A DNA stretch of 64,000 nt from Myxococcales bacterium (GTDB lineage Bacteria; Myxococcota; Myxococcia; Myxococcales; UBA5297): positions 48,027-112,026 of the forward strand of contig JAVBMV010000010.1 of NCBI GenBank assembly GCA_031552145.1, given 5' to 3'. The notes beneath the pieces were generated by a model. That model was not told the DNA's origin. It did not search any database and worked only from the letters and a program-made list of their open reading frames with translations. Below, piece after piece: positions 1-64,000 of the stretch (positions within the stretch are counted from its first letter, which is position 1; each line of letters opens with the position of its first letter). Made by a program: the position numbers and the translations under genes.

Positions 1-2181
1 TTCTGCGGCTGTGGCGCCTCCGACGCCGACACGAATGGCAACGGCATCCCCGACTGTATCGACCCCGGCGAAGGGGGCGGCGACCTCTGCCCGGACGATC
101 CGAACAAGGTGCTCCCGGGAGTCTGCGGCTGTGGCGTCTCCGACGCCGACACCAACGCGAACGGACTGCCCGATTGCCTCGACTCGAGGGCGGACCTATG
201 CCCCAAAGATCCCGCCAAGACAGCGCCGGGCCGTTGTGGCTGCGGCGTGCCCGACAGCGACCTGATGCTCGCGGGGCAGATGGACTGCGCGGTCATCAAG
301 AACGTGGCTATTTCCGACCTCCATAGCCCCTCGATTGCGATCATGGAAGGGCACGGCGACCCTAGTGGCCATCACAATGGTTCCGAGGTGACGCCAATCA
401 TCACTCTTGGCGGAAACCTCCTCTCCTCCGTCGGCTCACACATAGTGATAACCGCTTCGGGAGCGGTCGTCCCGGTGACTGGGGTGGATCTCCTGACCTG
501 GGTCACGCCCGAGATGCTCGACGCAAAGACCCCCATGCGCATTGGCCTCTACGCCGCTTCGCTCGGCGATGAACCGGCCCCACTGAAGGTGGAGGCGCTC
601 TTCTGGGGTGCTGACTATCCTACGCTGCCCAGCCCCGATCCGGAGACGGACGCACTCGCCATTGTCACTCTCTACGAAGGCAAGCCCGCGCTAGGCGAAT
701 GGGCCTTCCGCGGCGCGCTCGCCTACACTGCCTACCCGACCGGTACGCGCTATGTGACGCTCCAAATATCTACGCCGGGCGAAGCCTCTGAATGGCCTGA
801 CGGAGGAGTGATCTCCATTGTCGCGCCACAGCTGATCCTCGGGGAGAGAATGGTGCGGTTCTCCAACGATGTCGTCACCTGGTCGGAATGGATGTCCGCC
901 AAGGACGCCCCCACCAAGTGGACGTTGGCGGCGGGCAATTCCGGCCGATCCCTACTCATCCAAACCTATGATCCCCTCGTGCACGTCTTTCGCGCACATA
1001 AGTCCAACACCCTCACCGTTTTCCACTGCGGGGATGGACAGACCACGGGGCCCGAGGCGTGCGACGACGGCAACACTGTCGATGGCGATGGATGCTCAGC
1101 CGACTGCCTGCTCGTCGAGCCCAATTACCTTTGTCCAACCAGGGGCCCGTGCCATCTCATCGAATGCGGAGATGGGATCGCCGATTGGCCGGAGCAGTGT
1201 GATGACGGCAACGATCAGGCTGGCGACGGCTGCTCTGCCGACTGCTCGGCGAAGGAGCCGGGATATTTCTGCCCGTATGGGGGGGGCGCGTGCCACGAAA
1301 TCATCTGCGGCGATGGAGTCCCCGAGTGGCCCGAGGAGTGCGACGACGGCAACGATCAGGCCGGCGATGGCTGCTCCGCCGACTGTTTGGCTTGGGAGCC
1401 AGGGTACTACTGCCCCTACGATGGTGGCCCGTGTCTTGAGCACATCTGCGGCGACGGGATCGTAGTTGGGTCGGAGGACTGCGACGATGGGAACATCGAC
1501 GATGGCGACGGCTGCTCCGCCGATTGCGAAGATGTCGAGCCAGGATATACCTGCCCCAATAATGGCGGCGCCTGTAGCCCCGTCACTTGCGGCGACGGCA
1601 CCTGGACCCCTCCTTTCGAGCTTTGCGATGACGGCAATACCGAGGACGGCGACGGCTGTTCCGCGGAGTGCATGCCCGAGCCGGACTATTACTGCATGGG
1701 AGGAACCAACTGCCAAAAGCTCTGCACCGACGGCAAAACCGCAGGGAGCGGCGGCTGTACCGGCCTGAAGCTTCCAACGATAACGTCAATCGACGAATAC
1801 GATCCCCCCTATGACCAAGTAGCCATCCTGGCCGTGAGATTCGTCCAGACGAGGGCTTGGTATCCCCCGGGCGAGCACTGCACCGCTGCATACGACAATA
1901 CGACGCCCTCGCGATACATCGCCATCGCCATCACGAACAACACCAATGCCCCTCAATTTTTGGGGGCACAGCTCCTTTTCTCGTCGGGCATTCGATACTC
2001 TTTCTATGAAGCGCCTTTCAATCCTTTGGCACCGCTCGACGGCTGTATCCATATCGACTCAGATGATGCCCCGAGCATTCCGGCCAAGAGCACCCGCATA
2101 ATGGTCCTCACCGACCTTAACGCAGGCATCGATTCGGCGATTGGTATGGCCTACGCAGCGGCTGAACCTATCGACGACTGA
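1..2181 (+). CDS. Cys-rich extracellular protein, 5'-partial: TSP3-like repeats plus myxobacterial Cys-rich (DUF4215-like) repeats
   Basis: Frame is open from base 1 ([19 protein letters not shown]...). Contains CPxDPxKxxPGxCGCG/DxDxNG repeats and five CGDG..E.CDDGN..GDGCSA.C repeats. Confidence 0.85.
1027..1671 (+). repeat. Five tandem Cys-rich repeat units of about 47 aa
   Basis: CGDG...CDDGN...[11 protein letters not shown] occurs five times; units 2 and 3 have near-identical DNA in the core. Confidence 0.9.
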
Positions 2182-2226
2182 TTCGACGCGGGCGAGGCGC
2201 GGGCAATGCTCGCGCCTCGCCCAGCG

Positions 2227-4401
2227 CTAACAGCTGAGCGCCTCGAGCGCGGCGACCGAATCGGCGGCGATTTCCCGCAGGGCAGCCATCGCCGCCGCTT
2301 CGTCGCCTTGCCCCTCCTTCGCCGCGCGGCGCAGTGTGCCGACCGCCTCCTGGAGACGCAGCATTCCGAAGCTCGCGGCGGCGCCGTCGAGCCTGTGCGC
2401 CGCGCGTCGAAGGCGGGCCGTATCGGCCAACTCGAAGCTCTCTTCCAACTCGCGCAGCTGGACATCGATGGCGCCCTGGGCCGAGGCGTAGAGCGCCGCT
2501 CTTCGTTCGGCGACGAGACAACGCCGGTACTCATCGTGCAGCGCGGGATCGAGCAGGGGACGCTTCCCCAGCGGGCAAGGTACTTCCTCACGCTCGCCCT
2601 TCTCCGCCTCCCACGATGGCCAGGCCTCTCCCTCTTCGAAGAGCGCTCGAATCGCGCAGGCAAGATCGGCAGAGCGCACAGGCTTCGCCAGGAAGCCCTG
2701 CATCCCGACCTCACGACAGGCCAGCTCCTGCTCCTGAAGCACGTCTGCCGTCAGTGCGACGATGGGAACCTGCGCTGCCGCTCCCGACCCGGAGCGGATC
2801 TGGCTCGCCGCCTCGAGCCCACCGATGCCAGGCAGATAGAGATCCATCAGCACCAAGTCGAACTCACCGCGAAGCGCCAGCGCCACTGCCTCTTCACCGG
2901 TCGAAGCGAGCGTGACGTGATGCCCCAGGTGTTCGAGGAGCGCGCCCACGATCCATCTGCCCTGCTCCGAGTCGTCAACGAGCAACAGGCGGCGCCAAGG
3001 GCCGCTCTGCGCGACCAAGGGCGCATCCTCTGGGAGACCCGGCACCAACGCAACCTCGAAACAGAAAATGCTGCCGCGCCCCGGCTCGCTCTTCGCGGTG
3101 AGCGAGCCCCCCATCGCCTCCGCCACCTGGCGGCTGATGGCGAGCCCGAGCCCGACTCCTCCTCCGCTCCGCGGCGCGTTGCTCCCCTGGAAGAGCGGCT
3201 CGAAGACGCGGTTGAGTTCCTCTTGCGAGATACCGATGCCAGTGTCCTGAACCGATACTGAGAAGAGCAGCCGTTCGCCAGTGGGCGCCACCGCCGCCTC
3301 GAAGGCGACCTCTCCCTCCGCCGTGAACTTGATGGCGTTCTGAAGGAGGTTGGAGAGGATCTGCTTGATGCGCGCGCGGTCGGCGCGAACCCAGGTCGCC
3401 TCTAATGGTGTGGGCCCACGGAAGGTGAGCCCCTTTCGCGCGGCCGCCAACTCGAAGAAGCCATGCAGCTCTCCGAGCAACGCGGCCAAATCGAAATTCT
3501 GATCGACGCGCAGCGGGCGCTCGGCACCCGAGCGCGTGTATTCCAGGACATCATCCACCAGCGCGTGGAGCTGCCCGGCGCTCTCCTCAACCACCTGGAG
3601 GAGCGCGCGCGTCCTCTTCGGCAGCTCGGTGGCGAGCGCCAACTCGACGCCGCCGAGGATCCCGCCGAGCGGCGTCCGCATCTCGTGGCTCATCACCGCG
3701 AGGAAGCGCCCCTTCGCCTCGTTGGCCTTCGCCGCGGCCCGCTCCGCCAGAATGCGCTCCGTCACTTCGCGCTCCAGGCGTCGCTGCGAAGCGTAGTCTG
3801 AGTGGCTCAGCTTGTTGATGCCCACACTGGCCAGGTAGCCGAAGGTGTTGGTCACGCCACCCCAGACCAGCAGCAGCAGGATGTCCGAGCTGGAGACCCA
3901 CGGAGAGATGAGCTGGAAGAGCGCGAAGCAGCCGATGACGAAGGTGCAGAGCAGAGCGGTCAGGAGTGGCGTATTCGGAATGAGGAAGTAGCAGCCCACG
4001 ATGATGAGGGCGAAGGTCCCGACGTTGGCGCTGGCGACCGAAACCCCTGCCTGCTTGACGAGGGCATATTCGAAGAGCTCGGAGAAGAGCACCGTCAGTT
4101 CACCCACGGCGATGACCCAGGTGAGCCTCGGCGGGCGCGAAGGGCGCCGCGCGAGCAGGACGAAGAGCGCGAAGAGCACCATCGTCGTCGCACGGAAGGC
4201 CGCCATGGCCCAGAACCGTGGCGTGAGGCCAAAGGTGTCGTAGTCGATGAGCGGGGCGGTGGAGTAGGCCAGGATGCCGAAGGTCGCGGCGATCTTGAGC
4301 TGGCGCGAGGCCTGCGGCCAACGGAAGCGCGCGTACTCCTCCTCGCGGTGCTTCGCGGCGAATTGGCCCGTCCAGCGCGAGACCGCGAAGTCGCCGCTCA
4401 A
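2227..4401 (-). CDS. Membrane hybrid sensor histidine kinase (TM region, HisKA, HATPase, REC, Hpt)
   Basis: Several hydrophobic segments; SHEMRTPL H-box; NLLQNAIKF; DTGIG; GLGL; receiver LLVDD..MDL..KP; C-terminal AHRLDGAA Hpt-like motif. Confidence 0.92.
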   Translation of the reverse strand: MSGDFAVSRWTGQFAAKHREEEYARFRWPQASRQLKIAATFGILAYSTAPLIDYDTFGLTPRFWAMAAFRATTMVLFALFVLLARRPSRPPRLTWVIAVGELTVLFSELFEYALVKQAGVSVASANVGTFALIIVGCYFLIPNTPLLTALLCTFVIGCFALFQLISPWVSSSDILLLLVWGGVTNTFGYLASVGINKLSHSDYASQRRLEREVTERILAERAAAKANEAKGRFLAVMSHEMRTPLGGILGGVELALATELPKRTRALLQVVEESAGQLHALVDDVLEYTRSGAERPLRVDQNFDLAALLGELHGFFELAAARKGLTFRGPTPLEATWVRADRARIKQILSNLLQNAIKFTAEGEVAFEAAVAPTGERLLFSVSVQDTGIGISQEELNRVFEPLFQGSNAPRSGGGVGLGLAISRQVAEAMGGSLTAKSEPGRGSIFCFEVALVPGLPEDAPLVAQSGPWRRLLLVDDSEQGRWIVGALLEHLGHHVTLASTGEEAVALALRGEFDLVLMDLYLPGIGGLEAASQIRSGSGAAAQVPIVALTADVLQEQELACREVGMQGFLAKPVRSADLACAIRALFEEGEAWPSWEAEKGEREEVPCPLGKRPLLDPALHDEYRRCLVAERRAALYASAQGAIDVQLRELEESFELADTARLRRAAHRLDGAAASFGMLRLQEAVGTLRRAAKEGQGDEAAAMAALREIAADSVAALEALSC

Positions 4402-5075
4402 GAGGTCACACCCTCCAGGTAGTAGCCAACCCCATAGGCAGTCTTGATATAGGCGGGCGCAGCGGGCGCGCGCTCCAGCTTCTGGCGCAGCCGATGGATC
4501 AGCACGGGCACCGCCCGCTCGTCACTGGCGTTCTGGCGGTCGAGGCGCTCGAAGAGCTGAGACTTGGAGAGCACGCCGCCCCTGGCGAGGGCGAGCGCCT
4601 CGAGCAGCGCATATTCGCACGCGCTCAGCTGAACGAGCTCTCCCTCGCGGCAGAGGCGCCGCTCCCGCGGGTCGAGGCGGTAGGGCCCGAACCTGAGCTT
4701 TGCGCTCCGCTCCCCCTGCTCGCGGCGACCACGTAGGACATTAGTGAGACGCGCGAGCGCGACGGATGGGACGAAGGGCTTGGTGATGTAGTCGCTCGCC
4801 CCGAGTTCGATGCCGCGCTGCTGTGCCGCGCGATCTCTCTTCGCCGTCACGATGACGATCGGTGCCTCGGAGCGTGCGCGCAGCTCGGAGAGAAACTGAA
4901 AACCGTCGATATCGGGGAGTCCCAAGTCGAGCAAGACGAGCGAAATGCTTCCTTCCACCAATCGCCGCCGCGCCTCCTCGGCGCAGGAGGCCTCCTGGAC
5001 CGAGAGACCCGCTCCCTCGAGTAACCCGGCGAGAAGCTCTCGCTGCGACGCCTCGTCTTCCACCACCAGAATCAA
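4398..5075 (-). CDS. OmpR/PhoB-family response regulator
   Basis: ILVVEDE..LDLGLP..KPF receiver; wHTH with IHRLRQKLE and TAYGVGY; TTG start with GGAGG RBS; 4-bp overlap with the kinase. Confidence 0.93.
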   Translation of the reverse strand: MILVVEDEASQRELLAGLLEGAGLSVQEASCAEEARRRLVEGSISLVLLDLGLPDIDGFQFLSELRARSEAPIVIVTAKRDRAAQQRGIELGASDYITKPFVPSVALARLTNVLRGRREQGERSAKLRFGPYRLDPRERRLCREGELVQLSACEYALLEALALARGGVLSKSQLFERLDRQNASDERAVPVLIHRLRQKLERAPAAPAYIKTAYGVGYYLEGVTS

Positions 5076-5203
5076 GCGCGCCTCCTCCCTCTGACCTTAG
5101 TCAAAGCAATCCGCCACCATGGGAGGTGATGTTCACACAATGATATTAAAAACCGATTAAGAAGCCAAACCTCCACAATGCCGGAAGACCGAGATCCCGG
5201 CGA

Positions 5204-6529
5204 CTATCGGAGCCCAGCGCGCGCCGCCACTTTGGCGCGCTGCGCGCGCGCCTCGCTCACGATGGAGGGCAGCTCCTGCTCCAGAAGCCTCCCCTCTTCC
5301 ACCAGCACGCGACCATCGACCACCACGGCCCGCACGTCGCTTCCGCGCGCGCTGAAGACCAGGGAGGCGTAGGGATCGTCGTTGGGCGCGTGGTGTGCTC
5401 CGCTCCATTCGACGATAGCCAGATCGGCGCGCTTTCCGACCTCCAGGCTACCCACTTCTTCCGCGAGCCCCAGCGCGCGGGCGCCGCCGATGGTGGCCAT
5501 CGCGAAGACCTGCTCCGCAGGCATTGCCTTGGCACCCGCGCGCGGCAGGTGGATGAGCGCTGCGAGGCGCAGCTCGGTGAAGGCGTCGAGACCGTTGCTG
5601 CAGGCCGCCCCGTCGGCGCCAAGCGCCACGCAGAGTCCACGTTGGAGAAATTCGGGTACTGGCGCCAAACCCGAGGCGAGCTTCAGGTTCGAGGAGGGGC
5701 AGTGGATCACGCTGCTGCCACTCTGTGCGAGCAGCTCCACCTCCCCTGGCGTCATATGAATGCAATGCGCCAGCGAGAGGTCTGGCCCCAAGAATCCCAG
5801 GCGAGCGAAGTGCTCGATCGTATCGAGGCCGGTCCGCGCTCGGGCCGCCTCGCACTCGCGCCTGTTCTCGTTGGCGTGGGTGTGGAGCCTCGCTCCGCGC
5901 TCCTTCGCCAGCGCCGATGCGCCCGAGAGCAGCTCGTCGCTGCAAGAGAGCAGAAAGCGCGGCGCATGCGCATAGCGCAGCCGACCGCCCTCCGCGCCGT
6001 GGTAGCGCGCGGCGAGCGCCTCCGACTCGTCGAGGGCGTCTCGGGTGGAGTCGAGCAGCTTCGCCGGGATACCCTCCCCCTGATCGAGCAGCGCCTTGCC
6101 ACCGAAATAGCGCAGGCCGAAGCGCGCCGCCTCCTCGAAGAGCACCTCCGTGTGGCGCACGGTCCCCATATCCTGGATGGTGGTGGTACCGGAGAGGAGC
6201 AGCTCCGCCATTCCGAGCCTGGCGCTGGCGCGCAGCGAATGCGCGTCATGAGCAGCCTCCAGCGGCAAGATGCGTTCGCCGAGCCACTCGAGCAGCTCGC
6301 GCCCCTCGGCCATTCCCCGGAAGAGCGTCTGGCAGAGATGGACGTGCGCCTGAACGAGTCCGGGGATGACGAGCGCGCCGCCCGCGTCGAGGCGCCGCGC
6401 CACCTTGGCCGCGCCCAGGTCGCCGCCCAGCGCCGCGATGCACCCCCCTTCGATCAAGAGATCACCGCGCACGATCCGGCGCGCGCCATCCATGGTGACG
6501 AGCGTGCCATCGCGAATCAGCAGCGACAT
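5204..6529 (-). CDS. Amidohydrolase-family nucleoside deaminase (5'-deoxyadenosine/MTA-SAH deaminase-like)
   Basis: Start taken at MSLLIRDG; PGLVQAHVH metal motif, HANE, HCPSSNLKL, GADG, GSLEVGKRAD; directly follows cdd. Confidence 0.88.
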   Translation of the reverse strand: MSLLIRDGTLVTMDGARRIVRGDLLIEGGCIAALGGDLGAAKVARRLDAGGALVIPGLVQAHVHLCQTLFRGMAEGRELLEWLGERILPLEAAHDAHSLRASARLGMAELLLSGTTTIQDMGTVRHTEVLFEEAARFGLRYFGGKALLDQGEGIPAKLLDSTRDALDESEALAARYHGAEGGRLRYAHAPRFLLSCSDELLSGASALAKERGARLHTHANENRRECEAARARTGLDTIEHFARLGFLGPDLSLAHCIHMTPGEVELLAQSGSSVIHCPSSNLKLASGLAPVPEFLQRGLCVALGADGAACSNGLDAFTELRLAALIHLPRAGAKAMPAEQVFAMATIGGARALGLAEEVGSLEVGKRADLAIVEWSGAHHAPNDDPYASLVFSARGSDVRAVVVDGRVLVEEGRLLEQELPSIVSEARAQRAKVAARAGLR

Positions 6530-6533
6530 GCGT

Positions 6534-6947
6534 TCACCTGAGCGTCTCGAAGGCGAAGGGGAGCAGCGCTCCCAGACGGTGAATTTGGCGCTCCCCGCTC
6601 CCTCCGACCAGTGCCACCGCGAGCTCGGCGTCGGCGAACTCGGCCAGCACCTGACGGCAGGCGCCGCAAGGGGGGCAAGGGGCCTCACCGCCCCCCGCGA
6701 TCGCCACGGCGAGTAGCCGCCGCTCGCCCTGAAGCACCGCCTGGGCGACGGCGTTGCGCTCCGCGCAGATGGTGAGCCCGAAAGAGATGTTCTCGACGTT
6801 GCAGCCCAGGAAGATCCGCCCCGACTCACCCAGCAGGGCGGCCCCCACCTGGAAGCGCGAGTAAGGGGCGTGGGCGGCGGCGCGCGCGCGCAGGGCCCCC
6901 TCGATGAGCGGGGTCCAGTCGATCTGAGGCGGTCTCGGGGGTGCCAT
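6534..6947 (-). CDS. cdd: Cytidine deaminase
   Basis: APYSRFQVGAA, GCNVEN, CAERNA and PCGACRQ zinc motifs. Confidence 0.95.
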   Translation of the reverse strand: MAPPRPPQIDWTPLIEGALRARAAAHAPYSRFQVGAALLGESGRIFLGCNVENISFGLTICAERNAVAQAVLQGERRLLAVAIAGGGEAPCPPCGACRQVLAEFADAELAVALVGGSGERQIHRLGALLPFAFETLR

Positions 6948-6985
6948 GGATGGACTCTACCCCAATCTTGAATACCGGAACGTAC

Positions 6986-7001
6986 TCGAATAATTATTCG
7001 A
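6986..7001. promoter_or_regulatory. Perfect 16-bp AT-rich palindrome (candidate operator) upstream of cdd
   Basis: TCGAATAATTATTCGA in an otherwise GC-rich context. Confidence 0.5.
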
Positions 7002-7026
7002 CTATGTCTTTGCTCTCGGGCCCGCT

Positions 7027-9210
<2,184 letters not shown>

Positions 9211-9274
9211 GCGCCACTCCCTCTTCCCAGAGAACTGGCCCAGAGAATCTGGCCAGTGAACTCGGACGACGAGG

Positions 9275-9302
9275 AAGTTAAGAGCGGGGACTCATCTGGC
9301 AA
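9275..9302 (-). promoter_or_regulatory. Putative clpB promoter
   Basis: TTGCCA-N16-TAACTT on the minus strand. Confidence 0.5.
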
Positions 9303-9313
9303 GCGACGGGGGC

Positions 9314-10381
9314 TCAGGCCGCGAGCGCGGCGGCGAGATCGTCATAGACGGCGAGCACACGGGGCTCCGCACTCTCGCTGCCAGCGGCGTCCGACTCCGC
9401 GACCAGCGCCTCGCGCTTGAGCGCGCGGGCGAGCGCGACCGCCGCCACTTCGAGCTGCTTCTCATCGGGCTCTTTGGTGGTGATGCGCTGCAGCCACATC
9501 CCAGGCGCGGCGAGCGCGCCCATCACGCGCGGCGCCTTGCCGCTCGCCGAGTAGCGCTGCAATTCGTAGGCGAGCCCCGCAACGGGCAGCATCAGCGGCA
9601 GCTTGAGCCCGATGAGCGCCAAGTGGTTCAGGAGCTCGCTCTCGGCGAGCCGCGGCACCCATGGAAAGACAAGCGCGAAGAGGACGATGCTGATCGCCAA
9701 GACGATGAGCAGAAAGGAGGTTCCGCACCTGGGGTGGAGCGTCCCGAAGCGCGCACCGTTGGCCGGCGTCGGGGCGAGTCCCGACTCATGCGCCCAGATG
9801 AGCTTGTGCTCGGCGCCGTGGTATTCGAAGACGCGTCGAATGTCGGGGAGGCGCGAGATGAGCGCCATGTAGCCAATGAGGATCGCCGCCTTGAAGAGCC
9901 CGTCGATGGCGTGAAAGGCGAAGCTCGAGACGTCGAGCGAGGTGCCCGCGAGCCGCCCCGCCGCCCATGTCAGGAGGTGAGGCGCACCGACGAAGAGCCC
10001 CAGGCCTAGCGCCAACGAGAGCGCCAGGGTGCCCGCCATCATGGCGCGCTCCTTGGTCGTCGCGGTTCGGGGGAGCGCCGTCCCGCTCTCGGACGAGGGA
10101 GTCGCCGAGGGCGCCTCGTCAGGCATTGCCTGCTGGGCCGAGAACTCGAGCGCGGAGAGGCCATTCCAGAGGCTCTCGATCAGGACGATCGCGCCGCGAA
10201 GGAAGGGCCAGCGCAGCGGCTTGATTCCCTTGCCGAGCGTCTCCCACGGCTCTTCGCGCACGACGATTCGCCCATCGGGGCGGCGGACCGCCACGACAAA
10301 GCTCCGCGGGGAGCGCATCATCACGCCCTCGATGACGGCCTGGCCGCCGACCATCGGATTCGGGGGGCGCGCGGCAGCCAT
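9314..10381 (-). CDS. DUF1385 (YqhQ-like) membrane protein
   Basis: GGQAVIEGVMMR, FEYHGAEHK, HPRCGTSF, LQRITTKEP; follows rpmE as is common. Confidence 0.92.
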   Translation of the reverse strand: MAAARPPNPMVGGQAVIEGVMMRSPRSFVVAVRRPDGRIVVREEPWETLGKGIKPLRWPFLRGAIVLIESLWNGLSALEFSAQQAMPDEAPSATPSSESGTALPRTATTKERAMMAGTLALSLALGLGLFVGAPHLLTWAAGRLAGTSLDVSSFAFHAIDGLFKAAILIGYMALISRLPDIRRVFEYHGAEHKLIWAHESGLAPTPANGARFGTLHPRCGTSFLLIVLAISIVLFALVFPWVPRLAESELLNHLALIGLKLPLMLPVAGLAYELQRYSASGKAPRVMGALAAPGMWLQRITTKEPDEKQLEVAAVALARALKREALVAESDAAGSESAEPRVLAVYDDLAAALAA

Positions 10382-12807
<2,426 letters not shown>

Positions 12808-12843
12808 AGCGCCCTGGGTAGAATAGGGGCTGGAGGTTACACC

Positions 12844-13122
12844 GTGCCCGTACAGCGCTGCCGCCTGCTCATTCAGGGGCGAGTCCAGGGAGTCTTCTAC
12901 CGCGTGAGCGCCCAGTCGGAGGCGCGCCGCCTCTCGCTCGTAGGCTGGGTCCGAAACCTGCCCTCCGGTGAGGTGGAGGCCTTGGTGGAGGGGGAGCCCG
13001 AGGCGCTCGACTCCTTCATCGCCTGGTGCCGCCGCGGACCTCCCGGCGCCAGGGTCGGTGACGTTTTGGTAGAAAAGAGCCAGAATGGCGAGGAGCTGAG
13101 AGGTTTCAGCATCACCGGCTGA
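12844..13122 (+). CDS. acyP: Acylphosphatase
   Basis: GRVQGVFYR, GWVRN, GPPGARV. Confidence 0.95.
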   Translation: MPVQRCRLLIQGRVQGVFYRVSAQSEARRLSLVGWVRNLPSGEVEALVEGEPEALDSFIAWCRRGPPGARVGDVLVEKSQNGEELRGFSITG

Positions 13123-13192
13123 TCGTTTTCGAGGGGGATTCCGTCCAACCGCCCTGGATTTTTCCAGGCCCATCGCACCAGGCAGGAGAACC

Positions 13193-14626
13193 ATGAGCTC
13201 CAACACCACACCCAGCAGCGCCAACTTCCGCCTCGAGCACGACTCCCTCGGCCAGAAGGAGATCCCCTCGAACGCCTACTACGGAATCCAGACGCTGCGC
13301 GCCATCGAGAACTTCCCCATCACGGGGCGGGTCATCGGCGAGCACCCGCAGCTGATCCGCGCCCTGGCGCTCATCAAGAAGGCGGCTGCCCACGCCAACG
13401 TCGACCTGGGCATCATGCCCAAGAAGATCGGCGACGCCATCTCCCGCGCCTGCGATGACCTGATCGCGGGCAAGTTCCACGACCAGTTCCCCGTCGACAT
13501 CATCCAGGGCGGCGCCGGCACCTCGACCAACATGGCCGCCAACGAGGTGATCGCGAACCGCGCGCTCGAGCTGATGGGGCTCGCGAAGGGCGACTACGCC
13601 GCCTGCCACCCCAACGACCACGTCAATCTCTCGCAGTCGACCAACGACGCCTACCCCACCGCCGTCCGCATCGCGCTCTACTTCATGCTCGACGAGCTGA
13701 TCGGCGCGATGAACGAGCTCAAGGGCGCCTTCGAGGTGAAGGAGCGCGAGTTCGCCGACGTGATCAAGATGGGGCGCACGCAGTTGCAGGACGCTGTGCC
13801 CATGACGCTGGGGCAGGAGTTCAGCACCTATGCCGTCATGGTCGGCGAAGATGCGCAGCGCATCCGCGAGACGATGCAGCTCCTGCGCGAGATGAACCTG
13901 GGCGCCACCGCGATCGGCACCGGCATCAACGCCCCTCCGGGCTACGCCGACGCCATCCGCGGCCACCTGAACAAGTTCGCGGGGATCGAGTTCATCACCG
14001 CCTCCAACCTGGTCGAGGCAACCCAGGACGCCGGCGTCTTCGTGCAGGTGAGCGGCGTGCTCAAGCGCTTCGCGGTGAAGCTCTCCAAGACCTGCAACGA
14101 TCTGCGGCTCCTCTCCTCGGGACCGCGCGCCGGCCTCGGCGAGATCAACCTTCCCCCCGCGCAGCCCGGCTCCTCCATCATGCCGGGCAAGGTGAACCCG
14201 GTCATCCCCGAGGTGGTGAACCAGGTCTGCTTCAAGGTGATCGGCAACGATGTCACCGTCACGATGGCGGCCGAGGCGGGGCAGATGCAGCTCAACGCAT
14301 TCGAGCCGGTGATCCTCGCCTGCCACCAGGCGAGCATCGGCATGTTGACCCGCGCCTGCCGCACGTTGGTGCAGCGCTGCATCAACGGCATCACCGCCAA
14401 CAAGGACGCCTGCCGCCTCTATGTAGAGCGCTCCATCGGAATCGTGACTGCCCTCAATCCGCTCATCGGCTACGAGCGCTCCGCTGAAGTGGCCAAGGAG
14501 GCGATGCGCTCCAACCGCTCGGTGGGCGAGGTCGCGCTCGAGAAGGGCTATGTCTCGGCCGAGGAGCTGAAGGAGTTGCTCGATCCCGCGCGCATGCTCA
14601 AGCCGACCTTCGGCAAGCGGTCGTAA
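13193..14626 (+). CDS. aspA: Aspartate ammonia-lyase
   Basis: YYGIQTLRA, QGGAGTS, SQSTND, GRTQLQDA, GSSIMPGKVNP. Confidence 0.95.
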   Translation: MSSNTTPSSANFRLEHDSLGQKEIPSNAYYGIQTLRAIENFPITGRVIGEHPQLIRALALIKKAAAHANVDLGIMPKKIGDAISRACDDLIAGKFHDQFPVDIIQGGAGTSTNMAANEVIANRALELMGLAKGDYAACHPNDHVNLSQSTNDAYPTAVRIALYFMLDELIGAMNELKGAFEVKEREFADVIKMGRTQLQDAVPMTLGQEFSTYAVMVGEDAQRIRETMQLLREMNLGATAIGTGINAPPGYADAIRGHLNKFAGIEFITASNLVEATQDAGVFVQVSGVLKRFAVKLSKTCNDLRLLSSGPRAGLGEINLPPAQPGSSIMPGKVNPVIPEVVNQVCFKVIGNDVTVTMAAEAGQMQLNAFEPVILACHQASIGMLTRACRTLVQRCINGITANKDACRLYVERSIGIVTALNPLIGYERSAEVAKEAMRSNRSVGEVALEKGYVSAEELKELLDPARMLKPTFGKRS

Positions 14627-14653
14627 GCGCTCTAAAAGAGGGCGAGCCAACGA

Positions 14654-14693
14654 GAGACGCCGCGTTCCGAGAGTGCTCGGGGCGCGGCGTCTC
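14654..14693. terminator. Hairpin between convergent genes
   Basis: GAGACGCCGCG...CGCGGCGTCTC stem. Confidence 0.7.
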
Positions 14694-14714
14694 CATATTT
14701 GTAGCGCCGGGCCG

Positions 14715-15824
14715 CTACCGGTGAATGATCTTGTCCTGAAGGAAGCGCCCCAGAATGCGCGCAGTCTCCAGCCGAGTCATGGAGGAGAGGTCAAAGAGAT
14801 CTTCGTAAGTGGCGACGCCGTCTATCATCGAGAGCAGAAAACCTTCCCGATCGTTGAGGTTGAGCCAGGCAAGGTCCCCAGAGCCCGCGCTGACCCGCGG
14901 GCTGGAGCGCAGGTCCCCCAGCTTGCTCTCGTACATCGCGACGAGCACCTGCTCGCACTTACATTGAAGTTCTTTGGCGCGCACATTGTGTGGATCGAGT
15001 TTGAGTACCTTGTCTAGGTAGACGTAGGCGCCCGAGTGATCGTCGAAGGTCAGGCGATCCTTCGCCCGTGCGAGCAACACCTCGACATCGTCGGTGTCGG
15101 CCTCGGTCATCTGCTCGAGGCCCGTGATCAGCAGCAGCTCTCCCGAGAATAGATTCTCCTCGGAGGAATCGATGGGCTCGTCGAGCGAGAAGAGCGGCGC
15201 GGACCGTCGCGCCGCGGGTGCAACGGGTGCCGCAGCGGGCGCGGGCAGTGGTGTCGGCGTTCGCTTTCCCAGAGTAATCATCTCCTCGGGTATTCGAGGC
15301 TTCTGCGACTCGGCCGACACCTCCTTGACGGCGCCGCTCTTGGCGGCTGCAACTCTGGAGGGTGCTAGGCCCAAGACAGGAGCAGGCGTTGGCCGGGAGG
15401 GTGAAGGGGGGGCGGCACTCACAATGTGGGGAAGGCTCGCGCGAACGCTTGTTTTTGCTTTCTCCTGGGCCTTCTCCTGACGCTCGGCTTGCGCCTTCTG
15501 GGCAATGGGCACCACGCCGAACTCGGCGGTTCTGTTCGGGCGCTTCGCAAAATTGGTCAGCTCCTCGAGAGAGGTGCCGAAGGTGCTGGGCGTGAGCTGT
15601 AGCCCAGTGCTGGCCTTCTCGGGCGGAGCGAAAGGATCGTTGCGGCGGGACCTCCCTGGCGCCCTCATCGCCGCCTTCAGCGCCTCGAGCATCTCGAGCG
15701 CGGGCAGGTTCCCCGAGTCTATGTGCAAAACCTCGCTGAAGGCGTCGAACGCCCCCGCGAGGTCTCCGGCCTGCTGCTTGGCAAGCGCCGCCTCGATCAG
15801 TGTTTGTATTGGCCCGGGTTGCAT
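14715..15824 (-). CDS. Hypothetical protein: TPR-like repeats, Pro/Ala-rich linker, C-terminal wHTH-like domain
   Basis: TPR-like helices at both ends; C-terminal GFLLSMIDG motif of a type seen in myxobacterial proteins; start uncertain (15824 or 15842). Confidence 0.7.
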   Translation of the reverse strand: MQPGPIQTLIEAALAKQQAGDLAGAFDAFSEVLHIDSGNLPALEMLEALKAAMRAPGRSRRNDPFAPPEKASTGLQLTPSTFGTSLEELTNFAKRPNRTAEFGVVPIAQKAQAERQEKAQEKAKTSVRASLPHIVSAAPPSPSRPTPAPVLGLAPSRVAAAKSGAVKEVSAESQKPRIPEEMITLGKRTPTPLPAPAAAPVAPAARRSAPLFSLDEPIDSSEENLFSGELLLITGLEQMTEADTDDVEVLLARAKDRLTFDDHSGAYVYLDKVLKLDPHNVRAKELQCKCEQVLVAMYESKLGDLRSSPRVSAGSGDLAWLNLNDREGFLLSMIDGVATYEDLFDLSSMTRLETARILGRFLQDKIIHR

Positions 15825-15874
15825 CGCCTTTCGAGGATACAACGGGCGAAACCTACATGCGAAAAAGCTGCCTG

Positions 15875-16621
15875 CTACATGAGCAGGCCACCGTTCACTC
15901 TGAGAACTTCGCCGGTGACGTAGGAGGCCCCCTCTGAGGCGAGAAAGCAGACGGCATGAGCGACCTCTTCTGGCCTTCCCATACGTCCCAGGGGGATGTT
16001 CTCCAACATCCTTTCGCGCGCCTCACCTGCGATCCGCTCCGTCATCGAGGTCTCGATGAACCCTGGAGAGACAGCATTGGCGCGGATGTTCCATCTGGAG
16101 AGCTCGCGGGCGATGGAGCGCGTGAAGCCCTCGATTGCCGCCTTGGTCGAGGCGTAGGCCGCCTGACCGGCGTTGCCCATCTCGCCAACGACAGAGGAGA
16201 TCGAGACGATGGAGCCGCGCCGCGCCCGCATCATGTGGCGGACCGCTATCTTCGTGAGGTTGAAGGTGCCCTCGACGTTGACGGCGAACTGCCTCCGCCA
16301 GTCTTCGGCCTTGTAGCGGACGAGCAGGCCATCCAGCGCGATGCCAGCGTTGTTCACCAGGACGTCGAGCTTCCCATGCACCTCTACGGCGCCGTCGACT
16401 GCGCGAGCCGCCCCCTCTGCGTCGGCGACATCCAGGTGAAGAAGGCTGGCACGCCCGCCCGCCGCCTCGATCTCGCGCGCCGTCTCGCGCGCGCCCTCTT
16501 CGCTCGTGGAGTAACCGACCAGCACCGTGGCGCCACGCCGCCCAAACTCGATGGAACAGGCCCGGCCGATCCCCTTGGAGCCGCCCGAGATCAATACCAC
16601 CGCTCCGCCGAACTCCGTCAT
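15875..16621 (-). CDS. fabG: 3-oxoacyl-ACP reductase
   Basis: GGSKGIG, NNAG, YASTK, PGFIET; GGAGG RBS before the ATG at 16621. Confidence 0.93.
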   Translation of the reverse strand: MTEFGGAVVLISGGSKGIGRACSIEFGRRGATVLVGYSTSEEGARETAREIEAAGGRASLLHLDVADAEGAARAVDGAVEVHGKLDVLVNNAGIALDGLLVRYKAEDWRRQFAVNVEGTFNLTKIAVRHMMRARRGSIVSISSVVGEMGNAGQAAYASTKAAIEGFTRSIARELSRWNIRANAVSPGFIETSMTERIAGEARERMLENIPLGRMGRPEEVAHAVCFLASEGASYVTGEVLRVNGGLLM

Positions 16622-16638
16622 CCGCGCCTCCAGGCAGG

Positions 16639-17685
16639 TCAAGCCTGCTTTGTGCCGCCGGCCCTGGCAGCCATTCCCATTCCTATCATGGCGGCGCGAT
16701 AGCGCGCTGCCGCCGCGGCCATGCCCCCGAGCGGCGCCGCCGCCGCGAGTTCATTGGCGATACCCAACGCGCCAACGATCCCCTTGGCCGACGAGCTGCC
16801 ATGCGCCACCACGCAGAGGCCATTGACCCCGAGTAGCGCAGCGCCGTTCAGCTCCGACCAATCGAGCTCTCGCCTGAGGCCGCCGAGCGACTTTACGAGC
16901 AACGAGACGGCAAGCCTGGCGATGGGGCGAGAAGAGAGCTCGCGCTTCAAGCTGGTCTTCAGCAACTCCTGCGCTCCCTCCGCCGCCTTGAGAACCATGT
17001 TCCCGGTGAAGCCATCGGTCACCGCTACATCGATCTCTCCGGAGCAGAGCCGCCTGGGCTCGACATAGCCGGCGAAGTCGAGGTCCGAGCGCTCCAGCAG
17101 CGCATAGGCTCTCCGCGTACTCTCCGTGCCCTTGCTCCGCTCCTCGCCGTTCGAGAGGAGCGCGACGCGAGCTCTTCGCCCCAAGAGGGACGCGGCAAAG
17201 GCTTCGCCCAGGAAGGCGTGCTGAAGGAGGTGCTCCGCCGCGCACTCGACACTGGCGCCCGTATCTAAAAGCACTACCCGTTTTCCCATGGCCGTCGGGA
17301 GGCGGGCCGCCAGCGGCGGACGCTCTACTCCCTCGAGCCGCCCGAGCAGCGAACGCGCCGAGGCGACGGTCGCTCCAGAGCTCCCTGCCGAGACCACGGC
17401 GTCCGCTTGCCCCCTGGCCAGAAGCTCCATACAAGCGTTGATGGAGGAGTCGCGCTTCTCGCGCAGCACCACGCTGGGTGCCTCGTCCATGGCGGCCACT
17501 TGGGTGGCATGGTGCAGCGCGAGCCTACCCGCGCCACCCAGGCGGCTCAGGTGAGCCTCCATAACACCGGTGTCGCCTACGAGTAACAGCTCACATCGCG
17601 GGTGAGCACGTGCGAAGAGCAGTGCCCCCTCGATCGCCACGGAAGGGCCGAAGTCACCTCCCATGGCGTCGAACGCAAGGCGCAT
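16639..17685 (-). CDS. plsX: Phosphate acyltransferase PlsX
   Basis: DAMGGDFGP, SAGSSG, NGEERSKG, DGFTGN, HGSS. Confidence 0.93.
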   Translation of the reverse strand: MRLAFDAMGGDFGPSVAIEGALLFARAHPRCELLLVGDTGVMEAHLSRLGGAGRLALHHATQVAAMDEAPSVVLREKRDSSINACMELLARGQADAVVSAGSSGATVASARSLLGRLEGVERPPLAARLPTAMGKRVVLLDTGASVECAAEHLLQHAFLGEAFAASLLGRRARVALLSNGEERSKGTESTRRAYALLERSDLDFAGYVEPRRLCSGEIDVAVTDGFTGNMVLKAAEGAQELLKTSLKRELSSRPIARLAVSLLVKSLGGLRRELDWSELNGAALLGVNGLCVVAHGSSSAKGIVGALGIANELAAAAPLGGMAAAAARYRAAMIGMGMAARAGGTKQA

Positions 17686-17762
17686 AACTTCCTATTCGGC
17701 ATGAAGGCGCGCCAAGCGCACCTTCGCCGACAGAGCAATGCCTACTTCAGAAACCTCGACCC

Positions 17763-17945
17763 CTACTCGGCCGCGGCGAGCACCGGGCGCTGATTGTAAG
17801 TGCCGCAGTTCTTGCAAACGATGTGCGGAACGAGCGGCTCGCCGCACTTGGGGCAACTCGAGACATTGACCGGAGTCATCTTCGAGTTTGCCGCGCGCCG
17901 CCTGTCGCGGCGCATTGAGGACGTTCTCTTCTTCGGGACACCCAC
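17763..17945 (-). CDS. rpmF: 50S ribosomal protein L32
   Basis: GVPKKRTS..CPKCG..HIVCKNCG; GTG start after AAGGAG. Confidence 0.95.
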   Translation of the reverse strand: MGVPKKRTSSMRRDRRRAANSKMTPVNVSSCPKCGEPLVPHIVCKNCGTYNQRPVLAAAE

Positions 17946-18026
17946 TGTAGTACTCCTTACCAGTTGCCTAGAACGGGCAGAAACTCCCGTTTTCAATAGC
18001 CAAAGTCAAGGGCCACGCGCCCCCTC

Positions 18027-18620
18027 TCACACCTTTATGGTCCGGAGGGCCGCCCAGCGTGGATCGGGGACCGTGCGCTCACAGCCGCAGTCGCCGGCGT
18101 TCAGCTCGCTCCCACAGAGCGGGCAGAGCCCCTTGCAGACCTCGTCGCAGAGCAGATCCATGGGGAGCTCGAGCAGTAACTCCTCGCGCAGCAGCGGCGC
18201 GAGCTCGATCTTGCGCCCATCGAAGAGGTCGACCTCCGACTCGTCCAGCGCGAAGGAGGAGCCGCGCTCCCCGCTGCCGCCGTCCTCTCGACTCGCGCTG
18301 TGCGCCCCCGCCGCGCGCTCGTCATCTCGAGCAGCCCTGCCCTCCTCCACCAGCGTGCGCTCCAGCGACAGCGCGAGTTCGAAGGAAACCTCCTTCAGGC
18401 ATCGCTTACAGGGAGCGCGCAGCGCAATCGTTGCGCGGGCGCGCACCAAGACTCCTCCGGGTGCACGGCTCAACCTCGCCTCGACCCTCGCGGGCCCACG
18501 AGGGCGTGCGCTCTCCGGGAAGCCCTCGGGCTGCGCGAGCCACTCGGATAGCAACGCCTCGCTCAGCTCCTCCGAGAGCTCCAGCCCCTTCTCACCGATC
18601 TCTTCAATCTGGACGATCAT
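18027..18620 (-). CDS. yceD: YceD/DUF177 protein
   Basis: [26 protein letters not shown]; upstream of rpmF. Confidence 0.9.
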
Positions 18621-19653
18621 TCGAAACCACCTCCAACTGCTCCGCCTCGCCGCGCTGCGCCGGCCCATGCGCGGCTTCGATGGAATCGAGCGGACGCCTT
18701 CCCACCTCGAAACGATCGTAGGCCCGCACGATCTCTTGAACCAGCGGGTGGCGCACCACATCCACCTCGGTGAAATAGCAGAACTTCAGCCCCTGCACGG
18801 CGTCGAGCGCGCGCTGCGCCTCGACGAGGCCGGAGGCCCTCCCCGAGGGCAGATCGATCTGGGTCACATCCCCTGTCACCACCGCCTTCGAGCCATAGCC
18901 GAGGCGCGTGAGGAACATCTTCATCTGCTCGTGTGTGGTGTTCTGCGCTTCGTCGAGGATCACGAAGGCATCGTTCAGCGTGCGCCCGCGCATGAAGGCG
19001 AGCGGCGCAACCTCGATGAGCCCCCGCTCGAGCAGGTCAGCCACGCGCTCCCGCTCCAACATATCGCCGAGCGCGTCGTAGAGCGGCCGAAGGTAGGGAT
19101 CGACCTTCTCCGCGATGTCGCCTGGCAGGAAGCCCAGCTTCTCCCCCGCCTCGACCGCCGGTCGAGTCAGGACGATCCGCTTGACCCGCCGCTCGGCAAA
19201 GGCCGCGGCGGCCATCGCGACAGCGAGCCAGGTCTTTCCCGTGCCCGCCGGCCCGATGCCAAAGACTACGTCGTGCTTCCGCATCGCCTCGACATAGTGC
19301 TTCTGCGCGAGCCCCTTGGGCGCAATCGGGCGCTTGCGACTCGAGACCAGGATCGTGTCGAGGAAAACCTCGGAGAGGCTGGCCTCCGCGCTGCCCGAGA
19401 GCACCTTGATCGACTGATCGATATCGGCGGCATAGAGGTGGTAGCCGCTCTGGAGCAACCCATAGAGCTCTCGAAGCAGCCGCTCGGCGAAGGCGACCGC
19501 CTCTCCCTCTCCCGAGAGATGAAGCTGTCCGCCGCGCTGGCCCAGCCCGACGCCCAACCTTCGCTCGATGAGCCGGAGGTTCTCGTTTTGACCACCACAT
19601 AGTTGGCGCACGAGTTCGTTATCACTGAACTCGACGCGGGACGCTTGCAGCAT
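18604..19653 (-). CDS. phoH: PhoH-family ATPase (KH plus PhoH)
   Basis: [33 protein letters not shown]. Confidence 0.95.
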
Positions 19654-19705
19654 TCGTTACACTCCAGCCAGCGACGCACCCTCGGGTACTGCCGCGGCAG
19701 TTCCT

Positions 19706-20809
19706 CTACTCGAGTGGAGGGAGCAGGCGATAGCCCCCGCCCTCCAACCGCTCGTAGTGGTACGCCTCCCGCCAGGGATAACGCAGCTCCTCTGCCCGCA
19801 GAATCCCTAGCTCCACCAGGTCTTCGAGCGCCCGGGGAAGCGCTCCCTTGCGCACCTCGTACTCGGCGACCGCCGTCTCGATGCGAGAGACCTGCGCTCG
19901 CCCCATCTGGACCGGGATCGCAGCGTTCGGAGAAGCCTGTGCGATGAGCGCCTCTATCTGCGCGATCCAGGTCGCGACGAGGCCCACGAGCAGCAGACCG
20001 ACCGCGAGCCTGGAGGCCACGGGGACGACCCAGGCGCGCCAGGAGAAGGCGCTCGAGCTGGAGCCTTGCGCAGCGCCCTCGCTCACAGCCAGGTACCCGC
20101 CGACCAGCAGGTTGAGCAGCGCCTTGCATGCCTCGAACTCTCCCAACCTGGAGCGATCGATGATCGCGCGGACGGTCTGATCGGGCTCCGCGAGCTGGTA
20201 GACAGCCGTCTCGTTCGCGCCGACCGATGAATCGCTCTCGGCACCGAAGCCATTGTCGAGCGCGGAGGGAAGCGGCGCGACGCGCTCGAAGGTCAAGCCG
20301 TCGTGAGAGATCCTCCGCCGGATCAAGGGCCATTCGTCGATGCGCCGAAAGGCCTCCATCAGGACGCTATCGGAAGGGATGGGCGTGATGTTGTTCGCGT
20401 CCACCTCGACTCCGGCGGCCTCGAACTCGTAGCGCCCGTTCTTCCAGGAGAAGAGGCGATAGAGCGTCTCGGTCGTCTGCAGATGCGCCATCTGCTTGAG
20501 CGCCTCGACCTCGATGATGCCCTTGGTGACCAGCAGGTCGCCCAGGCGCTTCAGCGTGCGCTTCTGCTCCTCGAGCGCGGTGGAGAGCTGCTCCTCGGTG
20601 ATGTAGCCCGCCCTCAGGAGCATGTCGCCGATCAGCTCCTTGCGCTTCCTCGTCGCGCTCTCGGTACGGACGACGCAGCCATCCTTGAAGGAGACATGCA
20701 CCTCGCTCTCGCGCTCGGTGAGGTGGAGAATCCCTGTCTTTCCCTGCTGCCCGATGAGCTGGAAGATGTCGGCGATGCCGAAGTCCTTGAGTGTTCCCTT
20801 CAGGGCCAC
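19706..20809 (-). CDS. DUF4388-domain membrane-anchored protein
   Basis: ALKGTLKDFGIADIFQLI..KTGIL; LFSWKNGRYEF; one TM near the C-terminus; GTG start. Confidence 0.85.
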   Translation of the reverse strand: MALKGTLKDFGIADIFQLIGQQGKTGILHLTERESEVHVSFKDGCVVRTESATRKRKELIGDMLLRAGYITEEQLSTALEEQKRTLKRLGDLLVTKGIIEVEALKQMAHLQTTETLYRLFSWKNGRYEFEAAGVEVDANNITPIPSDSVLMEAFRRIDEWPLIRRRISHDGLTFERVAPLPSALDNGFGAESDSSVGANETAVYQLAEPDQTVRAIIDRSRLGEFEACKALLNLLVGGYLAVSEGAAQGSSSSAFSWRAWVVPVASRLAVGLLLVGLVATWIAQIEALIAQASPNAAIPVQMGRAQVSRIETAVAEYEVRKGALPRALEDLVELGILRAEELRYPWREAYHYERLEGGGYRLLPPLE

Positions 20810-20817
20810 GTCTTCTC

Positions 20818-22818
20818 CTATCTGATGGTTTGTTTCAGCTCGCTGCGGGCGGAGCGAGCGGAGAGGAGGTGGACGCTCAGCGCGAGCAACAGCGCAGGGA
20901 TCGCATAGACGGGGAGAGGGATCTCGCCGACGGGCGGGCGGAGCCAGAGCCGCTCGGGAAAGAAGACCCCGACGAGCAACAGCGTGACGACGAGGAGCCT
21001 GACCGCCCCCGAGAATGGTCTCCCGAGCAGCACCTGCCCCGAGCCGGGGATCAGGAGCGATACGACGGTGAAGCGCGTGTCGCGCCACGCCTGATAGCGC
21101 CTGATCTGCCCCTCCTTCTTGCCCCGCACCGAAGGGTCGACCTTGTTGGGACGAAGGAAGACGTGGATGCACTGACCGCAGAGTCCTGCCCCGGTCACCT
21201 CTTCGTCGCAGCGCACGCAGACCGCTCGCCCACATTTTGTGCAGGAGCTGCTCGGCATCGAGCGAAAAACCATCAGACCGCAGAGCAGCAGGAGCGCGAC
21301 GAGCGCGAACCCTTGGAAGGGCCAGAGCCCCATGGGGATGAGCGAGCCGAAGAGCGCGCGCCCCGACCATCGCAGCAGCTCGCGTGCCGCCTCGTCGTCG
21401 CGCGTGAGGTTGCGAACCTCCTCTAGCCCGAGCGGCATGGCTCTGAAAAACCGGTTGGTCGCGAGACTCTCCGTCCTGTCGAGCTCCAGCGCCAGCGCGG
21501 GATCGATCGCGCTGAGCGCCCGCGCGAAGTCGCTCCCCTTGGTTCGAGCGGCGCTCGCCTCTTCGACCGAGAGCTGCCCCTTCGAGCGCAGGGTGTGAAA
21601 GCGGGAGAGGTTGAAGAGCGCCTGCGCCTTGCCCTCGCCGCCCTCGGCGACCCGGCTCCAGGCATCATTGGCCCCCTCCAAGTCACCCAGCATGAAGAGC
21701 GCATGACCCAGCTCGATCAGGACCGCTGGAGAGCGCGGACGTGACTCGGCGGCGAGGCGCAGCCAGCGGGCGCCCTCCGAGGCGTTCCCCAGGCGCCGCG
21801 CTCTTCGCCCAATGGCGAAGGCGACCTCGAAGGGCGGATCGGGGCGGTCGCGCAGTCGGGAGAGCGCTTCGCGCTGCGCCTGACCCTCGTAGCCGCCACG
21901 TTCGGCCAGATAGACGGTCTCGGCGTCGCTGCCAGCGAAGTTGGTCCCCTTTGCGCCCAACCACACAAAATAAGGGAGCGCCGAGACAAACAGCAGCAAA
22001 ACGGCGAGGAGGACCCGTTCGCTCCGGCGCGCGTAATACCAGATGGCCACCGTGACGAAGGCGAAGAGACTGAAGGGGCCCATGCCAAAGAGCAGTGGCA
22101 TGGGCAGCAACAGGGCGAGCAGGAGCGCGCTCTGCCAGAGCCAGCTTCGCCTGGGCATGCGGTGCGTCACATCATGCAGCACGTTCCGCGCGACGCCAGC
22201 CGCAATGAGCAGAAGAAGCAGAGATGCGGCGATACCGAGGGCGACGCTCGATACCAAGACCAAGTTGAAGAGCGCCACGCTGCTCCAGCGCGGCTCCGCC
22301 GCGGTCACCTTGATGGCGGCCCAAGCGGCCTTGAAGGGCCTGTCGAGATGGACGAAGTCCTCGTTCCATGTCGCGCGTGCCAAGGTCCAGTGTGCGTGCG
22401 GCAGATCAGGAGCGACGCGCGTCGCGAGACCTGCGCGGCGAACCGCCTCGGCGGGATCGACTCGGAAGAGGCGAACCGACTCGACGCAGAGCGCCGACGC
22501 ATAGGCAAAGAGGTTCTCGAAGCCCAGGTCCTGGCGCAGCGCCAGCAGCCGCTCCTCGGCCTCGATGATGGCGCGCGACTGGTGCATCTCGATCGCGCGC
22601 GCGCGCTCTTCCCAGACCCCCCGGAGCGCCTCCTCTCCCTGTGCCGGAGGCGGCAGCAATGTGCCGGGAGCAGGAACCTCCTCCTTTGGAGGCTCGGCCG
22701 CCACCTCGGCAGCGGGCGCCTCGGCGCGCGCCGAAGAGAGTCCGGGCGCGAAGGACCCGAGAGAGAGGGCCGCTATGGCGAGGGCCAAAGATGGCCTGCT
22801 CTTCTGGAGAATGGTCAT
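20818..22818 (-). CDS. TPR-containing multi-pass membrane protein with C-terminal Cys cluster
   Basis: Signal-like N-terminus, TPR-like helices, TM segments, CTKCGRAVCVRC..CGQC. Confidence 0.8.
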   Translation of the reverse strand: MTILQKSRPSLALAIAALSLGSFAPGLSSARAEAPAAEVAAEPPKEEVPAPGTLLPPPAQGEEALRGVWEERARAIEMHQSRAIIEAEERLLALRQDLGFENLFAYASALCVESVRLFRVDPAEAVRRAGLATRVAPDLPHAHWTLARATWNEDFVHLDRPFKAAWAAIKVTAAEPRWSSVALFNLVLVSSVALGIAASLLLLLIAAGVARNVLHDVTHRMPRRSWLWQSALLLALLLPMPLLFGMGPFSLFAFVTVAIWYYARRSERVLLAVLLLFVSALPYFVWLGAKGTNFAGSDAETVYLAERGGYEGQAQREALSRLRDRPDPPFEVAFAIGRRARRLGNASEGARWLRLAAESRPRSPAVLIELGHALFMLGDLEGANDAWSRVAEGGEGKAQALFNLSRFHTLRSKGQLSVEEASAARTKGSDFARALSAIDPALALELDRTESLATNRFFRAMPLGLEEVRNLTRDDEAARELLRWSGRALFGSLIPMGLWPFQGFALVALLLLCGLMVFRSMPSSSCTKCGRAVCVRCDEEVTGAGLCGQCIHVFLRPNKVDPSVRGKKEGQIRRYQAWRDTRFTVVSLLIPGSGQVLLGRPFSGAVRLLVVTLLLVGVFFPERLWLRPPVGEIPLPVYAIPALLLALSVHLLSARSARSELKQTIR

Positions 22819-22918
22819 GTCGGCGCGTTCTGCTCGGAGACTGTTCGTCTCATACTACCCGCGCGACGAAGAGGGGAGTAAAAAACAACCATTCCAGAAC
22901 AATGGAGGAGTGCGCCCC

Positions 22919-24469
22919 TCATCGCCGAGGACTCTCTTCGGGCGGCTCGGAGATCACGGTGCTCTTTCCCGCCTTGACGAGGACGCGCCTCTTGACGATT
23001 TCGCCGCCGGCGACCTGAAGATACAAGAGCCGCCGTCCCGCGGGGAGCGTGAGCGTTGCCTTCGGGCTCGCCTCGAATAGGGGTCCGACTCTGCCAGGGG
23101 CGACCTCGGCCCGGACGGTGCCCCACGGCCTGATCATCACGGTGAGCTGCCCCGTGGGCGCCTCTCTCGACTCGCCCCGCTCTTCGGAGAGCGCCTGCTC
23201 CGCGCGGAGCTCTTGATCGGGCTCTTGCGCGGGCACGACAGGCTCACCCTCATCAGCGCCTCGTTGCGGCACCTCGTCCATGACGACCGCCTCGGCAACC
23301 ACGCCGAGGTCGGTGGCCGCGCTGGGCGTCGGCCTCTCCTGAGCGACTGGCGCGCGCAATTCCTCCGGCGTCTTGAAGAAGTTTTGGAGAAGCAGGGCGA
23401 GCGCGGCCAATGACAACAGCGCCGCGGCCAAGAGAAGCGGACGCCGCCACCGCGCCGGACGCGCATTCGGGCGATGTTGGGCGGTCTCCAGGGAGGGCGC
23501 GAGGAGCGGGGCGGGGGGAGGCGTGCCTAGGATGCGTTTGAGGAAGGAGGCCACGTCACTGTCGGCGGGCCCCTTCGCGTCGCGGTGCAGCGCCTCCTCG
23601 AGCGCCTCGGCGAACGCCTCCGCCGATTGGTAGCGCGCATTTGGGTCGCGCTCGAGCGCGCGCATGAGCACCTCGGAGAGGCTGCGCGGGAAGGCGTCGT
23701 CCATGCGGTGCGGCGGCGGCAAATTTCGAGAGATGACCGCCTGCTGGATTGAACTCCTGTCGGCGGCGTCGAAGGCGGGGCGAGCCATCGTCCGAGCCGC
23801 CTCGTAGAGCGTGACGCCTAGCGAGAAGATGTCGCTCCTCGCGTCGAGCGGCGCGCCCGAGATCTGCTCGGGCGACATATAATGCAGCTTCCCCTTCAGT
23901 ACCCCCGCGTCGGTGTGGCGCTCCGCGGGGCGCGCGATGCCGAAATCGGTCAGCAAGACGCCGCCCGTATAGGAGAGCAGCACATTCTGGGGTGAAACGT
24001 CGCGGTGGATCAGGTGGAGCGGCGCCCCGCTGGGCCCTGGGACCTCCCACGCGTGGGCGAGCCCCCGCGCCACCTTGGCGCCGATCGAGGCGACGAGGAG
24101 CGGCGGCATCTGGAGCGGTTCTCCCTCGCCTCCCCTTCCCATCGCGCTCGCCTTGAGAATCAGCTCCCTCAGGTTGACGCCATGGACGAACTCCATCGCG
24201 AGATAGAGCTCCCCCTCCTCCTCCGCGAAGTCGAAGACGCGCACCAGGTTGGGGTGGTCGAGGTTGGCCGCAAGCGAGGCCTCTTGAACGAACATCTCCC
24301 TGAAGCCCGGCTCCAGCGCCAGCTCGGGCAGCATCCGCTTCAAGGCGACCAGTCTGCGAAAACCGTGGGTCCCGGTCGTATGCGCGGCGTAGACCTCCGC
24401 CATGCCGCCGGCAGAGAGGCGCCTGACGATCTCGTATCTCCCTAGCTTGGCTCCCGGGAACAGCTCCAA
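22919..24469 (-). CDS. Membrane Ser/Thr protein kinase
   Basis: GGMAEVY, VALK, HRDVSPQN, DFG, YMSPE; single TM; TTG start after GGGGAG. Confidence 0.93.
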   Translation of the reverse strand: MELFPGAKLGRYEIVRRLSAGGMAEVYAAHTTGTHGFRRLVALKRMLPELALEPGFREMFVQEASLAANLDHPNLVRVFDFAEEEGELYLAMEFVHGVNLRELILKASAMGRGGEGEPLQMPPLLVASIGAKVARGLAHAWEVPGPSGAPLHLIHRDVSPQNVLLSYTGGVLLTDFGIARPAERHTDAGVLKGKLHYMSPEQISGAPLDARSDIFSLGVTLYEAARTMARPAFDAADRSSIQQAVISRNLPPPHRMDDAFPRSLSEVLMRALERDPNARYQSAEAFAEALEEALHRDAKGPADSDVASFLKRILGTPPPAPLLAPSLETAQHRPNARPARWRRPLLLAAALLSLAALALLLQNFFKTPEELRAPVAQERPTPSAATDLGVVAEAVVMDEVPQRGADEGEPVVPAQEPDQELRAEQALSEERGESREAPTGQLTVMIRPWGTVRAEVAPGRVGPLFEASPKATLTLPAGRRLLYLQVAGGEIVKRRVLVKAGKSTVISEPPEESPRR

Positions 24470-24569
24470 CGATACTCCCCTGCGCTGGCGGCGTGAGCGG
24501 CCCGGCGACGCGCGCGGGCTGCGAGGCGCGATGATGCCCACGCCTTTCGTGGCAGCGCAAGGCCGGCCG

Positions 24570-25784
24570 TTACTCCAACAGTGCGGCATGGAGCGCGCGC
24601 ATCGCGCCGGGGACCTCTTCCCTGCCGACGATGAGCGCGACGCTGAGCGGCGTCGTCGCCACGCCCTGCGCGCGCACCCCAGAGTCCTCCACCGCCGCAA
24701 TCGCCGCGAGCGGCAGAGGCCGTCCGGCGCGATCGCGCGCACCCGACTCGATGGCGGACCCCACCACCGAGACCATCCCCACATTCTCCGAGAGAGACCA
24801 GGCGGCGCCACCCTTGGCACGCCATCCGGCCAGCGCGGCGCGGAGGCTGTCGAGTTCGTACGCGTCCTCCAGAGGCAGCGCAACCGACGCGCGCCCCGAC
24901 GCGCGCTCGAAGGAGAGATAACGCCCCTCCACGTCGTGTTCATCGAGGAGCTCATAGAGCGCGCGGAGCGACTCCACGGAGGCCCCTTCGAGCGTCAGGA
25001 GCGCCAGCTCCTCCATGCCCGCCACCGCGGCGACGCGGGGCGCCCGATCCTCCGCGTGGCCGGCGACGCGCGTGCCGCCGCGCGAGCCCACTGTGGCGAT
25101 GGCGTCGATGGTGATCCCCGCGCGCCGCGCGAACTCGACGGCGTGCATGTTGAGCACCCTGGCGCCGCGCGCGGAGAGCTCCTGCATCTCCTCCCAGCTC
25201 ACCTCGCGCAACACCTTGGCCTGCTCGACCACTCTGGGATCGCTGGTGAAGACGCCGTCGACGTCGGAGCAGATCTCGCAGCACTCGGCCTCGAGCGCTG
25301 CGGCGAGCGCCACCGCCGTGGTGTCGGAGCCGCCGCGCCCCAACGTAGTGATCTCGCGCCCGCGCGACACCCCTTGGTAGCCCGCGACGATGACCACGCG
25401 GCCCCGCGCCAGCTCTTCTCGAATGCGCAGCGGCCGCACCTCGATGATGCGCGCGATCGAGTGGCTCTCGCTGGTGATGATCCCCGACTGGCTGCCGGTG
25501 AAGCTGATCGCCTCGACCCCCTCTTCGCAGAGCGCCATGGAGAGCAGCGCCATCGAGATGCGCTCTCCGGCGGTGAGGAGCATGTCCAGCTCTCTGCGCG
25601 GCGGCGCGTGCGCGATCTGCTTCGCCAGGGAGAGCAGATCGTCGGTCGTGTCCCCCATGGCGGAGACCACCACCACCACGTCTGCCCCTGCTCTCTTGCG
25701 CGCCGCCACCCGCTTCGCCACTTCGCGGATCCGCTCCACGTTCGCGACCGACGACCCGCCATACTTCTGCACCACGACCGCCAC
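24570..25784 (-). CDS. lysC: Aspartate kinase
   Basis: [40 protein letters not shown]-like C-terminus. Confidence 0.93.
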
Positions 25785-25900
25785 TGTCCGCTCCTCGCGC
25801 CTCTATCTCGCCGGGCGCCGCCCCTACTCCTTGACTAATCTGGATCGCACCGATAATGCCGCACCCCACTACTACAGTCGGCTGCTCCTGGGAGCGAGCA

Positions 25901-26659
25901 ATGATCGAAGTGACCAGCCTGTGCAAGAACTACCGTGAGCGCGCCGCCCTCTCGAACCTGACCTTTCGGGTGGGCGAGGGCGAGGTCCTCGGCTTCCTTG
26001 GGCCCAACGGCGCCGGCAAGACCACGACCATGCGCATCCTGGCGGGCTTCATCCCAGCCACGTCGGGCAGCGCCAAGGTGGCGGGCTACGACATCTTCGA
26101 GGCGCCGCTCGAGGCAAAGCGGCGAATCGGCTACCTGCCGGAGCAGCCCCCTGTCCACAAGGAGATGACGGTCGCCGACTACCTCTGCTACTGCGCGCGC
26201 CTCAAGGGCCTCCCCGGCAAGCACATCCGCGCCGAGGCGGAGCAGGCCGCGGAGCGGACGCGCGTGAGCGACGTTTATAGGCGCGTCATCGGCACGCTCT
26301 CCAAGGGCTTCCGGCAGCGCGTGGGCCTTGCCCAGGCGCTCCTCGGCGCTCCTCCGGTCCTCATCCTCGACGAGCCGACGGTAGGGCTCGATCCATTCCA
26401 GATCCTGGAGGTACGCAACCTCATCACCGATCTGGCCAAGACAGGAAAGCACACCATCGTGCTCTCGACACACATCCTCACGGAGGTCGCCGAGCTCTGC
26501 GGAAAGGTGCTGATCATCAACGGCGGCGCACGGGTCGCCTTCGACACCTTGGCGGCGCTGCGCGCCCACCACGTCGATGGACGCGAGGCGAGCCTCGAGG
26601 AGATCTACCTGAAGCTGATCGATCCGACCGCCACCGCGCACGGCGAGGAGAGCCTCTGA
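25901..26659 (+). CDS. ABC transporter ATP-binding protein (GldA-like)
   Basis: GPNGAGKT, LSKGFRQR, LDEPT, STH. Confidence 0.93.
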   Translation: MIEVTSLCKNYRERAALSNLTFRVGEGEVLGFLGPNGAGKTTTMRILAGFIPATSGSAKVAGYDIFEAPLEAKRRIGYLPEQPPVHKEMTVADYLCYCARLKGLPGKHIRAEAEQAAERTRVSDVYRRVIGTLSKGFRQRVGLAQALLGAPPVLILDEPTVGLDPFQILEVRNLITDLAKTGKHTIVLSTHILTEVAELCGKVLIINGGARVAFDTLAALRAHHVDGREASLEEIYLKLIDPTATAHGEESL

Positions 26660-27456
26660 TGCGCACCATGCTGGCCATCGCCCGCAAAGAGCTGAACATC
26701 TATCTCACCACGCCGCTCGCCTACATCGTGCTCTCCGCCACGGCCTTCGTCTCGGCCTTCTTCTTTGTGGGGCACGTGCGGCGCTTTCTCGAATACACCT
26801 CGGTCTCGGCGCAGCCGCAGTGGGCCGACTACGCCGCCCGGCTCAACCTCACCGACGGCGTAGTGCTTCCGCTCATCTTCAGCAGCGCGCTGGTCACCAT
26901 CCTGGTGGCGCCGCTGCTCACCATGCGCCTCATCGCGGAGGAGCGGCGCGAAGGGACCTTTGAGCTCTTGATGACCTACCCGGTGCGCACCGTGGAGATC
27001 GTGCTGGGCAAATACCTGGGCGGCCTCGCGATCCTGGCGCTCTGCATCGCGCTCACCCTCCTCTTTCCCGCGGCGCTCGAGCTCTTCGCGGGGAGCACCT
27101 CCGCGAGCGGCCTCGGTCTCGAGTGGCGGACCGTCCTCTTGGGCTACGCGGGCTTCTTCCTCTTGGGCGCCGCCTTCATGGCGATCGGGCTCTGCATCAG
27201 CTCCTTCACCGACAGCCAACTCGTCGCCGCCATCATCACCCTCTTCGCGCTGCTCCTGCTCTGGATGCTGCAGAGCGTCTCGATGGGCACCGAGGGGCTG
27301 ATAAGGGCCGCGCTCATCGGCTTCTCGGCCCCACATCACCTGATGGGCTTCCTGCGCGGCGCCCTCGAGCTCAAGGATCTCCTCTACTTCCTCTCCTGGA
27401 TCGCCTTGGGGCTCTACATCACCTGCAGGTCGGTCGAGGCCAAGCGCTGGGCGTGA
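26659..27456 (+). CDS. ABC-2 permease (GldF-like)
   Basis: TMRLIAEERREGTFELL, LGKY; multiple TM segments. Confidence 0.9.
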   Translation: MRTMLAIARKELNIYLTTPLAYIVLSATAFVSAFFFVGHVRRFLEYTSVSAQPQWADYAARLNLTDGVVLPLIFSSALVTILVAPLLTMRLIAEERREGTFELLMTYPVRTVEIVLGKYLGGLAILALCIALTLLFPAALELFAGSTSASGLGLEWRTVLLGYAGFFLLGAAFMAIGLCISSFTDSQLVAAIITLFALLLLWMLQSVSMGTEGLIRAALIGFSAPHHLMGFLRGALELKDLLYFLSWIALGLYITCRSVEAKRWA

Positions 27457-27503
27457 GGCCGCGAGGCCATCACGTAGGCGACACCCACATCGGAGTGACA
27501 CAG

Positions 27504-29054
27504 ATGCGCGGCAGACTAATCGGGCGAATCCTGGCGCTGTTGGGGCTGGTGCTCCTGGTGAGCTCCGCCTTCACCTGGCTCATCGGCTCGCCTGCGATGG
27601 CCCTGGGCAAAGTGGTGCTGGCGCTCCTCTTCTTTGCTCTCTATTTCGCGACCAACTTCGGCGAGCTCGGCAAGGCCTTCTCCTCGAAGGGCACCCTCTA
27701 CGCGGGCGTCACTGGCGCCTCGGCGTTCCTGCTCGCCCTCATTCTCTTGGTGCTCAACGTATTGGCGGCGCGCAGCGAGCTCTCCTGGGACCTGACGAAG
27801 GACCGGCTCAATACGCTCTCGGAGGAGAGCGTCCGGGCGCTCGCGGCGCTCGACCGCGACGTCTCGCTGCTCGCCTTTTACCGCGCGGGCGAGCCGGCCC
27901 AGGAGCAGTTCGAGCTGCTCTTTCGGCGCTATGGAGCGCTCTCGCCGCGCTTCAGCTATCGCTTCATCGATCCCGAGGCCTCGCCAGCGCTGGCCAAGGA
28001 GTATGGGATCACCGGGGAGAAGGAGCGCGTCCTGCTTCTCGCCGACAGCGGAAAGCTCCAGGTTCGGATCAAGGATGCATCCGAGGAGTCGCTGACCAAT
28101 GCGCTGGTGCGGGCGACGCACCAGGTGGTGCGCACCCTCTATTTTATCAATGGCCACGGCGAGTCCACCGTGGAGGATGAGGGGCCCTCGGGCCTCTCGG
28201 CCATGGCGAAGCGCATGGAGAGCGAAGGGCTGAAGGCCGAATCGCTAACGCTGGGCATGCAGGAGGAGATCCCGGAGAACGCGGCGGCGCTGGTGCTCGC
28301 CGGCCCCTCCGAGGAACTTCAGCCGGGGGAGGTCGAGATGGTTCGCCGCTACCTCGAGCGAGGCGGGCGCGTCCTCTTCATGCTCGAGCCGATGGCGGAC
28401 GCCGGCTTCGACGATGTGCTGGCGCTCTACAACCTGGAAGTTGGGGATGATCTCGTTGTCGATCCGGCCAGCCGGATCGTGGGCTCCAACGAGTTCGCCC
28501 CCGTCTCGCTCTCCTACAACGAGCAGACCGAGATCGGGCGCGGCTTCAATCTGCAGACGGTCTTCCCCACCGCGCGCTCGGTGGTGCCCCTCTACCTGGC
28601 CGAGTCTGGCGCGACGGCCCGCCCCCTGGTGCTCACCATGCAGAGCGCCTGGGCCGAGACCGATCTCGATGGGCTCAAGAAGGGAGAGGAGGCGAAGCGC
28701 AGCAACGCCGAGAAGGGCGGCCCCTTCGCCCTCGCGGCCACCTCTACCAAACCGCTGCCGAAGCGGGAGGATGGACCGAGCGGTGAGACGCGCATCGTGC
28801 TCTTCGGCGACCGGGACTTCGCCACCAACAAGTTCAGCGCGATCCAAGGGAATGGCGACCTCTTCCTCAACTCGCTCAACTGGCTCTGTGAGCAGAGCGA
28901 CCGCATCACCATCAGGCCGCGCCTGCGCGAGGCCTCGCGCCTCTTTCTCGACGCCGGAAAGCAGTCGCTCCTCTTCTTCATCGCGCTCGATCTCTTACCC
29001 ATCTCCCTGCTCGCGCTGGGGCTCACCATCTGGATGGTCCGACGCAGCAGATAG
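27504..29054 (+). CDS. GldG-family ABC auxiliary component
   Basis: WDLT..TLS, GHGE, AGP, LFLNSLNWL; N- and C-terminal TM segments. Confidence 0.88.
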   Translation: MRGRLIGRILALLGLVLLVSSAFTWLIGSPAMALGKVVLALLFFALYFATNFGELGKAFSSKGTLYAGVTGASAFLLALILLVLNVLAARSELSWDLTKDRLNTLSEESVRALAALDRDVSLLAFYRAGEPAQEQFELLFRRYGALSPRFSYRFIDPEASPALAKEYGITGEKERVLLLADSGKLQVRIKDASEESLTNALVRATHQVVRTLYFINGHGESTVEDEGPSGLSAMAKRMESEGLKAESLTLGMQEEIPENAAALVLAGPSEELQPGEVEMVRRYLERGGRVLFMLEPMADAGFDDVLALYNLEVGDDLVVDPASRIVGSNEFAPVSLSYNEQTEIGRGFNLQTVFPTARSVVPLYLAESGATARPLVLTMQSAWAETDLDGLKKGEEAKRSNAEKGGPFALAATSTKPLPKREDGPSGETRIVLFGDRDFATNKFSAIQGNGDLFLNSLNWLCEQSDRITIRPRLREASRLFLDAGKQSLLFFIALDLLPISLLALGLTIWMVRRSR

Positions 29055-29063
29055 GAGAGATCC

Positions 29064-29672
29064 ATGGCCCTGACCAAGCGAACCAAGGCCCTCCTGGGAC
29101 TGGCGGCGGTTGCCGTCGCGGCCGGCGCGCTCCTCGCCCTTCTCCAGGCGATGCGGCAGGCCGAGGAGGGGCGTTTGCTCGCCGCGGGGCAGGAGGAGCG
29201 ACTCTTCCCAACCGAGGCGCGCGATGTAGAGCGCGTCGAGTTCGAGTTCCGCAGGCAGCCGATCCTCGCGCTCATCAAGAGCAGCGACGGCGACACCTTC
29301 GATATGGTGACGCCGCTGGGGGAGCGCCGCGCCGCGGAGCCCGCGGCGGCCAACCGGCTCCTCTCCCAGGTGCTCTCTCTGAGGCGAGAGCGGCTCATCG
29401 AGCCCACCTCCGAGGATTTGGCTCAGTACGGACTCGCGGCGCCAGAGCTCTCCCTGCGCGTCGCCTATTCCGGGAGCGAACGGCGCCTGCTCATCGGCGA
29501 CGAGAGCAGCTTCGACGCCCACACCTATGTCGTCGTCGAGGGGAGCCGCGGCGTGCTCCTGGTGCGCGGCGCCCTGCGCCAACTCTTCGCCCAATTGGCA
29601 AAGCTGGGCGGACCAACGTCCGAGCCCAGCGAGCAGGGAGGCGGCACAGGGGATGACGCTGGCGCGCGCTGA
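29064..29672 (+). CDS. DUF4340-like protein
   Basis: N-terminal TM, LAQYGLAAP motif; position after gldG-like gene. Confidence 0.75.
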   Translation: MALTKRTKALLGLAAVAVAAGALLALLQAMRQAEEGRLLAAGQEERLFPTEARDVERVEFEFRRQPILALIKSSDGDTFDMVTPLGERRAAEPAAANRLLSQVLSLRRERLIEPTSEDLAQYGLAAPELSLRVAYSGSERRLLIGDESSFDAHTYVVVEGSRGVLLVRGALRQLFAQLAKLGGPTSEPSEQGGGTGDDAGAR

Positions 29673-29757
29673 GCCAAGACAATCGGCGCTTGCGCCCGGC
29701 CCCTGGTGGGGCTAGATTGGCTGGTCCTTATTTCTATTTCGTACCGGAGATCGCTCG

Positions 29758-30063
29758 ATGGCTCGCGTCACAGTTGAAGACTGCCTCCCCTTGGTGGACA
29801 ACCGCTTCGCGCTGGTCCTGCTCGCGACCAAGCGCACCCGCCAGATCTCCGCTGGGGCCCGCTCGGTGGTCGAGAAGACGCGCAACAAGCCACCGGTGCT
29901 GGCGCTCCGCGAAATCGCGACGGGTAAGGTGCGTTTCGACCGCAGCGTGCGCGACGCGCTCATGGGGCGCTACGACAAGCCGGTCGAGAAGAGCATGACG
30001 CTGCGCCCCATCGTCAACACGGGGCCTACCGCCGCCCAGCGCAACGTCCTCACCAGCCCCTGA
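29758..30063 (+). CDS. rpoZ: RNA polymerase omega subunit
   Basis: [24 protein letters not shown]. Confidence 0.96.
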
Positions 30064-30105
30064 GAAACGCGGAACTCCCAGCCGATGTGCTGGCTGGCCT
30101 TATTT

Positions 30106-30140
30106 CGAGACCCGGCGCCCTCCGTGGGCACCGGGTCTCG
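30106..30140. terminator. Hairpin after rpoZ, between convergent genes
   Basis: CGAGACCCGGCGCCC-TCCGT-GGGCACCGGGTCTCG. Confidence 0.75.
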
Positions 30141-30164
30141 CCGTTTCGAGCTCCGGGGACGCCC

Positions 30165-30779
30165 TCACTGGATGGCCTTCGGCTGCTCGAAGGTAGGGAG
30201 CACCCCGCGCTCCGCCAGGAGGCGCGCCATGCGGCGTGAGCCGGTGCAAAGCCACCGCTCGTAAAGGCGCACGAGACCGCGGTTGTTCGAGAGCGAGACG
30301 CGCTCGCTCACCTCGGCGAGGAGGTCGGCGATGGCCAGGAACTTCTCGCAGAGCTCGCCGAAGGGCCCCGCCATCTGGCGGCGCCGCTCCAATTCGGCGA
30401 GCACCCCATAGGCGCCACCTCCCATCGCCGCGTAGTAGTCGACCCCGACGGCGCGCCGCGCGAAGGAGTCGGCGAAGAAGCCCGCCACGAAGAGCGCGCT
30501 GTCGCCCAGCCAGCGCAGCGAGGCCACCCGTTCCGCTGGGCCCCGCTCCAGCGCCCGCAGCAAGATCGGCGCCAGCGGCTCGTCGAACTGGGCCCGCGCG
30601 TCGCCCTCCCCTCCTTGCATGGAGAGGCTCTCGGCGCGGATGAAGCGCGCCAGTAGATCGACGAGGTAGAGCTCGGTCGCGGGGGCGATGGGCAACTGCT
30701 GATTCTCGATCGCCCCCGCCAGCAGCGTCCCGAAGAGTCTCCTGGGATTCTCGTCCGTTACGATCCTGTGTTCGCTCAT
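30165..30779 (-). CDS. Conserved hypothetical helical protein divergent from groES
   Basis: LGDSALFVAGFF, YYAAMGGGAY, LYERW; GC-biased codons; function unknown. Confidence 0.75.
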   Translation of the reverse strand: MSEHRIVTDENPRRLFGTLLAGAIENQQLPIAPATELYLVDLLARFIRAESLSMQGGEGDARAQFDEPLAPILLRALERGPAERVASLRWLGDSALFVAGFFADSFARRAVGVDYYAAMGGGAYGVLAELERRRQMAGPFGELCEKFLAIADLLAEVSERVSLSNNRGLVRLYERWLCTGSRRMARLLAERGVLPTFEQPKAIQ

Positions 30780-30987
30780 GTCGGCCCCCGCCCTCCCCTC
30801 TGGGAGTCCGTAGCCACCCGGAAAGCTATGGAGCGGCCGAGCGACTGAGCAATGGCGGGGCACCAAATGGGGTGCAGGTACCCACGCGACGGCGCGTCCA
30901 ACGGCTCCGACATCGCGCGCAATGCCCTGAAAAAACAAGCGATCTCGGCGGTTTACGCAGCACGAGCCCCTTCATTGCCAACGTTGC

Positions 30988-31015
30988 TTGACGGGTCGGA
31001 TCCCGTGCTTAGACT
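30988..31015 (+). promoter_or_regulatory. Putative groESL promoter
   Basis: TTGACG-N16-TAGACT. Confidence 0.6.
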
Positions 31016-31109
31016 ACGCGCGCTCTGGCCCCCACCCTGGGGAGCCAATCAGAGGCCCGCCTCGCCGGGCTGCCTTACCTAGACCCCAAAGATACAAGGA
31101 GCAGTAACT

Positions 31110-31400
31110 ATGAAGATTCGCCCCTTGCAGGACCGCATCATCGTCAAGCGCGTTCAGGAAGAGGAGAAGACCAAGGGTGGCATCATTATCCCCGACTCCG
31201 CCAAGGAGAAGCCACTCGAGGGCATGGTCATCGCCGTCGGCAACGGCAAGGTGCTCGAGGATGGCAAGGTCCGCCCGCTCGACATCAAGGCCAACGACCG
31301 GGTCCTCTTCACCAAGTACGCCGGCACCGAGGTGAAGATCGACGGCGAGGAGCACCTGATCCTGCGCGAGGACGACATCCTCGGCGTCATCGAGAAGTAA
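31110..31400 (+). CDS. groES: Co-chaperonin GroES
   Basis: [24 protein letters not shown]. Confidence 0.98.
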
Positions 31401-31447
31401 GCACCCCTCACCCCACGTTAGCTCTCTAACTTCGAGGAGAAAGATAA

Positions 31448-33082
<1,635 letters not shown>

Positions 33083-33114
33083 TCCCGTCCGCTCCCGATC
33101 CCGGGAACGACATC

Positions 33115-33150
33115 AGGCCCCGCTCTCCTCACGGAGGGCGGGGCCTTTTG
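33115..33150 (+). terminator. Rho-independent terminator of groESL
   Basis: AGGCCCCGCTCTCC-TCAC-GGAGGGCGGGGCCT followed by a T run. Confidence 0.88.
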
Positions 33151-33158
33151 CTTGCACC
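33134..33158 (+). repeat. 25-bp direct repeat, left copy
   Basis: GAGGGCGGGGCCTTTTGCTTGCACC, identical to 34879-34903. Confidence 0.95.
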
Positions 33159-33170
33159 TCGCAGCGCCCT

Positions 33171-34457
33171 TCAAGGATATGGGAGCGGCAGCCGAAAACC
33201 GGGGTAAGCGAAAGCGCCCGCGAGCTTCTTGCAGTCGGCCTCGCTCATACCCGACGCTCTGGCGACCCCGTACCATGTGACTTGTATCTGCTTCTCCATG
33301 GCATCGATCACCGCCCTCGCCTCCTCCTTCGCCAACAGGAAGCGGGGCGCCTCGCTCACTAAGTTTTCCGCGTTGGCGTAGCGGCCCGCGACACCGCACT
33401 CCATAGCGAGATCTCGCCGCTCGACACTGACGGGAGCGGAGGGATTGAGATCGTACGCGGGCGAGAGGCGCCACTCGCGCGCTTGGGCGATGACAGCGTG
33501 GTTTCGAGGATGATCGTCGCTGTTCGAGATCAACGCATTGAAACAGATCCTGCGGAAGAGCTCGACGGCGTCGCGCTTGGGCTCGGAGCTGAGGCGACGC
33601 AGCTCCTCCACGAGGAACGGGTAGGACCACCGCTCGCGCGACTGGGCGCTCTCATCCGCTCGCAAGAGCGTCAGCGCGCTCAACATGCGTGAGCGCGTGT
33701 ACCCTGACAAGACTCTCGCTCGATCGAATCGTTTCACCAGTAAAACGTCTCGACCGCCAACCGAAGTGACCCGGCTCTCCGCCGCGTTTAGGCCGCAGCT
33801 GCGCGCCAAGAGGAGCATCGCGTGCTCGGCGCGCGCATGATTCCAACGATCATCCGCACGATTGAACTTGGCCAACCAAAGGCCCTGCTCGTCCTCGACC
33901 ACCGCCTTCGGGCGCGCACCGCCCATGGAGGTTCCGACGAGCAACAACTCCTCGGCCTGATAGAGCTCGGCATGATCCTTCTGGTCGCCTGGCAGCGCCT
34001 CTTCGTCCAAGATGCAGTCCGCCAGCCTCTGCAGCCGAGCCAGATCGAGCGTCCGATTGAAGGCGCGCAACGGCGCGGGAGGCTCTGGTCCCAGGCCAAA
34101 CCCCAGCGCTCCGGCCCTGTCATCCGGCGAATGGAGCAGATAGTCGAGCTCCCGCATGCGGACGACGCCAGCGTGACGCTCGATGACACGTCGCCCCCAG
34201 TAGTCTGGCGCGGCGTCGCGCAGCGCACCGAAGAGCCCCGCCTTGCTGGCGCTCTCGCGCAGACCAGGCCCGAGGCTCAGCTCGCCCGGATCGATCTCCA
34301 CCGCATCGGATCTCGCTAAGTAGCTCCGTCCGTAGATGAAGCGCCCCAGCGGCTCTTCCTGGCGCTCCCGCACGACTTCGAAGCGCCCAGCCACGACGGG
34401 CTTCGTCTCTCCTGGAAGCGTGATGTAGACGAAGCATCCGTCCCTCTCAGAAGTCAT
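33171..34457 (-). CDS. hipA: HipA-family toxin kinase
   Basis: DAAPDYWGR N-domain, SMGGARPK, AKF, RFDR, NSDDHPRNH, LSPAYDL. Confidence 0.93.
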   Translation of the reverse strand: MTSERDGCFVYITLPGETKPVVAGRFEVVRERQEEPLGRFIYGRSYLARSDAVEIDPGELSLGPGLRESASKAGLFGALRDAAPDYWGRRVIERHAGVVRMRELDYLLHSPDDRAGALGFGLGPEPPAPLRAFNRTLDLARLQRLADCILDEEALPGDQKDHAELYQAEELLLVGTSMGGARPKAVVEDEQGLWLAKFNRADDRWNHARAEHAMLLLARSCGLNAAESRVTSVGGRDVLLVKRFDRARVLSGYTRSRMLSALTLLRADESAQSRERWSYPFLVEELRRLSSEPKRDAVELFRRICFNALISNSDDHPRNHAVIAQAREWRLSPAYDLNPSAPVSVERRDLAMECGVAGRYANAENLVSEAPRFLLAKEEARAVIDAMEKQIQVTWYGVARASGMSEADCKKLAGAFAYPGFRLPLPYP

Positions 34458-34794
34458 CGTCCATGACTCCTTTCCCGGCGCTTCGCGCGCGCAGCCGCCC
34501 CTCTCGCTTCGACAGGATTAGCCCTTCCCGGTCGAGGCTGGGCTCGGCAAGGCACGCCAGTTGCTCTGTCAATCCGAAGACCCAGAGGAGGCCTGCATAG
34601 ATGGCGATGCCCGTCGAAGGTTTCCCCCTCTCGGCATCCGCCACCACATGGCGCCCAACACCGAGCTTTGCCGCCACGGCCTCGATCGTCTGGTTACGCC
34701 GCAGCCGGGCAGTCCTCAGATTAGCTCCGAGCCGCTTGAGCGCCTCCTCGACGGGGTAGGGGGGCGCCAAGACGAGCTGATTTCGAGTGGACAT
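34447..34794 (-). CDS. XRE-family HTH antitoxin (HipB-like)
   Basis: LGANLRTARLRR..VAAKLGV..VADAERG; overlaps the hipA start by 11 bp. Confidence 0.88.
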   Translation of the reverse strand: MSTRNQLVLAPPYPVEEALKRLGANLRTARLRRNQTIEAVAAKLGVGRHVVADAERGKPSTGIAIYAGLLWVFGLTEQLACLAEPSLDREGLILSKREGRLRARSAGKGVMDDDF

Positions 34795-34800
34795 GTCGCT

Positions 34801-34867
34801 TCAAGACTCCATTATGCTCCATATCGTAGCCTTGAGGCACCATAATCCTTCGAGACCAGCACTTCAA
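34801..34867 (-). promoter_or_regulatory. TA promoter with downstream imperfect palindromic operator
   Basis: TTGAAG-N17-TATGGT (34867-34839); TCAAGACTCC...GTAGCCTTGA at 34801-34835. Confidence 0.6.
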
Positions 34868-34878
34868 GTTGGCCGGAA

Positions 34879-34903
34879 GAGGGCGGGGCCTTTTGCTTGC
34901 ACC
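34879..34903 (+). repeat. 25-bp direct repeat, right copy
   Basis: Identical to 33134-33158; lacks the 5' arm of the hairpin. Confidence 0.95.
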
Positions 34904-34950
34904 GATATAGAGTCGGCTCCACGAACCCGACGCGCGAAGGAGTCTCGACC

Positions 34951-36273
34951 ATGAAGCCAAACCGAATCGCCGCGCCCCTTCTCTGCCTTCTCCTCTCGCT
35001 CGGCTGTGTTTCTTCAAAAGCGCAAGGGCCCGCCGCGCCTCTCCCTTCCCCGAGCGAGCCCGCGGCGGACAGCGACTATCTCGACGCTCTCGCCGCCACG
35101 GTCGCGGCGCAGATATCGCCCTCTCCGAAGGTGCCAGAAGGCCTCTTCGACGCGAGCTTTCTGGCGGCTCTCCCTCTGCGCCAGCTAGAGGCGGTCTACG
35201 CGACGCTCCACGAAAAATGGGGCCTCTGCAGGGTAGGAGGCGTGAAGGAGCGCCCTTCGAAGGAGCAGGCGATCTATCTGCTCGACTGTGACAAGGGGTA
35301 CCGAGTCGAGCTCTCGCTCAGCGCGCCCGAGGAGACGAAGCGCATCGCGGGCCTCTGGTTCAAGAACGCGGTCAGCACCCAGGCAACATCCTTCGACGCG
35401 CTGCGCGCCGAGCTCGCGGCGTTACCGGGGAAGGTCTCGGCGCTCGCGGTTCCTCTCGCGGGCGGCGAACCGCTCCTCGCGCTCGAGGCAGAGAGCCCCA
35501 GGGCGCTCGGCTCCATCTTCAAGCTCTATGTCCTCGCGACATTGTTTGACTCCATAAAGAATGGCCAGCATCGTTGGGATGAAGTGGTCCTCCTGAGGCC
35601 GGAGTGGCGCTCACTGCCCTCTGGACAGCTTCAGGACTGGCCCGTGGGCACGCCCGTGACGCTCGCCACGCTCGCGGACCTCATGATCTCGCGCAGCGAC
35701 AACACCGCGACGGACGCGCTGATCGGGGTGCTCGGCCGCGAGGCGATCGAGGGGCTGGCCACGAAGCTCGGGAATCGGTCGCAGCGGGCGCCCTTCCTCA
35801 CGACGCGCGAGGCCTTCAACCTGAAGGACGCCTCGCGAAAGGAGCTGGCCAGCCGTTACGTCGCGGCCTCGGCGAAGGAGCGGCGCGCACTCCTGTCGCA
35901 GAACGCCGGCGCCTTCCGGACCCAAGATCTGGCGCTCCCTCCAGCCCCCTATCTCATCGATGAAGTGGAGTGGTTCGCCACGCCGCGCGAGCTCGCGGCG
36001 CTCTTCGCACACCTCAAAGAGGCGAGCCCCCTCGCCCTGGAGACGCTGGCAATTAATCCGGGCACCCGCCAGAAGGAACTCTTCCAATATGCAGGCTTCA
36101 AAGGAGGCTCGGAACCCGGTGTGCTCTCGCTCGCCTACCTCGTGCAAACGCGCAAAGGAGACTGGTACACGGTCTCGGTGCTCTGGAATGACAGCGAGCG
36201 GAGCGTCGATGAAGGAAAGCTCGTCGACATCGCGGAGCGGCTCTTGCGCCTCGTAGCAGAACAGTTGCGTTAG
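34951..36273 (+). CDS. Lipoprotein, serine beta-lactamase/PBP-like hydrolase (Cpe/LpqF-like architecture)
   Basis: Lipobox LSLGC; SIFK (SxxK), SDN, KGG; extra N-terminal domain. Confidence 0.82.
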   Translation: MKPNRIAAPLLCLLLSLGCVSSKAQGPAAPLPSPSEPAADSDYLDALAATVAAQISPSPKVPEGLFDASFLAALPLRQLEAVYATLHEKWGLCRVGGVKERPSKEQAIYLLDCDKGYRVELSLSAPEETKRIAGLWFKNAVSTQATSFDALRAELAALPGKVSALAVPLAGGEPLLALEAESPRALGSIFKLYVLATLFDSIKNGQHRWDEVVLLRPEWRSLPSGQLQDWPVGTPVTLATLADLMISRSDNTATDALIGVLGREAIEGLATKLGNRSQRAPFLTTREAFNLKDASRKELASRYVAASAKERRALLSQNAGAFRTQDLALPPAPYLIDEVEWFATPRELAALFAHLKEASPLALETLAINPGTRQKELFQYAGFKGGSEPGVLSLAYLVQTRKGDWYTVSVLWNDSERSVDEGKLVDIAERLLRLVAEQLR

Positions 36274-36290
36274 CCAGCGCGCGAGGCGCT

Positions 36291-36971
36291 CTAGTCACCC
36301 AGCTCCTTGCGCGCGCGCTTCTTGTCGCCCTGGCGCCGCTTCGCCTCGACCCTATGGCGCCGCTGCGCCTTGCTCGGCGCTGTGGCCTTTCGCGCTCTCT
36401 TCACGACCAGCATCGCCTCGAGCTTCTCGCGCAATCTCTCGAGCGCGACCTGCCGGTTCTCATATTGCGAGCGGCGCTCTGTCGCCTTGATCGCGAGGCC
36501 TGTCGGCCTATGGGTGAGGCGCACGCCGCTCTCGGTCTTGTTCCGGTGCTGCCCACCGGGCCCGCTCGCGATGAGCGTCTCGACGTCACACTCGGCGAGG
36601 AGCTTGCGATCATCGAGCGAGGCAGCGCGCTCGGCGATGCGAATCGAGACGAGGCGCCGCACCAGCGCCTCGGAGAGAGGTTTCTCGGGCGCAAAGCGAA
36701 TGGTTCCCTTCGCCAACTCGAAGCCCTTCAGCTCCGACGCGAGCAACTCTATCGGCCGCGCACCTGGATAGAGGGCGCAGTGGCGGGCGCCGGCGCCGAA
36801 GGAGATGACCAGCCGCCCCTCGAGACGAAAACCGGGGACGCCGTAGCTCATGCACTCCTCGGCCGCCGGGAGCAGAGCGCGTATGTAGTGCCTCACTCGC
36901 TCCAGCGCCTCGCGCTTCTCCGCGTCGAGCGTGCCCAGAAATTCGTCGATGGTGTTGGGCTTACCTTGCAT
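36291..36971 (-). CDS. DUF1801 domain fused to a GGQ peptidyl-tRNA hydrolase (ArfB/RF-1-like) domain
   Basis: TIDEFL..EECMSYGVPGF..KGTIRF, then SGPGGQHRNKTES..ERRSQYENR and a basic tail; AGGAG RBS. Confidence 0.85.
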   Translation of the reverse strand: MQGKPNTIDEFLGTLDAEKREALERVRHYIRALLPAAEECMSYGVPGFRLEGRLVISFGAGARHCALYPGARPIELLASELKGFELAKGTIRFAPEKPLSEALVRRLVSIRIAERAASLDDRKLLAECDVETLIASGPGGQHRNKTESGVRLTHRPTGLAIKATERRSQYENRQVALERLREKLEAMLVVKRARKATAPSKAQRRHRVEAKRRQGDKKRARKELGD

Positions 36972-37028
36972 GACACTCCTGTTGAGGTGCAACGAGCAGC
37001 ACCAACGCGATGAGCAGATTCGTCGCGC

Positions 37029-38392
37029 TCACAGCCCCGCTTCGTAGCTGGCGAGGCTCGCCGGAACGAACGAGAGCTTCACCGTTCCCATCTGCAGCTC
37101 TTTCGACACCGTGCGCGTGTAGACCGTGGCCTCTGCAAGCCCCTGCGCCTCGCAGAAGTCGACGATGCGCGTCAGCCCCTCCTCGGGCCGTTTCTCGATG
37201 CGATCGGACCACTTGATCTCCGCCACCCGCGCGGGACTGCCGACGGCGTCGAGCGCGATGAGATCGATCTCTTCGCCCTCTCCCCATCGCCCGTAATGGA
37301 GCGCCGCGCGCGGCTCATGGAGCCATTGCGAGAAGAGCGCTGTCTCCACCATCGATCCGAACCGGTCATCCTCGGCGGCAAGCGGCGAGAAGAGCGCGCT
37401 GCGCATCGAAGGGTTGGTCAGATAGGTCTTGAAGGTCGTGGCTCGTTGGAATCGTTTCGCTGAACGATCGACGCGATGGACGATTCGGATCAGGAAAGCA
37501 GCCTCGAGGTATTCGAGGTAGCGCTTGAGCGTGTTCTTCGCGACCGTCGAGCGCTTCGAGAGCTCGTCCAGCGAAACCTCCCCCGCCGTATGTAGGCAAG
37601 GGTCGTGAAGAGCTGGTTGAGCTCTGGTACATCCTGGATCCCGTAGAGGCTGGGCAAGTCTCGCAGCAGTACCTTCTCCACGATGTCCGAGCGGATGAAG
37701 CGCTGGGGGTCGGCGCGAATCGCTGGCGAGAGCGCCACCTCTGGATAGCCACCCCAGTTGACATAATCAACGAACTCCCGATTCAACGCGACGATGTCAT
37801 GCTGAGGATCCTCGACCTTTTGCCCGATAAGCGTCAGGTACTCTCGAAAGATCAGGGGCGGCAGCAAGAAGTCCGTGAACCGGCCAGCGCCCGATTCTGA
37901 GCTGGCCCTCCTGAGCGCCGCTGCGGCAGAGACCGAGGCGACGAACCGGGCGCGCGGATAGGCGTCGACCAGCGATTTAAGGTGGCGCTCCCATCCACTC
38001 AGGTACTGGATCTCATCAAAAAAGACGTAGATCTCCTCCTTCGAGAGTTCGACATCCGTAGCCTCCGCGAAGAAGCGCAGATATTCATCGAGACGAAGGC
38101 CACTGAAGAGCGGGCTGTCCACAGAAGCGAAGAGGATCTGCCTAGCCGGAACCCCTTCGGCCAGCAGCCTCTGAATCGCGTGCTGGATGAGCACGGTCTT
38201 CCCGACGCGCCTGGGCCCCATCAGGACCAGCGCGCGGTGGACTTCTTTCATCCGGAGCAGTGCGAAGAAGGGCTCCAGATAGAGGCGGGGTGTGAGCGGG
38301 ACGACCTCTCCCGCTGGCGAGTGGGGGGGGAGCCACCAGGGGTTCGAGAGCCTCCGATGGCCAATGATCTCTTCTCTGCCAATCTCTCTCAT
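37029..38392 (-). pseudogene. AAA_14/DUF4143-type ATP-binding protein, frameshifted near 37590
   Basis: NPWW, GPRRVGKT, FDEIQ, GGYPE in one frame; LKRYLEYLE..YLTNP..EIDL..EIKW continue in another frame. Confidence 0.8.
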
Positions 38393-38488
38393 CGAAACCC
38401 CAAGGTCAGTCGATTGACCTTGACGTATCAACAGAACCAGCCAGCGTCAATCGATTGATCTTCTGCCGAGATTGTTATCCTTGGCGCC

Positions 38489-39196
38489 CTACAGCGCTGC
38501 CGCAATGGCCCTTGCCGCCGCGATGGGATCCGAGGCCTGGAGAATCGGCCGGCCGATCACGAGCAGGTCGGAGCCGGCGGCGATCGCGGCGGCGGGCGTC
38601 TCTGCCCGAGCCTGATCGTTCATCGCGGCGCCCGCGGGGCGGATGCCGGGCGTAACCAGCAACATCCCCGGCCCCACCGCGCTCCTCACCGCGGCCACCT
38701 CTTTCGGCGAGCAGACGATGCCGTGCGCACCCGCCTCCTTTGCCAGGCGCGCAAGCCTCTCGACCACCTGGGCGGCGCTGCCGCAAAAACCAATTTCCTC
38801 GATCGCCTGGGCATCGAGGCTGGTGAGCGCGGTGACGGCCAACGCTCTCGGCGCCGGCGCGCCGATGGAGGCCGCCCCTTCGGCCAGCCCCTTCACCGCG
38901 GCGGCGAGCATCGCCTTGCCTCCGGAGGCGTGCAAGGTCACCAGATCGACTCCTAGCTTGCCCACATTGCGCGCGGCCAGTTCCACTGTGTTGGGGATGT
39001 CGTGCAGCTTCAGGTCGAGGAAGATTCGAGCGCCCCTCGCCTTCAGCTCGCGCACGATGGCCGGGCCCTCCGAACAGAAGAGCGAGAGCCCAATCTTCAG
39101 GAAACCCACCTCGCCCGCCAGCGCGCCACCCAGCCTCACCGCCTCGCTCGGCTCCAGATCCAGCGCGAGCGCAATCTTCTTTGCACCATTCGCCAT
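38489..39196 (-). CDS. pyrF: Orotidine-5'-phosphate decarboxylase
   Basis: LALD, KIG, DLKLHDIPNTV, TPGIRP, GRPI. Confidence 0.96.
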   Translation of the reverse strand: MANGAKKIALALDLEPSEAVRLGGALAGEVGFLKIGLSLFCSEGPAIVRELKARGARIFLDLKLHDIPNTVELAARNVGKLGVDLVTLHASGGKAMLAAAVKGLAEGAASIGAPAPRALAVTALTSLDAQAIEEIGFCGSAAQVVERLARLAKEAGAHGIVCSPKEVAAVRSAVGPGMLLVTPGIRPAGAAMNDQARAETPAAAIAAGSDLLVIGRPILQASDPIAAARAIAAAL

Positions 39197-39232
39197 CTTT
39201 GCTGCTCCTGTCCGTAAAAGTTGGACGACCAA

Positions 39233-40141
39233 TTAACTGATGGGCGGAAAGAGCACCGCCATCACACCGGGGAAATAGAGCACCTCGGCCGCGCCCAGCG
39301 AGAGGAAAGGGCCAAAGGGGACAGCCGTCGGATCTGGCGTCCAATCGTCCTCCTCCTCTGCCTGGGGGTTCGACTTGACCTTTTCCTTTGGCAGCGTCGC
39401 CGCCGGAGCTGCCGCGGCGCGCTTCTCGCGCCGCCTCTTCATGAAAATCAATGCACCGCCAATGAGCGAGCCCTGGACCGAGGCGAAGAGCAGCGTCGGC
39501 AAGAGCGCCAGCGGACCGAGGAAGGCGCCGATCATCGCGAACAGCCAGGGATCGCCTCTCCCCATCGCCTCCTTGCGCATCACCTTCTCGCCGATGAACC
39601 CCACCAGTGCCAGCACCGAATAGCCGAGCGCCGCGGCAAAGGCATGGAGACCCAAGTGCCTCCACCCCTCTCCCAGGAGCGCCTCCGCGCCCGCCAGCGC
39701 GAGACCCAGCACGATACCGCTGACAGTCAGCGAGCGAGGCAGAAGCCAGGTGTCCAGATCCATTGCAGTGAGCGGAACGAGCAGACCCATCATCAAGATC
39801 TCTCGCGCCGCGGGGAGCGAGAGACCGTGACGCCACACCGCGAAGGCACAGACGGCGCCGAAGGCGAGCTCGATAAGCGCATACCTGACCGAGAAGCGGG
39901 CGCCGCAGTTCGCGCAACGCCCTCTCAGGATGAGCCAGGAGAGAATGGGGATGTTGTGATAGGGGGCAATCGGTTTCTTGCAGCTGAAACAGTGTGACGG
40001 CGGACGGATGATAGACTTCCCGTGCGGCACGCGCGCGATCACCACGTTGAGGAAGCTCCCGACCAGCGCGCCGAAGATAAAGGCGCAGGTCACGAGGAAC
40101 CAGCTCGGCAGAGCTGCAAGGGAGTAGCTGTTTTCGGGCAC
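39233..40141 (-). CDS. pilD: Prepilin peptidase/N-methyltransferase
   Basis: GSFLNV, two CxxC pairs, NIPILSW..LRGRC, MGRGD, PFGPFL. Confidence 0.94.
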   Translation of the reverse strand: MPENSYSLAALPSWFLVTCAFIFGALVGSFLNVVIARVPHGKSIIRPPSHCFSCKKPIAPYHNIPILSWLILRGRCANCGARFSVRYALIELAFGAVCAFAVWRHGLSLPAAREILMMGLLVPLTAMDLDTWLLPRSLTVSGIVLGLALAGAEALLGEGWRHLGLHAFAAALGYSVLALVGFIGEKVMRKEAMGRGDPWLFAMIGAFLGPLALLPTLLFASVQGSLIGGALIFMKRRREKRAAAAPAATLPKEKVKSNPQAEEEDDWTPDPTAVPFGPFLSLGAAEVLYFPGVMAVLFPPIS

Positions 40142-40342
40142 GACACGCTCCTTTGGGAGGTGCCCTTATATCGAGCGAGCTGTAGAGAAGAAAACAGTCT
40201 CTTCCGAGCGCGGAGCCTCGAGCGTTCACATCGCACCATTTGTTCGCCTGACCCAAACAAGTGTGGCAGTTTTCCACCCCGACGTGACGCCCCAGGGAGA
40301 GAGCCTCCGGGCGCCTGCGACTCGATGAGTCGAGAGGAGAAG

Positions 40343-41338
40343 ATGCCAGAACTGCGGAAGGATCCCGTCGTCGGACGCTGGGTGATCATCGCTGCCGAGC
40401 GCGCGCAGCGCCCCAGCGATTTTCTGAGAGCCTCTTCCCCACGTGTGGAGAGCTTCTGTCCCTTCTGCCCGGGCAACGAGAGCGCAACCCCCCGCGAGGT
40501 GCTCGCGCATCGACAGGGGGGCGTGGGCAATGGACCCGGATGGACTCTGCGAGTGGTCCCGAACAGCTACCCCGCCCTGCGGATCGAGGGCTCGCTGGTG
40601 CGTGAGGGCGAGGGGCTCTTCGATCGCATGAGCGGCATCGGGGCGCACGAGGTGATCATCGAGAGCCCAAGACACGACCGCACGCTCGCCGATTTCTCCG
40701 ACCAGGAGCTTGCCGAGCTGCTGGGCGCCTGGAGAGAGCGCATCGTCGACCTGCGGCGCGACTCCCGCTTTCGAACCATCAGCATCTTCAAGAACCATGG
40801 CGAGGCGGCGGGGGCGACGCTCTCGCACCCACACAGTCAGCTCATCGCGTTGCCGATCGTGCCGCTGCGTCTTCGCGAGGAGCTCGAGGGCTGCCTGCGC
40901 CACTACAGCGACCGCGAGCGCTGCATCTACTGCGACATCATGCGTCAGGAGCGGCGCGACCGCGTCCGCGTGGTCTACGAGAGCGAGCAGGCGCTGGTGC
41001 TCGCGCCTTGGGCCTCGCGTAGCCCTTTCGAGACCTGGATTCTACCCAAGACACACGCCTCCAACTTCGAAGATGCCTCGCCCGGAGACCTCCTCGGGAC
41101 AGCCCGTGCGCTGCGCGCGGTACTCCGAAAGCTCGACGCGGCGCTCGAGCGGCCTGCCTTCAATTTCATGCTCCATACCGCTCCTCTTCAGGAACGCGGC
41201 CTCCCTCACTACCACTGGCACATCGAGATCCTCCCTTCCCTCACCAAGGCCGCCGGTTTCGAATGGGGAACAGGATTCCACATCAACCCGACCCCTCCAG
41301 AAGAGGCGGCCGAGTTCCTGCGCCGACTGGACCCCTGA
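40343..41338 (+). CDS. galT: Galactose-1-phosphate uridylyltransferase (GalT family)
   Basis: ELRKDP, CPFCPGNE, HEVIIE, SHPHSQ, YHWHIE. Confidence 0.92.
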   Translation: MPELRKDPVVGRWVIIAAERAQRPSDFLRASSPRVESFCPFCPGNESATPREVLAHRQGGVGNGPGWTLRVVPNSYPALRIEGSLVREGEGLFDRMSGIGAHEVIIESPRHDRTLADFSDQELAELLGAWRERIVDLRRDSRFRTISIFKNHGEAAGATLSHPHSQLIALPIVPLRLREELEGCLRHYSDRERCIYCDIMRQERRDRVRVVYESEQALVLAPWASRSPFETWILPKTHASNFEDASPGDLLGTARALRAVLRKLDAALERPAFNFMLHTAPLQERGLPHYHWHIEILPSLTKAAGFEWGTGFHINPTPPEEAAEFLRRLDP

Positions 41339-41340
41339 AG

Positions 41341-42936
41341 ATGGGCACCCGCCTTCGCGACTACCCCTCCACGGCGACCATCGTCTTGGAAAAGCTGACT
41401 CTCACGCTCTCGGAATCGGCGCTCACGGTCGGCGAGTGCCTGGCCCGAAGCGCCACCGAGCCCGACGGCACCTCCCACATGCTGCTCGAGCCACTCTCCG
41501 AGATGGCCGAGCGCGAGCTGGAGCGAATCTTAGAGCTGCCCGGCGTCGCCCGTGCCTGCGCCGCCCTCGCGGGCGAGGGCGAGCCCGCGATCCGCGTCAT
41601 CGAGAGCCCCGGGGAAACGACGCTCGAGAGAGCGCTGCGCGCCGAGGCGCCGCTCCCCCACATCGCGCTGCGGCTCATCGACTCTCTCGCGCGGCTGCTC
41701 GACGCCCTCCACTCCAGCGGACTTGGCCTCTCCACCCTCGACCCCGCGCTCTTCACGCTGACGCCGGAGGCAACGGCGCGGTTCGAGCACCCACATCTGT
41801 TGCTGAGCTCCGCGGGGATGGAACAGCGACAGGTTCCGCCCGAGTCGCGCACGGAGTTCATGGAGGCGCTGCGCCAAGAGAACAGGCGCGCGCTCTCGAC
41901 GTTCGCGTGGCGGCTCTATGCGGGACAGCCGCTGCCGGCGAGCGGCAAGCTCCCTCCGCTGCGCCTCTTCAACCCTACCCTGCCCCACGGAATCGAGACC
42001 CTCCTCCTCGCGGGCATGAGCGAGGCGTGGCCCTTCGCCGACTGTTCGACCTGGGCGCGCGAGTTGCAGCGATGCGCGACGGGAAGTGGCAGCGCCCCAA
42101 CCTCGCTCGCCGCGGCCGGCGCCACCGAGATTGGGCGTCAGAAGCGGCTCCGCATCGCGGAGAACCAGGACGCCTTCTTCGTGGGAGTCGACCCGCGCTC
42201 CTCCCGCGCGCTGCTCCTCGTCGCCGACGGCATCTCGACGGCCGATGTAGGCACTGGCGCCTATCCCGCGCAGTGCCTCCAAGATGCGGCCGCCATCGCC
42301 TGGGGCGAGCCCGTGGGAGGCGCCATCCGCTCCTTCCGGGGCGCGCTCCCGAAGCACTTCGCCTCGCAAGTGCTGGACTCCATCTTCGACGCGGGCCAGG
42401 CGCAGGTCTTCGCCTGGCTGAAGCAACCCTCGTTCCTGGGCCAGATCACCCCCGAGACACACCTGCCCGGCTCGACGGTGACGGCCGCGATGCTCGATGG
42501 CGATCGCGTTACTTTGGGGCACATCGGCGACAGCCGCGCCTACTTGTTGCGCGACGGGGTTCTGGAGCAGGTGAGCGTCGACCACGATCTCCAGAACACG
42601 CTCTTCAAGGCGGGGATCGACTCCGCCCACCGCTCCGAGTCCGCGCTCAAGGCGCTCACCCGAAGCATCGGCCACTTTCCTATCGACGACGAAGGCATCC
42701 TCTCCTACGTGAAGCCGGAGGCCGAACACCTCACCTTCACGCTCAACGCCGGAGATCGCCTGCTCCTCTGCTCCGATGGTCTGCCTGACTGTTTTGGCGA
42801 CCGCGAACTCGAGCTGCTGACCGCGCTGCTCGGCGAGGGCGATGAGCCTGCCGAGATCGCCAGCAGGCTCTGCCGAACGGCGGATGAACTGCTCGGGGGC
42901 GACAACATCACCGCCATCGTGATGCTCGCCAGATGA
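41341..42936 (+). CDS. PP2C-family phosphatase with N-terminal degenerate kinase-like region
   Basis: NQDAF, VADG, HIGDSRAY, CSDGL, DNIT; N-terminal LHSSG..LDP segment. Confidence 0.85.
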   Translation: MGTRLRDYPSTATIVLEKLTLTLSESALTVGECLARSATEPDGTSHMLLEPLSEMAERELERILELPGVARACAALAGEGEPAIRVIESPGETTLERALRAEAPLPHIALRLIDSLARLLDALHSSGLGLSTLDPALFTLTPEATARFEHPHLLLSSAGMEQRQVPPESRTEFMEALRQENRRALSTFAWRLYAGQPLPASGKLPPLRLFNPTLPHGIETLLLAGMSEAWPFADCSTWARELQRCATGSGSAPTSLAAAGATEIGRQKRLRIAENQDAFFVGVDPRSSRALLLVADGISTADVGTGAYPAQCLQDAAAIAWGEPVGGAIRSFRGALPKHFASQVLDSIFDAGQAQVFAWLKQPSFLGQITPETHLPGSTVTAAMLDGDRVTLGHIGDSRAYLLRDGVLEQVSVDHDLQNTLFKAGIDSAHRSESALKALTRSIGHFPIDDEGILSYVKPEAEHLTFTLNAGDRLLLCSDGLPDCFGDRELELLTALLGEGDEPAEIASRLCRTADELLGGDNITAIVMLAR

Positions 42937-43436
42937 CCGCCGCGCGCCCGCTCATCACGCTTGCCAGCGCGCTCGTCACCGCGGCGTCAGGGGCCCTCTG
43001 CCTTGCCTGCGGGGGACACGGGATCAGCGCCCGAGTGCTCTCGAGCGACGCACAGCCCGTCGCGCGCGTCACGCGCATCGACGTCACAAGCTTTACGGCG
43101 CGCCATCTCTCCCTGGTGCTCTCCATGGAACTCGAGAACCCTGGCGACGGCCTCTCGCTGGGCAGCGCCAGTTATGAGCTCTTCGTGGAGGGCACCTCGC
43201 TGGGTCGCGGCACCATGGCCTATCCGGGCGAGGTCGCCGCGCGAGCCAACACCCCCTGCGAGCTCCACATCTCGCTCTCGTATCACGCGCTCCCCGGGCG
43301 CTTGCGGACGAAGCTACTTCAGGGCGAGGCGCTCCAAGTGGCCATTCGTGGAGAGCTCTCCCCCACGGCGCCTACCCTCTCTCACCGCGCGCTCTCCTTC
43401 GCGGGAGAGCTCATGGCGGTGGGTACTTCACCTTGA
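42933..43436 (+). CDS. LEA_2/WHy-like putative lipoprotein
   Basis: Hydrophobic N-terminus with LAC; ENP..YEL..G pattern. Confidence 0.6.
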   Translation: MTAARPLITLASALVTAASGALCLACGGHGISARVLSSDAQPVARVTRIDVTSFTARHLSLVLSMELENPGDGLSLGSASYELFVEGTSLGRGTMAYPGEVAARANTPCELHISLSYHALPGRLRTKLLQGEALQVAIRGELSPTAPTLSHRALSFAGELMAVGTSP

Positions 43437-43461
43437 GCGCGAGTCGATAGAGACTGGACCC

Positions 43462-43998
43462 ATGAAGCTCTCCGCAACAACCATCATCGCCTTCCCGCGC
43501 GACCGAGTCTTCACGACATGGCGCGACAACCTGCCCAGCGTCGTTCCACACCTTCCGAGCATTCGCTCCGTCGAGGTGCTCGAACGAGCCGAGGAGTCGG
43601 CCGGCGCGCGCGTGCAGATGCTCAATCTCTGGACCGCGAAGCTGGAGCTGCCCGCCATCGTCGCGAAGCTCTTGAACACCAAAGCGCTCTCCTGGACCGA
43701 TCGCGCCGAGTGGCGCCAACTCCAAGACGAGCGCCTCTGCACCTGGCGGATCGAGCTCTGCAACCACCCGGGTCTCCTGAGTGCCTCCGGCGAGACGCGC
43801 TTCCTGGCGCGCGAGCAGCGGACCGAGGTCGTGCTCCTCGGCGACCTGGCGCTCGACCTCGCCAGAGCGTCGGCTCCCCGCATCCTGGCCGTGGCCGCGA
43901 AGCCCGCAATCGAGGGCGTGATCGCGAGCGCCCTCGCTCCCAACCTCCTCCAGGCGGCGAAGGGCGTCGAGGCCTATCTTTCGTCGCGTTCTGGATAG
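43462..43998 (+). CDS. SRPBCC/START-like hypothetical protein
   Basis: PRDRVF, LSWTDRAEW and a helix-grip-like pattern. Confidence 0.65.
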   Translation: MKLSATTIIAFPRDRVFTTWRDNLPSVVPHLPSIRSVEVLERAEESAGARVQMLNLWTAKLELPAIVAKLLNTKALSWTDRAEWRQLQDERLCTWRIELCNHPGLLSASGETRFLAREQRTEVVLLGDLALDLARASAPRILAVAAKPAIEGVIASALAPNLLQAAKGVEAYLSSRSG

Positions 43999-44124
43999 CG
44001 CACGCCCCCAGCGCATTCGCGGGTGGCGAGCCCTATTCAGCGGCGCAAGTGATGGCGCATCGATCATCAATCCGCGACACCGCGGACGCCCATCGGGTGC
44101 CCACCGATCGAACGAAGGAGCGAC

Positions 44125-44400
44125 ATGCGCAGCTTCGCACTGATCACGTTGTTGACTCTCGCGGGAGGTTCCACCATGGCTCATGCAGCCGAGACGACCC
44201 AGACCATCAAGGTCTCTGGATGGCACTGTGGAGGCTGCTCGGCCTCCACCGAGCAGGCGCTCAAGAAGCTCGAGGGCGTCAAGTCGGTAACGAGCGACTT
44301 CGAGAAGGGGACCGCCTCGGTCACCTTCGACGACTCCAGGATCAAGCTCTCCGATCTGGAGCGAGCCATCACCGAGTCGGGATACAAGGTAAAGCGCTGA
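44125..44400 (+). CDS. Exported heavy-metal-associated (HMA, MerP/CopZ-like) protein
   Basis: Signal peptide ending AHA; GWHCGGC; ESGY. Confidence 0.88.
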   Translation: MRSFALITLLTLAGGSTMAHAAETTQTIKVSGWHCGGCSASTEQALKKLEGVKSVTSDFEKGTASVTFDDSRIKLSDLERAITESGYKVKR

Positions 44401-44403
44401 GCG

Positions 44404-44437
44404 CTCGCCGCGCGCGCCTCGTTGCGCGCGCGGCGAG
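44404..44437. terminator. 14-bp perfect hairpin between convergent genes
   Basis: CTCGCCGCGCGCGC-CTCGTT-GCGCGCGCGGCGAG. Confidence 0.7.
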
Positions 44438-44458
44438 GGCCCGCGAGCAGCGGTGCCC

Positions 44459-44860
44459 TTAGCCCACCTTTACCGAGATGCTCCTGGCCTTTGCGCTCTC
44501 GCGCTTGGGGATGTTGATGGTCAAAACACCATTGACCATCTTCGCATCGATCTGCGTGGAGTCCGCGTCCTGGGGCACGTGGAAAAGGCGCTCGAAGGCT
44601 CCGTAGCCGCGCTCCTGCCGCGTGTAGGCGACGTTCTCATCCAGCTTCCGCTCGCCCTTGATCGTCAGGTGTTGCCCCTCGACGACCAGCTCGATTTCCT
44701 TCTCGGTCAGGCCGGGTAGATCGAGCCGCAGCGTATATCCGAGCTCATGCTCGTGAATGTCGGTCGCTGGAGTGAAAGAAGCACGTCCCCATGCGGCGGA
44801 TCGCTCGGAGAACAGCGGGAACATCATCGTGTCGAACAGCGGGTGTCTCGTCATCAACAT
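44459..44860 (-). CDS. Hsp20 small heat-shock protein
   Basis: DLPG, LTIKGER, ERGYGAFER, NGVLTINIPK. Confidence 0.95.
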   Translation of the reverse strand: MLMTRHPLFDTMMFPLFSERSAAWGRASFTPATDIHEHELGYTLRLDLPGLTEKEIELVVEGQHLTIKGERKLDENVAYTRQERGYGAFERLFHVPQDADSTQIDAKMVNGVLTINIPKRESAKARSISVKVG

Positions 44861-44916
44861 GGCTCTTTCTCCCTCTCGCCGCCGGAGCGGCGGCGTGAAT
44901 TCTCGTTGGCGAGCGG

Positions 44917-44944
44917 AACCTAAGAGCCTCGGCGTTTCTGTCAA
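44917..44944 (-). promoter_or_regulatory. Putative hsp20 promoter
   Basis: TTGACA-N16-TAGGTT. Confidence 0.6.
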
Positions 44945-44995
44945 ATCGCTCCATGTACGAAACGGGGTGACGCATTCGGGGGAAGCGCGGCGCGC

Positions 44996-46042
44996 CTATT
45001 CGAAAAACTCGCTCGCCGGGAAGAGCAGCACCTCACCGATGTTGCGCGCGCCCAGCAGCATCATCAGGAGGCGATCGAACCCGAGCGCGATCCCAGCGCA
45101 GGGGGGCAGCCGTCCCACTGCCTCGAGGAAGTGCTCGTCGAGCGGGTAGACCTCGCGCCCCTCCTGGCCGCGCTGCTCCTGTTCGAGTTGCAGGCGCCGC
45201 CGCTGCTCGCCGGCATCCGTCAGCTCGCTGAAGCCGTTGGCCAACTCCACGCCGCCGAGATAGAGCTCGACGCGCTCGGCCACCCGCGGCTCGCCCGGCT
45301 TCAGCCGCGCGAGCGAGGCCATGCTCGCGGGATACTCGATCAAGAACGTGGGGCGCTCGAAGCCGAGCGTCGGCTCGATGGCCGAGAGGAAGAGCTGAAA
45401 GAAGAGATCCTCGAAGCTGCGCGCTCCGGCGCCCTCCGGCGCGCGAGGCACATAGAGTCCCCGCGCATCGGCGGCCGCGTAGAGCGCCTCGACCGTGGGC
45501 TCCTGCTCCAGATCGACGCCGAGGCGGCTTCGAAAGGCTTCGCGCACCGTGAGCCGCTCGAAGGGTCCCGCGAGTGGAACCTCTCTCCCGTCGCTCAGCG
45601 CGACGCTCTCGCGCCCGAGCGCCTTCGCGCTGCAGCGCACCAGCGCCTCGGTGTCGCGCATGATGTCGCCATAGTCGGCGTGGGCCCGATAGAACTCGAG
45701 CATGGTGAACTCGGGGTTGTGCAGCTGCGCGATCTCCCCGTTCCTGTAGACGCGCGCCAGCTGGAAGATGCGCTCATATCCCTCCGCGAGCAGCCGCTTC
45801 ATCGCGTACTCGGGGCTTGTGTGGAGGTAGAGGCTACGCGCGCGCCCCTCCGGCGTCTCGGGCACGAAGCGCGCCTCGAAGGCTCTGATCGCGGGCTCCA
45901 TTCCCGGCGCAGGCACCAGCGAAGGCGTCTCCACCTCTTCGAAACCCCACGTGGCGAAGAGCCCCCGCAGCGATTCCTGTACCAAAGCGCGCGCGCGCGC
46001 GGCCCGACGCCGTCTCTCCGAGAGCTCTGAACGTCTGCTCAC
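44996..46042 (-). CDS. epmA: EF-P lysine aminoacylase
   Basis: LysRS catalytic core only: LHTSPEYAMKRLL, HNPEFTMLEFY, ELANG, ALGFDRL. Confidence 0.93.
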   Translation of the reverse strand: MSRRSELSERRRRAARARALVQESLRGLFATWGFEEVETPSLVPAPGMEPAIRAFEARFVPETPEGRARSLYLHTSPEYAMKRLLAEGYERIFQLARVYRNGEIAQLHNPEFTMLEFYRAHADYGDIMRDTEALVRCSAKALGRESVALSDGREVPLAGPFERLTVREAFRSRLGVDLEQEPTVEALYAAADARGLYVPRAPEGAGARSFEDLFFQLFLSAIEPTLGFERPTFLIEYPASMASLARLKPGEPRVAERVELYLGGVELANGFSELTDAGEQRRRLQLEQEQRGQEGREVYPLDEHFLEAVGRLPPCAGIALGFDRLLMMLLGARNIGEVLLFPASEFFE

Positions 46043-47052
46043 GCGGTCCTCCCTCTCCGGGCGCCCGGCCCACGCGGCGCGATGGAGGGACTGGCCAGCG
46101 GCGCGTCGAGCACCACCAGCGCCATCTCTTCCTTGCCGACCTTCCCAGTCGCCACTCCCGCCGCGAGCGCCGCCAGCGAGCGAGCGCCCCCGCGCCCCAC
46201 GAGGAGACCCGCGCGCCGAGCACACTGCGCCATCGCCTCGGCCAACTCCGACTCCGCGAGGTCGCGGCCGAGCTCCTCCGCCGATACGAGCCGTGGGCGC
46301 CGCTTACAGAGCCCCAGCTCCAACATCGCCTCGAACCCCGCTTCTATCGACCGCGCCACTCGGGCATCGGACTCGGGAAGAAGCAGCACATCGGCCATCC
46401 GCTCCGAGAGCTGCTCGCCGAGCTCGAGCCCCAGCGTGGCGAGGCCGTCGGCACCGGCCGCCTCGCTCACGGACCCGAATCCCTGGCCGCCCTCGCCGCC
46501 AGCACTGGAAGCAGCGGGAACTGCCGCGCCACAGAGCGCGGCGAAGGCTTGCTCCTCATCCGACACCGCCTCTCCGTAGGAGAGGCGCGCCGAGAGGCCA
46601 AGAGAGGCGCTCCAGGCGGCGAAGGCCGCTCCTTCCCTCGGCGCGCAATCGCGCTCGAACCCCACCGCGCCGCTCTCTCGCAAGCGCGTGAGCGCGACAG
46701 CCGCGGCGCGATCGTGGAGCGAACCCGTGGGATTGCGCCCCTCCTCCTTGAGCCAGAGGCCCGCCACTCCGGCCCACTCGGCGAGGCGCGGCGCCCCCGA
46801 GAGCGGCGTCCAGCCGACTTGCAGCGGAGGAAGCTCCGCGAACTCGTCGACGGGGAGCAGCTCCCGGTAGCGCCAGAGCCACTGCTCCCGCCTCGCGAGC
46901 GCGTCGAGAGAGAGCCTCCCGCGCAGCCACGACAGGTCATAATGCCCGCGCGCCGCGCCTGTCGCGCCGCAGTCCGGGCAGGGAGAGAGCTCGCGCCGGG
47001 ATGGCGCCTTGCAGACAGTGCACTGGTATCCGAGCATCGTCTCTTGACTCAT
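46039..47052 (-). CDS. Threonine-synthase-fold protein, catalytically degenerate
   Basis: CxxC..CxxC, LWRYRELLP, GWTPL, LKEEGRNPTGSLHDR with the expected Lys replaced by His. Confidence 0.8.
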   Translation of the reverse strand: MSQETMLGYQCTVCKAPSRRELSPCPDCGATGAARGHYDLSWLRGRLSLDALARREQWLWRYRELLPVDEFAELPPLQVGWTPLSGAPRLAEWAGVAGLWLKEEGRNPTGSLHDRAAAVALTRLRESGAVGFERDCAPREGAAFAAWSASLGLSARLSYGEAVSDEEQAFAALCGAAVPAASSAGGEGGQGFGSVSEAAGADGLATLGLELGEQLSERMADVLLLPESDARVARSIEAGFEAMLELGLCKRRPRLVSAEELGRDLAESELAEAMAQCARRAGLLVGRGGARSLAALAAGVATGKVGKEEMALVVLDAPLASPSIAPRGPGARRGRTA

Positions 47053-47130
47053 CTCACGCTCCGAGAGAGAGAAGCAGCGAAGGTACTTAGGGTGGGCAGC
47101 CGCCATCCTATAGGCTTCGAAGGAAGACGC

Positions 47131-47556
47131 ATGCAGAACTTGAAAGAGAAACTCCTGCAGGCCGGGCTCATCCCTCAAAACTACCGCCCGGGCGAGACGC
47201 CCGAGCAGCGCTCCGCGCGGATGAACAAGGAACAGGCGGAGAAGCGTTCGAAGATCGCCCAGCTGGTCAAGAGCGCGCACCTGGAGCTCCCCATGGGGGA
47301 GAACCTCTTCTTCTTTACGACGCGCTCGAAAAAGATGCGGCGCCTGCTGCTCGAGGCGGAGGCCAAGAGCGCGCTCGAGAAGGGGCTCTACGCAGTGGTC
47401 GACTGGCCCGACAGGCCCGACTTTCCCTGGGCGGTGGTACCGCGCAAGTGCGCCGAGGCCATCCTGGCGATCGACCCAGGCGCCGTGCGCTTCTACATCC
47501 GCAGCGAGGCGGAGCAGCTCGGCGTCGCTCCCGAAGCCGGGAACGGAAAGCCGTAG
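47131..47556 (+). CDS. DUF2058/YaiL-like protein
   Basis: MQNLKEKLLQAGL N-terminus; FFF..K; AVVP..AE.I. Confidence 0.7.
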   Translation: MQNLKEKLLQAGLIPQNYRPGETPEQRSARMNKEQAEKRSKIAQLVKSAHLELPMGENLFFFTTRSKKMRRLLLEAEAKSALEKGLYAVVDWPDRPDFPWAVVPRKCAEAILAIDPGAVRFYIRSEAEQLGVAPEAGNGKP

Positions 47557-47694
47557 CAGGAGCGAGCGCCCCTGCCGAGGCCAAACCTTGCGCCTTCCCC
47601 TCGGCGCTGCGATAAGAACAAGAACCGTCGGCTCGAGCCAGGACGTTTTCAGGCTTGGGGCGACACTTCGACTTCAATCGTTTTGGATGACCCC

Positions 47695-48249
47695 ATGGCC
47701 CGCACCCTGCTGATCGTAGATGACGAAGAGAACGTCCGGAATGCGTTGAAGCGCTCTCTCCGCAAGGAGGGCTATGAGTTTCACACCGCCTCCGGCCCTG
47801 AGGAGGCCCTGGAGATCCTCAAGCGCGTCCCCGTCGACGTGGTCATCTCCGACCACATGATGCCGAAGATCACCGGGATCGAGTTTCTCTCTATGGTGCG
47901 CGACCGGTACCCCGACGTGGGGCGCATCATGCTGACGGGCGAAGCGGATATGAACACCGCCATCCGCGCGATCAACGACGGCCAGATCTACCGCTTCCTG
48001 CGCAAGCCCTGGGACGACACCGAGATCAAGGTGATCCTCGCCTTCGCCTTCGAGAAGGTGGAGGAAGAGCGCGAAACACGGCGGCTCCTCGCCAACGCGC
48101 GGAAGGCAGCCGTGGAGCAGGCCTCGGGCACACCCGCGGCGCCTGCACGCTCGGCCGAGATGACCGAACTCGAGCAGGCCCACCCCGGCATCTCGTCGGT
48201 GAAGCGCGACGAGAGCGGCGCGGTCATCCTCGACGAGGACGACACCTAG
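47695..48249 (+). CDS. Response regulator, receiver plus short acidic tail
   Basis: LIVDDE, ISDHMMP, MLTG, AINDG.IYRF..KPW. Confidence 0.9.
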   Translation: MARTLLIVDDEENVRNALKRSLRKEGYEFHTASGPEEALEILKRVPVDVVISDHMMPKITGIEFLSMVRDRYPDVGRIMLTGEADMNTAIRAINDGQIYRFLRKPWDDTEIKVILAFAFEKVEEERETRRLLANARKAAVEQASGTPAAPARSAEMTELEQAHPGISSVKRDESGAVILDEDDT

Positions 48250-48265
48250 GCGCGGAGCCTAATCG

Positions 48266-49291
48266 ATGCGAATCCTCTCTGGCGTACAGCCCTCTGGCGC
48301 GCTGCACCTGGGCAACTATTTCGGCGCCGTCAAACAGTTCGTCGAGTTGCAGACCGAGGGCGAGGCGCTCTACTTCATCGCCGATCTCCACGCGATGACC
48401 TCCACCCGGGAGCCCGAGGCGCTCGCAAGGCAGAGCCGCGCCATCGCCCTCGACTTCTTGGCGCTCGGGCTCGACCCGGCGCGCGCGACGCTCTTTCGGC
48501 AGTCCGACATTGCCTGGCATACCGAGCTCTACTGGATCCTCGGCAGCGTCACGCCCATGGCGCTCCTCGAGCGCGGCCACAGCTACAAGGACAAGACCGC
48601 GCGCGGTCTCTCACCCGATCTCGGCCTCTTCGCCTATCCCGTGCTGATGGCGGCCGACATCCTGCTCTACGGCGCCGAGCGCGTCCCCGTCGGCAAGGAT
48701 CAGAAGCAGCACCTGGAGTTCGCTCGGGACATCGCCACCAAGTTCAACATGACCTACGTCAAGGGATACGACCCGCAGGATCCCATGGGGCGGGAGAAGG
48801 GCAAGCCCGGGCTCCTGCGCCTCCCCGAGCCGGTCATCCTCGACAGCACGGCGGTCGTGCCCGGCGCCGACGGCCAGAAGATGTCGAAGAGCTACGCCAA
48901 CACCATCGACCTCTTCGCCGAGGACAAGGTCCTCAAGAAGCAGATCATGGGGATCGTCACCGACTCGACGCCGGTGGAGGCACCCAAGGATCCCGCCACC
49001 AGCTCGCTCTTCGCGCTCCTGAAGCTCTTCCTCTCCCCCGCCGAGCTCGCCGAGCTCGAGGGCTCCTTCCGGCGCGGCGGGACCGGCTACGGCGAGTATA
49101 AGAAGCAACTCCTCGCGGCCTTCCATGCGCACTTCGACGGCGCTCGAGCGAAGCGGGCCGAGCTGGCGAAGGCGCCCGACTATGTAGACACGGTCCTGCG
49201 CGAGGGCGCCGCCCGCGCGCGCAACATTGCAGCTCCAATCATCGGCGCCGTCCGCGCCGCGGTAGGTCTGCCCTCCCAACGCGCCTCCTGA
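48266..49291 (+). CDS. trpS: Tryptophanyl-tRNA synthetase
   Basis: [26 protein letters not shown]. Confidence 0.97.
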
Positions 49292-49322
49292 GAACCTCGC
49301 GCACGCCAGGCAACAGCAGACC

Positions 49323-50684
49323 ATGACCCAGCGCCGCACCACGACCCCGGCACCCAAGAGCCTCTTCATCGTCACCTTGGGCTGCTCCAAGAACCGCGTC
49401 GACAGCGAGGTGATCCTCGGCACCCTGCTCGCCCAGGGGCACCGCCTGGTCGACGAGCCGGCCGAGGCCAAGGCCATCATCGTCAACACCTGCGCCTTCG
49501 TCCGAGACGCAAAAGAGGAGTCGGTCCAGACGATCCTGGAGTTGGCCGAGCAGAAGCGAACAGGCCGATGTCAGCTCCTGCTGGTCGCCGGTTGCCTCGC
49601 CCAGCGCTACATCGACGAGCTCTTGGTAGAGCTGCCGGAGGTGGATCACTTCGTCGGAACGGGCGGCTACGCTCAGATCGCCGATCTGCTCGCGGCCGAC
49701 GCGCTGCCCCGCGCCTATCTCCCTGCGCTCGAGTACATCCACAGCGCCGCGACCCCGCGCGTCAACTCGATGGCGCGACACACCGCCTTTGTAAAGATCA
49801 GCGAGGGGTGTGACAACGCCTGCGCCTTCTGCGCCATCCCGATGATCCGCGGGGCTCAGCGCTCGCGCCCCATGGACGATATCGCGGCCGAGGTGGCGCG
49901 CCTGGCGCGGCAGGGATGCGTCGAGTTCAACCTCATCGCGCAGGATCTCACGGCCTATGGGCAAGATCTCCCGGGCCGCCCCAGGCTCCACGAGCTGCTC
50001 CGCTACCTCTGCGGCATGAAGGGCGCCGAGGCGCCGCGCTGGCTGCGCCTGCACTACGCCTACCCGCGCGACTTTCCCGACGCGCTCATCGAGACGATCG
50101 CCGCCGAGCCCCAGATCGTGAAATACCTGGATATGCCGCTGCAGCACATCAGCGATCCGCTGCTGCGCGCGATGCGGCGCGGCAAAGACGCGGCCTTCAT
50201 CCGCAAGCTGCTCACCAAGCTGCGCGAACGCATCCCCGGGCTGGTGCTGCGCACCTCGCTCATCTCGGGCCTGCCCGGCGAGACCGAGGAGCAACACCGC
50301 GAGCTGCTCGACTTCGTCGCGGAGCAGCGCTTCGAACGGCTCGGGTGTTTCGAGTTCAGCCCCGAGGAGGGGACCCGCGCCGCTACCATGGAGAAACAAG
50401 TCGCGCGGCGCACCATCGCCCGCCGTCGGCGCGAGGTGATGGCGCTGCAGCGCCGGATCAGCCGGGAGCAGAACCGCGCGATGGTCGGCAAGCGCATCGA
50501 GCTGCTGGTCGAGGGGGTCTCTCCCGAGACCGAACATCTCCTCATAGGTCGCCACGCCGGGCAATCGTGCGAAGGGATCGACGGCGTCACCTATATCAAC
50601 GAGGGCTCCTCCCAGCCCGGCGAACTCGTGCAGGCCGAGGTGGTGCAAGCGGCCGATTATGACCTGGTGGCTCGCATCGTATAG
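49323..50684 (+). CDS. rimO: Ribosomal protein S12 methylthiotransferase
   Basis: [26 protein letters not shown]-terminal TRAM domain. Confidence 0.95.
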
Positions 50685-50729
50685 GGAGTTGTGCTTGAAT
50701 CCTCCGATACCCATCCGATCGGAGAAGCC

Positions 50730-53700
50730 ATGCTCTCGCCGCAGAAGTTCGCGTTGTGTCTGGGGGTTCTGCTCGCCATTAGTGGATGTGGGGACGACAA
50801 TCCTCCATCGCCCGGCGACAACTCCGACATCGGGGTGGATGGCGGCGACATTGGGCCCGACGCGGACGGTGGACTCCCCGACGCCGACGGCGGACTCACC
50901 GACGGCGACGCCTGCGTCCCCAACTGCGAGGGCAAAGAGTGCGGCGACGATGGCTGCGGGGAGCCCTGCGGCACCTGTACCGAGGAGAACTATTACTGCG
51001 ACTACGCAACCTCGAGTTGCCGGTGCGACGGCGAGGCCGAGGGAGAACTCTGCGCCCTCGCCGGCGCGGAATGCGGCAAGGGGAAGGTCGTCGACCGCTG
51101 CGGCGCGGAGCGCCCCTTCAACTGCGGTGCGACCTGCGCCGGGGGCGACCGCTGCGGCGAGGATAATCGCTGCCATTGCCTCCCCGTCTCCCACGCCACG
51201 CTCTGCACCCGCGACAATAAAAACTGTGGGCCATACAGCGCGCTCGACAACTGCGGCACCCCGGTCAGCATCGAGGACTGCGCGATTGGCGCCGCCGCCT
51301 GCCCCTCCGAAAAGGATTGCAACGACAACGTCTGTACGGAGCCCCGCGCTCCGACGAACGATGAATGCGCCCAGGCCTCCCCACTGGTCTTGGTCGGCGG
51401 TGCCGCGGAGCGCGCGCGGCTAAACCTGGCCATGGCTGGCGACAACGCCTCTGGGAGCTGCGCCTCCGCGCACCCCAACATGCGCGACGCCGTCTACGAG
51501 CTAAAGCTCGAGCAGCCAAGCCGACTTCACGTCGAGCTCTCCAACGAGCAGGGCGTGGAGGCAAAGAACGCCCTCTACATCCTTCGCGACTGCGAGCTGC
51601 CGCAGAGCGAGCTGGGCTGCGCGCTCTCGCCCGACAACACCCGCCCGGCGAAGCTCGATATCGCCGCGATCGGACCGGGCACCTTCTATTTATGGCTCGA
51701 TACCACGGGCAACAGCTCCGACGCCCGATGGCTGCGCAACCTGAAGGTCGAAGCAACGCCGCTCGACGGCGAGCCACCCCCCAATGATCAATGTGGCGAC
51801 GGCGTCGACCTCGCCGCCGAGGAGCTCCACTTCACCGATGGCGTCGCCACTGTCGAAGGTGACACTACCCTGGCGGCCGACGACCTCCACGGCTGCGACA
51901 CCAGCGTGGCCAGCGGAAAGGATCTTTTTTACCGCTTCGAAGTGACCGATGAGGAGGCGCCCGTGGACCTCGCCGTCCGAGTGGCGCCGGTCGATGGCTC
52001 GCCCATCATCCCTGGGGTCGCGCTGCTCTCGAGCTGTGACGCCCAGGTGCCCTTCGTCGAGTGCGCTGCGGCGCGTGTCATCTCTGGGCAGCCCGCCACC
52101 GCCAATCTCGGCTATCACGCGCTCGGTGCTGGGACCTGGATCCTGGCCGTCGACACCGTGGGCGCCAGGCCGGGCAGTTTCATGCTGACGGTGACGCTCT
52201 CCCCAGGAACCCTGCCTCCGGCCAATGACGGCTGCTCCAACCCCGAGCGGCTCACCTTTGCGCCGGGCGAAGGGACAAAGCGCCTCAGCGGAAGCACGGT
52301 CGGCGCCACCTCGAATTGGTCCCGCGGTATCTGCCAACCAGGTAGTCTGATCGAAGGTCCGGACGTGGTTTATGCGCTGACAGTAGAGAACCCGTCGGCC
52401 CTCCTCGTCCACGTCGACTTCCCGGACAAAACTTTTATGGGGGTCAACGAGTTCATGCCCGTACCCTTCCTCCTGCGGAAGGATCTCTGCGAAACGGAAG
52501 AGGTCTTCGCCTGCGGCAGGATCTGGGGGGGAAACAATCCCGATCGTGGGGTCAACAATCGCGCCGGCACGCTCAACGTGCCCGAGTTGGAGCCGGGTAC
52601 CTGGTATCTGGTCATCGACGCGGTAAGTGAGACTGCGGGACGATTCCTGCTCGATATCGACTTGATCCCGAAGATCGTCAACGACAACTGCGCCACGGCG
52701 GCGCCGCTCGATTTCAGCCAGTCGAATCAGATCACCATCGTCTCCACCACCGAGTGGGCCGAGAAGGATGCCGCGCCGATGCTCCTGCGCGACGGCGGCT
52801 GCAGCAACAACGATATGTTGTCGGGGAAGGATCTGGTCTGGAAGTTCAATATCGAGGCGGGCCAAGCGAAGAACCTGACTGTGCGCGGCATGCACAAGGT
52901 CTACGGAATTGCACCCTGGAACAGCCCCACCTTCTTTGTCCGCAAGGAGTGCGGAGTGCGGGAGAGCGAGGTGGCCTGCTTGGCGGGCACCAAGCAGGAG
53001 CCAGGCACGAGCCTCGCATTTACCGCGAACCGGCTCACCGGCGGCGCCACTGGGAGCACCTGGTATCTATGGGCCGAAGGAGCGGAGCTCTTCGACGGCC
53101 CCTTCCAGGCGCAGCTCACGCTCTCCGACTCGACGCTGGCCCTGAACGATCTCTGCGGCGACGCGGAGCTGTTGGTGTTGAAGGACGGATTGTATGAGGT
53201 CAAGGGGAACACCATCCAGGGAAAGAGCGACTACACGGCCAGCTGCAACGTCTCGGCGAATGGCGGAGACCTCGTCTATCGCCTCCCCATCACGTCGCCC
53301 AGCAGCGTCACCGTTTCGGTGAGCCGGGAGGACTCCTCGATGGTGCCGCTCCTCTTCGCCCGCGCCGGGTGCGGACCGGCGGCGGCCGATCTTGCCTGTG
53401 CCCTGGGCACCAGCAGGGAGGGCGCCGCCAGCCTTTCGATTCGCAATGTCTCGAGCGACCTCTTTCTCTTTGTCGCTTCGCCTTTCAGGAGTCAGGAGGG
53501 CGCCTTCAAGCTGACCGCCACCGTCTCCGAGGCGGGTCAACCTCCGCCCAACGACACCTGCGACGGCGCTTTCCAGGCCCCGCTCACGCTCTCGGCCCGC
53601 ACCCTCTCGGTCCGTTCGGGCAGCTACGAGACGACCGACGCGGCCGCCAACTACTTCGGCACCTGTGCACCTCACCAGACCGGCTACGGGGCCGACCTGC

Positions 53701-56700
53701 TCTTCACCGTGGAGGTCCCCGTCGAGGGGCGGCTCACAGCGCGCGCCGAGCGCGAGTCAGCGACGCCGAACTGGCAGCCCGCCATCTATCTGCGCAAGGC
53801 TCCCTGCGAGGCCCCCGACGCCGCCTCCGAGCTCTCTTGTGGAACAGGCAGCTCGGGCGTGGCACTCACCAGCGCCCATGTCCTCCCCGGGCTTTACTAC
53901 GTCGTGGTCGACGGCATGGACACCACTCCGGGGCGCTTCCACCTCGACCTTTGGGTCACCCCGCAGGGCCCCGTCGCGGACACCTGCGATGCCCGGGTGC
54001 CGATCGCGATCGACGCCGACACCATCGGCCAGGTGCGCGTCACGGGCGACACCAGCCCCGCCTCCGACGGCACCCGCTCGACGATCCTCGGAACGGCTGG
54101 CGGCCGCGGAAACGGGCCCGACGTGGTTTACTCCTTCACGCTCACCGCCCCCGCGCACCTCTCGGCGAAGCTGGCCTTCCTCGACACGGAGGGTGAGGCA
54201 ATCCTCTACCTGCGGCGCGACTGCGCGGGCGTGCGGCCCGGAGACGAGCTGGCGGCCTCGTTCGCGCCCTTGGGAGGTCCCGCCCTCCTCGCCGCGACCT
54301 TGGCGCCGGATATTTATTATCTATGGATTGACTCAACCCTGCCGCTTCGCGGTGCCTTCGACCTCGTCCTCGAGACCTCCGCCCCGGTGGAGCAGGAGCC
54401 CCAGCAGGCCTCCTGCGCGGCGCTGGGCACCTCCCCGCTGCTCCACGACCGCGGCACCATCACCATCCAGGGCTCTACCAACGGCGGCGGCAATCATGCC
54501 TCCGCAAGCTGCAGGGAGGCACCCGGCGCCGAGTCGGTCTACCTCATCACTCTTCCTCCGGGCGAGCTGCGCTCTCTGACTGCGGTCGCGAAGCGCGTCG
54601 GGGATAAGGAGAGCTTCAACCCCGTGCTCTACCTGCGCACCCAGTGCGCTTCGGGAGAGCTGGAGAATGAAGCCTCTTGCGTCGTGGGTGGCGCCGGTCG
54701 CGCCAGGCTCGATCTGCTCATGGCCGACGCGCCGGCCTACTACCTCTTCGTCGACAACTCGAACAGCGAGACCGATTCCTTCGAGCTGACGGTTACGCTC
54801 GCCGACCCCATCCCCGACACCTGCGCCGACGCCGAGCGCGCGCCGCGCACCTTCGCGCCCGACGGCACGCTGACCCTGCGGGGTCACTTCGACGGAGCGA
54901 GGCCCAACAGCGATGACGATTTGTTCTGTGGCGCCAGCGCGGCGAACGTCAGCGGCGATGTCATCTACAAAATCAGGACCCCCAGCTTCACGGGAGAGCG
55001 TTCGCTCGTCATCGACCTCGCCGCCGAGAACCCAACCCTCTTCCCCACTGTCTTCGTGCGCAAGCGCGGCTGCGAGCAGGGCGAGCCCGACGAATCGCAG
55101 CACTGGTGCAGTATGGCGAACCCAGGCACCCGGCTCTACCTCAACGTCCCCATCGATCCCGACAGCACCTTCTGGCTCAGGATCCACTCCTCCGTCGAGG
55201 AGGATCGCGCGACCGGCGACTTTGCGGCGCACCTGGCGCTGATCGACCGGCTCGGGAACCCGCCGGCGGGCAGCTGCGAAGCTCCGCTCCCCGTCGCGCT
55301 GCCCACGGCGGGAGGGTACGCGCACGTCGAGGGGAGCACCGCGACGGGCGAAATGCTCGGGCACACCACTTGCCAACCCTCCAACACGGGCAGGGAGCAG
55401 GTCTATTTGCTCGATCTGCAGGGCCCCGCCACGCTCGAGATCGTCGCGAAGCCCAAGGAAGGCTCCCGCTTCGTGGGGAGCCTGGAGCTGCGCACCAGCT
55501 GCTCCAGCGCGGCGCCCATGGCGAGCTGCGCCAACCCTCCCGGCATGGCGGTGACAGGAACCTCCACGCATCTAAAGGTGACGACCGCCGAGGGAGGACA
55601 TCACCTTTTGTGGGTCGACGGCTACAGGGCAGGTGCCGATGGTCCCTTCACGCTCTCGCTCTTCGTGAAATATGCCTCCACCGCGCTGCCCGATACCTGC
55701 GCCGCGCTGAGTCCTCTCACCCTGGAGCAGAACGGCACCACCTATATCGGCGGCACGCTGACGGGAGCGACCGACGACTATGAGAACAGCTGCTCCGCTT
55801 CCGGCGCGCCCGAGCTCCTCTACACCTTCACTCTGGGCGAGGCTCGCTCCCTCAGCGCCGTGCTCGAGGGATCGCTCACACTGCCGCTTACCACGCTCTC
55901 TCTGCGCACCGTTAACTGCGCGAGCGCCCTCCCCTCGAGCGAGCTCGGCTGTTCCAGCGGCACGGCTCCGCACCTCTTCTTCCGCTCACTTCCTCCCGCA
56001 CAATACTGGCTCTTCGCGGAAGGGAGTGCGCCCGGCGACGCCGGCCTCTTCGACCTTGCGCTCACGCTCGGAGACCCCATGCCGAATCTTCCCAACGACC
56101 GCTGCGACGGCCTGGTGGTCGAGCTGACGCCCGGCCCCGACAGGCGCGCCTCCCTCGAGATCGCCGCCCTCGAGGCGGCGCACAACAACCTCGCCGGCGC
56201 CTGCGGCGCAATGCCGGGGCCCGATCTCGTCTACAAGCTCGTGACCCCTGCCGGGATGATGTTGCGCGCCACCGCGACGCCCGCCTCCTCTACGCTCGCG
56301 CCCTCGCTCTACATCAGGACCGAGTGCGAGACGTCGGGAGCAGGCGAGCCTTGCGCGCGCAATGAGCGCCCCGGCACCGCGGCGACGCTCCGGATAGAGC
56401 GCACCCTCGAAACCACCTACTACCTCATCGTCGACGCGGTCGATCCCTGGGCGACCGGAGGGTTTGTGCTCGACGTCTCGCTCTACCCGCCCCCCGCCGC
56501 CGCGGGCAACGATCGCTGCGCCGCGCCGCTTCCGGAGTCGGCGGTGCTCGAGTTCAGCGGCTCTCATGCGCACGTCGTCGACATCATCGACGACGCCACC
56601 CCTGGCACCAGCGGCACCTGCGCAAAGATGGTAGGGCCCGACAAGGTCTATCGCTTCACGCTCGGCTCGCCGAGCTCGCTCGAGGCCGTGATTCATGGCG

Positions 56701-58241
56701 TGGGCTTCGCGCCGTCGCTCTATCTGCGCAAAGATTGCGACGACGTGGAGGAGGCCTCGCTCCTCGGCTGCAGCGAGGGGAACGTCACCACGCGACAGGC
56801 GACCATCTCGGCGGGAAACCTCGTGCCCGGCGATTATTATCTATGGGTCGACTCGACCGAGCGGGCGCCCGCGGGAAGCTTCCGCCTGGAGCTGACCCTG
56901 GGCGCGCCCATCGCGATCCCCTCGAATGATCGCTGCCCCAACGCCGAGAGCATCGATCTCACCGGACCAGCTCCGGTAGTCATCACCAAGACCGGCGACC
57001 TCACCGCGGCCACCAACGACTCGGTCGGCGCGCGCGAGTGTTCCTATATGCCGAGCGCCGACGTCGTCTACAGCTTCACCATCGCCAACGGCGAGCCGCG
57101 CAGAATAGTCGCCGAGCTGACCATGGACTCGAAGGCGACGCCCCCCGCACTCTATCTGCGCAGCAGCTGCACGGCGGGCCCCAACGACGGGCGCTACGGC
57201 TGCGCCCTCGCGGCACCCGGGGGAAAGGCGCGAATGGTCCATGCGCGGCTCGAGCGCGGCACCTACTTCCTGTGGGTCGACTCGACGGCGCGCCTCGCCT
57301 CGGGGGCCTACACCCTCAAGGTGACCGCCGAGACCCCCGCCGTGAGCGCGGAGCCGGAGCGAGCCTCCTGCGCGGAGAGCGCGATCCCGCCGCTCTCCTT
57401 CATCGGCAACGTCGCGACCGAGACCCACTCCTTCACCCTGGGGGGACGCGAGGACACCACGACCGGCTCCTGCCACAACGCGCGCGGCCCCGAGTTCATC
57501 TACAGGCTCGTGCTGGAGGAGGCGGCCAAGGTGACCATCAACGCGAAGGGCACCCCCACCACCGGCGACGCCCCGCTCCCGGTGGTCTATCTGCGCACGA
57601 GCTGCGCCAGCGAATCGCTGATGGATGAGCGCGGTTGTATCTTCGATACGCGCAGCACCCTGAGTAATCCCGATCTGGTCCTCAAGTCGCTCGTGGGTAC
57701 CTACTATCTCTTCGTCGACTTCGTTCAGCCCGACGCCGCGGGTACCTTCACGCTCACCGTCACCAAGGAGGCGCCGGTGTCGCCAGTCGTGCACAACGAC
57801 ACCTGCGCGACTGCCCAAGAGCTGAAGGCCGACGTTCCCTATTACGGCACCACGGCGGGGGCCAGCGGCGAATATCTCTTCGGCCGCTCCTATCCCGGGC
57901 TCTCCACCTGCGCCACCGTGCCTACGGGCCAACCCGGGCCAGCGTGGCTCACCCAGGGACGCGGCCCCGACGTGGTCTTCAAATACATGGCACCCAACGC
58001 GGCGCCCTTCACGATCGACTACGCGGCCCGCAATAACAGCAACACGCATATGTGGGTGCTGCGCGGCTGCGAGAGCAGCTTCGCCTGCGAGACCTACGTG
58101 TACCGATCCGGCAGCAGCTACCAGGGCTCATACGAGGTCTCCGCGCCCATTCCAGGCCAGACCTATTACATCTTCCTGGACGTGCTCAACGACGTCACGA
58201 ACAACTACGGTCCCTACACCATCGAGGTACGGACCCGATAA
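50730..58241 (+). CDS. Giant Cys-rich surface lipoprotein (~2500 aa) with ~16 tandem PPC-like beta-sandwich repeats
   Basis: Lipobox ISGC, DGG-rich linker, Cys-rich stalk, then repeats NDxC..GxDxVY..LYLR..C..E..C..G.YYL.VD..G.F.L. Confidence 0.88.
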   Translation: MLSPQKFALCLGVLLAISGCGDDNPPSPGDNSDIGVDGGDIGPDADGGLPDADGGLTDGDACVPNCEGKECGDDGCGEPCGTCTEENYYCDYATSSCRCDGEAEGELCALAGAECGKGKVVDRCGAERPFNCGATCAGGDRCGEDNRCHCLPVSHATLCTRDNKNCGPYSALDNCGTPVSIEDCAIGAAACPSEKDCNDNVCTEPRAPTNDECAQASPLVLVGGAAERARLNLAMAGDNASGSCASAHPNMRDAVYELKLEQPSRLHVELSNEQGVEAKNALYILRDCELPQSELGCALSPDNTRPAKLDIAAIGPGTFYLWLDTTGNSSDARWLRNLKVEATPLDGEPPPNDQCGDGVDLAAEELHFTDGVATVEGDTTLAADDLHGCDTSVASGKDLFYRFEVTDEEAPVDLAVRVAPVDGSPIIPGVALLSSCDAQVPFVECAAARVISGQPATANLGYHALGAGTWILAVDTVGARPGSFMLTVTLSPGTLPPANDGCSNPERLTFAPGEGTKRLSGSTVGATSNWSRGICQPGSLIEGPDVVYALTVENPSALLVHVDFPDKTFMGVNEFMPVPFLLRKDLCETEEVFACGRIWGGNNPDRGVNNRAGTLNVPELEPGTWYLVIDAVSETAGRFLLDIDLIPKIVNDNCATAAPLDFSQSNQITIVSTTEWAEKDAAPMLLRDGGCSNNDMLSGKDLVWKFNIEAGQAKNLTVRGMHKVYGIAPWNSPTFFVRKECGVRESEVACLAGTKQEPGTSLAFTANRLTGGATGSTWYLWAEGAELFDGPFQAQLTLSDSTLALNDLCGDAELLVLKDGLYEVKGNTIQGKSDYTASCNVSANGGDLVYRLPITSPSSVTVSVSREDSSMVPLLFARAGCGPAAADLACALGTSREGAASLSIRNVSSDLFLFVASPFRSQEGAFKLTATVSEAGQPPPNDTCDGAFQAPLTLSARTLSVRSGSYETTDAAANYFGTCAPHQTGYGADLLFTVEVPVEGRLTARAERESATPNWQPAIYLRKAPCEAPDAASELSCGTGSSGVALTSAHVLPGLYYVVVDGMDTTPGRFHLDLWVTPQGPVADTCDARVPIAIDADTIGQVRVTGDTSPASDGTRSTILGTAGGRGNGPDVVYSFTLTAPAHLSAKLAFLDTEGEAILYLRRDCAGVRPGDELAASFAPLGGPALLAATLAPDIYYLWIDSTLPLRGAFDLVLETSAPVEQEPQQASCAALGTSPLLHDRGTITIQGSTNGGGNHASASCREAPGAESVYLITLPPGELRSLTAVAKRVGDKESFNPVLYLRTQCASGELENEASCVVGGAGRARLDLLMADAPAYYLFVDNSNSETDSFELTVTLADPIPDTCADAERAPRTFAPDGTLTLRGHFDGARPNSDDDLFCGASAANVSGDVIYKIRTPSFTGERSLVIDLAAENPTLFPTVFVRKRGCEQGEPDESQHWCSMANPGTRLYLNVPIDPDSTFWLRIHSSVEEDRATGDFAAHLALIDRLGNPPAGSCEAPLPVALPTAGGYAHVEGSTATGEMLGHTTCQPSNTGREQVYLLDLQGPATLEIVAKPKEGSRFVGSLELRTSCSSAAPMASCANPPGMAVTGTSTHLKVTTAEGGHHLLWVDGYRAGADGPFTLSLFVKYASTALPDTCAALSPLTLEQNGTTYIGGTLTGATDDYENSCSASGAPELLYTFTLGEARSLSAVLEGSLTLPLTTLSLRTVNCASALPSSELGCSSGTAPHLFFRSLPPAQYWLFAEGSAPGDAGLFDLALTLGDPMPNLPNDRCDGLVVELTPGPDRRASLEIAALEAAHNNLAGACGAMPGPDLVYKLVTPAGMMLRATATPASSTLAPSLYIRTECETSGAGEPCARNERPGTAATLRIERTLETTYYLIVDAVDPWATGGFVLDVSLYPPPAAAGNDRCAAPLPESAVLEFSGSHAHVVDIIDDATPGTSGTCAKMVGPDKVYRFTLGSPSSLEAVIHGVGFAPSLYLRKDCDDVEEASLLGCSEGNVTTRQATISAGNLVPGDYYLWVDSTERAPAGSFRLELTLGAPIAIPSNDRCPNAESIDLTGPAPVVITKTGDLTAATNDSVGARECSYMPSADVVYSFTIANGEPRRIVAELTMDSKATPPALYLRSSCTAGPNDGRYGCALAAPGGKARMVHARLERGTYFLWVDSTARLASGAYTLKVTAETPAVSAEPERASCAESAIPPLSFIGNVATETHSFTLGGREDTTTGSCHNARGPEFIYRLVLEEAAKVTINAKGTPTTGDAPLPVVYLRTSCASESLMDERGCIFDTRSTLSNPDLVLKSLVGTYYLFVDFVQPDAAGTFTLTVTKEAPVSPVVHNDTCATAQELKADVPYYGTTAGASGEYLFGRSYPGLSTCATVPTGQPGPAWLTQGRGPDVVFKYMAPNAAPFTIDYAARNNSNTHMWVLRGCESSFACETYVYRSGSSYQGSYEVSAPIPGQTYYIFLDVLNDVTNNYGPYTIEVRTR

Positions 58242-58337
58242 CCATCGCGTTCAGCAGCGCTCATTTCGGCCCGCCGCGCGCGCGGCGGATCGAAATGTGT
58301 GTGGCGCACGGCGGGTCTCACCCCTATTCCAGGGGCC

Positions 58338-59861
<1,524 letters not shown>

Positions 59862-59870
59862 GGATACATC

Positions 59871-60404
59871 ATGGCAACCATTCAGAAGAGCGTGCGATAC
59901 GAAGCCGCAATCGATGGAGCAGCAAAGGAAGAGCTCGAGCTCCTCGGCGCAGAGGGGGAGCGGTACACCCTCTCGATGCGCGGCAAGCTCCGCTCGGCCG
60001 AGGCGCGGCGCCTTCCCGGCGGAGCACTCCACTTGCTGCTCGACGACGAGAGCTATGAGTTCGAGGTGACCGAGCAGGATGGGAGTTTCGAGCTCTTGCG
60101 CGAAGGTCGCCGCTACCATGTCAATATCGACGACGCTCGGCGCGCGAAGCTAAAGCTCACCACCGCCAGCCACAGCCCCACCGCGCAGGGGCGCCAGCAG
60201 ATCCGCTCACCCATGCCGGGCAGGGTCGTGCGCATCGCCGTCCAGGTGGGCGATACCGTTGAACAAGATCAGGGCGTCGTCGTCGTCGAGGCGATGAAGA
60301 TGGAGAACGAGCTTCGGGCGACGGCGCCCGGCAAAGTGGTCGAGGTCCTGGTGCAGGAGGGCGCAACGGTAGAGGGTGGAAAGACGCTGCTGGTGCTCGA
60401 GTAG
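59871..60404 (+). CDS. Biotin carboxyl carrier protein
   Basis: SPMPG, EAMKMEN. Confidence 0.94.
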   Translation: MATIQKSVRYEAAIDGAAKEELELLGAEGERYTLSMRGKLRSAEARRLPGGALHLLLDDESYEFEVTEQDGSFELLREGRRYHVNIDDARRAKLKLTTASHSPTAQGRQQIRSPMPGRVVRIAVQVGDTVEQDQGVVVVEAMKMENELRATAPGKVVEVLVQEGATVEGGKTLLVLE

Positions 60405-60434
60405 CGGCTACCCTCCCTCCGACGGAACCGACTC

Positions 60435-62078
<1,644 letters not shown>

Positions 62079-62120
62079 CTAGAACTCGGGGGGCGCGGGG
62101 AGCGCCTCGCGGATTGGCGG

Positions 62121-62150
62121 GTTCTAGCAACGCCCCTTCGGTCCGGTCAA
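62121..62150 (-). promoter_or_regulatory. Putative pyrG promoter
   Basis: TTGACC-N18-TAGAAC. Confidence 0.45.
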
Positions 62151-62228
62151 TCGTGCGCTCCCAGACAAGGAGCGGCGCGCGCCGCCATCGTCGGCGGCGC
62201 GCGGATCGCGTATCCTTCGGTGCCCCCT

Positions 62229-64000
62229 CTAGTGCGCACCGCTTCCTACCGGCGGCGTCGGAGGCAGGTAGGTGGTCTCCACCGGGGGGGTACGGTTAGC
62301 CGCCGGGATCGGTACCAAACCTCCCGCTCCCTCGGGGAAGACACGCAGGATTCCCCAGAGCCCTGCCTCGGTGAAGGGGGCGCGGAGATCCTCCAGCAGG
62401 AAGTCGCCCGTCGCGCCGCTCTCTCCCCCAGCGCCATCGGTGAGGATCGCCTCGAAGGAGCTACCGGGGAGCAGGTTCCTGGCGTAGAGCTGCTCCGCCT
62501 TGGGGATGCGGCTCTCCAGCGGGAAGCGGTGCCCCTCCAGGGCAAAGACATGCCCCTGCTCGCCCCAGCCCTGGGCGACGCGGAAGGTGACTCGATCGCC
62601 CACGTTTGCCGTGAAGAGGAGTCGCGGATCGCCGTGGGTATTCGAATCGAAGACCCGGTCCGGATCTTTCTCGGCGTCGCGCCGTTTGAAGCTCTCTGCC
62701 GAGTAGCTGATCCCCGTGAACTTGTCGACCTCGGTGGGGTAGGGCATCTGGTTTTCCCCGATTCGATCGTCCTCGTCCTGCCACAGCGTGACGAACTCGC
62801 GGAAGCTGCCCGTGGCCGTCTGCACCGTCGCCCGAATACCCGAGTCGATGGGCCTGCCGCTCCGCGAGTCGACCCAAGTGGCGTCGGCCGGCTCCACGAT
62901 GAGCGCGCCGAAGGCGCCGCGCGCCGCGCTCTCGGGATCGGCCAAGTTGACGAAGAGCGAGGTGCCCAGCTCGCGATCGGCGTAGAAGCGGAAGAGGCGG
63001 CTGCCGTCGCGCGGCACCGAGCTGTCGGGGTTGAGCCCGATAGCGGCACCGTAGGAGCCTTGGGGATCGAAGGGGAGCTTGCCCATCGTGAGCGCCGCGG
63101 GGTCGTTCAACCTGTTGAAGAGCTGCAGCTCGACGCACTCGCCGACGCGCGCCCTGATCGCCAGCGGCTCCAGCGCCTCCTTCTGCTCGCCGCTTCTGAG
63201 CAGCGAATAGACGAGCCCCCCCGAGTCCTTCTCGTCGTCGCTGTAGCGAATATCCGCTCTATCGATCTGAACGTCATACCGCCGGATCGGTGCGTTGGGC
63301 GGACAGGGGCGCCCGGCGTCGCCAGCGGGCGGCGGCGTCTTGCCGGTAAAGGAGAGCGACGGAAAGCCCGCGCCCGTGCGCGGTGTCCTGCCGGGCAACG
63401 GCCGCAGATCACCTTGGAGCGTGTCGTGGACGCGCAGCAAGCCCCATGCACCCTCCAAGAGGTTGCGCCCCAACCCTTCATAAAAGAGGTAGTCGCCGGG
63501 CTTACCGGCAGGGCCGCCGGCGCCACCGTCGAGCACCAGGTCGAAGCGCTCCGAGATCCCAATAGGCGCCGTATCGGAGAGATCTGCGTCATCGCCGAAG
63601 AGGTTGATGCGGAATCGATGGCCAGTGACGTGGATCGCCGAGACGATGTTGATCACCCCCACCCCGCGCACCACGACCGGGTCGCCCACATAGGCGCGCG
63701 GCACCATCGTGAAGGGATCGCCGTGGAGCACCGAAGAGAAGCGCTGCGAGGGTTCACCGCCACGACGGTCGAGCGGCTCGGCGCGCAGGTTGATGGTTCC
63801 CTTCGAGGGCGCCTCCTCGGCGTCACCTCCGCCGCCCTGATCGGAGATCCCCATGTAGATCTCTCGGAAGGGGCCTCGTTGCCCCGCGCCGACGCTGGCG
63901 TCTGGCGGCGTGTGGATGTCGGCGATGGGGCCGCTGCGCAGCTCGGCACCCGTCTTGGGATCGTGATAGGTCGAGCCCGCCGGCTCGATGATGTGGGTGC
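62229..64000 (-). CDS. Large multicopper-oxidase-like (MnxG-like) protein, 5'-partial
   Basis: Frame is open to the window edge (IIEPAGSTYHDPKTG..FRE); repeated HGDP, GHRF, GDYL..G.WG.LRV, EPLAIRARVGEC, GAFGALIVEP. Confidence 0.75.
   Translation of the reverse strand, partial: THIIEPAGSTYHDPKTGAELRSGPIADIHTPPDASVGAGQRGPFREIYMGISDQGGGGDAEEAPSKGTINLRAEPLDRRGGEPSQRFSSVLHGDPFTMVPRAYVGDPVVVRGVGVINIVSAIHVTGHRFRINLFGDDADLSDTAPIGISERFDLVLDGGAGGPAGKPGDYLFYEGLGRNLLEGAWGLLRVHDTLQGDLRPLPGRTPRTGAGFPSLSFTGKTPPPAGDAGRPCPPNAPIRRYDVQIDRADIRYSDDEKDSGGLVYSLLRSGEQKEALEPLAIRARVGECVELQLFNRLNDPAALTMGKLPFDPQGSYGAAIGLNPDSSVPRDGSRLFRFYADRELGTSLFVNLADPESAARGAFGALIVEPADATWVDSRSGRPIDSGIRATVQTATGSFREFVTLWQDEDDRIGENQMPYPTEVDKFTGISYSAESFKRRDAEKDPDRVFDSNTHGDPRLLFTANVGDRVTFRVAQGWGEQGHVFALEGHRFPLESRIPKAEQLYARNLLPGSSFEAILTDGAGGESGATGDFLLEDLRAPFTEAGLWGILRVFPEGAGGLVPIPAANRTPPVETTYLPPTPPVGSGAH

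Follow-up and report, generated by a model that had tools for sequence, protein, structure and literature searches.

A predicted hipBA-type toxin–antitoxin operon bracketed by an exact 25-bp repeat at the groESL terminator of a Myxococcales bacterium

A predicted hipBA-type toxin–antitoxin operon was found between two exact copies of a 25-bp direct repeat, immediately downstream of groESL, in a 64,000-nt stretch of Myxococcales DNA (the window). The locus reads as a clean insertion scar with no nearby enzyme to account for the event, which is itself of a known kind. Two mechanisms contend for it: a small circle may have crossed over where 25 bp were identical, or the segment may have been inserted with a long duplication of its target. 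The evidence is shared between them.

Results

An exact repeat overlaps the groESL terminator

The 25-mer GAGGGCGGGGCCTTTTGCTTGCACC occurred twice on the + strand, with no mismatch between the copies and a start-to-start distance of 1745 bp (Table 1), so that the coordinates and identity in the original prediction were reproduced. The edges of the repeat were sharp; in the 40 bases flanking each side, the identity fell to 9/40 and 8/40. Judged as att-type sites (direct repeats with a shared identity block), the copies were identical at 25/25 positions and unique to the locus. With up to three mismatches allowed, the whole genome (3,288,521 bases in 18 contigs) contained two forward and no reverse matches, the window held no third copy, and none of 100 shuffled controls had any match. 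A multi-copy REP-like repeat, named beforehand as a possible refutation, is excluded because the genome has only these two copies. By inspection, the 25-mer had no internal dyad symmetry of the kind that marks recombinase binding sites.

The arrangement was also present in a second assembly. A Logan contig of one sequencing run (X1; 4,970 nt) covered positions 32913-35700 with no differing letters and no gaps. Since it spans both junctions, the structure is not an artefact of one assembler, a concern that had likewise been raised in advance. X1 is probably the source sample; among the sequencing runs it alone contained the stretch, and two runs of the same study had next to none of its words.

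The terminator scan placed a hairpin of 14 pairs at 33115-33146. This groESL terminator is strong, with a folding energy of -38.2 kcal/mol (z = -4.18) that none of 200 shuffles reached. The sequence around the right copy formed no hairpin above chance (z = -0.41; 61/200 shuffles equally good). Scan and fold confirmed that the left copy comprises the 3' stem arm and T tract of the groESL terminator, and the right copy, as had been proposed, lacks the 5' arm. The anatomy of the repeat supports the further proposal that recombination between the copies would remove 1745 bp and leave the terminator intact.

Table 1. Features of the groESL–hipBA region (window coordinates)
Feature	Position	Strand	Description
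groES (Cpn10)	31110..31400	+	PF00166, 1.2e-37
groEL	31448..33082	+	PF00118, 6.2e-78; single match, and only copy found in the genome, with the tblastn query used
groESL intrinsic terminator	33115..33150	+	14-pair stem, 4-nt loop, T tract; terminator scan and fold
left 25-bp direct repeat copy	33134..33158	+	3' arm less its first base, then the T tract and 8 more bases
inserted segment	33159..34878	.	1,720 bp, made up of a 12-bp spacer, hipA, the XRE gene and the 84 bp upstream of it
hipA-family Ser/Thr kinase toxin gene (predicted)	33171..34457	-	428 aa, apparently intact; HipA_C (PF07804) 6.8e-48
XRE/HipB-like antitoxin gene (predicted)	34447..34794	-	115 aa; HTH_31 1.7e-6
possible hipBA promoter	34839..34867	-	TTGAAG-17-TATGGT; weak, predicted by reading the sequence
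right 25-bp direct repeat copy	34879..34903	+	no 5' arm
downstream gene	34951..36273	+	lipoprotein-like, distant class A beta-lactamase/transpeptidase-fold protein; PF13354 1.2e-20

The inserted segment

The HipA_C domain (PF07804) of the larger protein scored 163.6 bits against a cut-off of 30.5 bits and covered residues 176-395, and Couple_hipA (PF13657) scored 21.9 bits, slightly under its cut-off of 22.5 bits. The motifs GGARPK, DDHPRN and SPAYDL were all present, of which the latter two aligned to NEDMHLKN and SPAYDL of HipT. We take them to be the Gly-rich loop, the D-x-H-x-x-N catalytic loop and the xYDL motif with its Mg-binding D, respectively. The PDB matches were HipT/HipA entries, from 3e-8. 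The stop codon of the XRE gene overlaps the hipA start by 11 nt. The XRE protein matched PDB chain 9u9g ('XRE family transcriptional regulator, HipB') at 1e-5, and at 156 of 160 related loci hipA is immediately preceded by a homologue of it. These features point to a hipBA-type toxin–antitoxin operon, in which HipA would be toxic and the pair addictive.

Compared with the hipBA of E. coli (HipA kinase, HipB repressor), the segment shares an upstream, overlapping HTH gene, a HipA_C protein of ~430 aa, and the catalytic-loop and Mg motifs. It would nevertheless belong to a distant subfamily, as PDB HipA matched at only ~1e-5 over residues 210-355, and the NCBIfam HipA/YjjJ model gave 54 vs 401 bits.

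Between the repeats lie hipA, the XRE gene, ~84 bp of upstream DNA and nothing else, in line with the minimal content originally described, though the promoter counted in it is weak. The candidate agrees with the consensus at 8/12 positions, and the scan threshold was 9/12, which is why it is missing from the scan's list. No gene fragments or pseudogene remnants were visible between the repeats, neither gene of the segment has a transposase domain, and its inner ends do not pair as an inverted repeat (10/18 positions match by eye). An IS or transposon was rejected on the lack of a transposase and of terminal inverted repeats and on the duplication of 25 bp vs the typical <10 bp. We also discarded an integron gene cassette, for which an attC-type imperfect palindrome at the end is lacking: only 12 nt follow the hipA stop, and the 84 nt upstream of XRE, taken together with the right repeat, showed no folding beyond that of shuffles (z = 0.58). 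A dif-like or IMEX reading was set aside after comparison by eye with the dif consensus.

Base composition was indecisive, with a flat GC profile and with GC3 values of hipA (0.774) and XRE (0.750) that are low-normal for the genome (median 0.835, 5th percentile 0.733). The best HipA relatives share 60-69% identity and come mostly from Alpha-, Beta- and Gammaproteobacteria, and this HipA subfamily occurs in only two of 12 other genomes of the family, at 62-64% identity. Judged by these protein comparisons, the hipBA module is foreign and patchy, and was probably acquired horizontally.

Beyond the right repeat, the ATG of the downstream gene follows after 47 nt. Its product reached only 31 bits with NCBIfam bla_class_A, for which the cut-off is 200 bits.

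Recombinases and related groEL loci

PF00589 and PF00239 had no match on the whole 127.8-kb contig (C16). The only strong tyrosine recombinases genome-wide were of XerD and XerC type and lay on other contigs; two weak matches and one large serine recombinase, on C7, were also found, all off-contig. A weak Xer-like gene lies at C14:251689. The description of the locus as integrase-free therefore holds for the segment and for the entire contig.

In 11/11 family- or order-level relatives examined, groEL had a terminator of its own, and an ATG with an open frame came only tens of nt later; hipA was within 1.5 kb of groEL in 0/11 of them. A locus without the segment would be laid out likewise, its groEL stop lying 123 nt ahead of the following ATG. 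A 4-kb query against 40 family- or order-level genomes matched in the groEL portion only, at ≤87%. No empty site was found among 15 groEL loci of family- or order-level relatives, from which both hipA and the downstream gene are absent; as the downstream gene is not common to them, none of these loci can stand in for an empty site. Nothing in the collections of genome contigs and metagenome contigs matched the 21-mer core of the repeat, and neither a donor copy nor a circle junction was found in the collections searched. The contigs of X1, which are blind to rare excision, contained no joint across the segment. The joints seen in them were inside groEL with short sides, and probably derive from other organisms.

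Homologous hipBA loci

A flanking repeat of at least 15 bp was present at five of 115 homologous loci, compared with 0/575 mismatched-pair controls; the other 110 had none. Two of the five were set aside on inspection, as the flanks are multi-copy 51-nt REP-like units in L092 and paralogous genes in L143. The remaining candidates are L057 (52 bp), L063 (16 bp) and L111 (16 bp). For L057, no usable empty site was found among relatives of its genome. None of four flanking repeats folded like a terminator arm, so the proposal that such cassettes target terminators did not carry over to the hipA homologues. Among the nearest large flanking ORFs at homologous loci, ~11/124 encode integrases, transposases, serine recombinases or conjugation proteins.

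The most informative homologue was the hipBA unit of Acidiphilium sp. PA (L063), bounded by a 16-bp direct repeat. A block of 1,957 bp, which reaches 3 nt beyond the left repeat and 2 nt beyond the right one, is found again with 99.8% identity in another genome (G050:C1). Between the two genomes the right flanks are unrelated and the left ones only loosely alike (~60%) over ~45 nt; in view of this similarity on the left, the block could also be a conversion tract. Three of the four mismatches lie inside the two terminal 16-mers, an arrangement that fits, as expected, a crossover between similar, non-identical sites. In G050, a gene for a 210-aa tyrosine recombinase begins 47 bp past the hipBA unit. 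The 16-mer is not multi-copy, with one extra match per genome (≤1 mismatch) in G041 and G050. The similar 16-mer on contig C45 of G041 was tried as an empty site for G050:C1 and rejected, its flanks being unrelated. The Acidiphilium homologue thus behaves as a discrete, repeat-bounded unit; its proteins are only ~65% identical to those of our segment.

Other scarred cassettes in the same genome

A screen for isolated repeats in the same genome gave 43 in all, and its outcome bears on the mechanism. Two further cassettes each consist of one AAA_14-DUF4143 (PADLOC PDC-S01) gene without a recombinase, flanked by exact duplications (31 and 48 bp) of unrelated local intergenic DNA. They resemble the hipBA cassette in size class, in the lack of a recombinase, in exact intergenic duplications and in sparing their neighbours, but differ in cargo family and in repeat length (31 and 48 bp vs 25 bp). 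The genome also has an island of 9.2 kb at tRNA-Thr(CGT), with a 42-bp repeat that extends from the first base of the anticodon loop to the tRNA 3' end.

Discussion

Mechanism of insertion

Our preferred reading, to which we assign a probability of roughly 0.45, is that the cassette entered by a single reciprocal crossover of a small circle at the 25-mer (Campbell-type). The target would have been the spacer that separates groESL from the following gene, and the partners a small circular cassette carrying the 25-mer and an identical 25-mer in the chromosome. The reaction could have been catalysed by a recombinase supplied in trans and since lost, or by host recombination acting on the short identity. 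The crossover would leave one 25-mer on each side. Because the identity block takes in all but the first base of the terminator's 3' arm, the left junction would rebuild the groESL terminator. The right copy would be a functionless relic, the 47-nt leader of the downstream gene would be untouched, and neither neighbour would be damaged. Afterwards, the toxin–antitoxin pair would penalise its own loss, yet a crossover between the repeats might still delete 1,745 bp precisely. We infer the circle, the enzyme, the direction of the event (a gain of the segment, not an ancestral presence), the toxicity and the addiction.

The crossover is supported by an exact, unique and sharply bounded repeat around minimal cargo, by a length of 25 bp that is within the range of att identity blocks, and by an identity that begins beside the loop of a dyad-symmetric hairpin. 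The repeat of the tRNA-Thr island begins at a loop in like manner. Insertion as such is supported by the groEL layout of the relatives, which equals that of the locus with the segment deleted, and by the foreign character of the module, and mobility by the homologous Acidiphilium cassette, repeat-bounded in two genomes. Against the crossover stand the searches for an empty site, a circle junction and a donor, all negative, the location of every recombinase match on other contigs, the lack of a dyad in the 25-mer, the distance of the Acidiphilium analogue (with its possible conversion tract), and the fact that most homologous loci are free of repeats of at least 15 bp. We must also note that the two DUF4143 cassettes, with their unrelated 31- and 48-bp duplications, would be explained no less well by a general process that does not depend on sequence.

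Such a process is insertion with long target duplication, in which fill-in synthesis would have copied 25 nt of the target; it needs neither a site-specific recombinase nor a prior identity with the cassette. We consider it a serious candidate, if a somewhat doubtful one. Besides the recombinase-free DUF4143 cassettes, it would explain an addiction-type cargo with no mobility gene inside and predicts identical copies, as seen; the hairpin-forming DNA may plausibly have been a fragile site. In the other direction, the end repeat of the Acidiphilium homologue is almost unchanged between two different sites, an outcome not expected of random staggered cuts, and the pre-existence of a single-copy 25-mer has no empty site to support it. 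Nobusato et al. in 2000 reportedly proposed this type of insertion for restriction–modification genes. Furuta, Abe and Kobayashi (2010; PMC2853133) described the route for the same genes, with criteria of an insert <20 kb, no mobility genes, a whole gene unit and a duplication >30 bp, and with variable length and sequence of the duplication as the hallmark of the class. Their insertions and ours are alike in an addiction-type unit without a mobility gene, intact neighbours, a unique local duplication and an insert far below 20 kb (here 1,720 bp and two genes). They differ in cargo (restriction–modification vs toxin–antitoxin) and in the overlap of our repeat with a terminator arm; moreover, our duplication of 25 bp is under the threshold of >30 bp that separates the class from site-specific recombination (PMC2853133). 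The discussion of that article also states that the mechanism lacks an experimental demonstration.

The repeats might instead delimit the remnant of a larger integrase island at the terminator, pared down by deletions to a toxin–antitoxin pair that resists deletion. Integrase islands are the commonest source of such repeats, as exemplified by the tRNA-Thr island described above, selection to retain toxin–antitoxin pairs is established, and the mobile-element ORFs flanking some homologous hipBA loci agree with such an origin. Nevertheless, deletions must then have cut the island back from either side almost to the genes, to 12 bp between the left repeat and the hipA stop and 84 bp between the XRE start and the right repeat, and yet spare repeats that are still 25/25 identical, with no gene fragments left between them. 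This makes the remnant improbable. The original prediction had offered mobilisation in trans or a leftover of a larger element, and the latter is the less likely of the two, because the non-coding DNA left at the ends amounts to just 12 bp and 84 bp. That there is no insertion scar at all, the second 25-mer being a product of chance, of a local duplication unrelated to hipBA or of misassembly, is close to refuted: chance predicts no match, the 25-mer occurs only twice in 3.29 Mb, a foreign pair of genes is framed exactly by the repeats, and an independent contig spans both junctions. What speaks for it is that the direction of the event is inferential, with no empty site seen.

Comparison with known systems

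The repeat has a structural parallel in the tRNA islands of tyrosine integrases, in which a repeat of a few tens of bp also starts beside a hairpin loop, extends past the 3' end and rebuilds the target. There, however, the target is a tRNA rather than a terminator and the element measures many kb, whereas our cassette of 1.7 kb has no integrase in or near it.

The one precedent confirmed here for a mobile element at a groEL locus is phage Bxb1, whose integration into groEL1 was reportedly described by Kim et al. in 2003. A table and the references of PMC2884959 give it a serine integrase and, as its integration site, the mycobacterial groEL1 gene. For the statement that the 3' end of groEL is a known integration site, Bxb1 is thus a precedent with another mechanism and with the gene itself, not its terminator, as the target. 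Bxb1 is, moreover, a whole phage; it integrates inside coding sequence and is not known to leave a long direct repeat.

Significance

The movement of chromosomal toxin–antitoxin systems is usually explained by hitch-hiking on plasmids, phages or islands, and few clean cases are on record of a module that stands by itself within an insertion scar. In the literature that we searched, long flanking duplications were described for restriction–modification systems and none was found for hipBA. The locus also illustrates how DNA can enter a terminator neutrally, the duplication having restored it. The exact repeat, the two scarred DUF4143 cassettes and the repeat-to-repeat identity of the Acidiphilium block are substrates on which circle excision and the need for an enzyme can be tested.

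More speculatively, and we regard this as unlikely, one- or two-gene addiction or defence cassettes (here hipBA and DUF4143) could form a recombinase-free class of mobile DNA. They would travel as circles of ~1.5-2 kb, rely on host functions only, and enter at short stretches of identity or at sites, for instance terminator hairpins, that are prone to form structure, each leaving a long, variable duplication and intact neighbours. If the proposal were true, terminators would be safe harbours exploited by such cassettes.

The direct repeat and the groESL terminator

The XRE-hipA pair lies between two exact copies of a 25-mer, confirmed at both positions named in the original prediction and found nowhere else. 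No third match occurred in the window at up to three mismatches, none of 100 shuffles matched, and the complete set of contigs of the source genome (3.29 Mb in 18 contigs, estimated completeness 98.7%) contained just these two copies, in disagreement with a multi-copy REP-like repeat. The repeat edges are sharp, with 9/40 and 8/40 identical positions across the 40 bases outside. The left copy takes in all but the first base of the 3′ arm of the groESL terminator, its T tract and eight further bases. The terminator hairpin, of 14 pairs (33115-33146), begins 33 nt past the groEL stop codon and folds at −38.2 kcal/mol (z = −4.18), whereas the surroundings of the right copy form no hairpin beyond chance (z = −0.41). 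Regarding a possible assembly artefact, a contig from Logan, the second assembly of sequencing run X1, spans 32913-35700 with zero differences, so two assemblers give the same structure. Run X1 was probably made from the source sample itself and does not amount to independent biological support.

Coordinates of the repeat, its cassette and comparable units
Feature	Location	Strand	Description
25-mer direct repeat, left copy	33134-33158	+	Sequence search of the window
25-mer direct repeat, right copy	34879-34903	+	Sequence search of the window
hipA	33171-34457	−	428 aa; HipA_C, 6.8e-48
XRE/HTH_31 gene, overlapping hipA	34447-34794	−	115 aa
AAA_14-DUF4143 (PADLOC PDC-S01) cassette 1	G000:C13:266527-268014 (L182:1028-2515), outside the window		Exact 48-bp repeat, the DNA just upstream of the Glu/Gln-tRNA synthetase start codon
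AAA_14-DUF4143 cassette 2 (PDC-S01, 3e-160)	G000:C13:237430-238956 (L190:1031-2557), outside the window		Exact 31-bp repeat; the cassette separates a peptidase gene from its neighbour
1,957-bp XRE-hipA unit (Acidiphilium)	L063:3434-5390; L192:1501-3457 = G050:C1:62740-64696		99.8% identical between two genomes

Content and surroundings of the cassette

The segment between the repeats (1,720 bp) consists of a 12-bp spacer, hipA, the overlapping XRE gene and 84 bp upstream, which supports the proposed minimal hipBA cassette of two genes, free of integrase and framed by an insertion scar at the groESL terminator. HipA retains the GGARPK loop as well as DDHPRN and SPAYDL, which align with catalytic motifs in HipT/HipA kinases of solved structure, and the XRE protein matched a PDB chain named HipB (1e-5). 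The pairing is a conserved module: of the 160 related loci retrieved, 156 have an XRE homologue directly upstream of hipA. Within the 84 bp, a weak candidate σ70-like promoter, TTGAAG-17-TATGGT, was recognized by eye, under the scan threshold. A terminator is absent from the cassette itself, and hipBA transcription meets the groESL hairpin from the opposite direction; read that way, the hairpin is retained (z = −3.0) but is not followed by a U tract. We also observed the heptamer CTTCAAG at 33169-33175 and 34862-34868, each exactly 10 nt inside a repeat copy (repeat-N10-CTTCAAG ... CTTCAAG-N10-repeat). The stop codon of hipA falls within the left heptamer and the putative −35 box within the right one, an arrangement that may be due to chance.

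Upstream, genes for an ABC-transporter auxiliary protein and a DUF4340 protein precede groES and groEL. The downstream gene, 47 nt past the right repeat, encodes a lipoprotein-like N-terminus and a distant β-lactamase fold; beyond it are a gene with an RF-1 domain and an apparently split AAA_14/DUF234 gene. The former (36291-36992, minus strand) is a single ORF in which a DUF1801 domain is fused to one of the RF-1 type (peptidyl-tRNA hydrolase, ArfB-like). The latter (37029-38431, minus strand) comprises a 313-aa AAA_14 ATPase ORF, resembling the N-terminal part of PDC-S01, followed by a separate 125-aa DUF234 ORF; together they may represent one gene, split or degraded, of the broad ATPase class found in the scarred cassettes of contig C13. 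Tyrosine and serine recombinase families gave no match on the window's contig (127.8 kb). Elsewhere the genome encodes one XerD-type and one XerC-type recombinase, two weak tyrosine-recombinase matches and one large serine recombinase. No second copy of the islet was found in the genome with a 1,850-bp query (33101-34950), the nearest hipA paralogue being 33% identical.

Foreign origin

When 40 relatives were compared with a 4-kb query, the groEL part alone matched (up to 87%). In the loci of 11 relatives, a terminator of its own follows groEL, and an ATG and an open frame start no more than tens of nucleotides later; hipA was absent after groEL in all 11, and in four further loci from small-genome relatives. 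The gene downstream of groEL differs from that of the window in all 15 loci, which thus show the general layout and not the ancestral state of the site. In two large collections, the best relatives of HipA share 60-69% identity and come mostly from Alpha-, Beta- and Gammaproteobacteria; within the family, the window's hipA subfamily occurs in 2 of 12 other genomes (62-64%). GC3 values of 0.774 (hipA) and 0.750 (XRE) are low-normal for this genome (median 0.835, 5th percentile 0.733), so that composition argues neither for nor against foreign origin. Judged from sequence comparison, the hipBA module appears to be foreign to its host, and the islet is very likely an insertion.

Homologous hipBA loci

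Among 115 homologous loci screened with 500-bp flanks, five carried a flanking exact repeat of at least 15 bp, compared with 0/575 mismatched-pair controls. Two cases were rejected: in L092, from a gammaproteobacterial MAG, the repeat is accounted for by 51-nt REP-like units, arrayed in both orientations on either side of the hipBA homologue (L092:3305-3423 and 5305-5573), and in L143 by paralogous flanking genes. The ends of the Phenylobacterium MAG locus L057 (338-2441) have a more elaborate structure: a 52-bp direct repeat (51/52 identical) flanks the hipBA homologue, and between its copies lie two tandem 33-nt units upstream and, immediately behind the stop codon of hipA, an inverted copy of 25 nt (96%). 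None of the four repeat-flanked loci folded (a set without L092) resembled the arm of a terminator followed by a T tract. Terminator targeting is therefore not a trait of the family, given these folds and the small fraction of repeat-flanked loci.

Neighbours at related hipBA loci are mostly ordinary genes. Among the 124 nearest large ORFs scanned at 62 loci (of 136 ORFs selected), mobility matches comprised three tyrosine integrases, two IS240 transposases, two OrfB_IS605, two serine recombinases and two conjugative coupling proteins. Release factor RF3 (prfC) was the neighbour in 4/124, which may reflect one inherited site in related genomes. The groEL 3′ end had also been put forward as a known integration site. 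Phage Bxb1 inserts within the groEL1 coding sequence, a position not comparable to the terminator site. It was the only case confirmed, in that its serine integrase targets the mycobacterial groEL1 gene (PMC2884959).

Proposed mechanisms of insertion

As outlined by Furuta et al. 2010 (PMC2853133), a direct repeat of the target around a foreign segment can arise by site-specific recombination, long target duplication or chance. A chance origin of our repeat is excluded. A transposon is unsupported, there being neither a transposase nor a terminal inverted repeat, and 25 bp is far above usual target duplications. We prefer a Campbell-type crossover at short identity (probability roughly 0.45), in which a single crossover would join cassette and chromosome at a common short site. 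This preference stems from the length of the repeat, 25 bp being typical for att identity blocks; from its placement, as the block begins beside the dyad-symmetric hairpin loop, extends past the 3′ end and rebuilds the target; and from the homologous Acidiphilium cassette, which acts as a repeat-bounded unit. The same logic applies to tRNA-borne islands, where the identity block rebuilds the target. In the tRNA-Thr(CGT) island of this genome, a 42-bp repeat runs from tRNA position 32 to the tRNA 3′ end. That island (G000:C4:22848-32081, L184, outside the window) is 9.2 kb long; its repeat begins with the anticodon loop's first base, and a weak tyrosine-recombinase match (22.5 bits) lies near the far end.

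The Acidiphilium unit serves as an analogue, its proteins being ~65% identical to those of the window. In L063 (Acidiphilium sp. PA) a 16-bp direct repeat bounds the XRE-hipA pair, and the whole block recurs on contig C1 of G050, an Acidiphilium-group genome, with identity beginning and ending within 3 nt of the repeats. The right flanks are unrelated, and ~45 nt of the left are ~60% alike. Three of the four mismatches fall within the terminal 16-mers, with the differences on the left side of the left 16-mer and on the right side of the right one, as expected from a crossover between the site of an element and a similar, non-identical target site. A 210-aa tyrosine recombinase gene starts 47 bp past the unit in G050. 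A second G050 copy (93%) occupies an apparently orthologous position to L063 and is interrupted by a repeated element; the L063 unit has IS66 and further IS-like sequences on its flanks. We looked for an empty site of this unit and found none.

Insertion accompanied by a long duplication of the target is a tentative alternative, and draws on a screen of the whole genome for isolated exact direct repeats. The screen returned two further small cassettes on contig C13, each one AAA_14-DUF4143 gene without a recombinase. The three repeats (25, 31 and 48 bp) are unrelated, and one general process would be more economical than three missing integrases. However, 25 bp is below the cut-off of >30 bp used by Furuta et al. 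(PMC2853133), and the mechanism itself is hypothetical. The original prediction also allowed for a cassette left behind by a larger element. This is possible but unlikely, as deletions of a larger island would need to end 12 bp and 84 bp from the genes with both repeats spared. Elsewhere on C13 (7821-9990; L181:1022-3191, outside the window), an exact core of 48 bp in a longer, diverged repeat of ~170 bp encloses an AAA_21/AAA_15 ATPase gene and a gene of no known family; its appearance suggests a leader or promoter region that was duplicated, more than a target duplication with sharp edges.

Predicted consequences for the host

groESL would keep its terminator because the duplicated block includes the 3′ arm and T tract. 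With the 47-nt leader of the downstream gene also kept, the insertion is expected to be nearly neutral. An exact repeat sets a loose limit on its age, zero changes in 25 bp being likely up to roughly 0.1 substitution per site for a neutral right copy. In studied hipBA systems, HipA is toxic and the antitoxin labile; if the same is true of this HipA and XRE protein, loss of the cassette would be penalised. The islet belongs to a known kind of event, and the two sister cassettes on C13 and the Acidiphilium unit raise the value of the locus by providing testable substrates.
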